Shown here in pieces: positions 1 to 64,000 of a stretch of 64,000 bases of DNA (position 1 is its first letter; each line of letters begins with the position of its first letter). The DNA comes from Klebsormidium nitens (lineage: Eukaryota; Plantae; Klebsormidiophyceae): assembly GCA_000708835.1 (NCBI GenBank), contig DF237030.1, positions 1-64,000 of the forward strand, given 5' to 3'. Under the pieces are notes generated by a model, which was not told the origin of the DNA, did no database searches, and saw nothing but the letters and a program-made list of their open reading frames with translations. A program made the translations under genes and the position numbers.

Positions 1-68
1 ACCGTTTGCTAACTCGCGGTCAACAAAATCCTGTCGAGAACGAGGTTAGGCTTAACCAGTCGTAATCG

Positions 69-680
69 TTACATAATCGGCAGCCTTTTCACGGTCGCAT
101 CAAGCCCCTCAACCACTTCCAGACTCGGCTGGGCCTCCATAACCATCGCATGCAGCGCCGCGGCAGCCTTCTTGACCTCCTCCCTGAACTCCTGCTCAGG
201 CAAACGCGGCGTAGCAGCGCCCATGAGAACAGCACCTTCAAGAGCATCCTTGGCCAGCTGCTTTTCCTGGTGCTCAAGGGAAGAGTGAAGCTTGCACACT
301 TCTTGGAACATAGCTTGGCTGGTCATGTCTTCTCTCATGATTGCAATTCGTTTAGCAGCGGTAGCCAGCAGCAAGCCTGTATTCTCGGTCTTCTGGGCCA
401 TCTCTCTGTAGCTCATATGGAGACCGCGCATGTAAAGGACCGCGTCCGAGGCCAAGAACCCTCGCACGCAATGAAATGCCAGCTGCTCCCGCTGCACCGA
501 CTCCCCAGTGCTGCGGGCGAGACGGGTGAGAGCCTCCTCCATCTCTGCCAAACTTGGAGAAGGAGCCAATTGTTTGCAAAACAAGTCCCCCAAATAAGCA
601 ACTGAAGCTGGCCGAGTGCTCCCGAGTCTGCGGCAGCCCTTGCAAGGTGCTTGCTGAACAGCCTTCACGTCCAACTTCAC
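69..680 (-). CDS. Intronless hypothetical ORF (203 aa), possibly the 3' part of a decayed gene or element
   Basis: Open frame with predicted helical character and no recognisable domain. It starts at GTG; the same frame continues upstream to about 945 but has three in-frame stops. Confidence 0.3.
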   Translation of the reverse strand: MKLDVKAVQQAPCKGCRRLGSTRPASVAYLGDLFCKQLAPSPSLAEMEEALTRLARSTGESVQREQLAFHCVRGFLASDAVLYMRGLHMSYREMAQKTENTGLLLATAAKRIAIMREDMTSQAMFQEVCKLHSSLEHQEKQLAKDALEGAVLMGAATPRLPEQEFREEVKKAAAALHAMVMEAQPSLEVVEGLDATVKRLPIM

Positions 681-1368
681 TGTAGGCTTTATCCTGGCTA
701 CCGCCGCTGTAGTTTATGACATTTTAGCTGGCATGGCGGACCGCCGGTGTCGCACGGTTTCGCGGCGAATGCTGGGCTCCCGGGTCCGTCGCACCCTCGG
801 ACCGGTCACCGCGGTCTACCGTCGCATTTCATCATTGCGAGAGGACTTTGGGCCTCGCTCTACTGCTTCGACGCGAAGTTCCTTGTCGGTTCAGCACAGA
901 TATGTTCCATGAGGAAACTCCAGCCAGTCGGACACCCCGAGGGCTTTGATTGATGGGTTGAGCAGAGGCTTGGAACTGGTTCCGCTTAACCTAACCACAG
1001 GTTATAACTTATGTACATGGATTGTAATTCGTATACCTACCTACGCCCGCAAGCAATTTAGCAAGAGTTTAGGGTTTTGCAAGGCGGTGCTGGCTCTCAC
1101 AATGACATTGCACAGCAAGTTTAGCCATCCATTGATCCAACTCCAAGTTCAAGTCCAGGTGTGGGACCAATTGGCATACATAGGAGCGCTCGGGAAAGCA
1201 CTTTATTAGCCGTTTCTCCAGAGCAGTGCTGGATAGAGCATAGAGCTGCTTCTACCATAGAAATTTTCATGCGTCTTGATATTACTAAGTACTTCTATTG
1301 AAATCTTTCGTGTGGGTTTCAAAAGCTTGGATATACGAAGCTTTGTGGAAATGATTACAGGATGACAG

Positions 1369-1958
1369 CACGGGGTGGCAACTCCAGTTTTAAAATAGAG
1401 GGCGTTTTTATTTTGCCTTCATCCAAAACGACGGAAAAATAAATGCATCCAATGTTTTGTTTCTTACCATCGTATAGCCCTTCGTGTATAGTTTCTAAAA
1501 CACTACTCGTTTTGAAATTTGGCCCCCCCCACAAAAAGTAAAACGGTTTTAAAACATTTAAAAACGCCAAAATCTTAATACATGTATCTGCGGGTTAGGC
1601 GGACTTCAAAATAGCCCGTTTTATAAAACAAACAAAACAGCAAAACGTTTTAAAACGCCTGCATTAAGTGTATTAAAACAAGGAAAGGCGACAACCCGAG
1701 GCCCTTATGGTCTGTTTTGTCACCCTAATATACATAGAAGTGCATGGAGGCGGCATACGAGCTCTTGACAAGCCGATAGCCGCCACAAAAACAAGGAAAA
1801 TGATACAAATTGGACTTTCATGCCGTTTCATGCTGTTTCATGCCGTTTCATGCTCTTTTAAAACGTTTTCAAAAGCAGTTTTAAAGTTTCAAAACAGCCA
1901 AACCCCTTGTTTTAATCCGCAGATACCATGTTTTAAAACTGAGAGTTGCCACCCCGGG
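1369..1958. mobile_element. Non-autonomous hAT-type DNA transposon / MITE (590 bp)
   Basis: TIRs: CACGGGGTGGCAACTCCAGTTTTAAAA (1369-1395) and TTTTAAAACTGAGAGTTGCCACCCCGGG (1931-1958), differing by 1 mismatch and 1 indel. Perfect 8-bp direct repeat GATGACAG at 1361-1368 and 1959-1966. AT-rich interior with repeated TTTTAAAAC motifs and no transposase. An 8-bp TSD is characteristic of hAT. Confidence 0.88.
1816..1855. repeat. 10-bp tandem repeat (TTTCATGCYG-like x4) inside the MITE
   Basis: tttcatgccg tttcatgctg tttcatgccg tttcatgctc. Confidence 0.9.
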
Positions 1959-3401
1959 GATGACAGCTAGGCCCAAAAAGTAGCAACGTATCTTGGATCT
2001 GGCAAGTTCGAGAACAGCATTTATGTGCAAGCGTGTCCGGCCTGGCCAGCGTCTGATCAAAGTGCCTCGTCATGGAGAGATCTTCTTATCATTATCAGGT
2101 GCAGGCATTAACAATATGGACATCTTCTATTCTCATAGCCGCTTCGCTGTGCCTGTTTCTTACAAGGTTGCCCACCTGTTTTCTTTTCTTACACCTCCTT
2201 CCAAACCCAATTCTTCAAAAAGACGTCGAAAAGAGCGCAATGTGTGACAACCAAGGTATTCGATTCCGTAAGCTACAACATACCCCCATCATACCATCTG
2301 ATGCCAACAATCTCCACGAACGACGCAAAACATATCGTCCAACCAAATTTATTGGAACGAGCATGGCCAACTCGCTCAACAGAAACCGGCGGGAGGCCTG
2401 TGGATCCGCTGCCAAGCTTTTGATCAAGTGAGAATCGTAGACTATGAGCATGCACATGAAAGCTCTGTTGAGCAGCACCGTTATGACTTCTGGCTTGACT
2501 CTCCATCGATTACAACTAGCAGCTCCTCATCGAACACCAGTTTCCTCCTCTGGTTTTTCTGGTCAATGGCACGTGAGTCTGTATATGACGTTGTCACTGT
2601 GACGTGGGCGGCCTTGACTTCGTCAAGGCTACCCTAGCCCCTTTCAGCTTCCTGTAGCCTCGGCAACTCTGCTGAAAAATCGCACATTCGTTTCTGACCA
2701 TGGCCGTAAGAATGAACACCGAACGATGTCATTGGAAGCCGTTGATATGTACGTGGTCACGTAAAACATGCCAGTGATATCTTAGACAGCTATATCAACG
2801 TACAAAGCTTGCATGCCAGGCGGTAAGCAGCGCCGGGCAACGTACGTACGCCTTAAGGACCCGGGCCGCGGTCGGCTCTAATCCATGCTGTATCTACGTT
2901 AGCGGGAGCAGATATGCTATAATTGGTATACTTAGCTAGTTGCCTGATCCGGTACCTATAAAGCATTCAAGATTTTACATATAGAATAAGCATATATGCG
3001 ACATGACACATGCGGAGCCGGAGACGCCGGCCGCCGAGCTCGGCGCGTCTTTAACGCGTGTGACATGATCGATCGATCCATCTGATGTCATGACCATTGG
3101 GCTTCGTGAGCAAAAGTTAAGCCATATTATGAGCACGCGGTCAAGCTGTCCGATCGGATTGAGTCGGAGCGAACTTGAAAGCGCGCAGGCTTGCACGAAG
3201 GGGCCATGAGCGCGGCAAACTTGGATTGCTTTGATGCAAGGAAGGTCACGTACCTGTTGCATAGCCGGCCGCATCGCTGCAGCGTGGCCGGGCGCGGCTG
3301 ACACGCGCTCCATATGGCCAACCAATTCCACAATTTGAAACCTTTAATTTGAAGAGTAAACAATCTTGTATGGCTTGTATGCCATGCACAAAAATTTCAT
3401 C

Positions 3402-3449
3402 TGATAATTGGCACAGTGCGGCAGTTGATAATTGGCACAGTGCGGCAGT
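3402..3449. repeat. Perfect 24-bp tandem duplication
   Basis: tgataattggcacagtgcggcagt x2. Confidence 0.9.
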
Positions 3450-3736
3450 GTCAGGCGGCATTTTACTGCACACCCGTTCATCAAAGATCAAAATAACTAA
3501 AAGTCGCGGCAACTCATTCGGGCTACACTGATTGCAAGCCTTTATTTGCGATCAGTGACCACTGACGACCCAAGCCGAATCCCAACTCGCCACGATTGCC
3601 TATTAGGCTATGATATAGTCATGTGTGAAAACTTGAATAATGTCCAACTCCTTCAGACGCGTTGCAAGAGAAGCCCAAATATGTAAGTATGTATATAGAC
3701 ATCGACTTTCAGAAATACGTTACTCGAGATAGAGAG

Positions 3737-6700
3737 TCATTTAACTGCGCCCGCTGATTCGACCGGCTGGTCCTCTCCGCGAGAAAGGCTGCTCTCCCAC
3801 TCGTCAACCTCGGACGCGTCAGCCTGCATGTGCGACGGTCATGTTTGGATTCCTGACTTTGTAAGATGCACGCAGAGACAAACAACTCCCCAGGTTCAGA
3901 AAGCGTTCACCTGCGTCTGATATTCGCATCGCTAAGGAAGAGCATTGGTATCTTAATCTCCTCAAAGGTCGTTGACTCTGTCCAGTCCGGTCGCTGCAGA
4001 TCTTAGACTCAAATACGTTCAGTGTTGGCAAACTCACTACTACCAAGACGTTTCTTTCTGGCTCGATACGCTGCAGGCTTCCCGTTGACCACCACATTTG
4101 GAAGCCTTTACCAACCGTGCGACACATTTCTCCGGACAAAGAAAGGTTCCGGTGAAGACTTCAAACTGCACAAGGGAAGCGAGTAACACCCCCTTCTCAC
4201 CTTGACACACTCCCGGGTGATGACGTTGCACTCGAGCGCGTCCGCATCTTCCGGTGCTTCCTCCTCGTCCCAAGCGTCTGCGTGAGCGGCGCCGTTCTCG
4301 GCGCCATTCTTCTCGGCGCCAATCTCGCCGCTGGTGCTGGCTTCCTCTGCTGCCGTGGCAGGCTCCTGATCGGCCAACGAGCGCGCCATGATGTCGCGCT
4401 CCAACTCGTACGCAAGCTGGACACGAGGATGCCCCGTCAGCAAAGCGTAAGCGCTCTAAGCGACTTTCTCGGCTTGTCAAACAGACGAGCTTTCACGGCC
4501 GCAAAGACAAGCTATAACGGCTCATAGAAACAGCAGAGATGTGCTACCAACGAGAACGGTCGCATGACAGCTCGCAAAGTGGTCAAAGGAAGCAGCAGGC
4601 AAAAAACAGCGAAGTCAACTGCTGGGCCCTCCCCGCTTATCGAACGATTCTCTCCTTTCAGTATCAGCAGGGTCCACCAAGCAAAGCTGCGTCAATGTCA
4701 AATTGAACAATTTCGAATGGAAGAAGCAACCTAAAATTTGCTCGCTACCCCCTTTTCAACAAGGCAGGACGTCCCCGCAGCTTGCTTACAACATACAAGG
4801 GCACACATGAATTCGACTCGGAGAAGCATTGGCGTTCGGTAGTGTGGAAAAAAGTATCCAGCGTCCGGTGCGGGCCTACCGTGTCAACTTCGAGATACCG
4901 CCGGAAAGTGTCGGCAATGAGCCGGATCTGCGGCGACAATGGAGCATGCCAGTTAGTCTGGCAACGCCTCACACAGATGGCAAGCAACATCTTACGCTTC
5001 TTCCTCGAGAGTTCCCGTTCTCGCTTTGAACTCTGCTTCACAAAGAGCGAGCAGAATCGTGGCTGTCACGACAGCCATTCAGGAACGTCGTCCGAACTTC
5101 GGTTCGCGCCGTCCCATTAGCTGCATTGAATTTGCTCAGGGCGGACTGCAGGCGACCTGCGAAACTTCCAGTACACAACTTGCTGGACGGCCTTTGGAAA
5201 ATGAGAAGGCTTCGGCAGAGGGCCAACTAATGGTCCAAGGTCTATACGCCCCAGCTTCTTGTCAATGAAAGTGGGAGGGGAAAGAAGCAAGCGGCGCGTA
5301 TGCCGTGAGTTTGGGTGATACTTTCAAAGTGCACATCGTCGACACGTTCCGCACAGCGACCTGTTGCCCAAGAAGTGACTCCCTTCACAGGTACTTAGAG
5401 AAGCCACGGAATACAGAGTCGCAGCGACATACAATCACGACATCTTAAGTACAGCGCAGCGAGCAATGCAGGGCGGCCTCCTCCTTTGAAGGCAAGGTCC
5501 GATGCTCCGTCCTGTCCTTCTTCATCCACCAAAGTAAGACGGCCGGGCACTAACTGCGTCCCAGAGTACTCGATCGAGCGAAGAGCCCACCTGCGCGTTG
5601 GTCCAGTCGGACTTCATGTTGCCGTGCGCGCCAACCACACACCGGTCGTCGTAGATCTGCCGCGACATGCCCGTCAGCTGCTCCTCGCGCCCCTCTGCGC
5701 ACCACAAACAAAATACCGTTTTGAGTCATCGTATGCATTCCCGAGCGCTTCTGCAATTTAACGCAGAAAGAGCAGAGGGCACGATTAACGACCTCGGGCT
5801 TCTTAATGCTCTTATGCGTGGGAAGGAAGACAACCTCTAAACCCTTGCCCTCGCAAAGGAATCCAAGCGGTGTAGGTTCATGACGATCCGCTCGCACCTG
5901 TGGCTGTGGAATCGCAGCCTATCAATGTTTGCACACAAACTGCTAAGCAAGTTTGAGAAGCTTGGTGATTGGAAACGGTCTTCGCCGAGAGCGGACCTTG
6001 GAATCGAAACTTCTGCAGTCAGACGAAAGTGGTCGATCACTACTCCCGTCCGGTCGAACTGGCGGTCAGGATTTTTAGCTGAGAGTCAGGTAACGACCAG
6101 GGCTTCCGACAAAATCGGCTTCCGTTTTTCGCTCGAGCTGCCTAAGGTTCCACGAAATTGGTACTCATAAAGCCGCTCGTATGCATCCCACTTACCCAGC
6201 AGGCGGTGGCGCACCACCTGCCAGCAGTCGATGTAGGGGTGCGCAACAGGCCGACAGTTCTTCACCACCATTGTTGCCTCCTCCAGAGACATGCCCTGCA
6301 GCCACAGCGGGATGGTTGGACATTGTGCACGTCTCGTGTCGAAGCCTGCCCAAGACCCCGCTCAAAAGCACTGTTCACTTGCTCAAAGAGACTCGGGTTC
6401 ATGATGACCGAAGGGATAAGAGAGACAGGACGTGCAAGGATGCTCCACCCAAGGAAGGCTTGGGTGTAGCTGACTAAAGGGACACAAAATCACAGGAAGA
6501 GGGTCGAAGAGAGCAGTCAAGGAAGGGGGCGAAAAGGTCCGCAAGCGCTGTTTCGACTGACTCTGCTCCGTGGCTACGCTTGCGACCGCTCGTGAGGGAT
6601 CGCTTTCTTCACACGCATGCAACATCTTCAACAAACTTACGGTCAACAACTCCTGGATTCTGATCTTTCCGTGTGGATTTAAACGAAAGTGGACGCACCT

Positions 6701-9117
6701 GAACGAAAGTAAGGTAGCCCACGACAGTAAGCGAGGCCCGGTTGATGCCCGCGGTGCAGTGCACGTACACCTTCTTGCCGCGTTCCACCAGCAAGTTCAA
6801 TGCACGCACCGCCTCCGGAAGCATCAACGCCTAGCAAATGTGATGCGAAGACACTCAGCAGCGAAGAAAGGAGCCGAGCTGGAATGAACCAGTTCGCTGC
6901 CAAGGTGCCGAGAGCAACAGCTGGGGCCACAAAATATAGAAGTGGCAGGGTGTCTGAGACTGGCGACCGTTCTTCGTTGGGAAAAGGCTGCCATCTTCCC
7001 GCTAGCTTTGGGCGCGACGTTTCTCTCTGATGCTGCCCGCTTTCGTCCAATCCGGTGAATCATATACACCTCGACCTGAAGGACTTTCAGTGGCTGCCAA
7101 TACTCCCACTTCTACAATTGAAACATTGAGCCAGCCGGCTCAAGTTCTGCGCTCCTGCCAACCTATCGTCCCAAGTCCTCCACCGGACCAAACATGATCT
7201 GGGATGCGTGCTTTGACCCTCCCAATATCAGGATTGGCCCACCTGATCGTTGTGGTCGAAGTCTCTGACCGGGACGCGTCGCAGCAGCACCCCGCGCTCG
7301 ATGGCCCGGCTGCGGATCGCGTCAATTGGAATCTGCACAGATGGAAGACAACGCTCGAATGAACGCAGAGAAGGGCGGGCTGAGCATGCAGAAACCAGAA
7401 AGCATCAGCCCGAATATAGCGAAGCACAGACGTAGACACGATGAAGTCCACACCTGGTATAGTTATGCTTCCAACTCGGTTAAACTCCAGGAAACAGAGA
7501 AACAGCGGTGTGAGAAGTCCCTGCCAGAACAAGCCGAACGAGCGGCAGAAGAAACAGTGCATGTTCGATCTTCTCCTTCCTGTCAGAACATGTTCCGATC
7601 TGCATTGGTAAGGCTGTTGACTGCCATCACTTTGCATCATGTTCGTACAATAATAACAGGCAAGATTATGCTAAGACGTGAACAGGAAGCAACCGTATTT
7701 GACACACCTCCAAAGCGTCGAAGCAGAGGTCTGACTGCAGGTTAATGATAGCGTTGAAGCCGCCTTCATCAACGATGCGGTCCTGCAAAACACAGCAATT
7801 GCATGAGTGGTGGGGACTAATGACTGTTTAAGGGCTGATGTTGCTTGCTCAGTATTCTGTGGAAGATACTGCAACTGCATTTTGGTCTATCTCACCAAAG
7901 CATTTGCACCACCAACGAATGAGCACAAGCAAGGCTTACAGTTGCACGAGCTTTTGGATAGAGCCCTGGATTTCGGACAGGGTGCAACTGACGCGAAGCG
8001 TTCAACCATTTTGTCTCGGGTCTTGGGTAAGGAAGCAAGCAGTGTCCCTGAGAATCGACATGAAACCAGCATGAAAAGGAAAAAGTGCTCACGACATCGG
8101 AAGCAGAGCGGGGGCACGAGCCGATGGCAATGTCGGGTGTGATGAAGTTCCAGTTGAGAGTCCACTTCCACTCGCCAAATGCAGGAGTCTCGGTGCCCGC
8201 TTCCTTGGATTCCTCCTGCACAATTTGCGAGCCCGTCAGCTCGTGGGCTATTTCACTGCAACTTTCAAGAATCGATGAGAATTGGCAGCTGTCGGAGGAT
8301 TGAGGGATGACCAAAGACGTCATCTTACCAAGCATTCACATCCCACGCAGTGGCGCCAGCACACCATGAGATCTAGTGCAAAGCAAGCAACTTCGGAGCC
8401 GCGGAATCTGCCGGATTGCAAATGCACATGAAATTTGTCCAGGCTTTTAGAGAGGATGATCGTTAAGTCAACTTAAAAATCAGTGAGAAGTGGCGCTGAT
8501 GATACTCACAGCATTGTTAAATATTGATGATTCAGTTCAAAGAGAGGCACTCTTCAAAAGTCTCCTTCGCTCATCCAACTGCATTTTGCAGGCAGCAACA
8601 ACCAGAGTGCAATCGCATCTTCAAAAACCTTCTTGAACATTATAATTCCTCTGAGTAAGATAGCGTTTCATCGGAAGCCAATACTTGAGCGTAAAAGAAG
8701 CGGCAAAAACGGTGAACTTTTGAGATGCGCAGGTGGGTGCCCAGAATTCCAGTGGTATGACAGCGCAAAGCTTCACAGCAGCTGAAAACATACCATACGC
8801 TTTTCCCATCCCGCCTTTTCTGCTTCCGTTACCCCCTCAGTCTCCTCAGTAGCCTTTACTCTTCCTCCACGCAACGACCTTCTCGCAGTTCCTGAGCTTA
8901 CAAGGTCTGTGGTTTGTACGGAGTCATTATTAAAATTATTGCTGCCGACAAGTCCAGAGAGTCTTGCGGCCGCAGGATGCCTCATGCCGCAGCGCATCGA
9001 CACTCTGCTTTGCACGGAGGAACAACCTGCTTCGGCATTGGCCCGAATTGCCCCTGCTTGGGCGAAGTTCGAGAGAGAGCTGAGTTTCCTACTCAGAAAG
9101 GCGGAGGACGACGCCAT
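3737..9117 (-). CDS. Dual-specificity phosphatase, glucan-phosphatase (SEX4/LSF2)-like, probably plastid-targeted; 10 exons, about 432 aa
   Basis: Exons 9117-8794, 8215-8093, 7782-7708, 7332-7243, 6830-6699, 6295-6196, 5694-5591, 4927-4880, 4416-4201, 3823-3737 join in frame. CX5R loop VYVHCTAGINR, acid loop VRDFD, N-terminal WTLNWNFITPDIAIGSCP. Ser/Ala/Arg-rich N-terminus resembles a transit peptide. Confidence 0.88.
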
Positions 9118-9925
9118 TCTGCCAGCTGCCGACGTGATTGTCAAATCCAAAAATTGCAAAATCCGAATTTGCAGTGCAGATTGGTAAAATCGTAATGCTC
9201 ATTTGGCTTCCTTTCTGAACTGAGTCACATGGCCGGGGTGAAGGGAGATTCAGAATCTTGAGAATCTTGGAAACACATCCGGCAGGTACCTATGACGTAG
9301 GCCGGTCCCTGCCTACCGATGGGACCGCAAAATCTCCCAGGATTTTACTTGCCGCTCGTCTTGACACTTGTCGCCTCGCCGCCCGCACGCTAGCCATGTG
9401 CTGCTCCTAGGCTCAGACCAGAAAGTCGCCAGAAACTGGGTTGAAAATTGAAATGCAAACAAGAAGCAGCCAATATTTCATGGCTTCCTCTTCTGTCTGA
9501 CAAGACCCTGGCTCTTTCGTTGACTTCAAGGCAAAAGCAAGGTGCATTGCTGCTGCCCCTTCTCCTGGTAATGTTTACAACAAAGGTCGCTGTGCCTTTT
9601 CCTGCGGCAAAGTGCGAATACAACCACGTGAGATTTTGGCAGCGCGTTTGCAAGCAGGGTGCGAGCTTTGAGGAGTGATGGAGTGAGTGTCTGGTGTTAA
9701 ATATTGAGATCCAGGCCAGGAAAGCTTTTAGTACTAGGAATGCAAAAGGCACTTGAGTTTTACAGCCGAAACAGGGGAACAAACGCAGCGACGCTACAAA
9801 GCACTGGTCTGAAAGAGGGCAGAGCTGTGATGTAGCTTGCTTGCTGAGATGTCTCAAACAAACAGCTTCACGAAAGCTACATAACGCTGACAAGGTAGAC
9901 AGGAAGAGGCCAGAAGTTGGACAAG

Positions 9926-12900
9926 ATGACTCTCGACGGATGTGTCAGTGTCATTGCTTCATCGGCCTCGCATTCTCATGAGTGCGAAGGGGGATTGTGC
10001 CCTTTCTACGGTCTTGAGATGCCGGGGCCTGACTCAGTGTATGATCCAAAGGTAAGTGTGAACTGTGCAAATGGAAGTGCTAAACCCAGCTAAAATGAAG
10101 AGTCTCTTGGGCAGCAACGACGGAAATCCAGATGCTTTCTCCAAGGCATGTGATAGTGCTTTGACTGCCCAACTAAGAGTGGGACGCATACTTGACACTG
10201 AAAAAGCATTGGGAACTGTGCGGATTTCAACAAGCAGGTTCGGAGAGAGGTATTGTGCTCCAGGATCGATTTCAAGGTGAAGGAACCTTTCAGTGGCTAC
10301 TTAGGGTTCCAGTACGTGATTTGTGACCCCCTCGAGTTACCCGCTGTGCTGCTTCACTGTTGCAACTTCTTCGGCACACCTTCTGGCCTCAAATGGGGCA
10401 AGACTTAAGGGAGGTTCACCTGACACTAAGGTTGTTTTTGCGAAGTTCTTGCTACACTTGAAATACTGGGGTGAGATGATAGAAAGGGGTCACCTGAACC
10501 GTCAGATGGACTATAAAATGCTTCTGTAAGATCATATTGTTAGTGAACTCACACCAAGAGCTGATCAGAGTTTCTTGCCAGTTTCTGCCATGTGCTCTTG
10601 GAACACTGTCCGTTTACTCCAAAACAACCTGGGCTCTTGTCGATTTCTGATTCAGACCTCTGTCACTTAACATTGCAGTGCTTTTCATTCACTTTTCCAG
10701 TGACGTACTGCTCAATGATGACGCTCCTGTAATTTATGGCCTCCACTCTAATGGTGTGCACCCAGTCTCTAATACATTTACTTTTCCAGTGACTTACTGC
10801 TCAATGATGACACTCCTGTAATCCATGGCCTCCACTCTAGTGGTGTGCACCCAGTCTCTAATAGACTGACTGCAAGCGCATTGGCAAAAGTCTGTTGGCA
10901 GCTTGGCCCTCCGTCTGAAGTGGGATGTTAAACTTGCACAATATCAAAACCCGAGTCCAAAAGGAGGTTGCGCTTGAGCTCTGAACCTGCGTGTTCCCTT
11001 CTTCTGCAGGGAGCTCCAAAGCTGCGCAATGAGGACTTCCGAATCAATGTTCTCCACAGTTACAACATTCTCGACACGGTGAGAAAACCCTGCATGATGA
11101 CCAATGAGATGTTTGGCTACTTGAACGGGCAACAGTTCGTTTGTCTTTGTTTTTACTAGATCAACTTCATAGGGCTTTGCTTTACAAGTACAACACAAAA
11201 GAGATTATGGCATGTCTGCCTTTGTTCCTTGCATGCATCTGTGCCCGCCCCCATCTGGGGAGCTAGCTTCATACAGCTGTATGAAGGTTTTCAAAGTCAT
11301 CAGCTACTGTAGCCTTTCTAGATTGGGCTTTCTTGCGTTGTCAATCATTGCCCAACTAGCAGGTGCTTCTCTTACTTTCGACTTTTGCGCAAATAATGGA
11401 ATCTTTAATGGAGATTAATCTGCTTGAGCCCCTCCTACCCACACCTTCGTAAAAGAGTCAGTCCAACTCTGAAGTCCAACTTTGTGCAGGAACCTGAAGC
11501 ACGCTTTGATCGACTCACGGCTCTAGCGGCGCGCATCTTCAAAGTAAGCAGCAAATTTGCAACCATTTTTCCGGCTTTACAGGGTGAACAGCAAGACTAG
11601 ACATGTGTGTCCCTTGGTTGTTATTCAAGAAGTTGTTGCTTGTGTCGGAGGCAATCTTAGTTAGGATCATTGCATTGGCTGGGTCTGTAAGATGGTTTAG
11701 GTGGTCAAAGTTGCGGGGCAGTTCAATTTTGACTTGCCTTTCGAAGTGCAGACCGAAGCTACTCAGTTTGCTGGTGTATATTGAAGGCGAAACTTCTGTT
11801 GCAGGCAAAAGCTTCGTTGGTCACCCTTGTTGACTCGGAGCGCGTATTTTTCAAGTCAAACACGGGATCCTTTGAAGGCTGCGGAGAGGTTCCTCGCAGT
11901 ACCTCGTTCTGCCCCTTCGTCACCCTCCCGACGTGAGATTTCTATGCACTTCATGCTTTCAGACGAGGTTCAAATGGCCATGAACTGGTCCAAAACATTA
12001 GCACAAGCTTTGCGCTGGAATCGTTTCTCCCATGCTTCGATGCGAATCATCCAGTTGCATTGGCCTGTCTCTGACGCTTCGGAGATTGAGCACATGGGAG
12101 TCATACGTGTGCTTGGAGAAGTCTAGACGGACCCGCTGATTGCTCGTACGGTTGTTGCCCCAACAGAAGATGTGCTGTTTCGCTTATCTCGCTTTCTTGT
12201 TTTCCTCAGATCCAAGCCCTGCTTAGTGGTGCTGGACGCATCCAAAGACGGTCGCTTCCACAAGAACCCCTTGGTGCGTTCTCATTCGAAAAGCCTCTCA
12301 TGAAGCAAGTAGGAGGGACAATATATCTTGCAGGCACGGTTCCACCGTAATTTTCTGGCCCTTATGGTTCTTCAGCAGATTGTATGGCTTTGAGCTCGAT
12401 AGACTCTTTCTGTACATGAAGAGGGTCGGCATACTTGTGGGTGTCCTGCATTCTATTTGGGTCTGTTGTTCTATAATATGGTCCATGATTCCCTGGCTCT
12501 CATCGTCTATTCGAGAACTTCTCGGGGGTTAGACGAACGGGTCTATCTTGGCTGCGCCGTATCTCCGAGCAGAGTGTCTAATCCGCATTCGGATCGTTCA
12601 AGCATTTCGGCGATACTTCCTCATTGAAAACACCATACGAGAAGTGGTCAAGTCCCAGTACTTCGTAGTTTGAGCACGCATGCTGAAAAGAACCTGGATT
12701 TTACAGGTTTGCGGAGAGCCGCACATGCGCTTCTATGCAGGCGTGCCCCTCGAGACGGAAGGAGGCTTCGTCTTGGGCTCCTTGTAAGCTCTTGTGTCAC
12801 TCAATCCTCGTGATCCTGCCATGGACCAGCTGCTTATTCGGATTGTTGTTAGGCTGTACTTTCGCTGTGACGGCCTGTTGCAAGAACCTAGTGTCGTCTG

Positions 12901-15900
12901 GTCCTGTGAACTCAGGAAACAGGTCTTGGAAACTGTCTGTCGTGTTCGGTCACGGCGAGTTTAATCGTCAGACCTAATGGCGATTCAACAGCAATGGCAC
13001 TCAATGGCACTGAATGGCACTCAAACACGTCGTCCTTCGTGCACCTCTGTGAGTGGTTTAACAGCTAAGTGGAATCTGGACGTGTTTGCCTTGGTCCTTT
13101 GGAAATTGAACAGTACCTAAAGCTCTGTCCGACAAGTCTTCTCATCTTCTTTCAGCTGCATCGTCGACTTCGAACCTCGAGAGAGCTTCTCCGAGGAAGA
13201 ACAAGAGATGCTGGTTGGGCTGGCGAAACTAGCTATCCAGGTACGCTTCTCCCCTTTTCGAAACGACCAATGTGTTTCTGCAAAAAGCTTGTTTTGCTCT
13301 TCTGAGCCACCACTACTTGACGCTTTCTCTTCTGAAAAGGATGATGACGGAAGCGGGCTCTTGATCGTGGGAACTCTCTCCCGACGCTTTCCGTCAATTT
13401 CGAGCAGCAATATTTCGAGGCTCATATTGCTTAAGCTTTAGTACAATAAACCTTGTATACTCCTCTCTCTGCAGGAGATTGAGAAGCACAACCGTGCCGC
13501 AGAGCTCCAACGGCTGCAACAGAAGAAGTTTGAGGAGGACAAGCGGGGGCTGCTGCAGGCAATAGGTGCGAAAACATGAGACATATGCGTTGACAAAATG
13601 TTCAAGCGTCGTCACAGAACTTCCGTTTCCAACCAAAGTGGTCCAATTCGTTGCAAAAGCAGCACACTCATCCGGCGTGCAGGAAGCAACACTTTTCGAC
13701 GTTGCAGAGTGGCAGAACTTCAAGTCGTTTTTTTCACTCAGCGGACACCGGAAACTAAAATGGAAGCTCGTCTCTTTCTGGTTGCAGACGCTTTCAGCGA
13801 GGGCCTGGTGTTGGTCGACGTGTCCCAGAAGGGGCAGCCCATCGTGTTTGTGAACGAGGGGTGGGAGAAGATCACGGGGTACTCGGCAAACGAGTCGCGC
13901 GGGCAACACTGCGGCAGTCTGCTGCAGGTGAGCCTCGTCTCCCTGAAGAACGTTGCCCTGTGCTGCTTACGACGTGTGAGCAGGGATCCAAGTTTTGTTG
14001 GAGGACATCAAACACTCTTTTTATGCATTCTGCTGTACATCTGCCCGTTGCAGCCCCCGCAATGCCTCAAAAAGGTTGTCGTTCACGGAACTGAGTCCTT
14101 CTCTGGAGGTCTCGAGGCTCTCAACAAGGGTCGTGGAATTGAAAACCGTATTGGGGCGCACATGCACTTGGTGGGAGAACGCAGTGAAAAAAGTGACAAA
14201 AAAACTTTGTAGAGCTGTGGTCAAATATCGCAGGCTGCCCAAAAGTCTGAAGACTGGATCTAAGGACCGTCGGTTTTTGACTACAGGGGCCTCTGACCTC
14301 TTTGGAAACCACGCACACGATCACGCAAGCGTGCAAAGAAGGGCGACCAGCTTCGGTGGAGATCCTGAATTACCGGAAGGACGGGACACCCTTCTGGAAC
14401 TGGCTCAGGATACGGCCCGTGGAGGGGAGCAACTTTGGGCTGAGCGAAGATACCCGGAACGGGCAGGGGAGGTGAGCTGGCCATCGGAAGAACTGTCAGC
14501 CGCTTGCATCGTTTTCCTAGCTGCGTTTCCCAAGGAATCGCACCTGCAGCGAGGTCCTCGTCGATGAAAGGAAGAACGCTTTGCAGCTCTGGAAGGTTGT
14601 GCTGGAGCGGAGGAGAAGGATGAAAGAGGAATCGTGGAGATTTTTGGACAACATATCTGTCAGGCAGTTGGTCTCTCATAATCCGTAAGGTTTGAAGAGG
14701 GCTCGAGCACAGCTTTCGGCCCTGAAGAGCAGGTCGCTTTGCGACGTGACTCCCTTTCGTGCTTCTTTGCTGGGTATGACGCTTTGTTTTGCAAGAAGTC
14801 TTCCAGTCTTCGAGTGATTCTCTGCAACAATCTGGTCGCGGAGAAGTGAAGGCACTCAGGAAGCTTCCGAGGATCGAGAGGCAGAGCTTCCTTTCTGGTC
14901 AATTACGATGGGTACCAAAGCAGTACGGAAGAAGTGGAGTTGGCAAGGCCTTTGAAGAAGAGAAGGCAATCTTGACTCATCGACGGGCTGGAAAGCTGGT
15001 TTGTCCTAGCGTTCAAGTGTTTTTGTATCGGTTGAACTCAAAGTTGAGATTTGGAGCAATGAATTTTGCACCTCCGCTTACAGGTACTACTTTGGCATCC
15101 TGTCCGACTGCACCCGAAGGAAGGAGAAGGAACTAGAGTTGGAAGCGATCCGGTTGCGCGAGCTGGAAGCCGAAGCCTCCGTGCGGGCCAAGCGCTCCTT
15201 TGTCGCAAACATCAGTCACGAGCTTCGGACGTAAGTGTAGATATCTATGTCGGACGAAACTTGACACGTGTCGGTTAGTGAGAGGGCGAAGTCGAAAGGC
15301 GCTTCCTTTGAGCGACTGTAAAGGGGACCAGTCGGAGTATGAGCTTTTGCGAGTGTAACAGAACGGATCTCCGAAAGCAGATAGTGCGTTCTTTGCACGT
15401 CCCATTGCTTCTGAATGTCTGGGAGCTGCATTCCGAGTCCGGAGCACGAGATGGAAGGCAGCATCAGGTGTTTTGTGACAGAGGCTGTCAGGAACTCACT
15501 GGGACAGGTTTGTGAATCTTGCAGAGAAGGAACATGTCATTTGATAAAATGAACTATCAAAATTTGGAGTCTGCGGTCAAACTCAGAAGGCCAGCGTCGC
15601 TGACGTACGTTATGTGACAAGCCGTTCAAGATATCACTTCATCTCTAACGTTCAGGAGCGACTAGTGCTATAGCGGTTCGTCACTCCTACAAAGATATCG
15701 TCCACACCCCGCTCGTCTGTGGCAGCTACTTTCCTTGCGCTTGCCGCCGTCAGTGAACGGCAATAGCAATTGGTCCTTCTACACCAAACTTTTCTATCTC
15801 CAGTCGGACGGGTGAATGAGATCACCAAAGAAGTAAGACTCATTGACAATACCCCTCCTTTGCGCAGTCCGATGAACGCGATCCTGGCCTGTAGTCAGCT

Positions 15901-18900
15901 GCTGACGGACATGCCCTCGCTCACTGACGACCAACGGGAGCTCTCCAGAATGATCCAGGGGTCGGGGCAACAGCTGCTACGGCTGATCAACGACATCCTA
16001 GATTTCAGCAAGGTGCGTTTTTGTCGTATTGTCACCCATCTTCCGAGTCGACGTCTGTCATGCTCTCATGAGTGATTGTGGCTTCGGCCAGCAAATACTA
16101 ACTGACATGAAAGGGCATGCTTGACAGAACAAAGAGACACTACATCGGAGCAACTCTTATGTTGTTTGGTCAACATGAATCAGTTGGATTGAAGGGCCTG
16201 AGCTTTTCTTGTTCTTTTCAGTGCATGCTTGAACGATGGCCAATTGCACGGATTCAGGTTGTGGGTCCTGCCTAGCCTGCGCAGCCTTAAACCCTGCAGC
16301 AAGCTTAGACTCTGCATACTGCACTTGCTTCTGCTCGCGTCCTGACCCTTCGTTATTCGTTTCTCAACCAGATGGATGCTGGGAAGATGGAGCTCAGATG
16401 CGCTGAGTTCAATCTGTGGGGCTGTCTCGACTACTGCGTCGAGATGCTGGCGATGCGCTGCGAGAGCAAGGGCCTCGACCTCTCATACAACATGGATGAG
16501 AGCGTGCCAGAGTGAGCACTCCAGCCTCCGATGGGCTCTTCTTTTCCACTCCCTCGGACTTGCACTCATAGTTGGTACTGGCCTGCCGTTTGTTCGTGTT
16601 TCTGACTGGAGGCGTGTACGAGCTTCTTTTGCAGAGGTCGTCGCTTTCCGCTCTCATCTTTTGCACCGCAAACTCAGCGCGTTGGCTGGCAGAGTTTCTC
16701 GCAGTATCGGATATCAAGACGCACGTGAGCGCTATTTTTCTGCAGAACTAATTCGCTTCTCATTTCGGCGGAATCTTTCGCAAGCTGAACCTATGCTGCC
16801 AAGGCTGCTCTGCTCATCGAGAGTCTTATTTTCCTTCTGTCATTGTTAACTGACCGAGCCTTTCTGACGTGCTTTCACCGACCTTTGCAACATCTTGGTA
16901 AGTCCGAAGCCCAAAGTCCTCTTGCTTTCAGGACATGCTTCGAGAAATCTGCATCAGACTGCAGCGAGGCTGTGTAGTGCACAAAAGTTCAATATCGCAT
17001 CCCTTTCCGTTCTACAGCTGGATTTGGGCAGACGACGTTCGGCTGAGCCAGATCCTGACCAACCTGCTGAGCAACGCCGCAAAGTTCACGGAGGAGGGCG
17101 GAGAGATCGAGGTTTCAGTCAGCGCCGTCAGGCGCTCTCCGAGACGCACTTCCTCGGACGGAGCGGGCGCCCCCAGTTCCGCCGGACGGAATTCCGCCCC
17201 GGAAAACAGCGCCCATCTGCCCGAGTACGAGGTCACCTTCGCGGTTCGCGACACGGGGATCGGCATCCCGGCAGCGTTCCAGGAGGTGCTCTTCGACGCG
17301 TTCACGCAGTGCGACAACTCACGGACGAAGAAGTACGAAGGTGGGTTGACTCTAGCCGTTTGCTCTTCGTGTGTCATCCCGCTTTTGGCGCAGATTCAGA
17401 CAAAAATTAGCACAACTGGGGCCCGTCTCTGAGTGTGTGTTCTACTGCTGTATGGACGTTCTGTCATACTCACTGGAAACCGCATGGTTGCAAAGGCCTG
17501 CAGAGGCCCACAAAGTGCTTATACATCAAGTCATCAAGGTGTTCGGCTGAGAGCTTGTGTTGATTTGGAAAGTTGTTGTTTAGGTGGTTAGCATCCTGTG
17601 TGTTTGACCTCTTCTTTTTGCTTTTCATCAGGTACCGGGCTGGGTCTTGCGATCAGCAGAGATTTGGCAGAACGGATGGGGGGAAGAATGTGGGTAGAGA
17701 GCGAAGAAGGCAAGGGGAGCACCTTCTATGTGTCGATCTTCGCGCGTGGCTCCATGCGAGAGTCCTCGGGTGTCGCCCTTTCCCCGGAGCAAGCAGTGTG
17801 TAGAGCGGCGACACCTGTCACTGGAAAGCGGGCTCTGCTTGTGGGCGGAAGAAACACGTTCCAGAGAATGGTCGGATCTATGTTGAGAGTCTGGGGGCTG
17901 GAAGTGTCTGTTGCTGCGTCTGTTGAAGAGTTGCACGGTTTGTTGGGTCCGGCGGAGAAGGGCAGGTTGCAGGCGCCCAGTAACGGACGAAAGTTCGTGC
18001 GGGTAGACGTGGGCGGTTCTCAGGGCAAGCCGTTCGACGTTGTGATCGTCGATTGCTTCGATACGGTTAAGCGTACCAAACACGGGCGAAAGGGCGCCGT
18101 CGATGGGGGCGCGAACGGGCGGACGGCACCCGCCGATCTGGTGGCCTTGGGGTGCCAGCTGGCAGAACGAGTGCCCACGTTCCTGCTGACGTCAAAGGAT
18201 ACGAAGAGCCTCATAAGCCAATGGGCGGACATGGTAAGAGACCTCGCAGTGTTTTTGATCTGCCCATAGATCAAGCATCTCAACCGTTTCCTTCACCTGA
18301 TCGACGGTTCAATTCTGACTCGCCCAATGCCCTGAAAGGCCCCTTGCGGTTTCCGGTCCAACAATGCTGCCCTTTGAAGCAACCAGGCCGATTTTCGGTT
18401 GATCAGCCCGACTATGTTGCATCATTCAGCTTGACCGTTGGTCCTTTCCGAGCGCTGTATCAAAGTCGCCACCGTCCGAATTCTGCTTTGCGTGCCGGCT
18501 GTACTTTTCGGCGTCCCTCATATGAAAATCTTACTTACTGGACTTGTCCTTACAACATGCAAACAGGCTTGACGTTGCTTGTGTGCTCCGGATGAAAAGC
18601 TAGTAATCGGTCATCTGCAGCAAACTTATACTGGTCAAAGAAACGGTTCGTGGCCTTTTCATCAGCCGCTGAGTGTCAAATTAATAGCAGTACCGCTCTT
18701 TTGATCACAACGCCCCTTTGGCCAGCTCCGTTGCAGGACTGTTTCAACAAACTGTCTGGCTCTTGCTTGCATCGCCTTAGCAAACGCTGTGTCTGTTTAT
18801 CTGCAGGAGAACGCCGTCTGCTTATCCCGGTCAATCCGGATCAACCTCCTGTACGCTACGCTTCTCCAGAGGCTCGCACACCAAGACCCGCTCTCTCCCT

Positions 18901-19906
18901 TAACCACCCCTCGTTCCCTGCTAGACTCGATAGCCTCAGATTACGCAGAAGGGGGGGACGCAACCAGCCTGGAAATCCTAGTGGTTGAGGACAACAAAGT
19001 GAACCAGCGGGTGCTGAACAAGGTCCTCAAGTCGCTTGACTACGACAAAATCCGGACGGCTGGGAATGGGCGTGAAGTCTTGGAGTTGTTGCGGCAGCAG
19101 CCTGCTGACGTGGTGCTGATGGACGTCCAGATGCCAGGTCAGATTCCGTAGTTGACTCTCCATTGCCCTTTATCAAGCCTTGCTCACTTCAGGAGGCTAA
19201 GTCCTAAAAGCCGGATTCGAGCTGATACACTTCAAAGGTCAAACTCTGTTGCAAACGGTTGAGGAGGCTGTCTTGCACCGGTGGTTCGACTGGTGAATCT
19301 TACAGATGATTCATTGGATGCCATCGTTTCACTTGTCGTAATGAGTGGCCCCTCCTTTCCTGCAGAGATGGACGGGCTAACGGCAACCACGCGAATCAAG
19401 GTGTGTTGATCTGTCATCGCATGGTCTGCGTTGAGTTCGGTTGTCTGATCAGTACGCGTGCGAAGGACCTGTTTTTAGAGGAGCGACCGCAGGCGCCTCT
19501 TTTGGAGTGTGCCGCACTGCCAGGAATGCCGCCCTCGGCCAACTTCGACGGGTTACAAACCTCCGACCCTCTTGTCCCTTGTTGTTCTCTCCTGTTGGAA
19601 TGGTTAGGCCTTCCTGGCGATCATTCCACTCCCTGCTCGTTATCCCGTTTGTGTGACGCTGCTTAATATGAACTTTCACCGAGCCAATTGCAGGCCGACA
19701 TTTCCGACGAGGACCAGCCCATGGTGATTGCCCTGACGGCCGACGTGGGGAACGACATAGAGAAGGAGTGTCGAGAAGCCGGGATGATCTCGTACCTGTC
19801 AAAGCCGGTCCAAAAGTCGAAATTGGAAAAGTTGCTTGCGAAGTGCGGGTATTACAAGCAGCACCGGTCAGAGCGGAAGATGTTGAAGTGGATAGACGCA
19901 AGTTAG
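9926..19906 (+). CDS. Hybrid sensor histidine kinase GAF-PAS(LOV-like)-HisKA-HATPase_c-pseudoREC-REC; 18 exons, about 984 aa
   Basis: Exons 9926-10051, 11010-11078, 11490-11543, 11805-11932, 12210-12273, 12707-12783, 13156-13240, 13475-13565, 13788-13927, 14287-14471, 15084-15230, 15868-16012, 16372-16511, 17018-17340, 17632-18233, 18807-19137, 19366-19400, 19694-19906 join in frame. Motifs: GAF ([25 protein letters not shown]), H-box ISHELRTPMN, N-box LLSNAAKF, G1 DTGIGI, G2 GGTGLGL, receiver LVVEDN / LMDVQMP / ALTA / LSKP. The first exon is the least certain. Confidence 0.92.
10686..10863. repeat. 89-bp tandem duplication in intron 1 of the kinase
   Basis: Units at 10686-10774 and 10775-10863 (acttttccagtgac...cccagtctctaata) differ by only a few substitutions. 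Confidence 0.9.
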
Positions 19907-21332
19907 AGTCGCGCCTTGCGCCTCCACTGTGTTTGTACCGTCGTTCTCCCCACGCTATGTAAAGGTAGCTGCGGCCTGGTTATGAGAATGTTCTGGTCGG
20001 CGGCCACTGATTGACAAATGTAACTAAACTTATCGATCGTGAAAGCTATAGCAAACGCGCTTTGATTGCAAAAAGTAAGATAGTGAACAAGGTATGACTC
20101 ATTATAGTGAAACACCGGCCGAGGTAATCGTAGGTAAGGAATCCGGTGATCTGTCTTAGTGGTTAGTATCAGGTCGCATGTCTAGCTGGACCTCAAACTT
20201 CCAACAATCACGGTCTGTTCCGGATGTTTGCAAGTAAAGTAGTCGCATTGGCAGTCGACCACCGTGTAAAGTTTCTGTCCGTCCAACCACCACGGATGGC
20301 GGGCACAAGGTGCGGCGCATCATTCATGCATGGGGTATAGCTTGACAAAAGTCAGTCACGTGGAATTCGGCGAAGCGTGAGTACTGTGTGCTTAAGTTGG
20401 TAATTTCACGTGACGGTCTTTGAAGTTTCGGCCGGAGAGCTAGAATTACGCTGTGTTAAAGTTTGACATCATAGCTACCTAGAGCTAGAACAAAGATAAG
20501 GCCGCCCGCGCCTGCCCGCTTGAAAATCATTGCTTAACAATTGCATGCCTACGTTAATGGCTTGGTCATGCACTGGACCATGCGGTGCATACCAAATGTG
20601 GGCCGCTGGCATGTCGATCGCCTGTATAATATAGCATGCTATGCATAGCTGCGCGCGGGGCCGCGCAGCGACCGCACATCGTTGCCATGTGCCAGCGCAA
20701 GCTCGCATGCAGGCTGGCAAAGTCTGGCACGGATCACTTTTCAATTGGATGATCGCAATTCGATCCAAGTACCAAGCGCCTCATTCACTAGACGTACAGC
20801 TTTTACTGTTAGTATATACAGCTTCAAGAGATGGTCAAACATGCGTTAAGATTCAAACCTGACGTGCATGACTGAACGGTATGAACGGATTGCCACGTGC
20901 ATATAAGACCTGCATGCAATAAATGCCGCCTGTGTTGTTCCAATTAGTCGTCATCGGATAGGCTCTCTTTAAGTAGAAGCACTATAATGCACTATGCACT
21001 GATGCATGTATGCCCGGACATGTCTAATGTTCCGGCGTTTGACTGGCCGATAAACGTAAGATGACGGCACGTCGATCACGTATGCAGTCCGACAATTGTC
21101 TGTTGCCATTTTGGCAAGCCTTGGACCAGAGGACTCTCGAGGATTAAAAGATGGCGCGCTGTATCTGAAGGGCCAAGCCTCAGTGGTTCAAAGGCCTGCC
21201 TCAACACGCACACCCCAGGTCGTATGGTTGAGGGACGAAGTGAAATGAGGCTCTTGGAAGGAGGAGGTTATAGTGTGAACAGCAACGACGGTGCCGAGCC
21301 CAGTGGCGGTTTCTTCCCAGCTTTACGTATAG

Positions 21333-24300
21333 TTATTGATCCCGCTGACCTCCAGAGAGGAAAGAGGAGACGTTTCCAGGCAGATTCAACGCGAGCGAGT
21401 CCTTGAGGCGGCCGGCCTGGCCTTCGAGAAGCTTGAAGGGGTTCTCGTTGAACTTACTACCAACCTGCAAAGTCAAGGAGCAAGCGTGGGATGAAGCAAA
21501 ACCGCCTGGATGACCGCAGAAGGTGAAGGTGGTGAAACTGGGCTCCCTTGGCGTGGTCAATCCAAACGGATGCAGTCATCCTATTTAAGTGCGCAGCATG
21601 CGAGGAGACAGAGCTGGACGGTTCAATCCGCTCAGTATAAACCGACAGAAAAGCACTTGGGCAGAGGCGTCGCCAAGACATTGAGAAACTCTGGAAGGCT
21701 CTTGGAAGGCTCCAGGTATTCTGGCATCTGGCCGATAAGAGTGTGGAATCCAAAGTACGACAGGAAGAACACGCAGTGGATTATCTTGAACCTCAACCAT
21801 AAGCCACAGGAAGAAACCGTAAGGGCATATGGAAACGTCCGCAGTTTTTAGGCGAAGCCCGTGCAAACATGCAAGCCAGGATAAAGAAGTTGCAGGTGGC
21901 AAATTACAATAGCTACACGTTCAGCTGTAACGAAATGATACAACCCCAGAAGGATTTCGACCAACTATCATTATGGCCTTCACCGCTTTGAAACAGCAAA
22001 GATCTGCCTCGCAAAGAATCGCATGAGAACAAAGAACCCACTGTGAGCCGCCGATTGGGTCTCGACAGCCACCTTACCGTCCCCAACACGCAACTGAGGT
22101 CGAATATGTTTGGCGGCAAACAGCCTAACGGAAACATGGGCGGAGCACCAATCGAGTATTGCCACGTGGCTTCAGCCCCTCACCGTGCCTATGATCGACT
22201 TGAACAGCGGCTTGGCCGCGCCCAGCCCCAAGGCCGCCTGCGGCTCCGCAAACGAGAAACTGCTGACGTCATCGCTGAGCGCGGCGCGCCACGGCGATGT
22301 CACGGCGCCAGGCTCTTGGAGGGAGCCACGACGAGAACGGGGGCCGCTTCCGCCGTTGGCTAGCAGAGGGGAGCTGCGCGAAAGAAGTGGAGGCAATGCG
22401 CTTAAAGAAAGAATAGCCGCGTTCTTAGGAGCAGGAGAAGGGACGAGGGACTGTGGTTTTGTCTCGATGGGTTTGGAAAGGTATCAAAGAGATGGCGGCT
22501 GTGTTGGGATGCACATTCCGACTCGATAAATGCAGTTCGTGACCGAAATGCAGTTCGTGACCGGATTGCTTGCAGAGAAACGCTGCAAGGAGAGGTGTTG
22601 GCACGCCAGTGAAAACAAACGGAGTAATAAGGAAGCGCAGTTAAGTACTGAAGGAGTCATTGCTGTTGCAGCTTGACTGAACCTTTGGACAAGCGGAATT
22701 TTCCCTGTAGAGCCAGTGCCTGGCCCGCCAAGGCGATAACATTGTCGATAGCATGTCCACGCAACTTTAGTGGTGCAAGAGAGATACTTGACCGGACACG
22801 GTGATTCTAAGCCGAGACGCGCAAATAGAGGGCACTCGCGCGCACGAAAAGTATGCGTACTTTTCAGCCCCTTTGGCCGCCCGAAGAACCGTCACGTAAG
22901 GCGCTGCACAGACAAGCACACCAGATCTGCCAATCCGGCGTGTCGACGATTCCCAGATCTGCGGTGTGCACAGATAGAAGCGCCCCAGCTGGCGCATGCC
23001 CGATACTTCTCTAGAATAGTCGTAGAAAGCTCAAGAACGAAGCTAACACTAAAAGCAAAACCCAAATAGTCACTCGCTCCGCAACCGTACCCACCATAAC
23101 CCCCAGACTAACCCAACCCTCCAAGTACTAAAGCTTTAAAAACTTCGATTGGGAAAGCTAGCCGAAACGGTGGGTTGAGCTGCAAACTTACGAGTTTGAG
23201 TTACTCTATACTTAATTTAGAGAACGGTGCATACCTGATGGGCAGGTACGCGAAGCGCGGCACAGCGTGCGCCATGTTGAGCGTGTTGCTCTCCGCGTTC
23301 TTTGCGGGCATCTGCGGCACGTCCGTGTACAGCCGCTGCAGCTGGATCAAACTGCCAAACAGCACCGCGCACCGGTGGTAGTACCGCCGCTCGTTCGACC
23401 ACAAGTACGGCTCGTACCTGGACCAGGGCAGACCGAGGCTTTCGTGTTGAAGAGGTTGGAGTTAGTGGACGGGATTCTTTGTGGGTCCGCTGGGAAAGCG
23501 GCATTTAGATTCTCCTATCTTTCAGCCAGTACAAGAGAACGGACTCGCCTCGCTTTCAATTACAAGGCATCAGCCGGTCAAACGTCAAACAAGGCAGACA
23601 CCGATAACACGACCCGAGAGGAGTGGCGCTTCGGTCATCGTCGTGAAGCCTTCCTCACAATCTTCGTTTGAATTTCAAGTCGGATCTGAACATCTGTTTG
23701 ACTTACCAACGCGGAAGAGCTTACGGTGGGTCGGTGATTAAGCACAAACAAGCATTGGAAGCAGTCTTTTAGCACGGGCGGGGTAAAATGGAAGAGTTTG
23801 GGAGGACGTGTGCGGAGCATGTGAAATTCGAGGTAAATTCAATATCAGACTGAACCCATGCTGGTCCCTGAATCTCCGTAAGGATTCAAGAGTATGGAGG
23901 TACAATCTTACGTGGCCCAGTCGATAGGGTCGATCTGCCCGGTGAGCCCGTCCAGAATCCCGAGCACCCGCCGCTTCCGCGCGAGCGCGGCCGCGTCCGT
24001 TTGGCTCGTGCTCGTGCGCACGCGCTTGTTTCCCGCCAGGCTAGTTCCCGGGTCCTTCACTTCGTCGTCTACGCTCGTACTGCCGTCCGGCCCAATGTCG
24101 GACCCTCCCGCGAGAACGTCCGAAAGAAAGCGGACGTCGAAAAGGAGTTGGAGGATGCCCTTCTCGGAGGCGCGGGTGCCGAGGGATGAAGGGTCGGCGA
24201 CAAGGGACTCGTAGATGCTCAGAATCTGCGAGGAAAAAGATGCGTATACCATGTGTTAGGGTGAACGTTGAAGAGCTGTGCTCGCAGTCTTGAATAGCAA

Positions 24301-27300
24301 CCTTGTGATGAAAGTACGGTCACGGAGAGAGTCACGCAACCCAACGGATGGCGTTTGACGCAGCCGCTTGATAGGTCACCCTTCAGCCAGAGTCTTCCGC
24401 TTCCTGAAGAGGAAACGCTGATTAGTTTTCCTCAAGCCAGCAGGATTCAGCACCCTACAACCCGTTACATCCGTTTCAGGAGAAGTGAATTTCTTCCTCA
24501 AAGAGAACCTTTCAGTTGCGTCATCCGAAGATCAGTGAGCCGTACCAAGCCTTCAAGCGCTTGAACCCTAGGCTTTTCACCCGCCGAAGCTTCCAGATAG
24601 ATGGAAAACTCGGAATAAATAACCAGACTGAATCTCAATAGATCAGGGCCAGATGCTCTGGTGGCAAGCTTCGCATGCGCCCACCTGTTGCGAGACGCTC
24701 CACGCAAAGAGGCGCAGCACGGCCCGGTCGAGCGTGTGGCTGCCAACGCGGTGGATCTCGCGGCACGCGGCAAAGAGCAGCGCGAGCGCGTACGCGGATG
24801 GCATGGCGGGCAGCGACATGCGCATCTCCACCGACTGCCCGCCTTCCTCCTCTTGCCGCGTCACCGTCTCCTCCCAACCCTGAAAGCAGAAATAACATTC
24901 TTCGACTCTGAGCTCGAAGACTTGAGAATGTGACGTCCTTCGGCCGCTCTTTTTGGTCTCTCTGAGCTCTGCTTCCTCATCCTGCCGCGTTACCATCTCC
25001 TCGCAATCTTGAAAGGAGTAAAGGATCCTTCAACTTTTGGTACTGACTAGGGATTGGTGTTTCTATTTGGCTGCACTTTCGACCTTCTGATGCTTCGCTT
25101 CCTCTTCTTTCCACGTCACCGTCTCCTCCCAACCCTGAAAGCAATGTGGCATAGTTCTTCGTTTTGCGGCTGTGACTTTGTCAAAAGATTGAAGCGCAAA
25201 CGCTGCAGTTGTGGTTTCTGAAATGCTTGGCTTCCTCGTGCTGCGTACTAGTCAGATCTCCCTTCAGCTACTTGTCATGTGACCCTCTTTCTTGTCTCCT
25301 TGGAATTCCCAGCAGCCTCCTTATTTTGACACTTTCTGGAATGAAGTTGCTTCGGACCTGAGGCAAAGTGCACGGTGCCTCCGACGAAAGCTTGTACCGC
25401 AATACATCCTGTCGACCTTGCAAGCAGCTTTTGCAGATGCCGGCTTCTTGCAACCCAAAAAAAGCACAGCGGACTTCGCAGAGAGCGGCTGGTTGCCCCG
25501 GCAGGTGCCCAGTTACGGCTAGGACTACCGAGAAGGACACGTGGCGAGCTCAAAAGGAGACACGTGGCAGTTGCCAACGTTGCCCACTGGCAACGCGTTT
25601 TTTAGACCATTTTCGCTAGGAGCACCCTCAGCATATTCCGAAAAGCTCTTGTTCCGTTCCGCCCTCACCTTGAGCGGACTCGTGGTTGCCAGCGCCTCGT
25701 CCCCTCTCAGTTCCCGCTCGAACTTGGCCGTCAGCTGTTCAGCGCTCCACGTCACCCACACGCGGTGCGCCGCCACGCTCACGCGCCGCAGCTGCTTCTG
25801 GACACGTGTCAGCTTGCTGGTGCCTTCCTCTCGCGACGGGTCCATGCTGCCGCGTCGCGAGAAGCGCCGCCCGTCGGGGTTCCCGTCCGAGTCGCTGGGG
25901 CGTCGCAACGGACCGCTCGATTTTTCGGTGGCCTGTGAAATGATTGATTGATTCAGGGGTTCGAGCCTTAAAGGGGTTCTTGACTTTGAATAAGCTTGTA
26001 TGATTGAATAAAGGCAGGGCTCCCGGGGCGTAAGTATGAAATCAGACGGATCTAGCTCAACGCAAGATTCGGTGCAAGATCGGAAATCGGAGCTTCAAAA
26101 GATGAAAGAACCAAAAGCAGTCGAGGTCGTGAGCAGTGTAAAAGTGGTGGCCATCACAAATTGGCAGCCGTAGCCCTTTCAGCACCCAAAGTGCGAAAAA
26201 TAATGTCTCCCAAAAGCTCAGCATTCATATTGCAGACAAACCTCTCCACTGAGTAGCATTTCAAACTCCAAGCACAACGCATACCGCAAACTCGTCCAGC
26301 TCAGCCGGGGCATTCTGTCGTCACTTCCCTAGACTGCTCTCCGGTCTCACCTTGTGACTCCCCCACGCCGACGGGGGTCCCAGCAGAATCGGCAGGAACG
26401 TGGAGTACTGCCCGAGAGCGGCACAGAAGCGCCCAACGAACAACGCTCGCTCCACGACCGTGGCTTGATCGACGTCATCGTCCGTTTTTTGCAAGTCCGC
26501 CAGCTTTGCCTCCAGCTCGCTGGCAATGCCCTGGACCGCGGAGAAGCACCGCTCCTGCAAAAGGGAGGCTCTAAAGAATGAACGGACGCATTCTTCTTGG
26601 ACTATTGCTCAGTTCAAAAATTTGTAATAACAGTCTGCGTACAAGTACAACAATCAGCTTGTCGGACACGATACGGCCCCAACCCCATGTGCTCATCGAG
26701 CCCCATGCTTCAGTACGAGCTTTAGAACGTGAGGCATAAAAATAATGGCGTTGGCTGGTGACCATAATGATGAAGGAAAATGATGACAACGGCCGTACTC
26801 TGACAGTTAATATCAATCTTCACAGGAATTCTCTGACGAAAACCCCAGCTTTGATTGGAGTCCGCAACGCCCGTGCTTCCCAGGCCCTTACCTGCAAGTA
26901 CGGCGCCAGCTCGCCCGCTCGCCCCGCCCCGCCCTCCGCTGACGTCATCACCCACGTGACGTCGTCCAAGATCTCCCCGAGCCGTGCGTCGAGCGCGTCC
27001 CGCAGCGCCGCCACTCGTGGGCTGAAGTAACTAGCGCGGGCAGAGAACCAGTCCTTTTCGCTCGCGGGGAGCTGCCAGGTGGACTCGGCGGCCGTGCCCT
27101 GAAGCGCTTCGGGGGAGTCGTCGGAGGCGGTCTCGGGAGCGTGCGTCTCCGCGAGGGCAACGTCCATCTGTTCCGTCACGCTCAGAGCCGAGAAGGAGGC
27201 GTCGATGATGGCCTTGGCCCTGCAGGGAGATAAAATGGACGGGCGTTACGGGCGTTCTCAGACGACTTCAGTTCACTATCAAGAGGTGCTTTAAACTTGA

Positions 27301-30300
27301 ATAACAGTCCAAGCTGAACACCTGCGGTGCCGAAAGAAAATATTGGTCGGGAGGAACGAGAGGGAAGCGGGAATCTTGTCGCTGGTGGAGCTGTAGCGTG
27401 ACCATTCTGCGAGTTCAAGATCGTTCACCCACCTAAGTTTTCAAAGGCTGACACGTCCAACGACAGATTGTCACAAAAGACCGCTTAATAGCAGAATCAG
27501 TTGTCGTCTGGCGGTCTGGACCTCAACGAACGACGACGCAGATGGCGTCCTCGAGACACACGTTCTCTGGAAATCTAGTGCCCGTCCCCAATGGAAAAAT
27601 GGCAACCCCCAGTCCCACAATGTCGACTTCCCGTCCCCACCTGTCCGTAAAGAGCTTCTCAAACAGCGTCCGCCACAGGTTGACCGGCTCCTTGAGCACC
27701 AGCTCGCACACGCAGTCCCACGGCGACTCGGGCGCCGTTCCAAACGCAGTCACCAGCCACTCCATGCTGTCCGAAAACACGTCGGTTTTGCCGATCTCCG
27801 TCCGAACCACCGACTCAATGTCAGCGAGGCCCTTGGCGGTGCCCACCTGGGCGATCAACGTGCGGCCGTCTGCCGCGATGTCGTCAGCGCAGTCCTGCCG
27901 GGAAGAGAACGAGGATGAGCGCTTGAAGAAATGTATGTTTTGCCGACTGTCCGCCCAATGAATCTGTAGTCTCCAATAAGCGATTCCTACTCATGATCAG
28001 CTTGCCAAGTATGCATCTGGAACGGGCAACTGCTATTTTACTTTCGGCAACAAGAGTTGTCCTGCACATGCTATTCAACTTCAGACCACGCTCACAAAAG
28101 TGACACTCGACATCCGAACGGTTGTTTATCAACAGTGGCGCGGCGGCCCGTCACCGCACCTGCAGCCAGCGCAACGCGGCTTCCGTAACGGCGCGCCCGC
28201 TCAGCGGCGTCACTCGCGCCTCCAGCCCCTCTCTCTGCTCCTTCCACAGTTCCAGCTCCTTCTCCGGCTGGGGGATCCCTCCAAAAAGCTGCGTGGCTGG
28301 TGTCACCGCCAACAACGTGCTGAACAGCAGCGGCGCGCGGCTGCTGGAAGCCTCGAGAAACAGCTCCCCGGTCTGGCAGAGTGACATTTGGATGACGCGC
28401 ACCAGCTGCCCCAGGAGGGCGGCCAGCGAGGCGGTGTCAAGCGAGAGGGATACCCCCCGGGAGAGGCGCAGGTGGGAGCGGATCCAGGCGCGGCGGGAGT
28501 CGAGGAAGAGGGGCAGGATCGCGGATGATTGAAGACGGCCCATGATGGCAGCGCCTGAGGGGGGGGAGGAGGAGGAGAAGGCATCTTTGTCAGCATGAAA
28601 TCGGCAATCAAGCCTGTTCGGTCTCTGTAGGTGCATTACTAGAAAGGAGGTCATCAAGGAGGTTCGGACAGGAACTTCGTCTTCTCAGGGTAGGGCACTT
28701 TTGCAAGGAAATGAACCCCCTGCTAGCTGTCAGTATTTTGGGGTGTTCAGAGACTGTTTGACGGCTTGCTGGTCGCTCACAAGATGACAGTCCTGTGGAG
28801 GGCTGCAGAGGACACTTGTGAGTGACTGTGACTTTGAAAGCGGTCAGCTGAACGCTCAGAGATGTTGGGAGACCGTTTCGATGCTGGACATCGCTCCTCT
28901 ACTTCCACTGTGGACGGCTGCGGTTTCGAAAAGCGGCTGGATAGTGCCCTTGCCCTCTTACAAGCCATCGAAACCTCTCTTCAATATCTCGCACTCGACC
29001 ATCAGCACCTGCTCCGCTCACCTGAGAGCGCGGTAGCACATCAAACTAGGCTCACCTCCCTGCTATGCAAGTCTTACTGTATAGCATCGTGTTCGTTCAG
29101 ACCCAGTCGAAAGATGGACGGGAAGTGGGGCCGCTTGCTCCCAAGGACAACTGCTTGGCCCTAGCCGCTTCTTGATGCTACGCTCCTCCCAGTCTCGAGT
29201 TCTTATTGAACACGGCCTGGTCTTCCAAAGTCCTCGAAAGTGATGTCAGGCACCCGCTCACCTGAGAGCGCGGTCGCGTAGTCGGTGACGGGCAGCCCCG
29301 CCTCCTGCAGGCGCTCCTGGCTGCGCTGTAAGATCTGCCCCTGGAACGTCTCCACCAGCGGCCACTGGTGCCGCAGCAGCGGGAACAGTGCCAGCACGCC
29401 GCGCTGCTCGCCGCCCTCTGCAGAATGGGACTTGGTCAACCGGAACTCTTCTTCTAATCGCTCCTCTCAAGTTGTTCTGCTTCAGCCCTTGTCTCTTGGG
29501 CACAAGGTTCGATCAGTTGGCAGACCCCACAGTCTGGGTATCTCGACAGGCGTTGGAAGGCCGCCGTTCAAGAGAGCGATCCGATGTGGGGCCAGCAGCC
29601 AGGGCCAGTTGCTAGGCTGACCCCAAATTATGCCTGATCTGTCAAAATTGACCAGACCCAGCAAGATCAGTCCGCGAAACTGACACCGCCTGAGTATTGT
29701 TCAGGCAATAGACCGAACACCCACGACAATAAAGCACCAAGGACCAGCCAACCTCAGAAACCTTCTTGTCGGCCGCCCCTCAAGCGCAGATACTCAGCAA
29801 CTCTGCGAAACCTCCCCGTGAGCAGCGCACCTTGTTGGAGCAGCAGTTGGTGAACCTCGCGTGCGCGCTGGTATCGCTCCGCGGCTTCGAGGTACATGTG
29901 TTCATCCAGGCAGCCCCAGATCTTCTCGGGGGTGTCCACCAGGTACTTCACACGCGCCCCCACCGCATACACGCGCTCCCGCGGCTCGCGGCCTTCGTTC
30001 ACGCCTGACACAGAGGGGTATGAGATCTCTTATCGATCAGTACTGGGTCAAGATCTGTGCTTGAGAATGCCCCAAAGACGGCCTGTTGTGACCAACGCCC
30101 CAAACACGGGGACGCGAGAGCTGCTTGAAAGAGTCCAAGCAAGGCATTTGCAGAGGACTTGGTACCCGTGCGATGTGTTCAAAACCCACGACATGCTTGA
30201 GAAGCAAGCATGCGTAAATGGGACACATACAAGATGATTAACACAACTAGCTCTACCAGGACAGTAATGATTAGCGCCCTCAATGAGCTTATTTGACCAC

Positions 30301-31524
30301 CATTCATCGCTTGGAAGCACAGAAGGCAGCAAAAGAGGCCCAAGACGGAGATTTTCAAAGCACCCGACAGACGCGAAACGCAACAAAAGCAGAAAGGTGA
30401 CCAAATGAGGGGGCGCAGAGCAGGGCACATAACCCTCCAGAGGTCAATCAAGGAGACCGATGTGTAATCACCATGATCCAATAAACATCCCTGATGTCCG
30501 TTTGCTTACGATGACTAAGGCCAGGGGAAGGAAGGCTACTTTTAAACGAACCCGGCATTTCGCAGTCTCGTTGGCCCCTTCCTCAAGAAGGGGCGCAGCG
30601 TCTGATTGGATAGCTGAGGGGCTTTCGCAAACCTCTTGCTCTTATGCTGTTGGACCACAGCTTATCATACATCCTGTCCCGCAGGCAAATGCAAGGACGC
30701 ACTTCACCACCTAGTTTCCCACAATGTTAAGTAGATTGCAAACTCAAGCGTCTTTGGCAGTGCACAATTGATGCCTCCGTATGGATCAATTGCCAATGAC
30801 CTCTCAAGCTTTTGAAAGGATTGTGAGTGCCGCTGTGCATCTCAGAATACCCTTCAACAAATGCAACTTGATCAAGATCACAGTTTCCACCTTGCGCACC
30901 TGCGAAGGGGCATCCAACTGAACGTCGCCACTTCGCCTGACCCATATTTGACTTTAATGCACCCTGGATCAGCCAGTCCCTTTCATAGCTGCTGCTCAAA
31001 GGATTCTGAACCCTCGCTCAAAGATTCGAAGGAGGGTACCACCGCTGTTTGTGATTCCGGCAATTAAAATAGATCTGAAGAAAATGCAACTCAAAGTAAC
31101 CCCACGTCAAAAAGGATCAGTATTTGGCTTCTGGATTGATCACACAGCAGCCTAGAGGATGGTCCTTGGAATCACAAACAAGATGAAAGGGCTGCCTTTC
31201 CAAGCAAACCAGCTCACCTGGACTCGACTTGACATCCGCCACGCTCCTGTGCAACGCCTCAAACCCCTCCTCCATCCTGCTGATGTTTGCCCCGACTGCC
31301 TCGCAAGACCTCTGCATTTCCAGGATCGAATCAGCCGACTCAATCAGGTCTCTATAGCTCGCCCCCACCAGTTGCCTGAGCTCCTCTTTCTTCTCCTCGA
31401 TGTCTTTGCGCATCCGCGCCTCCACCTCTCTGATATCCACCACGGACCGGCTCTCAAACAGCGCCTCCGCATTGCGGCTGCTTGCCTCCTCCCCCGCCTT
31501 CTGCTGGAAGCGGCCGCCCCTCAT
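21333..31524 (-). CDS. COG1: Conserved oligomeric Golgi complex subunit 1; 13 exons, about 1040 aa
   Basis: Exons 31524-31218, 30004-29831, 29417-29262, 28554-28160, 27894-27641, 27219-26892, 26554-26351, 25932-25669, 24879-24685, 24225-23912, 23417-23235, 22400-22184, 21464-21333 join in frame. Vps51/COG1 N-terminus [26 protein letters not shown], plus [37 protein letters not shown] and PRFAYLPIS. Confidence 0.92.
24850..25143 (-). repeat. Triplicated acceptor plus first codons of COG1 exon 9 (periods 126 and 129 bp)
   Basis: ttcag|GGTTGGGAGGAGACGGTGACG occurs at 24879 (true exon) and 25134. A decayed copy, ttcaa|GATTGCGAGGAGATGGTAACGCGGCAG, occurs at 25008. Confidence 0.85.
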
Positions 31525-32040
31525 TTCGAAAACTCAGCGCCCGTGCTTCAATTGGATCTACAGGGAAGGCATTCGAGCTGCCACTCGTGTTGTCTGATGA
31601 CAAGCAGGAACATGGGTCCAAGCAATGAGGTTGGGCAACGCGCCACTCCTCCCTCCGAACTTCGAAGTCCAGATTGCTGCACAAGCAGCAGGTGCATAAT
31701 GCCCCGCCCTGAGTCCAGGTTTTGCGGGGGATCTTAAACTAGACTCGGCAGTACGTTCCTGATAAAAGTTGCTACTGATGTAGCAGTTTATCGACGGTTC
31801 TAAATATTCCAGATTGACTATCCAAGCCGACGGATATTCTCCATTGGTCTAGGGTTGAAGATCGGACGGTTGCACCTACTCACCGCTCGGAACGTTCTGC
31901 ATGCACCTGCACCTCTGTCTGCCTTTTGTGATGTCAGCGCTCATGTCAATGGTGGAAGCTTACGCAGCAGCGCTCAGGCTTTCCAAACCTAGAGCCTTCC
32001 TTTGTTTGCTGGCTCTGCGCTAGCAACTCAGCATTTGACA

Positions 32041-35000
32041 ATGGCGGAGTTTGGGAAGGTGAGTTGCTTTTAACGCAGGAAGAGCTCTTGGTATTCTGCA
32101 AGGTTGAACGTTGGGGCGGACTGCTGTGTAGATGTATGCAGAGAGAGAAGTGGTTGCAGCACAACATTAGTGCACCACAGCCTGAGGCGTCTTATTTCAA
32201 CCACACATCCATTTCAGGGGTGGAGTATTTGAAACAAACTAGCGTGTGGGTGCGATGCATGTACATGCTTGGTGTGCGAGGAACAGTTGACTTCTGGGCA
32301 AAAAATTGCAGTTCTTTTTATCCTACGTGCCGGACTTGCTTCTATCAAAGGCCATGTGCATTCAGTATTTCATCTCTGTCCATTGTTCTCCCCCTGGCAT
32401 CAGGCATTAAAGTGTGGAATTTCGTTGATTTGCGATTGACGGTGGTGCAATGCCGACAAAAAGACAGAAATGGAAAGAAGGGCTTCTATTGCACCACAGT
32501 CCCCTTCCTGGGTAAGTGGGGCCGCTTTGCAATAGATCTGCGGTTGAAGTAGCCAGGCAAAGGACCTAGTCTACTGGAGTGATAGCCCAAAGACTTAGGA
32601 CGTCGGTCTGTATCTACAGAGCACTTTTTTGGTGTGGGTCTTCTTCCTAGAGGATGCAGAGGTCTCCCCTTCATCTTTCGCAGGCCCCTCTTTTCTCTAT
32701 GACCACTGCAACGCTACCCCCCCAATCCTTCCACTACAACGCATCCATTGCGGAATGGGTGCCAGCCGCCATCTTTGGAGCGGTGGCCAGCCTGTCTGTG
32801 AGCCCCTCAATCTCATAAGCTATATTTGTATCAGTGCTTAACCCCAATGCTTAACCACTACTACCTAATGTTGCCCTGCCTGGGCCTCTAGCATCCAAGG
32901 GCCTAAAAGCGGCCCTTGGATGCTTTAAGATTCTTCTTAGAGATCTATTGATCGGATCTTTCCAAACACCAGTGTAGCCTTCCTCTTGCCGCAAGCACGT
33001 CGCTGGGAGGTGAGAATCCTTGTGCTTGGTTGAAGTATTAAAACTGTCCCCTTTTGAGTGCAGGTCTTCATTCTGTCTGCCACGTACAGTCCGTTGCTGG
33101 AGGCCTACCGGAAGCTGCCACCTATGAAGAAAACCGAATGGGATAACAGGTAGGCGGACCAAAAGTGCCCCTCGTAATAACCCAAAGGGGTTCTGCTCAT
33201 CTCGCGTCCATGACTGATTCTGGCTGATCTTGCTGCGAGGCACGTGTGTTATTAGACACCAACTGAGGCATCCCAGACGTGGATGTGCCAGTGTCATAGT
33301 AGTGCCAGTCTGTCGACTCTTGAAGTAATCTCAAGGGTTGTTGCGGTGTCCTAGAAATGTCACTGACTGTTGTGCCTATGAACACTAGGGCTTAATTACT
33401 TGAAATCTGGCTTACACGAACGCCCCTTAAACCCAATCGTACTTTTCTTTCGCAGAATGTTCTCGACCACGCACAGTCTCTTCGTCACTTTTGCCGCCAT
33501 CTCTTTCTTCCGCTCCAGCCTTTTCCTGGAGCCCTCCCTTGCAAAGGACGACCTTGTGATCCTCCGTGCAACGCCCTTCACGTTTGCGGCTTTTGGAGTG
33601 AGCTTCGCGCCCTCTGGTCGTTTGTAGGCCCATGTCGGTTGAAATCGTGCAATCCAGCAATAAGATCCAGCAATAAGCAAGGCAGACATGGAGACAACTC
33701 TCATAGATTTGCTGGAGGATCGTTGCACACCGATTCGGTGGAGCTTAGAACAAATGCCAATAAAATGGGTCCGCATTTTCAAGGACGACCTTAAATTCAG
33801 ACAGTCTTCTGTGCGCAGCTCTCGTTGGGATACTTCCTTCTCGACATTGCAATGATGACCTTCTACTACCCCGCCTTGGGAGGCGCCGAGTATGTGAGCT
33901 CTCCATTTTGCAAAGCCTTTTTGTCCAATTATGCACACAAGCTGTTGTTGTCATGCAAGATTCTTCTGACGCTAGAGTGTGTACAAAGCGAGAATTGCTC
34001 ACCTTGTACCCCTTGCACAATCACATAATTGTTTTTTTTTCTCTCAAAAATTCCAGCAACCAAAGTCTCGGAGTTAGGATGCCTACAAGCGCAAGCTACA
34101 AATACCCTTTCATACTCTTCACTTCCTTTCAGAAGTTGTACGTCCCGAAAAGGTGTCGCAGAACCAGACCAATTATTACGTATTTCGTTCCGAAAAGCTC
34201 CCCACTTTAGCCGCAACAACTGAATCAACACACGTACATCAGATAGAGATGATGTCCATTCCTAGTCAGTGTCGGGATCTCCAGGACGCGAAAAGTTTTG
34301 CACTGAGTTACGCAACCGTGTCTGCAGTTGGTCCATCATGTGGCGGCCGCACTTGCCATTTTAACCGCGCTGGTTACAGGCAACGGTCACGGTGAGTCAC
34401 TTCCCTAACCAGTTATTCCAAGTTAGTTGTAGCGAAGCCTCAAAAAAGGCGGCGTCTTGTCTCTTCGAGGCGGAGATCCCTTCCAAATGACTTTGTGACT
34501 ACCAGTGGTGTTGCTCATCGAAAAGAAGGAGACTTCTTGCCTCGCTTTTCCTACTGAATATGACAGTATGTGTCGATGTGGCTCGCGACCTTTTCTTCTA
34601 TCTCCGTCCTGAGGGCAAAAGCTTCCACACACATTTCTGTCACCATCTTGCTTTCCTGATACTGTATGACGTCGTCTCACATCTGCGGCCCCTCGAATGA
34701 CGGAGGGAAGGGCACGAGCAAGCCAAAAAACGTTGAGTGGTTTGTCCGTGCAGTATTCATCATGATTGTTTTCGTCACGGAGATGACGACACCCTTCGTG
34801 AACCTGCGGTGGTACGTCCTCGCACCCGACAAGCACAGCCGCCCTCTGCCAAATCTAGCTACTGCAAGAGCTTTGAGTGCGTCAATACGTTCAGAGAACT
34901 TGAAGCTCCCTTGACCTGTTAAAACACTCAGCCTGATACGGAAACGGAAGAACACGAGTCTGGATTGACGACGGCCATTGTGAGGTTCGAAGCTACGTGG

Positions 35001-36136
35001 TGAAAGAGGTCGGAAGTAGCCAATGCTTTTCTGCATCTTCGCAAAAGCCTTGCCACTTGTAACACAGCTGTAGTCTAGATTGTCTTTTCGACTGGACGAG
35101 AATCCGATCCTCCAGTCTCGGACAAAGGCTGGCGACGTCTCACGAAGTCGCTGACGTCACTGCCGCAGGTACCTGAGCAACAGCGGCCTTCGGCAATCCG
35201 TATGGTACACGATCAACGGCGTCTTGCTCTTTGTGGGCTGGCTGGTGAGCAACCGGGCTGCGTCCCCCGGTTTGGAGACTCTATTTTTGCATAGCGTCCT
35301 CTCACCACCGATTTGTCAGCTTGAGCAGACTTGCGAGCCTCTCCCTTCCTCCCGACCGCACGACACCGCGTGTCGCCAGCTTGAGCAAACTACCAGGCCT
35401 ATATCTCTTTTCCGCATTCCGAACCAAGACGATAAAGCGCAGCTACTCGTCGCCAACCCCCAACCTCTTTTTACGCACGGGAGACCTCCGACGGTGAAAC
35501 CGATCATCATCGTCCTTCGGCAGGACTATATAGGTCTACGAATTCGGTGCTGATTTGTTAAATCATGACGCGGGTGCTTCTTTGCAGACGGCCCGAGTGC
35601 TCGTCTTCCTGTACTTGTTCTGGTACATGTACGATCATCGAGATGAGGTACGCGTTATCATATGCCACCAACGTCTCCTGCTTTTCGGCCGCACAGCGAC
35701 GAGATGTCGTCCAGATTTCCCGGTTTTCCACTTTGGAGCGAATTCATAGAGTGCTCTTCCTATGTAAACTGCGCGTTGCCTCGGCTTGCCGAACTGGTTT
35801 CGAAATGGGTCCAAATTCCGTTATCAACGTTCTTCCCATCGACGTTCAAGGTCTTGCAGAAGATTCAGGAAAGCGGTAAAGCTGACCATTCTCTAGACTG
35901 GCTTTTTTTGGAGTACATCTAGCATATGAGAAGCCCAGCCTTACTTGCAGCTGAACAGCTCACCCTCTTTCTGATTCTTCTCTTCGTGTCTGTAGTTGCA
36001 CGTCTTTACGCCGACTCAAAAGGCTGCCCTCTTTGGCCTTCCGCCGATCTTCTTCGTACTGAATCTGTACTGGTTCCTACGAATCCTGGTGGGAATGCTT
36101 AAGCTGGTCTTCGGGCCCAAGGCCAAGCGCGCGTAG
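32041..36136 (+). CDS. TLC (TRAM/LAG1/CLN8) domain membrane protein, TMEM56/TLCD4-like; 10 exons, about 277 aa
   Basis: Exons 32041-32058 (uncertain), 32684-32797, 33064-33149, 33456-33597, 33819-33893, 34328-34391, 34754-34811, 35169-35244, 35588-35647, 35996-36136. Motifs EWDNRMFSTTHS, SLGYFLLDI, LGGAEYLVHH, TEMTTPFVNLRWYL, LNLYWF. Confidence 0.88.
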
Positions 36137-37251
36137 TAAACCGGTGGGGCCCAACGTTCGTTCAACTAGAAAAGCTGCCCACAAAGGCTTTGCTTAGGAC
36201 GGTCGCGGAAGGATTTGAGCCTTAGGGTAGCCACAGAGGGGATTTTGTACATGCGGTAAAATATAGACTCATCACCAGGTGTTGTCGTAATTCGCAATCA
36301 GTATAAAATCTTGTAATCTAGAATCGAAGCTGGATGAAAGTCACCCAATAAACCTGCATTGACAACGCTCTCAGCAGGTATGGAAATAAGTTCTGTGGCG
36401 GCGGCTGACCGGACCGCCATGGCTATCATTTGCCGATCATAAGAAATGCTCAGGAGTCAGGAGCAGACACAGCAACCGCCCCGGCGGCCGGCTCATTGAA
36501 AACTCAGCTTAATGCACTATTGCTGGTGCCGGTCTGATTCAGGGCCGCCGCGCCCGGTTCGGCCCTATGTCTGAGTTAATGCCCGGGGTCATGCGGGACG
36601 TTTGCCTGCATCATGATGATCTCCCGGCCGGTGCTCAACTCTCTAGCTTGCCATTGCCATTGGAGTAACTTGCATGCCATGCATAAGGTCATGGCCGCGT
36701 TAGTACCGTGCAGCCACCCGGTCGCATGCGCGCAGGGCCGCCCGCGCCAGTCGGAAGCGCCTTGCCGAATTGCAACTGCGAGGCCACAGAAGTGGCAATG
36801 CCACTAGCACGTTGTAAATTTACGTCTAATCGAGATCGAAGAATCATGTGCTAAGCACGAAAACTGAATCATGCTTGATGCATGATTCTATCGTGTGCTA
36901 CTTTATACTGACTGAGGCACCGTCCACACATAATCTGGACCGTAGTAGTCAGCCGCGCCCGGACTTGCAATTCAGTAACGGACCTCCGGCTTACAGCTTT
37001 TGGGGTCCATTAATGTCACAATCGAAACATTAGCGTCCTGATTTCAGCTTGGGTCAAAACACAGGTCCAACACCGACGGAAGACACAGCTAAAGTTTCCA
37101 CTCGAGACCGTCGAGCTTGTAATCGACCCTCCGATCCAGCATCAGTGGATTGCCCATGCACGAAGCATTCGCACCGGAGGTAAAAGCTCTGAAGTTTGCG
37201 AGAGCTGGCAGTTCTTGCTGCTTGGTTTGCAGCGCTTTCCTCTCGGCTGCT

Positions 37252-38920
37252 ATGATTCAGAGGGCGCTGTTGCTGCGCATTGCTCAGCGCTTCGTAGCAC
37301 CACCGATTGAGGGTGCGCTAAACAGAGGGCCCCGTGCATACTCCCCGTCTGAATCAAGAGACGTCATGGAAAAAGGAAAGAAGGTGGAAGAGAAAGAAGA
37401 GAAAGAAAAGATGGAGCATGAAACGAAGCGGGCCCTGGAAGAGACGAGGGGCGAGCAAGCAGAGATAGACCAGAAGGCTGAGAGATGGGTCCAGCAGGGA
37501 AAGCGGAAAGCGGAAGACAGGGAACGGAACGAACAAACGGAACAAATAGACAGTCAGAAGGAAATGGGGGGGAACCAATCGGAGCCTTTGAAAGCCGAGG
37601 ATGAGCAGAGCAAAGCGAAGTTAGAGCAGGCGGTGCGTCGCGCGAGCGACCCGAACCTCACGGATGATCTCGTAACTGAGATGCCGATTGGCTACAACGC
37701 TGAGTTCGAACTAGATGCGGGGGTAAGGATCTTCCAAAAATGCACGGAGTTCTGAGAATGAGTGCATGCACTGGTTCTGGTTAGTGTTGCATCTGTCGAA
37801 CAATTCGAGGCTGAGCATTGCAAATGCTGAGATGGGCAATCAAGCTTTTGGCCATATCAGTGATCCCGAGCTGTTGAGGCCATATCAGTACCCAGCCCAC
37901 TCGTAGATTTTGGTCGTAGATTTCTGTGGTGCAGTTTATTCGAATCAACTACCAGCAGCCACTTCTGTCGGCGCCTTTCTGGTCTATTTTAATCTGGTGT
38001 AAACCAACTTTGTTGAAGATGACTATTTTGCTCCTTGGACGCTTCGCAAGTTCAAAGTTGGGAACCGGAGGAGAGTCGATTGTGGGCTGCAAGCTTGTAC
38101 TCGAGACAATCAATGTAGAGAGTTTGTTTTCTGCGGCTAACTTCAGATTCGAGATTTGAAAGCGCCACAGACTTAGAAGAGCGTCGTCTTTGTAAGAATC
38201 TTTGCTCTGCTTGTTTCTACAGAAAATTAGTCTGCTTCGAGACTGGTCAGAGTCTCTGTTATCCATCCAACGTACAGCCGTTCCTTTGGAGGTTGAGCAA
38301 TGTATTTTCCTGGCCCAACCCAATGCCCACGTACCCTTACTTCCAGTAGGCGCCTTGTATCTCTATTTCGTCCAATCTGCTCGCATAGCTTCGTGAATCA
38401 CACCGTCACTCACCAGATTGTGTCTCATTACCCTTTTTCTTCAGACGCCGTGTCGAGTCTGAACCATCCATGCTTCGCCCTCCTGGCGTTCAAAAGCCTT
38501 CCTCCAGATGCCTCTCGTGAGCGCAGACGAGATCCTCGAGAGGGCGCCTGGCCCTTTTCAAAACCCAACGCCCAAATCCATCCCAGACTGCGCTCTAACT
38601 CTACGGCTCGTCCCAACGCTCGCAGGACCTGCCGTTACTAGTAGCAATTGGTCAACAACTAAATTGTGTGTCACACAACCCATCTTCAAGCATCACACAA
38701 GGTCTCTGTCAAAACAGAACGCAGAAAGTTTCAGACACTTCGGAACCTTTGTTTTCAGGTGCCCCTCGTGAGCGCAGACGAGATCCGCGAGTCGTCGCCG
38801 GTCCCCGAGCACGTGGTCACCGCCGTGCTGTGTCCGCACGGGTACGCCGACCCGGAAGACTGCCCCATCTGCAGAGAGGAGATCAAGGAGGAGTTGCGGG
38901 AAGTATTGCAACACCTGTGA
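37252..38920 (+). CDS. Hypothetical protein with a Glu/Lys-rich coil and a C-terminal CPHG-x6-CPIC motif; 2 exons
   Basis: Exon 37252-37722 (GGG|gtaagg) joins in phase 0 to 38759-38920 (ttttcag|GTG). The start codon could instead be 37365. The N-terminus MIQRALLLRIAQRF resembles an organellar presequence. Confidence 0.55.
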
Positions 38921-39971
38921 GCGAGCCGTTGAAAGTGGGCGCTTTCTACAGCCTCCCTGGAGTCGAGTAATGAGACGACAGCAGAAAGAAACAGTTCACT
39001 CTGTTAAAAGCAATCGTGTGAGTCGTAACCGTATCAGGTAAATGTGCGATTTCCGTGAAAGGAGACGCAAAGAAACCAGAAAACAGACACATGGAGCTAG
39101 TGATCAGCTTGCTTCGGGGGTGCTCTGTTCCCTACGATGATGCTTTCTGCTGGAGGAGTGCAGCTCTTGAAAAAGTCTATCAAGCACCTTTGCCGTGATC
39201 AACAACGATAAATGCGAAAAATCTTATTTCACGTTAGGGTTTTGAATGAAGGTCTGGGATTAACGAGCAAGGGAGTTTCCAAATTCGTGTTTAATGGAAG
39301 ATGGATGTACGACTCACTGGTATCCAATAGGTATCCAATATCTTACGACGAGGACTAAATACGCGATGTGACGTCGATGAGGTACAAGTTTAGAATGGGG
39401 TGCGCTGAACAATGGGCTGTATCAGATGTACGCATCCTTAACCTTCACTTATTTAAGAAGATTGCAATCTTTCTGGCTGTAGTCAAGGTGACTTGTTGTC
39501 ACCGGTGAGATGTGCGACAAATGCTGTGCCAGAGCTCTTGGCCATCATCTTTTGCATCCTCTGGCCGGCCATATGAAAGCCCTTTCTTCGAGTGCACTAA
39601 ATTTCAAATCGAGCTGCGCAGTGCGTGCGTTCCCTTTGGTCGTAACACTACTGATGCATGCCAGCACGATGTCCGACTCGGTCAATGCTCCTGTGAATTG
39701 TCAATTTTGCATGGATGAGTACATGCTTTTCACTGACAAGGGTTGCCATAAGTCTGGCCACTCCACATGCTGAAAGCCTGACTTGCTGTACATGTAAGTT
39801 TAAAAGTCATGTAGGGCATTGAATCCCAGCAGCGCCGCCTGCACGCTGGCATGGCAAAAGACCCGATATGGAAGCCTGATTAGTGTCATGGGCGTTCTTG
39901 CAGGATAGCTTCTTGGATTCGGGCATGTAAGAGTGATGGGAAATGCAAGAAAGCTTTGCGACTACCCGCCG

Positions 39972-42741
39972 TCATACTTCTCGAGTCCTCTGCCTGGCGA
40001 GCCTCATCAGCTCCTCAAACTCGTCCGCTGTGAGCTTCACTACAAGCTCTACCACCCGCCCCGGATCGCTTTCCTTGCTTTTATTGGACGGCTCCTCGAG
40101 GGGCTCGATCGGAGTGCCCGGTTCTAGATTGCCTTGCTCTAAGCTACTGCTTTCCGTAGTACCGGGCACACCAGTCAGTTCCCCGGGTGAATCTTCCGGG
40201 CTGGTAGCGTCTAACGAGAACGCGTCATCAGGGAGAGCGAACGACCTCTGCACGGAAAACGGCGAATGAGATAAATAAGGGATCCCTCCCGGCGCTTCTA
40301 ATGACGCCCACCCACGATGGGGGGGACTGTTGGATATAGATGGCCTCATGGAATACTAAGACGACAATTCTGGTTTTGGGAGCGTTTGCAGCAGGCATGT
40401 GCTCTGAAACATGTCTGGAGGCGTTGGTTGAAGCTTCTCCCTTGTCGACGTTCATTTCAGCATTAGCGCCCGCAAAAGGAGCGCGTTCCGAATCGTGCTT
40501 TCGGTTGGCACCATTACTTTAAGCGGCGCCAAAAGAAGCTGCGAACAGAAATTCGCCAGCCCACACTTCCGATATTGCGAGTCAGGCGGTTCTAAAAACG
40601 TGAACGCTTTCAAAGACAAACGCACCTTTTTGGAGTGGCTTCTGCCAGAAGGCGCAGCCGGGGGGCTCGGCGGCTCAGGAAAAGCGACCCCCTGCAGCGG
40701 GCTGGGGACATAATTAGGCCCCAGGGCAGCGGGCCGCAAGCTGCTTGCCGGGGGGGAGCCAGTGCGGGGTGACATGGCCCCCCTGGGAGACTTCATTCCG
40801 CTCCGGGGGGACGTTGGCCCGGTTTGGAAAGGGGGGGTTCCTCGGAGGCTGTGCAGGCGCAGGGCGGGCTTTGCTGGGAGCTGAAGAACGGGGGGTGCAT
40901 CGGGAGGCGCGGCGAACGACTGGTGGCGCCGAGAAGTGCCCTTGGGAGTGGAGGGCGCACTGGAGAGAAAAAGTGAGCAATGAGAGAAGGGAATGGGGCT
41001 GGAAAGGGTTGGGCATTGAGAAACGTTTGTATGGCGGATGAAATATACTCTTGTTCACTCCCGACGCAGTTCGGGCTGGGCAACTCTGAAAGCTTCTTTT
41101 TGGTGTGAAATCTGGTATTCTCTTTGAGATTAAACAGAGCGTGCAGGGGGCTCGACCATGAAGTAGCTGACCAGCAGCATCGTGAGCTGGGCCTTAGCTA
41201 GCTCGTGAATTCCGGGCGACAGCTCGTTCTACTATTCATCACAAGCGGTTGGCTTGGAGGCTGAAATCGGGATCAATCTTCATCAGGCGACAAGTTGAAA
41301 TCGCAAAAAGAAAAGGGTAACTGTTTACTGCCGGTCGGCGTTGCGGGCTTAGCCAAGTAGCCCCTATTATACACGTGAGATGTGATGGCCTCAACGCAAA
41401 TGTAAGATTTAGATCCTTCTCATCTGAGCTTCCTCGTTCATATGAACCAATATCAGTTATTGTTCGTGCAAGAAATGTACACTGCGAGGCCGTACTCAGC
41501 GAATGGAGGACACAACAGCAGTACGTCGTGCTTTGAAATTTCCTTGCAGCAACAATAGGAAACAAATCGGCATAGCGCTCACCTGTGTACTGTTGCGAGC
41601 GCTCCCCCCGTTTTCTTCCATAGCAGTGCGCCCAGGCCCTGCGCCGACAGCGTGTCCGACGTGTTCACTGGAAGCGGCTTGATGGGGGGGCGCACCGCAA
41701 GGGGGGCCTCCAGGGCTTTTAGCAGGCGCTGGAGTCGCAGGCGTTCCCGTTCAAACAGAACCGACCGGTCCTCTGCAGGAAGATTGTGGAAAGGTGACTT
41801 ATATGCAGCTTGGGATACTCAAGCACTGCTCGTGGAGTCCTTTAAAGAACCGGAGTGGCATGCCTCTGAAGCTGCGCCATGAGAGGCTCCTACAGCATTG
41901 GAAGGTTGAATCAATGCATGAAAGCAGATTAGTCGTACGCACTTGCCCGGTAGATCTGCCCTCTTGCAAGGAATCAAGCCTGTAGAGTCTCAGACAAGGG
42001 TTACCTATCACGCCCTCTCTTGCCAGCCCCTATCAGACGCTCCGCAACTCTTTGGAGCCGCAGGCTTTGGCCCCCTCTGCTCTCGAAATTGAGCACACCA
42101 GTGAACACCACTTCCACCCCCATTTTACGGCGCCGCTTAGAAGAGTTTGGCTCTGCTGTCAGCTACCTCTCTGCAGCAGCATTTTCGTTATTTCAGCTGG
42201 TTGAGTTGTGCCCACAGGGAGGCGCTCACCTAAGATGATGCTCTCATAGAAGCTCTTGAGCTCAGTGGCTCGGGCCCGCAGCGCCGCCCCCAGGCGTAAC
42301 AGGGCCTCTTCTGCCACCCCCCTTGCCGCGGAGTTGGTGGGACACCGCTCCGCCTGGAAGGCACAGAAAACCAGCTCAATAGTTTGACAAAGAAAGAAAG
42401 GGGAGCTGAGAGATTAAGTCGCCAGGTCTCTTGTATATAAGATTGAACGTAGAAGACAATCCCAGGCAATAGTGTAGGCCGAGCGCTCACATTCCAACGC
42501 CAGATGCCCGTCCCACTTTCCTGAAGTGGAATTTCAGCTCGACACAAAAGATGGCCCTGTTGCAAGGAAAAAGCTCTGGAATCTGGTGAGCCAGCTGGCA
42601 GCATTTTCATACCCGGTCCCGCAATTTCCTTGCACGGATGGTCATCCCCTCATCCTGCTCTGCCACAGCTGCGAGGGCAGTGACGTGCAAAGGAACCCAC
42701 GTGACGCTGCCATTGTCTGCCGGAAGGTTCATCTGGCCCAT
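39972..42741 (-). CDS. Hypothetical Pro/Ser-rich protein, at least 5 exons; 5' end uncertain (may extend to about 43250)
   Basis: Exons 42741-42613, 42353-42230, 41772-41583, 40959-40626 and 40247-39972 join in frame with canonical sites. Ends VVELVVKLTADEFEELMRLARQRTREV. No family recognised. Confidence 0.6.
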
Positions 42742-43115
42742 CTTGAAACGGAGCTCATAGAGCTTGCCTCAACATCGGCACCGAGAAGAGTGGTTTCTGA
42801 GGCGCCTCGTAAAGACGAACATGGGCGGTCCGTGTCCTCTCATCGGCCCAGATGCTTATAGGAAAGTCACTTCAGAGAATTGAGCTAGAAACATCCCTTC
42901 AATGGTCCTCTAAAACTCACTTTCGGGAAAGCTTCAATCTTGTCCGCATCTTGAGCTGTTCTGTTCTTCTCCGGTGCAAATCGGGCAGATCTTCCTTCAA
43001 CAAGGACCACATGGCCGGGAAGAAGGGCAAATGGTACTATTGCCACTGTTGGTGGTAAATGCCGCTTTAGAGAATCCGGCCGGCGAGCTGAGCCTCAGGG
43101 GACAGGGTTTCAAGA

Positions 43116-43137
43116 TTAGGGTTCCAAGGAACCCTAA
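43116..43137. promoter_or_regulatory. Palindromic telo-box-like element between divergent genes
   Basis: TTAGGGTTCC-AA-GGAACCCTAA is a perfect 10-bp inverted repeat with an AACCCTAA core on each strand. Regulatory role is inferred. Confidence 0.4.
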
Positions 43138-43321
43138 ACTTTACTAGCGCCGCCGCGGTCGGCTTGGCGGCCGCGCTGGACAGCGGCCAGCGCGGACCGG
43201 GACTTTCATTGGCACGAGTGGCGCAGCGGGGCCAGGCAGCGGGGCGCATTTATGCAGCTTCAGAGGCTACTCAGGTGACATTGTGCACAATTTGAACAGT
43301 CTTCGAGCTCAAGTTGAGAGG

Positions 43322-46300
43322 ATGGAGTCTCTCATGGCAGCAAGAGCGAGCGCCACATCCTTCAGCCCGGCTGTCCAAAGCCCCGCCATCCAGCGCCCTG
43401 CAAGACCGTCTGCTTTTGTAATCCCAGTAGACAAGAACGGCAAGCTCAAGCGTGCTCACCTTGACAGCTGGCAGCATGACCTGGTGACGAAATCACAACC
43501 TTTGCATGTGCAGACAAAGCAGCATATGACAGCATTCAGTACCCAAGCTGCAGAGAAGTCAGTTTCTCGTGCAAAAGGGCCGCGAGCGGCGTGCCCGTGC
43601 TGCGGGCGGAGGGCGGCACTGCTGGGGGGAGCTGCAGGGCTGTTACTGCCAAACCAGGGGCTGGCTCAGGTGGGGCTAGCTTCTATGCCAGGAAAGCTTC
43701 TAACATTAACGTCAATGATTGTTGGATGTCGGTCAATCGTTAAGCTTGCTGACCAGGGGATGTGCAGACTGAGATACCTCAATGCCCTCAATCGCATTGC
43801 AACGTGGGATGTGAATTGCAAACCAGAATTAGGCAACACTCAAACAGCCAATTGGATCAAAGGCCCCCGACATTCAGATGTCAAGTAAAAAGAGGAGGAG
43901 GGAACGCGTGTTGGCTTTGTGAGAGCATTAATAGGTAGTTTCGAAGGGTTGATGGCTTATAGCCTTGGTGAAGACCTGTTATTGTGCCCTCAGGAGGCTG
44001 CGGCAGCTGCCGCAACACAACCACCTGGGGCACTGCGTCAGTGGTACGAAGAGTTCTTTGCGTTCGGGCTAGCCAAAGGAGGGGCCATATATGAACCAAA
44101 GGTGAGACATTCTGGCCTTTCGCTTCCGACAACCTGTTCATGTCGAGCATCTCTCCCAATTGACCCAGTCTTCCATTGACAGCTGTCACTTGGCTACCGC
44201 CCATAAGTAAAGATTAGTATCATTTGTAGGAGCTTGTTGAAAGTCATTTCACATGCTCATGCTTCTCTCCAGCATGTTTCCAACCTCCTCCAGGATGCTG
44301 ACATCAAACACAGAGTGTGAGTCCAACTCCGATCCGCACTCTTGTAACAGGTCCGGCCGTACAAGGATGCGGTATTCCACCAGCTGCAGGACAACCTTGC
44401 AGAAAGCAAAGCAGCGGATTCAACTCTTGAAGTTTTGGAGATTGTGAGCGACACAAACGCCCCTCTACTTCGAACGCAGGGCATGGATCATGCAATAGAG
44501 GATTGCTTCGACCTAGGTGAAGAAGAGTTGCTGCTGCCATGTCCATCTTCTGCTTATTGGGAAGGGAAAGTGGCATTAGAGGGGGTGCTCGAAGTTGAGA
44601 CTCTTGGCTTTGGGGGTTTGGTAAGACTCTACGAGTCCGCTTAAGGGCAGTGAAAACAGTCTTCGTGGCTTGGGGAAGGGTAGAAACCGGTGTGAAAAAG
44701 CCCTGTGTCAAATGGTGTGAAAAAGCCCTGTGGGAATCTAGGTCTTGGTGAGACGCAAAACCCGTCATATGTCCACACTTCTGACTTTGCGAAACGAATG
44801 AAGCGAAATTCACGACCTGGGCTAAAAGAGCCTAAATAGTCCTGATTGTATCCACAGCTAAAAGCAAACCCTCGTTGGCGACCCCCTTTTTTTTTTCTGA
44901 TTCGCCGCAGGGTGTTGGTCCCGCGCCCAACCTTCATTACTGGGCGGACTGGCCGGGGCGCGTTCATGTGACCGGGGTAGATCGCAACTCTAGCATGGAG
45001 CCCTATGCCCAGGAAAACGCGCACCAACCGGGGCTCGACCGGTTGGCCTTCGACTTCTCCCTGGGGGTACGTTGCGCACCGGATTTCGAGCCCCTCGCTA
45101 GCGCGACTTCTTCTTCTGTCATATGCGATAACGAGTAAAGTTGAATCCTATTGGGGAAGGAGAGCCGTTTATCCGAACCTGTTGACTGTTCGCAAATGGT
45201 TTGCCCCCAAGAAAAGAACGGTTGTCGTCTCTCTGCTCGACCTTGATGTCGGTTCAAAGGACGCCCCCGCCTTATCCTGCCGCTTTCACAGTTGGTCTCG
45301 ATGGGGATTCGCTTTAGATCACTTTCCGGTGGGTGGAACGCATTGACGCATGGTTTTTGATTGCCGTTCGCCCATTTGGAGAACCCGCTCGATCATTGGC
45401 GACTGGCTTCGCCCGCCTCAGCTTTATTTGTAGACTGGCATTCTTTGTTTCCGAAAGTCCTCAATGAACTGCTGAATGCTGCTGTCGCTGACTGGACGAT
45501 CGTATCAGGTCGCAACCTCTTTCACGAGCATCAAACGACTTCTGGGACTCCTCGTTTCCCCGAGAAGGAAGTTCCCTGAGCGCCATTCTTCTCGTGCTCT
45601 GTTCCGGTCCGCTCACAAAATCTTCTGGCGGATCATGCAGAGCGCGGCAGACCTTCCCGTTCCCTCCACGAGCGTCGACGTCGTCGTGGGAACGCTCATC
45701 CTCTGCTCGGTAGATGACGTGGCCCGCTCCCTCTTAGGTGACGTCATCCCTGCTTTATGTGGCGCTTTTTACCGCTGACGCTTTGCCTGCGGTCGCTCTT
45801 TTCCCCTGGACCTCGGTTTCGCTGCGTACTTGACGTGGAAGGGGAGCACTTTGTAAGATCCAGACGCTCATCTCAAGATCAACAATGGGGTCATCAATGC
45901 AGCTCGCTTCGTCATTCCTTGCAAAGACATGCTTGGTCGTGGTGGGTCTTGCTTGTTCAGGCGTCTTCTCAGAGACTGAGTACTATTTGATCTAGCGCTC
46001 ACCGCCGATGCTTCGCCCTTTGCGCCGCATAGGGCATCCGAATAAAGTTGTTACGATCCCAGGAACCCAAGGACAGTCGAGGGTACTTTTTCGCTTCCAA
46101 GGCATCGCTTGCGAGCCTGCTTCTCTTGATTCAAAGTGCACAAGCATCCCGTCCCTAAGGACGGTTTCTTTACAAATGTGACCATCAGCTCGGAGAAAGT
46201 TCGTCATGTTCGGATCCTTTCGTTCGTGCAGAAGTCAGGCGGGTTCTGCGACCGGGCGGCAAATATCTCTTCATTGAGCACGTGGCCGCCCCAGGTGCGT

Positions 46301-46758
46301 TTGCTTCCTCTCCAACGCACATTTTACGTGGCTTGAGTGCCTGAGGGGGGTCGACTCTTCAATTGCGTTTTGTAAACAGTGATTACTGCCCGACGCAACA
46401 GGGTTTGAGACGTGACTGCCACCATTCGGCGGTTGAAAGGCCCGGGCAAGGCGTTGCTCGGCCTGTTGTCACGAAATTAGTTCAAGTCTTGCGTTGGCGA
46501 TGCTTGGCCTACAGCACAAACCTGTGTACTGCTTGTTCTCAATGAAGCGCGTACTGTTGTGCAGACGGGACAGCCCTCCGACAGCTCCAGAACACGCTCA
46601 ATCCCCTGCAGCAAGCGTTGGCAGATGGGTGTCACCTGAACCGAGACACGTTGCAAGCCGTGCGACGAACTGGTTTTGCTTCTGTCGACGCTTCGAGCAT
46701 AAACATAGACGGCCTTAGCCTCCTCGCTCCTCATATTGTGGGCATTGCTACCGCCTGA
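43322..46758 (+). CDS. SAM-dependent methyltransferase (Methyltransf_11, METTL7-like), probably plastid-targeted; 7 exons, about 352 aa
   Basis: Exons 43322-43669, 43994-44101, 44351-44443, 44911-45066, 45641-45737, 46232-46294, 46565-46758. Motifs WYEEFFA, VLEIGVGPAPN, SVDVVVGTLILCSV, EVRRVLRPGGKYLFIEHV, LADGCHLNRD. Confidence 0.88.
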
Positions 46759-48147
46759 TCAGGTGGGGATACTCCACGTCGAGTCCTCGAATTGCGCTGA
46801 TCGAGTCGCAGCTCATCCTTGCTCCATATTAGAAGGGACGGTTGCATATGCTTGGAAATGATGAGCTTGAAGGCTGCAGCATGCTCCATTGAATCACTGA
46901 ATCTGAATCAGTGATCGATAGCTCAAGAGCTATCCAGTGAGCTTTATAATGATTCTGCATCATGTGCGCAATATGATGTACTGAGGACTCATACTACAAT
47001 TGGCGTTACATTGGATAATGACATCCGCTGCACCACTCAGTGAAGCGCGGCGGTGCAAGCATGCAGATTGTTTCTCGCTAATTACTATCAGAGCTCAACC
47101 ACAAGTAGTTTGCGTGCAATCCGAGATCATGCATGCGCGGTCATCATGTGCACGCGATTTAAGCGACTCTAGCGGATTGGATCCGACCGTCCATGCGTTC
47201 TTCTTGCCAGTATGTACGTGCCTCACATGGGCGATATGATCTTAAGCGGCGCCCGCCCTATGTCCGATATCAAATTAACGTGCCATGGCATGTGCGCCAA
47301 TGACGGTCATTCATGTGCCAGGTCCAATGGGTCCATCAATGATGTACATAGCTACTGTAATTAATAGCTCCATTCTCCATGTATTTTGACGGGCACTGCA
47401 ACAACAGTGATACATTATTACTTTCATGTGGTGACCGGCATGCAAATCTCCGGCATGCAATGATGACAACCACTGTCGATTGTGGAAGGCAGCAGCAACT
47501 CTTGGCAGGCCAACAGTGCAGATCGAGTATTTTCAACAGGTAATGTGTTCAGATGCAATCTTACGACAAAGTTTATGCAAGCCCTCCTTGAATGTTCGCC
47601 AAGCAACTCATATCCTAGAGCGACGAGCTGTGGGCGCCCTAAAGTACACATCGCACGACTCGTGCCCTGTATCGCTTTGATTCAAGCGAAGGGACCCAGG
47701 ACTGAAATGAAAAAGCGTCTTGGACTAGTCCTGCAGTTCAGGTCTCAATGGGTGGTTGCGGCAACTGGTTGTGCTGTTGCAGATAGCTGGCAGCTGTCCA
47801 ATTTAAAGGGTAACTGCAAGGAGGCGTCACAACATGGTCAGCTTTGTCTTGGAACAGGGTGAATCACCGAATAGGGTTTGAATCACTGCTGAGAGACTCT
47901 GCCACCAGTCTCAGATCCGTCGACAGGTAAGACGCTGATTACAAACCTGCCCAGGAGGCATTTCCAATTCAGTTACCCACTGACAGAAGTATTGCGAAGT
48001 TGGAGGAAAAACACCCAAGTAAAATACCCTCCACGACCAGATGGTTTTGCAACCTGCCTGCAGAAAACACTGCATGACTTCCTGGCAGTCACGGTTGTAA
48101 AATTTCTTCAACGTACACCAATGGCAACCAATTGCGAACTGCCCAAC

Positions 48148-51100
48148 TCACCCTGGCACCCAGTACCGGCTCCGCCTGCCCCCCCACTTGGGCACTCGTC
48201 GCGGCTTTCGCGCTCCCTCCTGCCGCAGCTCCCTCCGCCCGTTTGCCTCCCTCTCCTCTGCCGCCCGCCCATTCCCCCTCCCCCTGGCAGGCTTCTCGTC
48301 CTCCTCTTCTAACTCATCCTCTGGGGGCTCTACTTTTCGGGGGGGTCCTTCTCGCGGCCACGGGATGTGCGGCGAGGCCGCCTCCTCGTGATCGTCGTGC
48401 CGCCCCCCTTTTCCGCCCCCCACGGCCGCCGACTCTGCCGCGGCCAACGGTCCCGCGCCACTCGGCTCTCGCTCGTCGGGCTCGGCGCGCGCCGCGCCTG
48501 GTTCTCCTGGCACGGGGGACGTTGCTATGCTGGCAGAAACGACCGGTTGCGGGGGGCCGTTCATCGGGGGTGGCGCTTCAGCCGGGGGGGAGGACTGAGC
48601 AGTGTGGCTGCTGCTCGGCCGTGCAGGCGTGGGGGACAACGGAGTAGGCGCCGCCGACAGTGTATCGTCTCCCTCCCGAGGGTTGGAATCGAGCCCCCGT
48701 GCGGACTCGCTGTCTCGCTGCGCGTTCCGGTGCTTCGACGGCGGCCGGCCCCGCTTCTTATTCGGCAACCGCTCATCTCCTCGCATGCGGTCCTCCCCTC
48801 TCCGCCGTTCCGGACTTGCTGGGAGCGATTTGCCCTGACCGGCGCTCACCCCCCGGCCCGGCGCCCTTTCTTCCGTCGTCCCGAGCCGTCGTAGCTCCCG
48901 CACTGTTCCCGCCCCCTGAGGGCTGTCCTCCTGCGCTTTCCGGAGCCTTTCTCGTCGCTCCAGCCTCTCCTCTCCGGGCGTCTGCTTCCGGTCGCCCAAT
49001 CCCCTCAGACTCACGCGCGGCCGCCGTTTCTCTTCCTCCCCCCCCCTCCGCCGCCGGTCGTTCTTCTCGTCCCCCCCCCTTCGATCACTCCTGTCGTCGC
49101 CCCCCCTTCGTCGATCCCTGGGGCTGCCCAAAGCGCTGCGCCGACGCTCTCGCTTCCCGTCCGCTTCGCCGTCATCCTCACTCCGCGTTCGTTTTCTTGC
49201 TCGCGGCGCTTTCTCATTTTCGCCCTCGTCACTCTCTTCCCGTATGACTGCGTTCCGGCCCCCTACTCGCCTGCGCTTCGGCCCGTCTGAGCTTTCGCCG
49301 GACCTTCCCCGCCGCTCCCGTGCGAACCCTTCTTCAGAAGCCGTCCGCTCCGAATCGTTCCCATCAGCCATTTTCTCATGAGCCTCATCGACTGCATGAG
49401 CCGATAGCTGCGGGCTACGCTCGTCCTTCTGGGGGGGCGCCGAAGCCTGTTCAGCCACGCCTTTGAGAGAAGTGCTTTTCCTGACAAACGCGTCTCCCAA
49501 CGAGGCGCTGGCATGGGCCGTCAGCCCGTCTATCGGGGCAGCGTGACTCTGAGCAAAGGGCTGCCTGCTTGGAGAACTTTCATCGAAGCCTTTTGGGCTC
49601 GGAATGTCTGGCGGCTTCTCTACTTTAGTGCCGACAGCAGGTCCGGAAGGTTCCCTCAAGATTTCTCGGGGGTCACCTCTGCCGGATGCCGCAGAAGGGT
49701 GGGAGGGAGATGGCGCCTGGGGCGAGGCGGCAGCCGAAGGCTGAGGTTGCGGAGAGGCTGCCTGGTTTGAGGGGCTGGCGGATGAGGGGGGAGCTTGGTC
49801 GCAGGAAGTGGGAATGCGGAGGGGGAAGCTGTCCAGAGAGTGGGTTCCGAAGGAGATAGCCCTGTTGCAGTGGGATGCATGAAAGATAAGCTGGCAGACT
49901 TGGGGGCGTTAAACCCGCATGGCGCCATGATCTATCCAACACCGGAGGTAAGCATTTAGAGACCACCCCCAGAGCATGTTTCGATAACCTTGACTCTTAG
50001 CGACATCGACGATGTGCAGGCCAGGCAGTGCAGACATCAGACGCAAACCCTGCTCAAAGAACAACCACTTCACATACTCCTGAAATGGCGGCCTTACTTG
50101 TAGTCATATGCGATAGCGTCCCCCTTCCTGATCGGCTCCGTTGCAAAGAGACCAACCCGCAGCTCCCCATCCACCCGCCTGCATAACCCAGCCTCAAATA
50201 AGCAATCTCAGTCAATGCATCCCTACTCCACTCCCTTACAGGCCACTCGACACTTCACATCACCTTGAAAGGTCGCCTGTCTCCTGCTGTCCTAAAAGCG
50301 CTTTACACTGGGCAGAAGACTTGTCGCTAACAAGGATCTATTCTGTGTTGAGGGCACCGATAGACAGATTTTTGAATTCTTAAGTACAGAGGCAGCTTGG
50401 CGCTACCATCTGAACGGATTACTGAAACCTCTCACACAAGCATGATTGTGTGACAGCCCAGCTTGTCCCCGAGAACAACGCCTTGTATTCTAGAAGCTTG
50501 GCCAAGTTCCGGGAAAGTCACGGGTACCACCGACATTTCTGCAACAGACACCGGGACCACTACTTGGTACTCACTGGCTCGTTAGATTGGGAGACAATAA
50601 ATTCCAATGCGGGGAACACGACCGACGACGTTCTCATGGCAAGTATCCTTACGAGATCCTCCCTGTCTGTAAGCGAGCACGCGACTCACCATCTCTGCAG
50701 TTGGCAGTTCGGCCGTGCGGAGTGCGGAACAAAGCGGCTAAGGTTTCCCTTGTAGTAAGCGTCCAAGACGAAGGAGTCGTCAAGCTGACACAAGTGTCGA
50801 TTGTGAGCGCCCCGCCGCTCGAGCGCCGAGATGCGCTGGTGGCACAGCGCGGAATCCAACACTGGGAAAAGCGGAAAGGAGGGGCGTGAACTCTTGTGAG
50901 CAGCTTGAGTCACATGCCGATCTTATCCGTAACTTGGAAGGTGCGGATTCAAACAGCCATCGATTCAAAATACTTGCTTATCAGCTGCCCCAATAGTAGG
51001 CGAATAGGCCTGCATTCAATGAAGTTCGAACACAACTCGAATTGCGAGAGGCGATGGTCAGCGGAGTGCTAATTTTGGGTCTGACAACACAGCGGCTGTG

Positions 51101-54100
51101 CGTTCATCTCAACAACAGAAGTGAGGTCCTGTGATCTGACATATAACAGATACCTAAGAATGAGCCTGCCTTGGAGGAAGATGACAAATTCGAATACCCT
51201 TCCAGGGCTCTTCTGGAACATCGTTGTCATTGTTACACACTCCATTCAAGCTTGTAACATATGCTGATACCGCTCGCTCCTGTTACTAAGCCCCATATGA
51301 TGATAAAGTGTGCACTAGATCACATGAGCTCCTTTTCCATTTGCCCCATGTCATAGTTTAGAGCTCTGCAAACGAAACAACCATCGGAACAGCAGCCGCT
51401 GTCCAAGCAACCGTCGCTCACCTTCCCCTACGTACTCCACAACAAAGTCCTCAGCTGCAACGTCCTCCCCTGCCCCCACAGTCCATTCCGACTCCCGAAC
51501 CTGCAGGACGGAAAAAGACTTGCTCAACCAATAGCCTTAGCTTCCACATTCTATCGTCCATAATCGTCCAACTTGATACCGGGCGGATCCAACAACTCCG
51601 CCCCAAGCTTCGCTACTGATCGTCCAGTCCGTCGGCATTCAATCTGAGCTGTACGATTGTGTTGGAAGGAAATTCTAGTCAACATTCGATGTGAGGCAAC
51701 TTCAAACATGGCCCGGCAGGTACAGAGTGACTGCGATTAGCATACCTTCTCAGAAGGCACACTCATACAAGCGCTGCTGTACCACGATACTTCTCACACA
51801 ATGGCCGAGTTGCTAGGCACAATGTGTGGCCGGGTAATTCTGGTTACAAAGCGCGACCGGCCCCGCTGGCCGACATCAATCATTGGACCCCCTACTAAAC
51901 GAACTCTTCTTCCTACGTTGAACTCGAAATTCGAAATTGAACAAGCTCCTTGTCTGCCGCGGCAGCGCAATTCGCTGCCAGGTCAATCAAGTGTTTGGTA
52001 TTAGTTGGAGGAGCTCACCTTGTGAAGCTCTAGCTTCTTGCTGGCAGCAAAGGACGGGGCCGCCTGAGCGGCGGGGGCACCGGACCCAGGGCTATGACGG
52101 ACCAACCACTCATCTGGAAAAAGCCAATCGTATCCCTTTAGTCATCATAGGAATGAGTGTGCACTGATCCTTCTCTTCTGCTACAAACTACCTCAAAGTA
52201 CTCATTTACTCTCAAAGTCCCATCCAACATTGGGTGGTGTAAGATGGCTCGCCATTTCAGCGAGAAGTTCTTGACAGTAGTCAAATTGCGCTAAGTAATT
52301 CAGTCCGCAGCAGCTTCCCGAAGATGCTGTGACCTGACAGCTGAATGTGCGAAGAGATTGATGTGACCACATTAGAGATTGCAGGATTGCCCCGTGGCGA
52401 GCCTTGCACCTGGACTAAGTGAACCTGTCCAGTAGAATCATCATTACGCTAGCTGCTTGCCATTGAAGCAAACTCGGTCCGCAGGAGCTCGTTTTCGAAG
52501 ACTCAAAAGGTGCCTATAAGCTTCCAGTAAGCCACAAACGGTTGCTTTGCTTGTGTTTGCTCTGAGGCTTTGCAGGAAAAATCTGAGGCTCTAGCTAGAC
52601 GAACTCGCCTGTAGTAGCCTGCTTTGGAATGACTCCTGACAGTAGTCTCAGAAACTGACCAGAGTCCCTGGATAGCCTAGAACCCTTTTTGGCACGAGAG
52701 ACGGTAAACCTCTTTCTTGAATTCCGAACTTCCACGATTGACAACCTTCTCTGTCTTCAACGTGCACAATCCTCTGATAGAAAACAGTGACTGTCTAAAC
52801 AAGTCCGGGTCCCTATCTCAGCTGTCCCCCACTATTCCTGCAAAAAACTACACACCTTCGTTGTTTCACACAATCTACAAAGACCACCACATAGGACACT
52901 CGAGACACTCACTGTGATCAATGTGAATGTAAGGCGGGTTCTCTGCATCACGTCCCTCCCCCATCAGCATTCCCCCAGTTGCACCTCCATCCTCAGGTAA
53001 CCCCCTCCCCCGCTCTCGGTCATCGTGCTCGTCTCTCCCATTTTCCCCCCTACCTGCATCCATTCCCGCATCCTGCCCGTCACTACTACCCGCCTGTTCT
53101 CGTACTCCATACCTTTGCTTTTTTACTCTTTTTGCCTGCCTCTCCCCCGCATCTGCTCCCCTCTCGCTCTCTTCCCAGCCCCGCTTGTTCCCTGAAACCT
53201 CTGGTTTCGCGCTCTCGTTCCTAGCGCCTGTGTCCACTTTCTTGGTGATCTCTGGAACTCCTTCTGGAGTCACTTCCTGCACACTACTGCTCGCTGGTTC
53301 TGCCTGGACCTGGCCCACCCCATGCGGACGCAGAACGTCCTCTTCATCGTCCGAGTCACCAGCCGCCACTTCGGGCGGCAGTTCAAAGTCAATCTCGACT
53401 AGGGGGACCGCCAGGCGCCCAAAGACCTCAGCAACGCTCTTTGTTTGAGGCAATTTCTGTGAAATGCAAAGGTGAGTATGAGCACAAGGTGTATGCGGAG
53501 GCACAACGTTGGACGAAACCCTAAAAGCTGGATACCACCAATGATTATCAAGGTGTGCTCACATTCCGCCCTTTTGTTGATCAACTTCATATGAAAGTCA
53601 GATCCCCACTTTTGATGCACATATCGCTATTTCACAGATGTTCTGATCTTCGGGGGTTTACTGCAATCATCACTTGGGAAGGTTCCTGCAATCCATCACT
53701 GACATCAAAAAGAACCTTGCTTTGACAAACCGAAGCGGATGCCGAAGCGGATGCGCACCTTGGGCTGCCTCTTCCAGTCCGAGTCGTGCCGCCAGCAGAT
53801 GCAGTGCGAGGGAATCTCCTCCAAGAGGTGGCTTCCCTCAGGGGCGCATTGCTCATGGTATGCCACTGGACAGAGAAGGCACTTGTGAAGCTTGGAGGCA
53901 CGCATCTGGTGATGACAAGCCCTGCAGCTGTGCTGAGGGCACACTAGGTGGTCCTCATTTGGACCGCCCCACGTGACACCTTCCAAATCTTCCACGCAAG
54001 CCTCGTGGAAGAACTTGGCACAGTCTCGTCGGCTACAGACAATGATGTCTCCCCCAGGAGCCGTGCTGCCCATCTCCTTGCAGGCAAAGCACTCCACCTG

Positions 54101-55139
54101 CAGGAGTGAATGCGGAGGGAGTAAGTTTGCATGAAAGTGTGGTGGCAAGCTCAAGTAGAATAAAAGCTGGAGGTAAAACAGTGCCCTAAGTTCAAACATT
54201 TACCTGCTCTGCACCCACGCCCACCCTGAACCCCCTTACTAACCCATCCGTCCCAGGCAGGTTAAGCATAGGGTAACGTGCAGGGTAAATCGCAAGGTAA
54301 CCAGCATTTCTCAAGGAGACTAAAGTAGTCGGGTTGTGCTGTGCGCACCCTGCTGAACAGTGTCTATCAAAAGTGATTCACTCGGGCTTGACAGGATGTG
54401 TTCTGTAGCTACTCAGATCTACTCATTGCCAGCTTCTAAATCAAGTTCCTCCTATGGAGATTGCAGGGTTGTTCTGCAAATCAGCCACATTGCAGAAATG
54501 AATTCTTCTACAAGCAAGCACATAAAAGGCTGAGATATAGTTTCAGAGATGACACAAAGGATGAACAACTCAGAGAGAAGGTAGACTTTAAGGAGCAGGC
54601 AATGTCAAATGCCATCAATTTCTCGCCAGAAGTGTTGAACCAACAGAATGGGAGGGACAGGTTCAAAAGATGCAGCCAGCAAACCAGTGACATCCAGCTT
54701 CTGCACAAGTCTGGTTCAATGCCTCAAAGACCTCACCTTGGCCTCACGGCAGTCGGGACAAATCCACTCCTCGTCATCTGGGGCTTCATTGGAGCCAAAA
54801 CTGCAAAAGCGAGGAAGAGTTACAGGAAGTCGTTAAGGCTGGAAGCGCAGCAGATACGCTCTCAAGGAAACACTGAACAATCACCCTTACCGCTCTTGAC
54901 ATGACTAGTCCGCTGGTTACCCAACTGACATGCTTCCTTATGCCCTGACCCATGCAGGCAGAGGCGGTAGAGAAGCCTCTTGCATGCATGTCGGGAGCGC
55001 ACCATTGCTCGTCGATATGAAAGCCTTTCTTGCACAGGTCACAGTACACGAGCTCCCCCAGCTCGCTGCACACTGCGCAGATCCACGAGAGTGCCCCATC
55101 GTCCTTCTTCCGCAGAATCTCCTCCAGTTCCTCGTCCAT
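48148..55139 (-). CDS. ASHR3/NSD-like PHD-PHD-SET paralog, predicted catalytically dead, with a long charged disordered tail; 9 exons, about 1074 aa
   Basis: Exons 55139-55003, 54800-54737, 54097-53759, 53456-52913, 52113-52019, 51500-51422, 50861-50690, 50178-50098, 49861-48148 total 3225 nt in frame. PHD CAVC..CDLC..FH..C..WICPDC; ASHR3-type module CPQHSC..CLLCPVAYH..CWRHDSDW; SET remnants FVVEYVGEV, KGNLSRFVPHS, IAYDY. The 3' end may include a further exon. Confidence 0.82.
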
Positions 55140-56375
55140 GCTTATTCTTCCGTGCCAAGTTCAACCTGATCCAAGAAGCCTCCTACAGCCATTGCCCTCG
55201 GCCTCCCTCTGATGGGGCGCTGTCAATGAGACCAGCGCCGCAAGAGAATGAAAGAAAACGGAGAAAAAGGAGCGCATATGAGTTTTCAACGCAGCTTGAA
55301 GAGAGAGGCGGCTTCTACAGGGTCATTCCTTTGGAACCTGCAACCCTGGCGTCTCGAAGATGAACCAAACAACGTGCCGCCCTTCCGCTGCTCAATTTCA
55401 AAGCTCTTGCTGGAAATGGAACTTTTGAAGAAATGAACGAAACATGGGGACTGTCGATTCACCTCGCAAACTAGAGGCAGAAAGGCAGAAACTACCTATT
55501 CAGGACAGGCTGAAGCGACAATCACAACGAATGAGGAGCTGCCACCGTGTCAAGCAGCTTCAAGCATGAACGGTTCAGATGAAGCTCATCTTGAATCTAA
55601 CGGGCTTGCTTCGAAATGCAAATATCTCCCCGCCATATGATATGGTCGACTCCAGCCCATGTGCAAGCAGAAGGGCGCCAGCACTGGCAGCTGAAGGCTG
55701 ATCAGGAAGCTCCTCCTACCAGCAGAGACGGTGTCCCTCTACGGGCTCCTCTACCAGCAAGTGCCAGCAAGTGCCCCTCCACGGGCTCACCACTTGTACT
55801 AGCGAGTTGGGAGCAAGGTGCTCTATTTCTAGTCAATCAAGCCGCTGTCTTCGTTTCGTCTTCACGAAGCCAATTTTGGTATCTTTCTTTGATTACACAG
55901 AATTATGAGGCTGTTGTGACGCCGAGAAGGTGAAGAGCGCTGAAAAGCGCAAACAGGACACCCTCCTTTGCTTGAAGTTCTTCTTCCCTGCTAAGACAAC
56001 CGCTGGCAGGAACCGCTTGATGGTGTGGTGCTCCCTTTTGCATCCCAACTATCTGTCCCAGTTTGAGGTTCAATAAATAGCTCGGAACCGATGCAACTGC
56101 TCGGAAGCGATGCAACTGCTCACTGCTGCTTGCATTCCAAGCTGAACAAGTATTTCAAGGGCATTCGTAGCCTCCTGAATTGACTTGAGTCCCTGCCTGA
56201 AGGTGGTGTGGACTGAACCTTGATGCAGCTTAGGTTCAATTAGGTCCGTTTCTGTCGGATCAAGGAGAGATGACTGCCGCGCCAATGCTAGCCTCTTGAT
56301 TTGTGGCTGCACCTGCGCAGTTCAAAGATCTACCGTAGGTATAAGTCCTAGCATTGGAGTGAGCTGCGCTCAGCA

Positions 56376-59300
56376 ATGTCTTTGAAAGCAGTGCAAGCCG
56401 AGCTTGTGGCATGTCGAGAGTGCAAAGCAGTGTTCACAGTTGATGCTGTGGCTTTGAAAAGCCTCCTCCATCCAGGGGAGTGGCACTGTGGAAAGTGCTT
56501 GCAAGGGAAGGTGAGTCTCCTGGCCCTCTCAGAGCAAGTTCTTTTTCCCCAAAGAACCACTAGATCCAGTCAATTACCTGGACGGTAAACTTACAACGCG
56601 TGATGTCTGTGCGACGTCAGAATATGCCTATTACTAAGGCTACTTGTCACGGTTGTAATGCAAATCATGACGCTGCTCGATTGACAACAAAGCTCTCCAT
56701 CTAAGTCGCTTCTGGAAGAGGAACATTTGAATGATTGGTCTGAAGCCACCGTCGGCGATTAGATTACTCCAATCTACCTGATTCCGGAAAAGACCGCTCT
56801 GATTGGTTCCCAGATCAAGTGCCCCTTTGCCCCTGCAGAAGCTCACTGAGGCAGAAGTTTGTTTGCTTAGAGACTGCTTGATTTACCACGAATGCATCAC
56901 GCTGCCAACCTGCACTGCTCAATTTTCGGATGACATGGCATTTGGGGCACCAGTATTTCAGCCACTTTTTGTTTTGAGAGTGTGGTTCCTCTAGAGCCTT
57001 TGTATACTTTCTGACAAAAGCTGCTGATGGAGGAGTGCCATGTGCTTTACTCTACACTGAGGCCCCCTCCGATGCAACACCTGGCAGCCCGCTCTTATCA
57101 ACCCATTCCAGATTTCTCGAGCCCTCATAGCAGCACACCAGGGCATGTATTGTGTGGCTCGAAATTTTCGCAGGTTCCGGATAAGCCCACACTTGTGTTT
57201 CACTGCGAAAGTGAGCCCGGGCTTTGTTTTCAAGATGACACCACCTTTCATACATTACAGCTCTCATAGATGTCCAAGGTTCCCACTTCTCTTTGTAGCA
57301 CAGACAATATAGCAGAGATCTCCGGAGCTGATGACCATACTGAATTCTCTACTGCAGGTGCGCTGCTTTTCCTGTGGCGACCTCGCCCCCACGCGATCCA
57401 CCGTCCAGTGCAGCCACAAAAACTGCACCAACTCTTTCCACCCTAGTTGCGCTGATCTACTCCCAAAACCCTCCCCCCACGAGCCCCTCACGAAAGGCCA
57501 CACGCCCCCCCCTTTTGTGTGCCCCCACCATTTCTGTGCGGAGTGCAAGGGGACCAAAAGCCTTCTACTCTGCTCTGGATGCCCTGTGGCTTATCACGCG
57601 CGGTGTTACCCTGGGGGAAAACTGGAGAAGAGTGGGTCCAGCAATTGGGTGAAGTGTTTCCGGCATGACGAGGACTGGAAAGTTGAGAACCTGGTAAGCG
57701 CCGCCCCAGGTTGTTCTGGACAGTCCAAGCCACGCAGCTTGGAGGCAAATGGGCAATAGTTTCCTTTCCACTTTTGGGCGTCAACCAGAGCTCCGATGAA
57801 ACAACATCCTTGTCATGGGTAACATCCGAGTAGAGTCTTGATTCCTGAATCATTCAAGCTTTGGTTGGATTGCTCAGCTGCAAGGGTTTGCGTGTAAGGG
57901 GTCTCTTATCTTGTCCATTTGCCGAGCCCGATGTGAACACGAACAATGTGTCTCAGGCTGCCCTACCATGTGCTCAATTCTCGCCAAAGCCCAGAGATTT
58001 CCGTCGACTTTTGTATAAGCAGACTTTCCCCCTCTCTTTGTCCCCTAACAAATGCCGAAACAAGACAATGCCACTTCACCCTGACAAGCCCTCTCTCATG
58101 TGCCAGACTGCCCCCCCAAGCACTGGCGTAAGGGACGCCTTTGAGCGACTACCGCTTCCCCCCAAGAAAATCGACTTCCGAGTCCCCCGGCAACTGCAAG
58201 AAGCGGTAAAAAAACTGGCGGAGCAGCCCCCGCTCTACCAGCACATAAAGCGGAGTATCCTCAACGGCAGCCTGATTGTTGATGCCTTTCATTGTTGGTC
58301 GTTGTTGTCTTTTCGTATCCCTCCGGACTTCCTCACTTCCTCGATTTGCATTGCTATGGAGAAGCTGGGCCAGTAAATATCAGTAATTACCCAACCCGAT
58401 ACTGGAAACCGAACACATTTCGATCTGCGTTTTAGTGATAGTGTCTAGTGGGTGGGAAGGCAACTTTGCGGAACTACTAAGCCGCCAGTGCTGCTCTTGA
58501 AGTCAATTGCGCTTTGAAGTGTTTGCTCCTTTGTTGTACGGTGTCCACCGGAGGCGTTCTCCCATCCAGTCCCTCGAGCTTCAACTTGTCTCTTGTCCGA
58601 GTAGCTTTGTTACGTAACTTGAAATTTGCATCTTGGTCGCATTGTCATTCTGGCACATGGTCATCCGCATAACTAAGACGAGCTGCCCTTGTCAGGCAGC
58701 AAATTTTTTCCTCATTGGGCGAGCAAAACAGTTTCGTTTCTGTTGAGCTCCTTGACCGTTGTCCTCAGACGTGTGGGTGATTCCCAAGCCGAAGAGCAAG
58801 GGTCGGGAGGACGAGAGCATCGAGCGCTGCGACTGCAAAGCGGGGGCCGCTGCAGACGCATGCGCGAAGGACTGCCTTTGTAGGTGAGGATAGATGATGC
58901 CGATGTCACACTGTCGAAAGCACCTGTCTTTTGCGCTCAGTGAAAGCTGGACCTTTCTGGTATGTCGTAAATGACGTGTTTCTCAAAGGGTTTTGAATGA
59001 TTGGGCGTCATACATGGTTGCAGCCAATGCTTGTCCATCCTTCAGATACTTAGGGTGCTTCTAGGCAGCGCAATCCCTTGCGCCGATGCTCGTATGCACT
59101 TTGCAAAGCGCTTTTCCCTGAGAGTCCTTCTTGATTCTGTCTCGACCCGCTCCGACCAGAACAAGAGCAGACCCGCTCAGATCCACATCGCCTAATTCGA
59201 TGGTTCTGTGCAGCTTGTTGTTCATCACCTGCTCCAAGGAGTGCGGCTGCTCCCAAGGCTGCCAGAACGTAGCCTTCCAGAAGCGCGTGGTGCCAAAGTT

Positions 59301-62300
59301 GAACCTTGTCAAGGTGCGGACCGACGATTGTAGGCTTGTCTTTCCTGTGTAACTTCGGTCTCCGAAGCATCTTGTTTGTTGCTGCAAAGCTGACCAAACC
59401 TTGGACCATGCTCGCTGGTCTTCAGCTGCGAAGGTGCATAAGAAAACCGTTTCGTTTCTCGGGCGTCAGAGCGAGCACGAGTCCTTTTCTGATTTTGACC
59501 AGCCGTCCTGTAGCGTTTGTGAAGAATCTTTGCGAGCATCTTTTTCAGGAGTTTTGTCAAGGAATCTTAGAAGAGTCATCAATGTGCACTGGCTTCCGCT
59601 TGTTGCGCACGTTGCGTTGTTTGGTTACTTCTACCAGAGACTGATGCGAAAAGCAGCTGCATCGTGGCAGGAAGCGTCAAAGCGATTTTTTTTGTTGATC
59701 GAGCATTGGCAGATGAAGATGCCGAAATTGAGTAGGTGATTTTTATCCATGACGTTCAGCAAGAAGTGCGCTTGCACTTGGTTTTCGTACGTTTTCTCGC
59801 TTTAATGATAGATACCCATCTCTCTCGGGGGAGAAAAAAAGACGGTTTCGGACTGGCGAACTTGAGTAGATGTTTCTCAACCATGGCGTTAAGCACGACG
59901 TGCGACATGTCCACCCGTCTCTCGTTTCTGGTACGCATGTTATTGACCTTTGTGCACTTGGCTGTCGCAGACGGAGGCGTGTGGGTGGGGCATCGAAGCG
60001 GGGCAGGACATTCCGGCCGGCACCTTCTTGGTGGAGTACACGGGGGAAGGTGAGGGGCCGGAGCAGCGGCGGGTCTTCTAATCATGGGAGTTTACGTCAC
60101 ATTTGCCGAGCCGAATCAAAGATCGAGCCGTGATTTGCAGTGTTGCGCCATCAAACTGCCTTTCATCAACGGTTCAAGTTTGGGAACACCCTCCTGAAAC
60201 GTAGCAGAATTGACGCAAACAGCTGTGAATGACAGCAGCAAGAGACTGGCGAGGACTTGAAAGTACTCTCGGAGACGAAATCAGAAAGAGAAAATCCAAC
60301 GCTGGCAAGTTCGCTGGAAGGCACTGTTGATTCTTGAAGAGACGGTCGAAGTGATGCACTGGAAGCCGATTCTGACTGGTGAAGTCAACGCTTTGAAAAC
60401 GACCTGTCGCCCCCAGATTCCTGCTAACGTATGCCAACGAGAATGTTGAAGAAATTGATCGTGCTGCAAATCTCACTCAGCGAGATCCCATTCGATCCTG
60501 GGAGCGCAACCAGGTAGTAGCCACTCTCCAGAATTCGCACGCCCTGTTCAACTCATGAGTGGTACAAAGCACATGTTGGGCCCCCATTGGACCGCCATTG
60601 ACAAGCTCGTCCTCCGCTCAATAGAATCCCTCGAAATTTTAAAGCCTAAACATCAGCCAGAGGTTCACGAACTGTATGTTCCGCCCCGCAGTGATTGACG
60701 ACAAGCTGTGCGAGGAGCGACTGTGGCGCAAGAAGGAGGCGGGCGAGACCAACTTCTACATGGTCGAGGTCACCCGCAACATGGTCGTTGATGCCGCGGA
60801 GAAGGGCAACTACGCACGCTTTGTAAACCATTCGTGCGAGCCCAACTGCGAGCTGCAGAAGTGGTGAGCGCCGGACTGGGTCGCGCTCGAAGCTGGACCT
60901 TTGATGAGCAAGGCTGCATCACCGTGTGTCAGGATTGGCGAGGTTACATTCGACGAAATGATGGCCGGCTGGGTCTTTGCGTGTTAAAGAGCAGTTGACG
61001 AAGGTGAAAGCATCGACAGATCCCCGGTTTCCAGCCCATTTTTGCAGAGTGCGATAGTGAGCTGGAACGTGAGAATGTGCATGATTTTATGATCTGTTTT
61101 GTATCGAGAGTGATTGAAGCCGTAGGCGGAGAACGAGGACGATACTCTTCATATTGAAATCCCGTGCCGGTGAATATGATCAGATGCGATTGAAGGTCAC
61201 AAAAGCCCCGCGCCCTTTTGGGTATGGCCAACGTGAGGTCCACATCGGTGTGCTGCCATGAAGCGCAAATCCTGACTGTCAGGGAGAAACGCTAGGGAGA
61301 AACGTTAAACTCTGAAGTCCAATGAGTCTTATGAAGGTGGCCGTAAGGGCGGCAGGTCGTGGAAACAGTACTAAAGTGCTCGAGCCTACGTAGAAGCCAA
61401 GAAGTACTCCGGTTGAAATAAAGCTACGAAGTCCCTTCGAGAGGGCGCCTGTTTGCTTGCGCAAATCCTGAGGAGCTATCACTCGACAGCTTGCTTCGCA
61501 GACGAGGCTGCCACATTTTCTAAAAGGCCCTAAAGGTTGTTCCATGCTTAAGTTTGATCTGAGTGCTTGTGCAATATTTCCCTCCCCATAACGATCGAGT
61601 CACAGCGTTGCTCGACTCTGAGACGGCTCGAGTTTTCTGGATTTCAGGCAAATAGATGGGGAGACGCGGATTGGCATCTTTACCACGCAAGACGTGAAAC
61701 AGGGGACTCCATTGGCGTACGACTACCAGTAAGGGCCTCGCATGACCCTGACCTGTCAGTCTGCAATCTGCTAGAGCTTGATAGCACCCTCTATTCAGCA
61801 AGCGGCGTTCTCAAATGCTCATAGCATGGAAACAAACGAAACGCCGCCCAACATTGGTTCAACGTGATAAAGAATGATGGTCGTGCGTCGCGCGGACACG
61901 CTTTCGGACAGGATGGTCCGTGGCCCTTTCCGCATGAGATTCAGTTGCGCGAGCAAGTACGGATTCTTCTCGGTGCAGTCTCTTTATTGTTGACCCTTCG
62001 CTTTTGCGGCCTTCTTTGCTAGGGTTGCTTCAGCCTTGCCGGTTCTGTCCGTCCATTGCGAACTGTGTTGAGCATTGCAGACCTGATACTTTTTATGCAT
62101 CGCAGGTTTGTCCAGTTTGGAGCGGACACGGAGTGCCGGTGCGGTTCCGCGCGCTGCCGGGGTCGCCTCGGAAAGACCGCGCCGTCCGAGGACGGACTGA
62201 ATAAAGCGAACGGGGGCCGGCTGGTCCAGAAAAAGGTGAATAGAGGGCCTCAGAAACTATGAAACACTGCTCGATGAAGGATTTTGAAGTGGGTGTTGAA

Positions 62301-63650
62301 TGTGAAAATGCTTGAGCTGGAGGAACGAGGGTTGCAAATGCAGCCCCCTTGGTCAGAAGCGACTGTCTCGACTCTCGCAGATTGCGAGAGATTGAACATC
62401 GTTCGGAGCTCTTTGGAGCGAGGACTTTTCAGGGTGGATACAGAGAGTCTCCGAAGCATATTAAGATGGAACACATTGAAAGAGGAAGACTTAGAGGGAA
62501 GGAGACACGATCGCGATAAAAGCTGCGTCCCCGGCAGCTTGCAAGAAAGACGGTTGGCTCCTCCAAGCGTCGTGTACGTCTCGAAGCGCTTCCAAAGCGC
62601 TTTAGAAAAGCGATATTATAACGTCTCCTTCATCCTGTGGCCCTGTGCAGATCAACGAGATGTTCCCGCAAAGCAAGGAAGGGGCTAAACGAAGGCTCAG
62701 TGGTAAGTAGTGATCACCATGCATTCTTGGAAACTTTGGAGCAACCGCTGATGGCACTTGAAAACGGTTGAGCAGCGAGTCGATTCCCCAACCGTTTGCA
62801 GGTCATCGTCCTAGATTTTGATCCAATCGGAAAAGCCACAGAATCATTTGATTCCCAGTAAGAGACTGGTGGATCTCAACATTGGGATGAACTGAAAGCG
62901 TAACGTCTCCACAATTCGCAGCGGTTCCTTGTCGCACAAGGCGCTGAGCATCTGAGCGGGAATGCCCTTTAAAGCTCTGACGACCATGCCCATTGTAGCG
63001 AAGTGTTTCAGAAACGGAAGCAATCTCACGAAGCACGCGCTCTATAAGGTGTACAACAACGGCGTGTCAAAAGTCGGACTGGAATACGGCTCCGAAAATC
63101 TGATCTCATCGCGTTGGCTCTGCAGCGAAAGTGTTGCGAAAACGTGCGGAGCAGCTCAAGGCGGCCGAGGACCTGGTGGGCAAACGCGTGGAGGTCTGGT
63201 GGCCGTTGGATCAGATGTGAGCGCAATTCTATAACCCGTTATTTCAGAAAGGAAGACCTAATCTTCGTGTCGTGACTCGTGGCCCTTTGACTTCTAAACG
63301 GGGAATGGAGGCAATTATTTAATCTTTCTATCTTTCAGAGGAAAAGATAGAATCTGTTTTCCGTTGGTTAATTATCTACTCTCCTGCGCTTCTGAGCCTT
63401 GGCTTATAAAAGCCATTCCCACAAAAGTCGAGAAGACGGATTATGAATCTACATCCACAATCTCATGTGCTGACTTCCGCACTCTGGGGCAGGTACTATG
63501 GCGGTGAGGTCGTTGCCTACGACGCCGAGCGAAGGCTGCACCGGGTGCACTACGACGATTCGGAGGTGGAGTGGGTGGACCTCGTCAAAGAGCGCCACAG
63601 CATCGTCAAACCTGCCATGGCGCCCGTGCTGCCGTCCCTCTCCACTCCTA
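56376..63650 (+). CDS. ASHR3: ASHR3/SDG4-like (NSD class) histone H3K36 methyltransferase, PHD-AWS-SET-postSET, with a C-terminal Tudor domain; 3' end probably outside the window
   Basis: Exons 56376-56510, 57358-57693, 58107-58254, 58769-58883, 59214-59313, 59971-60049, 60692-60863, 61648-61728, 62106-62235, 62651-62702, 63126-63216, 63493-63650. Motifs CPHHFC, CFRHDEDW, HIKRNVWV, AWS CDC..C..DCLC, CGWGI, ARFVNHSCEPNC, LAYDY, post-SET CRCGSARC. The start codon is uncertain. Confidence 0.88.
58255..58768 (+). other. Putative U12-type (minor spliceosome) GT-AG intron
   Basis: 5' site GTATCCTC matches RTATCCTY. Branch site TCCTTGAC at 58749-58756 has its A 13 nt before the 3' end. All other donors in my gene models look U2-type. 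Confidence 0.72.
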
Positions 63651-64000
63651 GTGAGTTTCGCTATCGCAAAATGCTCAACAGAAACTTCCTTTTGACAGGC
63701 TTTAGATTGCTCAGTTAGGCTGCGGTTATGCTTCCAGCGAGCTCCCTTTTGCGACTTTTGCTTTCGACGAAGAACCTCGCGGTTGACAGCCTTGATGAGC
63801 GCAGCTGAATTGAGACGTAGCATTAGGAAACACTGACGGGGAGAATGTCTCTGGGTAGGTTTCGGCGAATATTTATGCGCCACTAGGTCTCAAAGCAGCC
63901 TCAATCAACAGCCTCCTTTACCCTCCGACAGAAGGACGCCTTTAAGGGCCATTAAGCAAAAGGTCTCTTCGATGCGAACCCCTAAAGCTTTCTCTCTCCA

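Follow-up and report, generated by a model that had tools for sequence, protein, structure and literature searches.

The PAS domain of the Klebsormidium nitens protein GAQ81462.1 is derived from a LOV domain, with the two halves of the LOV pocket in different states. The flavin-ring half is kept, including both Asn residues, the Gln of the Leu-Gln-Gly-Pro motif and the Cys, while the ribityl/phosphate half is rebuilt by the replacement of Asn by His, the loss of Arg from either phosphate position and the insertion of one residue. GAQ81462.1 is a soluble hybrid histidine kinase in which this PAS domain is the sensor domain, and it belongs to a conserved family so far found only in Klebsormidiophyceae and Zygnematophyceae. 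On the strength of the sequence we suggest tentatively, with a probability of roughly 0.45, that the domain responds to light or redox state through a flavin, in a non-canonical way.

Gene structure and expression

The positions below are those of the window, that is, of the whole stretch of 64,000 nucleotides of contig DF237030.1 that was analysed.

10019..19906, + strand: the whole coding sequence of the hybrid histidine kinase, in 18 GT-AG exons whose translation of 953 aa equals K. nitens GAQ81462.1 (exact spliced mapping)
11010..13240, + strand: GAF domain, the upstream input, in six exons, aa 36-171 (Pfam GAF, 45.5 bits; joints present in RNA contigs)
13475..13565, + strand: exon of the helical GAF-to-PAS linker, aa 171-201 (joints 13237>13472 and 13563>13786 in four runs)
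13788..13927, + strand: PAS exon A, A-beta to E-alpha, aa 201-247 (PAS_9, 26.7 bits, profile positions 3-40; joint 13924>14284 in contigs)
13910..13912, + strand: TGC codon of Cys242, at the position of the LOV adduct Cys (phmmer and MAFFT alignment to the Cys of NCRFLQG)
14287..14471, + strand: PAS exon B, Gly-Pro, F-alpha, G-beta, H-beta and the long H-beta/I-beta loop, aa 248-309 (PAS_9, 26.1 bits)
15084..15230, + strand: exon C, I-beta, Asp-Cys-Thr, coiled-coil linker and H-box, aa 309-358 (translation; HisKA starts at aa 344; joint 14469>15082 in contigs)
15868..17740 (end approximate), + strand: the remainder of HisKA (up to aa 410), then HATPase_c (aa 458-596) (Pfam HisKA 76.5 bits, HATPase_c 95.6 bits)
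18975..19840 (approximate), + strand: C-terminal receiver (REC), aa 818-931 (Pfam Response_reg, 93.6 bits)

The reading frames of exons A, B and C begin at 13790, 14287 and 15085, and all introns are of the GT..AG type. Exon A ends in Gly-Gln-His-Cys-Gly-Ser-Leu-Leu-Gln. Exon B continues with Gly-Pro-Leu-Thr through a further block of 11 residues and carries the codons of Asn275 (14368-14370) and Asn285 (14398-14400), and exon C reads Tyr-Tyr-Phe-Gly-Ile-Leu-Ser-Asp, followed by the linker and the H-box, with the codons of Leu315 at 15100-15102 and of His354 at 15217-15219. The peptide strings quoted in the preliminary description of this DNA are present in the window in the order given there, and the splicing proposed in it from the genomic letters joins exons A, B and C exactly as the intron-less RNA contigs do. 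These contigs of about 3.2 kb, obtained from four runs belonging to four studies, skip the introns precisely at the PAS exons and have zero base differences. Because the contigs from four studies lack exactly these introns, the splicing is real and the gene is expressed. A K. nitens high-light transcriptome paper leaves the gene unmentioned.

Domain architecture and LOV ancestry

According to Pfam, GAQ81462.1 is composed of GAF, PAS_9, HisKA, HATPase_c and REC domains, in this order. All the attributes of a hybrid HisKA-type histidine kinase are present, namely the acceptor His (His354, within a Ser-His-Glu-Leu-Arg-Thr-Pro box), the N, G1, F and G2 boxes, legible as the Asn, Asp-x-Gly-x-Gly, Phe and Gly-x-Gly-x-Gly boxes, and a C-terminal receiver with its acceptor Asp and the associated receiver motifs. 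The kinase part itself is ordinary. For the GAF domain, the closest solved structure is the GAF domain of a diguanylate cyclase (4zmu, E = 5.5e-25).

The PAS exons were queried singly at first, and then as the public protein GAQ81462.1, in which they are contiguous. Scoring against PAS_9, which the preliminary description had proposed as a check, gave 53.3 bits for the contiguous protein at a gathering cut-off of 27, the single exons falling just below it (26.7 and 26.1). In a phmmer search against the PDB, the best 60 of the 148 matches listed were LOV domains or proteins built with them (best E = 4e-23), and exon B on its own also had a LOV domain as its best match (E = 2e-12). The best 50 Foldseek matches were all LOV-domain structures, with TM scores of 0.73-0.85, and the closest domains outside the family are almost all canonical LOV domains with NCRFLQG, at 37-45% identity. 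The domain is therefore a PAS fold with its closest relatives, in both sequence and structure, among LOV domains. Bacterial multi-PAS repeats, whose motif Gly-[Lys/Arg]-Lys-Pro-Gly-x-Phe-Leu-Gln-Gly has the extra residue and the Gly in common with our domain, were also considered as its origin; we rejected this descent, as canonical LOV ranks first in whole-domain BLAST and the repeats are without the second Asn.

The earlier assignment of this locus to a GAF-PAS hybrid kinase with a LOV derivative is borne out by the Pfam order, phmmer, Foldseek and the nearest relatives alike. Its architecture was also rightly set apart from the canonical plant photoreceptors, being different from those of phototropin, ZTL/FKF1 and the PAS/LOV proteins.

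The pocket of the PAS domain

An alignment of 16 canonical LOV sequences has 16 invariant columns, and GAQ81462.1 agrees with 13 of them. Cys242 aligns with the adduct Cys of LOV domains, and the AlphaFold models place it similarly: E-alpha starts at the Cys, four residues past D-alpha, as it does in the model of a canonical phototropin LOV2. Also kept are Gln247-Gly-Pro and the two Asn residues that contact the isoalloxazine ring (Asn482/Asn492 in AsLOV2 numbering), represented here by Asn275 and Asn285.

The consensus Asn449, which precedes the Cys and binds the ribityl chain, is replaced by His241, and one residue is inserted in E-alpha after Cys242. In LOV structures the FMN phosphate is bound by Arg451 and Arg467 (AsLOV2 numbering); the corresponding positions of GAQ81462.1 are occupied by Gly243/Ser244 and by Thr260, so that no Arg is found at either of them. 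The active-site Gln on I-beta is replaced by Leu315, and the H-beta/I-beta loop, with a pLDDT below 50, exceeds that of canonical LOV domains by 13-17 residues.

Among the 240 Cys-bearing LOV-like domains that we sampled outside the family, the first Arg is present in 212 (88%) and the second is missing in 35%; both are missing together in only 12, Leu stands in place of the Gln in 18, and an insertion at the site of the first Arg was seen in only two.

The LOV filter of Dietler et al. 2022 demands at least eight of nine residues (Gly59, Asn61, Cys62, Arg63, Phe64, Leu65, Gln66, Asn94 and Asn104 in YtvA numbering). By our own alignment GAQ81462.1 keeps six of the nine (Gly, Cys, Leu, Gln, Asn and Asn) and thus falls short of the filter by which the natural Gln-deficient LOV set was defined; the failing residues are Asn61, which is His, Arg63, which is Gly/Ser with the insertion, and Phe64, which is Leu. 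Natural and engineered LOV receptors with Leu for Gln keep their photochemistry and signalling (PMC9098866), as the preliminary description had supposed for Gln-less LOV domains. The natural Gln-deficient receptors carry Leu or another residue at the position of Leu315, and one of them was shown to be a blue-light-regulated enzyme (PMC9098866), so Leu315 alone is no argument against photoreception. The preliminary description had correctly named the preserved Cys, Gln-Gly-Pro and Asn pair, the one extra residue and the change of Gln to Leu315. Its picture of a LOV domain deprived of the Gln is right as to that loss but too narrow as to the extent of the changes, having overlooked both Arg residues, the Asn before the Cys, the score of six out of nine, the longer loop and the exceptions to the Cys within the family.

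Conservation in streptophyte algae

A representative search with exon B as the query was used to collect homologues, and 21 proteins, all from Klebsormidiophyceae and Zygnematophyceae, share this pocket. We define the family by the GAF-PAS_9-HisKA-HATPase-REC order, the E-alpha motif Gly-x-[His/Lys]-[Cys]-Gly-[Ser/Ala]-x-Leu-Gln-Gly-Pro, Gly-Ile-Leu-Ser-Asp-Cys on I-beta and a distance of 37 residues from Asp to His; GAQ81462.1 has all four of these features. In the tree it is placed inside the Klebsormidiophyceae clade with 100/100 support, and Interfilum AML77083 is its direct orthologue (84-86% PAS-domain identity, tree support 100/100).

Asn285 is present in 21 of the 21 family sequences and Asn275 in 20. 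The Cys is found in 18 of the 21, the others having Asn, Asn and Ser in three separate lineages with the rest of the domain conserved; K. nitens GAQ79868.1 and Mesotaenium ME000537S08299 are among these members that lack the Cys. The preliminary description had made its proposal depend on the conservation of this Cys among orthologues: the Interfilum orthologue does retain it, but the three lineages with Asn or Ser do not. The position before the Cys is His, or Lys in desmids and Ser in one paralogue. The first phosphate position is never Arg across the family, and the second may be Thr, Arg, Ala, Lys, Gly or Asp. The active-site Gln is replaced by Leu in 18 sequences and by Cys in three. Two further Cys residues are conserved, Cys263 in F-alpha in most members and the invariant Cys of Asp-Cys-Thr.

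Between Klebsormidium and Zygnematophyceae the PAS core without the loop is 68-80% identical, compared with 62-65% for HATPase, 54-59% for REC and 53-57% for GAF; the PAS core is conserved at least as strongly as the catalytic domains. The connections on both sides of the PAS domain are of nearly fixed length. Counted from the Asp of Asp-Cys-Thr, the phospho-accepting His lies 37 residues further on in all 21 members, and this invariant spacing fits the signalling through a coiled coil that has been described for histidine kinases with LOV domains (PMC6798134). In the 19 members in which both landmarks could be located, GAF and PAS are spaced 57-59 aa apart, and the identity of this linker across the family is 62-90%.

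Possible function of the domain

On our preferred, tentative reading the PAS domain would still hold a flavin, in a non-canonical manner. His/Lys residues might take over the phosphate contacts of FMN, or the ligand may be a flavin that carries no phosphate. Blue light, acting via a Cys-flavin adduct, and/or reduction of the flavin would then alter the PAS beta-sheet, and this change would travel through the continuous coiled-coil linker to modify the autophosphorylation of His354, from which the phosphoryl group would pass to the protein's own receiver and onward to a downstream phosphorelay. The GAF domain would supply a second input via its own helix of fixed length. Several observations count against such a flavin sensor. 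The first Arg is absent throughout the family and the insertion lies at that very place; the ribityl-binding Asn is replaced by His, Lys or Ser; the second Arg position is widely variable, and only six of the nine residues of the Dietler et al. filter are kept. In addition, the threefold replacement of the Cys within an otherwise intact domain is unusual for adduct-based photoreceptors.

A flavin sensor in this domain, with a photocycle, would be a natural LOV with a lengthened E-alpha that works although the Arg clamp and the active-site Gln are missing, which would be of interest for LOV mechanism and for the design of optogenetic tools. [quoted passage not shown] One may go further and suppose that a flavin bound in the absence of the usual phosphate clamp (riboflavin perhaps, or FMN with His/Lys contacts) and of the signalling Gln, the output being merged with the GAF signal in one hybrid kinase, would represent a second, mechanistically distinct LOV photochemistry, which disappeared when embryophytes arose or earlier; we find this extension unlikely.

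The most serious competitor, although in our estimation a rather doubtful one, is a degenerate LOV domain that binds no cofactor any more and acts as a dimerising relay from the GAF sensor to the kinase, with the LOV motifs kept for folding and packing only. PAS domains adjoining the DHp helix of histidine kinases are often without a known ligand, and the helices of fixed length on both sides are what a pure transmitter module would need. The loss of both phosphate Arg residues and of the ribityl Asn, the insertion in E-alpha, the dispensability of the Cys in three lineages and the low score on the published LOV filter all agree with such a relay. The near invariance of two buried polar Asn residues and of the Gln of Leu-Gln-Gly-Pro from Klebsormidium to desmids, however, is hard to explain without a hydrogen-bonded ligand, and a PAS core at least as conserved as every other module of the protein does not speak for a relay either. 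The bacterial Lys-Pro-Gly PAS repeats make the same point from the other side, as they have the extra residue but drop the second Asn. If the pocket is empty, the family would offer a well-dated case of the decay of a photosensor into a relay module with the ring-binding residues persisting.

Quite improbable in our view is a LOV descendant with a changed ligand, in which the Asn pair would hold another planar heterocycle or the His-Cys pair would form a flavin-free thiol, metal or redox sensor. It would account for the fact that the phosphate/ribityl side alone is rebuilt, with the side that reads a uracil-like edge kept, and that His-Cys or Lys-Cys followed by an almost invariant Gly forms a family-specific motif, accompanied by two more conserved Cys residues (Cys263 of F-alpha and that of Asp-Cys-Thr). 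The sequence nevertheless points to no specific candidate ligand. Since the His gives way to Lys in desmids and to Ser in a single paralogue, and the Cys itself also varies within the family, fixed metal or heme ligation is unlikely. We know of no precedent for a domain of the LOV clade with a non-flavin ligand. A preprint on a heme-binding PAS domain was considered as a precedent for a ligand switch and dropped, the PAS domain described there not being LOV-derived.

A resemblance by chance, wrong splicing or a pseudogene could be argued only from the single-exon scores slightly below the PAS_9 cut-off, and all three can be practically dismissed in view of the exactly spliced contigs from four studies, the intact frame of 953 aa identical to the annotated protein, the best PDB match at E = 4e-23 and the 21 conserved homologues.

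Relation to the published record and to known systems

Relatives from the 1KP project are present in GenBank under the name 'putative LOV domain-containing protein' (AML77083, AML77081, AML77099, AML79120 and AML79123). The 2016 LOV survey of Glantz et al. is reportedly the source of such deposits. Five LOV-like histidine kinases of K. nitens, KniteHK15/19/23/28/34, were listed by Kabbara et al. 2018. As far as the available parts of these sources go, the 1KP entries and the five KniteHK proteins belong to the same family as GAQ81462.1, itself perhaps one of the five, and their records are catalogue entries in which the rebuilt pocket is not described and neither a function nor a test for a cofactor is given. 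The novelty claimed in the preliminary description was overstated. Our literature search found no cofactor or light-response data for any family member, and the available part of the supplementary text of Dietler et al. 2022 (PMC9098866) yielded no entry for Klebsormidium, Interfilum or Closterium. The family is thus no new discovery, and the variant of the pocket appears to be undescribed.

Among the matches listed, the best in sequence (E = 4e-23 to 1e-14) and in structure (TM 0.74-0.85) were bacterial and engineered LOV proteins: the LOV domains of Meiothermus ruber Mrub_1259 (9vf7) and Chloroflexus aggregans Cagg_3753 (6rhg), Erythrobacter EL346 (4r3a), the Brucella LOV-HK (3t50/6pps) and the engineered YF1 (4gcz). 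The Cys, Gln-Gly-Pro and the two ring Asn residues are common to this set and GAQ81462.1, and the full-length bacterial LOV kinases and YF1 share a LOV-type PAS domain just upstream of the dimerisation helix and a helical linker ending in Asp-x-Thr. Unlike GAQ81462.1, these prokaryotic or engineered proteins have the full NCRFLQG, both phosphate Arg residues and the active-site Gln, with no insertion in E-alpha and, in the listed structures, no upstream GAF domain.

The LOV-HK of Ostreococcus tauri resembles GAQ81462.1 in being a LOV, histidine kinase and receiver protein of a eukaryotic alga, and to our knowledge it has no GAF domain. This chlorophyte protein is described as a functional blue-light receptor acting on the circadian clock (as cited in PMC6137987), and its PAS domain, compared here by the description in that source, clusters with canonical LOV domains.

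PHK1 and PHK2 of Physcomitrella are, like GAQ81462.1, streptophyte hybrid histidine kinases with PAS sensors; they have a light-related phenotype, and homologues were reported in K. nitens (Ryo et al. 2018, PMC6137987). Their architecture is PAS-PAS-HisKA-HATPase-REC, with no GAF domain and with PAS domains that fall outside the LOV group (PMC6137987), so that membership of GAQ81462.1 in this group, considered as a candidate assignment, is ruled out by its architecture of one GAF and one LOV-type PAS domain.

Cyanobacterial LOV-GAF-...-histidine kinases (e.g. P0169, P0177 and P0187) combine LOV, GAF and kinase modules as GAQ81462.1 does, and their LOV domains are among the closest relatives outside the family, at 39-44% identity. 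In these proteins, however, the order is reversed, with an N-terminal LOV followed by GAF, and the LOV domain is a canonical one with NCRFLQG, both Arg residues and the Gln.

Gene structure and expression

The window DNA is intron-rich and eukaryotic, and the peptides of the preliminary description lie in three exons:

13788-13927, forward strand: PAS exon A, GT..AG introns
14287-14471, forward strand: PAS exon B, GT..AG introns
15084-15230, forward strand: exon C, which begins the HisKA H-box

The introns between them measure 359 and 612 bases, both GT..AG, and each PAS exon on its own matches Pfam PAS_9 (exon A with 26.7 bits over profile positions 3-40, exon B with 26.1 bits over positions 46-90). 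In four public runs, each of a different study, RNA contigs some 3.2 kb long are confined to exons; they join 13563 to 13786, 13924 to 14284 and 14469 to 15082, skip seven further introns upstream and show zero base differences. The splicing of the PAS domain proposed earlier is matched exactly by these contigs, and their restriction to exons in four studies demonstrates that the spliced reading is real and that the gene is expressed. The product is K. nitens GAQ81462.1 (953 aa, our P0157), in which the three exon translations are contiguous at residues 202-357. All 953 residues map exactly, once introns are removed, onto 18 GT-AG exons spanning 10019-19906. P0157 stands for the spliced product in what follows.

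The annotated start Met lies at 10019. The Interfilum orthologue (P0158, residues 1-41) aligns in frame from 9926, where an ATG is present, and RNA contigs reach beyond 9850 on the upstream side by 488 bases or more; at its N-terminus the public GAQ81462.1 model may therefore lack about 31 residues (window 9926-10051). In run X1 a 206-base contig covers 15298-15503, in the intron after exon C, at a depth of 3.4 versus 66.6 for the mRNA contig, and is most simply unspliced pre-mRNA or trace DNA.

Domain architecture and LOV descent

Pfam domains of P0157 (residues; score)
GAF: 36-171; 45.5 bits
PAS_9: 207-297; 53.3 bits
HisKA: 344-410; 76.5 bits
HATPase_c: 458-596; 95.6 bits
Response_reg: 818-931; 93.6 bits

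This order bears out the label of GAF-PAS hybrid kinase. The GAF is not of the phytochrome type; among solved structures it comes closest to the GAF of 4zmu, a diguanylate cyclase (E = 5.5e-25).

The PAS domain of P0157 is a LOV domain by descent. A phmmer search of all PDB sequences with residues 195-325 gave 148 matches, the best 60 of which are LOV domains or LOV-built proteins, headed among those listed by the LOV domains of Meiothermus ruber Mrub_1259 (E = 4e-23) and Chloroflexus Cagg_3753. The AlphaFold model of the domain (pLDDT 85) superimposes on LOV structures with TM 0.73-0.85, and 13 of the 16 columns invariant in an alignment of 16 canonical LOV sequences are retained. When 436 LOV-like domains of all retrieved proteins were compared, the nearest outside the family proved almost all to be canonical NCRFLQG domains with 37-45% identity; these include LOV domains that stand at the N-terminus of LOV-GAF kinases in cyanobacteria. 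An artefact is excluded as an explanation. The bacterial multi-PAS proteins P0013, P0027, P0081 and P0122 carry many repeats with Gly-[Lys/Arg]-Lys-Pro-Gly-x-Phe-Leu-Gln-Gly, equal in length to the algal motif (one residue more than LOV) and sharing its Gly, but with Pro where the algae have Cys; this likeness is probably convergent, because canonical LOV domains rank higher by whole-domain similarity.

The gene belongs to a known kind and has been catalogued, though not characterised. GenBank and UniProt already list orthologues from 1KP transcriptomes under the name "putative LOV domain-containing protein", and Kabbara et al. (2018) described five K. nitens kinases with LOV-like sensing regions, suggesting later loss in land plants. 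The PAS-PAS kinases of Ryo et al. 2018 (PMC6137987) form a different family. In the papers covered we found no work on the rebuilt pocket, a cofactor test or a function for this family, and the pocket variant appears to be undescribed.

The pocket and its variation in the family

Exon B was chosen as phmmer query against 1.84 billion representatives because it lies outside the Cys motif, so that the query would not skew the choice of orthologues; it yielded full-length relatives, and the PAS region of one of them, used in a word search, gave the whole family. Twenty-one proteins have the architecture and pocket in common: three K. nitens paralogues, K. subtile, Interfilum paradoxum, three Spirogloea copies, Mesotaenium endlicherianum, Staurodesmus, Cosmarium, six Closterium entries and one EukProt transcriptome. 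They are followed in the match list by a phototropin and bacteria; no land-plant or chlorophyte member occurred in the word search, which covered proteins of 626-1990 aa sharing words with the query. The pocket is described with AsLOV2 numbering and with the residue roles of the LOV structural literature.

Pocket residues (AsLOV2; P0157; 21 family rows)
Asn449, before Cys; changed to His241; His 18, Lys 2, Ser 1
Cys450; kept as Cys242; Cys 18, Asn 2, Ser 1
Arg451, first Arg; changed to Gly243/Ser244 with one inserted residue; Arg in none (residue following Cys: Gly 20, Ser 1)
Phe452; changed to Leu
Leu453; kept as Leu
Gln454-Gly-Pro; kept as Gln247-Gly-Pro; Gln 15, Glu 5, Met 1
Arg467, second Arg; changed to Thr260; Thr, Arg, Ala, Lys, Gly or Asp (Lys or Arg in 12)
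Asn482, first ring Asn; kept as Asn275; Asn 20, His 1
Asn492, second ring Asn; kept as Asn285; Asn 21
Gln513, active-site Gln; changed to Leu315; Leu 18, Cys 3

The preliminary description is confirmed as an observation, and its interpretation is partly supported, namely as regards LOV descent and the kinase architecture. It had noted the extra residue and the loss of the Gln; it had overlooked that neither FMN-phosphate position has an Arg and that the ribityl Asn is replaced. The pocket is accordingly more altered than it supposed, with 6 of 9 residues in our alignment on the filter of Dietler et al., which demands at least eight of nine for natural LOV receptors. Each single change has natural precedent, but the combination is rare: in a set of 240 LOV-like domains that have the Cys but do not belong to the family, the first Arg is present in 212 and the second in 157; 2 carry an insertion at the first Arg position, 12 have neither Arg, and 18 have Leu for Gln.

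Sequence aligners set Cys242 opposite the adduct Cys. As an independent check, phototropin LOV2 was modelled in the same way, and the Cys opens E-alpha in either model, four residues past D-alpha; the helix runs for four residues in LOV2 and five in P0157. In these models Cys242 therefore occupies the same E-alpha position as the LOV adduct Cys, counted from the N-terminal side, the extra residue being taken up after it. This Cys is present in 18 of 21 rows, among them Interfilum AML77083, which pairs with the window gene at 100/100 in a maximum-likelihood tree. The other three have Asn or Ser and lie at three separate places in the tree, which implies no fewer than three replacements of the Cys.

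Constraint and possible mode of action

Between Klebsormidium and Zygnematophyceae the PAS core (variable H-beta/I-beta loop left out) is 68-80% identical, compared with 62-65% for HATPase, 54-59% for REC and 53-57% for GAF. Exactly 37 residues separate the Asp of Ser-Asp-Cys-Thr at the end of I-beta from the phospho-accepting His in all 21 proteins; from GAF to PAS the distance is 57-59 residues in those 19 that show both landmarks. Fixed helical linkers are a hallmark of coiled-coil signal transmission, as shown for LOV histidine kinases such as YF1 (PMC6798134). Core conservation and fixed linkers together mark the domain as a working, selected piece of the signalling route, not a decaying remnant.

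The analysis thus establishes how the gene is built and that it is expressed, the order of its domains, its LOV descent, the residues of the pocket, their conservation and the fixed linkers; what the pocket holds is inferred. Judging from its residues, we favour a flavin bound in a non-canonical manner, with a probability of roughly 45%, because the isoalloxazine-reading residues have been kept through deep time, the Cys persists in most members, and the phosphate-side substitutes are often basic (His/Lys before the Cys, Lys/Arg at the second Arg position); Leu in place of the active-site Gln is, moreover, compatible with LOV photochemistry and signalling (PMC9098866). Adduct formation by light, or flavin reduction, would then change the beta-sheet, and the 37-residue coiled coil would transmit this change and alter autophosphorylation of His354, from which the phosphoryl group would pass to the protein's own receiver domain. 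Members that lack the Cys might signal through photoreduction of the flavin instead, which has been reported for LOV receptors engineered without it. That the domain is instead a relay PAS with an empty pocket, placed between GAF and kinase, we consider less likely, and a changed ligand or thiol-based sensing is improbable. For a redox reading, two conserved residues could be relevant: Cys263 (window about 14332-14334) occupies an F-alpha position that is Ile in phototropin LOV2, with Cys shared by Klebsormidiophyceae, Spirogloea, Mesotaenium and P0039 and Val found in desmids and Closterium; Cys318 (about 15109-15111), in the Asp-Cys-Thr motif ending I-beta, is invariant in the family.

Minor observations on relatives

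The Mesotaenium protein P0041 (ME000537S08299) has 18 extra residues (472-489) between Leu-Gln and Gly-Pro, exactly at the exon A/B junction (13927/14287), which look like a short intron left unspliced in the gene model; if so, a phase-0 intron position is common to Klebsormidium and Mesotaenium. P0002, of 144 aa, was called as an ORF in prokaryote style on a Logan contig of 15,450 bases; it ends in a copy of exon B at 93% identity, which differs by a few substitutions in F-alpha and the loop. Presumably it is the same gene in a different Klebsormidium strain or species, the reading frame passing out of an intron into the exon. Some Closterium models of the family, P0161 and P0163-P0165, carry extra Pfam domains (PF03179; PF00185/PF02729 in one), which are probably annotation fusions with neighbouring genes and not true architectures.

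Follow-up and report, generated by a model that had tools for sequence, protein, structure and literature searches.

A head-to-head PHD-SET gene pair in Klebsormidium nitens whose left member is a candidate maintained pseudo-methyltransferase

In the 64-kb window that we analyzed from Klebsormidium nitens (GCA_000708835.1, DF237030.1:1-64000; 64,000 nucleotides), two paralogous PHD-SET genes lie head-to-head. The left gene most likely encodes a maintained pseudo-enzyme, because cofactor and zinc residues of its SET region are lost yet the gene is transcribed, its splicing is correct, and its conservation is strong. Residue loss, purifying selection, and expression, three marks expected of a pseudo-enzyme, are all found in it, and we favor the reading that its product is a functional, non-catalytic PHD-SET chromatin protein (pseudo-methyltransferase). 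The right gene groups with ASHH3/ASHH4 (SDG7)-type genes rather than with ASHR3 proper, ends in a Tudor domain, and probably encodes an ASHH3 (SDG7)-type H3K36 methyltransferase. The pair is conserved in a second species.

The left gene runs on the minus strand from an ATG at 55139 to a stop at 48148 in nine exons, and its open frame is exactly 1074 codons. RNA-type contigs, taken from four studies and from as many as four runs, contain seven of its eight junctions as CT..AC joints with zero mismatched letters, which correspond to GT..AG on the minus strand exactly at the predicted sites; the eighth is represented by a loose contig end matching the acceptor near 49861. PHD1 has all eight zinc ligands, with an H-x4-C spacing that is unusual compared to PHD1 of ASHH3-type proteins, and a conserved pre-AWS motif, PPYIHIDH, closes exon 4. 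The last exon has zero matches in Pfam. It carries a conserved AT-hook, KKRGRPPSK, at 48733-48759, and the C-terminal peptide is invariant.

The right gene, on the plus strand with an ATG at 56376, has at least 12 exons, of which the 12 modeled all show GT..AG borders, and its 3′ end lies past 63650. We built this model from exon-only conservation in a related species (L001), alignment to a full-length homolog (P0004), and contig-length arithmetic: the 1095 nt past 55899 equal 611 + 336 + 148, in agreement with the splicing model. The reading frame reaches 63650 without a stop (phase 1), hence at least one further exon must follow downstream; none was found in 63651-64000, and the last exon or exons probably lie outside the window. 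The C-terminal exons align to the Tudor domain of P0004, are conserved in L001, and match Pfam PF21743 (E = 4.5e-06), where the score of 26.8 bits against a 27.2-bit cut-off comes from a partial exon. The best solved structures for the right SET exon are NSD3, NSD1, and NSD2 (E = 1e-16). The degeneracy of PHD1 in this gene had gone unremarked in the initial annotation.

Table 1. Coordinates of the two genes, their domain-bearing exons, and the gap between them, numbered from the first letter of the window
Feature	Position	Strand	Basis and remarks
Left gene, 9 exons	48148-55413	-	Model, ORF, spliced RNA contigs; RNA-contig 5′ ends ~55371-55413; stop codon 48148-48150
Left coding exons 1-2, PHD1	55003-55139 (CDS part) + 54737-54800	-	Gene model; comparison with ASHH3-type PHD1
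Left exon 3 (339 nt), PHD_NSD + PHDvar_NSD double finger	53759-54097	-	Pfam E = 2.6e-13 and 4.3e-09; dN/dS 0.05
Left exon 4 (544 nt), acidic/charged linker	52913-53456	-	Gene model, RNA contigs
Left exon 5 (95 nt), cysteine-free remnant at AWS position	52019-52113	-	Gene model, RNA contigs, alignment
Left degenerate SET, three exons	50098-51500	-	Gene model, RNA contigs, alignment; dN/dS 0.067
Left SET exon 1 (79 nt)	51422-51500	-	EWT at 51480-51488, checked by translation
Left SET exon 2 (172 nt)	50690-50861	-	RFVPHSARPN at 50707-50736, checked by translation
Left SET exon 3 (81 nt)	50098-50178	-	AYDYK kept
Left last exon, 571 codons + stop (~570-aa tail)	48148-49861	-	Gene model; low complexity, GC-rich, yet conserved
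Minimal gap between outermost leftward and rightward RNA contig ends	55414-55473		Contig ends
Right gene, long 5′ UTR + 12 exons to 63650	55474-63650	+	Contig starts 55474-55668; model, P0004, L001
Right exon 1, degenerate PHD1 remnant	56376-56510	+	4/8 Zn ligands; conserved in L001
Right exon 2 (336 nt), PHD_NSD + PHDvar_NSD double finger	57358-57693	+	Pfam
Right exon 3	58107-58254	+	Gene model, GT..AG borders
Right AWS domain, two exons	58769-58883 (115 nt) + 59214-59313 (100 nt)	+	Every conserved cysteine present
Right SET + post-SET	59971-62235	+	Translation, alignment; dN/dS 0.039
Right SET exon 1 (79 nt)	59971-60049	+	GWG at 59983-59991
Right SET exon 2 (172 nt)	60692-60863	+	RFVNHSCEPN at 60817-60846
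Right SET exon 3 (81 nt)	61648-61728	+	Gene model
Right post-SET exon	62106-62235	+	CRCGSARC
Right C-terminal exons, PTM/DIR17-like Tudor	62651-62702, 63126-63216, 63493-63650	+	Pfam, P0004 alignment, L001 conservation

The initial annotation had described the two genes as divergent paralogs with SET exons of equal length and phase and PHD exons of 339 and 336 nt, and our gene models agree on every one of these points. By BLASTP the proteins share 43% identity over 122 aa of the SET region (E = 5e-35) and 35% over 189 aa of the PHD region (E = 4e-24), and intron positions and phases match. A phmmer comparison of the two SET regions gave 116 bits, and the Pfam SET profile scored 22.5 bits on a single left exon.

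Within the RFxNHSCxPN signature of SET enzymes, Asn and His serve the cofactor and Cys serves the post-SET zinc; GxG binds the cofactor, and the post-SET closes the cofactor and lysine channel. SET domains are defined by the motifs GXG, YXG, and NHXCXPN (PMC7412744). We scored residues in a 151-sequence alignment, where conservation among 148 homologs reaches 85% or more in 80 columns; the left protein retains 42 of these 80. Among those retained are EYxGE, R, D, KGN, RF, H, PNC, W, G..R.G.F, and YDY. The fold core (EYxGE, KGN..RF, PNC..W, G..R.G.F, and the Tyr in xDY) is present in both proteins, and the left one still has the YDY catalytic Tyr and the NHS His. Lost are all AWS cysteines, G283, G285, Y327, N350, C353, and the post-SET cysteines, identically in three of three left orthologs. 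GWG, found in 99% of the homologs and in the right protein, is EWT in the left (EWS in the distant ortholog L002), and NFYM of the right protein is NRHL, without the conserved Tyr. RFVNHSCEPN is replaced by RFVPHSARPN (PHSR in L002); no homolog departs from the Asn and Cys of this motif (100% invariant), whereas the left protein has neither, with Pro at Asn350, and keeps the His. All eight conserved cysteine columns of the AWS, every one kept in the right protein, are deleted or substituted in the left, where a single exon stands in place of two, and a search after YDYK for the post-SET zinc motif CxCx4C found none in the left protein or any of its orthologs. The initial annotation had read each of these changes from the window, together with the open 1074-codon frame, the PHD modules, and the retained fold residues, and all stand; its approximate position for the NHS substitution (~50702-50737) sharpens to that in Table 1. 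The substitutions fall exactly on the cofactor and zinc ligands, from which we infer that catalysis was lost.

Both L001 and the more distant L002 carry an intact ortholog of the left gene, of 1073 and 1186 aa respectively, spliced at identical sites, and conservation of the left gene extends across at least three Klebsormidium-like lineages. In the cross-species alignment with L001, exons align and introns do not. Between these species, NG86 dN/dS for the left gene is 0.143 overall at dS 0.50 and 0.067 in SET (bootstrap 0.02-0.14), with 0.09 in the distal tail; the right gene has an overall value of 0.076. Across three left lineages, dS ~0.5 to >1.5 apart, the frame is intact and dN/dS stays at 0.07-0.16 in SET and 0.14-0.18 overall. 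With values of 0.14 and, in SET, 0.07, the left gene is not a pseudogene.

Both genes fall inside one streptophyte PHD-SET clade (support 100/99), with the right gene in the ASHH3-type clade (86-91%) and both outside the ASHR3 clade (99-100%). The ancestral ASHH3/ASHH4 (SDG7/24) order is PHD1 - PHD2/3 - AWS - SET - postSET - Tudor; the right gene has all of it except a functional PHD1, and of these modules the left gene carries the PHDs only. The position of the left gene differs between data sets. The PHD+SET tree (380 columns) leaves it in a trichotomy with ASHR3 and the ASHH3-type clade, with LEFT+ASHR3 costing 0.11 lnL (p-AU 0.47) and LEFT+RIGHT 2.4 lnL (p 0.17), whereas in the SET-only tree it joins the ASHH3-type clade (91/85), at a cost of 0.00 lnL for LEFT+RIGHT. 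Across tests, p-AU for a sister relation to ASHR3 is 0.27-0.47. The left stem branch measures 2.0, compared with 0.67 for the right gene, and the left terminal branches are then short; the left gene may have arisen recently, as a duplicate with a long branch, or it may be an old paralog. The ASHR3 label given to both genes in the initial annotation fell once ASHH3-type sequences entered the tree, and the domains tell the same way, since the right gene has a Tudor and the left a PHD1. As to the proposal that the right gene is the active parent of the left, paralogy holds and parentage is one of two candidate readings, because the AU test rejects neither LEFT+RIGHT nor LEFT+ASHR3. Of the four outcomes that the initial annotation named as refuting its reading, the three that were checked did not occur: spliced transcripts from four studies, dN/dS far below 1, and the shared PHD-SET clade make the case for a maintained, non-canonical SET paralog well supported, and the head-to-head arrangement recurs in L001.

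The wider zone between transcription starts spans ~55371-55668, with contig ends of the two genes ~60-250 bp apart, and it can be aligned with L001, where short near-identical blocks occur. Each of the four runs contains RNA contigs from the left as well as the right gene. A single bidirectional promoter with its core at 55414-55473 plausibly serves the pair, which would make the two genes co-regulated. The intergenic region contains no E2F-type sites (TTTSSCGC), whose count across the window equals chance, and the introns contain no repeats or tandem arrays apart from the paralogous SET exon.

On the pseudo-methyltransferase reading, a three-PHD + AWS-SET-postSET ancestor from the streptophyte ASHH3/ASHR3 group would have been duplicated in inverted orientation to give the left gene. 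A burst of change would have removed the SET-flanking zinc clusters (the AWS, and the post-SET including the bridging Cys of NHSC) and replaced residues holding S-adenosyl-methionine (both GxG glycines, the FYM Tyr, and the NHS Asn), after which purifying selection would have kept the protein nearly constant. What is left comprises the SET beta-fold residues, three PHD fingers, the pre-AWS motif, and a long conserved AT-hook tail. Most likely the protein would act as a reader or scaffold: the PHD fingers may bind histone tails and the AT-hook DNA, and other factors may dock on the inert SET fold and be scaffolded or modulated there. The right gene would be the intact enzyme of the pair, its own PHD1 decayed.

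The absence of a functional PHD1 from the right protein makes the losses in the two genes complementary, with an intact PHD1 and AT-hook on the left and catalysis and Tudor on the right. This division would fit a system in which the left protein targeted or allosterically controlled the right one as a heteromer or decoy, co-expressed from the shared promoter, as in DNMT3L-DNMT3A or METTL14-METTL3. Close head-to-head starts in an arrangement kept in L001, constraint on both genes, and their joint presence in all runs agree with such a system, yet adjacency may be a mere leftover of duplication, and no exon of, or similarity to, the right gene was found upstream of the left gene in L002 or L004 within 1.86 kb, where the contigs end; in L002 that interval contains no right exon 1. 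We regard this arrangement as rather unlikely, and give a little less credence still to its strict form, a split writer that arose by complementary degeneration, in which an inert left SET targets or controls the right H3K36 methyltransferase within a co-expressed obligate heteromer. Where the left gene came from is a separate matter. It could descend, in the Klebsormidium lineage, from the old ASHR3 branch or an older split instead of being a recent copy of the right gene, in which case an ancient tandem would underlie the pair, one member having given rise to ASHR3 elsewhere and the other to ASHH3. The low cost of LEFT+ASHR3 in the PHD+SET trichotomy and the absence of a Tudor from both the left gene and ASHR3 lend this some weight; against it stand the SET-only tree, the N-terminal PHD1 that land-plant ASHR3 lacks, a long branch of odd composition prone to basal pull, and the adjacency and identical intron phases that suit local duplication. 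On balance we find this origin doubtful, if worth keeping in view.

That the left protein has remained a working methyltransferase, acting on histones or other substrates and binding SAM in an unconventional pocket, seems to us improbable. The YDY Tyr, NHS His, EYxGE, and fold residues are retained and its SET is constrained almost like that of the neighboring enzyme; against this, residues that are 99-100% invariant among the 148 homologs (both GxG glycines, Tyr327, Asn350, Cys353) are replaced and both SET-flanking zinc modules, including the post-SET, are missing. Arabidopsis SUVH2/SUVH9, which lack the post-SET and a complete cofactor pocket, are retained as targeting adaptors. Verdicts of "dead by sequence" can nevertheless be wrong, since the catalytic domain of SUVH9, a protein long regarded as inactive, is required in vivo (PMC8168562), a precedent that favors activity here as well. 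An artefact of the gene model or an ordinary decaying pseudogene is scarcely credible: the canonical motifs are gone and the last exon is low-complexity and GC-rich, but expression, splicing at identical sites, intact frames in three lineages, and the dN/dS values rule the pseudogene out.

The ancestral three-PHD ASHH3/ASHH4 (SDG7/SDG24) class II proteins, exemplified by Chara braunii CBR_g41442, Marchantia MpASHR1, and Physcomitrium "ASHH3", resemble the right protein in its PHD2/3, AWS, SET, post-SET, and PTM/DIR17-type Tudor order and the left protein in its N-terminal PHD1, PHD2/3, and pre-AWS motif. They differ from the right protein in its degenerate PHD1, and from the left in that it lacks the AWS, post-SET, Tudor, and cofactor residues and has an AT-hook tail. 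Arabidopsis ASHH3 deposits H3K36me3 (PMC11204290). Land-plant ASHR3 (SDG4) falls within the same streptophyte superclade (PHD_NSD + SET) and, like the left gene, has no Tudor, but neither of our genes lies inside its clade; ASHR3 lacks PHD1 and retains all catalytic and zinc motifs. Among solved structures, the SET exons best match the animal H3K36 methyltransferases NSD1/2/3 and ASH1L, and the PHD exons match the NSD-named Pfam fingers; these animal enzymes differ as distant tree outgroups without the plant Tudor tail, all catalytically competent. SUVH2/SUVH9 resemble the left protein as plant SET paralogs that are described as inactive and recruit Pol V, an inactivity that is itself debated (PMC8168562), and are unlike it in being of the SU(VAR)3-9 class, with SRA in place of PHD and no paired active paralog.

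The left protein most likely joins the known class of inactive SET proteins, in a new subfamily. Set3/MLL5/SETD5/UpSET are selection-maintained proteins with PHD and an inactive SET that scaffold deacetylase complexes, the same concept in an unrelated SET subfamily, and inactive paralogs of chromatin writers are often targeting or regulatory subunits (SUVH2/9, DNMT3L, METTL14, Set3/MLL5). Our literature search for an inactive partner of a green-lineage H3K36-type ASH1/NSD/ASHH enzyme found none, and we know of none. The left gene, expressed, constrained, and adjoining an intact paralog, is a clean candidate for such a partner, and the right gene has lost the very PHD finger, PHD1, that its inactive neighbor retains; if the heteromer is real, it would be, to our knowledge, the first DNMT3L- or METTL14-like inactive partner for an enzyme of the SET2/NSD class. 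Klebsormidium stands near the base of the streptophytes, and the pair bears on how, before land plants, the ASHR3/ASHH3 families and the reader domains they carry came to diversify.

The divergent gene pair spans 48148-63650 in intron-rich eukaryotic DNA of about 51% GC. Its minus-strand member (the left gene) was assembled from open stretches and splice signals, and the resulting nine-exon model has a coding length of exactly 1074 codons, confirming the open frame of that size proposed in the initial annotation. RNA-type contigs from four runs in four studies (the run label reads just "RNA?") were placed on 49900-55899. These contigs show zero letter differences from the left gene's exons and skip seven of its introns at GT..AG joints on the minus strand, while a loose contig end fits the acceptor at 49861 of the eighth junction. 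Because the contigs are joined at canonical splice sites, they are not genomic DNA, and the left gene is transcribed and spliced as had been predicted. Contig depth on its exons is 44–250, a measure unfit for ranking genes. Low-depth contigs (2–12) also occur in its introns (50150-50718, 51056-51339, 52147-52384, and 54256-54763) and are unspliced precursors or intron retention.

Coordinates of the divergent gene pair and associated features
Feature	Position	Strand	Remark
Left exon 1, CDS part	55003-55139	-	ATG at 55139
Left exon 2	54737-54800	-	
Left exon 3	53759-54097	-	
Left exon 4	52913-53456	-	
Left exon 5	52019-52113	-	
Left exon 6	51422-51500	-	
Left exon 7	50690-50861	-	
Left exon 8	50098-50178	-	
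Left exon 9	48148-49861	-	
Left PHD1	54737-55139	-	8/8 ligands present
Left AT-hook	48733-48759	-	KKRGRPPSK
Right gene	56376 (ATG) to 63650	+	twelve exons, every border GT..AG
Right exon 1	56376-56510	+	degenerate PHD1, 4/8 Zn ligands
Right 5' UTR	55474-56375	+	
Alignable block downstream of left stop	47518-48097		73% identity with L001
Core of that block	47743-47860		
Further downstream blocks	46215-46766		

The predicted exon model of the plus-strand paralog (the right gene) is colinear with P0004, a full-length homolog, and its conservation with L001, a genomic contig of a related species, is confined to exons, with equal lengths and splice sites. In two runs, rightward RNA contigs run exactly 1095 nt past 55899, the sum of 611 nt up to the exon-1 donor, 336 nt for exon 2, and 148 nt for exon 3; this agreement is consistent with the predicted splicing, short of proof. 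The right frame is open (phase 1) at a conserved donor after 63650 and must therefore continue into at least one further exon, probably beyond the window. The right 5' UTR seems unusually long (∼700–900 nt), and contig-length arithmetic suggests that it is unspliced.

That the two genes are paralogs is borne out by their alignable proteins (43% identity in the SET domain, E = 5e-35; 35% in the PHD region, E = 4e-24) and by coinciding intron positions and phases. The PHD exon measures 339 nt in the left gene and 336 nt in the right, the SET exons measure 79, 172, and 81 nt in both, and the PHD exons of both match Pfam PHD_NSD and PHDvar_NSD. The genes differ at the AWS position, which is one exon of 95 nt on the left and two exons of 115 and 100 nt on the right, and at PHD1, which is a single exon on the right and is interrupted by an additional intron on the left.

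We compared the region from AWS to post-SET across 151 sequences, comprising 148 homologs and three left-gene orthologs. Among the homologs, 80 columns are at least 85% conserved; the right protein agrees at 69 of these and the left at 42. The alignment confirmed every motif loss listed in the initial annotation: no AWS cysteine is left, both GWG glycines (99% conserved) are replaced by E and T/S, F-Y-M (Tyr 99% conserved) has become (R/W/M)-H-L, the Asn and Cys of NHSC (each 100% conserved) have become P and A/R, and the post-SET cysteines are missing. The losses are concentrated in motifs rather than scattered. The left protein retains EYxGE, R314, D338, KGN, RF, PNC, W362, and G..R.G.F, together with the His and Ser of NHS and YDY including the catalytic Tyr. 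The NHSC cysteine and CxCx4C build the post-SET zinc cluster, which shuts the cofactor and lysine channel, and joint loss of all four zinc ligands is expected after abandonment of the site. The hallmark motifs of SET enzymes are GXG, YXG, and NHXCXPN (PMC7412744). In structure searches, the right SET exon best matched NSD3, NSD1, and NSD2 (E = 1e-16), whereas the left matched ASH1L at just 4e-07.

A search of 1.8 billion representatives returned P0001, a fragment 93% identical to the left PHD exon, whose 49.7-kb genomic contig (L001) has the two genes in head-to-head arrangement. Searching with the left last exon added one further relative, P0152 (42% identity), on metagenome contig L002. Both contigs hold intact left orthologs. 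That on L001 (1073 aa) has equal splice sites, in-frame indels in two exons (+3 and -6 nt), and identical motifs except for one residue, NWHL versus NRHL. That on L002 (1186 aa) has equal splice sites and exon lengths except for exon 5 (107 versus 95 nt), reads EWS, NMHL, and RFVPHSRRPN, and lacks the post-SET. Nei-Gojobori dN/dS between the window and L001 (dS 0.50 for the left gene) is 0.143 for the whole left gene, 0.067 for SET (bootstrap 0.02–0.14), 0.05 for PHD2/3, and 0.09 for the distal tail, far below 1 and in keeping with the earlier proposal of a maintained gene. Against L002, where dS is saturated (1.5–1.8), the values are 0.16–0.18 for the whole gene and 0.11–0.16 for SET. The right SET gives 0.039, and thus constraint on the left SET is almost as tight as on the enzyme's. 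In the tree, the left stem carries 2.0 changes per site versus 0.67 for the right, and subsequent left branches are very short: a burst of change, then stasis.

The stretch that aligns with L001 past the left stop is ∼600 nt long, and a 121-nt block at its core is still 78.5% identical in the distant L002, ∼200 nt past the stop there; it could be a conserved element of the 3' UTR or a short exon not recognised as such. Blocks farther downstream are conserved in L001 and L002 with their order kept, and the neighbouring gene is therefore syntenic in three lineages.

Outside SET, the left protein has a charged linker of 181 aa and a tail of 570 aa. Its last exon is 64.6% GC and rich in Arg, Glu, Pro, and Ser; several blocks within it are invariant in three lineages, including the AT-hook and the C-terminal peptide ...RYWVPG, and a Pfam search of this exon matched no family. 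Ligands five to six of the left PHD1 are spaced H-x4-C rather than the usual H-x2-C in all three orthologs. The initial annotation missed that PHD1 has decayed in the right gene, where the first CxxC, the His, and the Cys following it have been lost. The degenerate form also occurs in L001 (7851-7985, minus strand), and dN/dS between the window and L001 is 0.26 for right exon 1 versus 0.076 for the whole gene. With PHD1 complete on the left and degenerate on the right, the losses in the pair are therefore complementary.

The ASHR3 label of the initial annotation did not survive. A fern homolog used as the query of a region search led to land-plant proteins named ASHR3/SDG4, and a first tree placed both genes and P0004 as sister to ASHR3, a placement overturned once ASHH3-type sequences were included. 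The named relatives of P0004 in sequence searches are ASHH3/ASHH4 (SDG7/24), which in Chara, liverworts, mosses, and ferns comprise PHD1, PHD2/3, AWS, SET, post-SET, and Tudor. In the enlarged SET tree, a streptophyte clade (100/99) unites ASHR3 (99/99) with an ASHH3-type clade (91/85) that includes Chara and both genes, upholding the claim that the pair belongs to one SET class. The right C-terminal exons can be aligned with the P0004 Tudor domain and score slightly below the Pfam cut-off against the PTM/DIR17 Tudor model (partial exon). We read the right gene as an ASHH3-type ortholog and the left as belonging to the same superclade but strongly diverged. Arabidopsis ASHH3 deposits H3K36me3 (PMC11204290).

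The simplest reading of the left gene is a local inverted duplication, although its origin may be older. A PHD+SET tree (380 columns) gave a trichotomy of the left gene, ASHR3, and the ASHH3-type clade (right gene plus Chara, 86/87), and AU tests rejected neither grouping with the right gene (ΔlnL 0.0 and 2.4, p = 0.47 and 0.17 for SET and PHD+SET) nor the grouping with ASHR3 that would favor an older origin (ΔlnL 1.0 and 0.11, p = 0.27 and 0.47). Land-plant ASHR3 lacks Tudor and PHD1, whereas the left protein carries PHD1 at its N terminus, as ASHH3-type proteins typically do.

The left product is probably a maintained pseudo-methyltransferase that would sit on chromatin through its three PHD fingers and AT-hook, its SET fold put to new use as an interaction surface. 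A narrower version, in which it partners or decoys the right protein, seems rather unlikely, even with the complementary domain losses and a shared candidate promoter to favor it. The ATGs lie 1236 nt apart; the outer ends of left-side RNA contigs fall at 55371-55413 and those of rightward contigs at 55474-55668, which puts the two transcription starts ∼60–250 bp apart. Sequence between the starts can be aligned with L001 and includes short stretches that are nearly identical. A bidirectional promoter is plausible; an E2F-like site sought there was not found. Residual catalysis in the left protein is less likely still, although SUVH9 warns against judging activity from sequence alone (PMC8168562).

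A "Class II-Orphan" SET protein appears under Klebsormidium, with no further analysis, in a survey of Archaeplastida SET proteins (PMC5725981) and may be the left protein; a literature search for "Klebsormidium" together with "ASHR3" returned nothing on the subject, the sole co-mention being unrelated. On computational tests, the picture of an apparently active H3K36 methyltransferase beside a maintained pseudo-enzyme is largely supported, with the functions of both proteins inferred. As a predicted pseudo-methyltransferase, the left protein would join the inactive SET paralogs already known.
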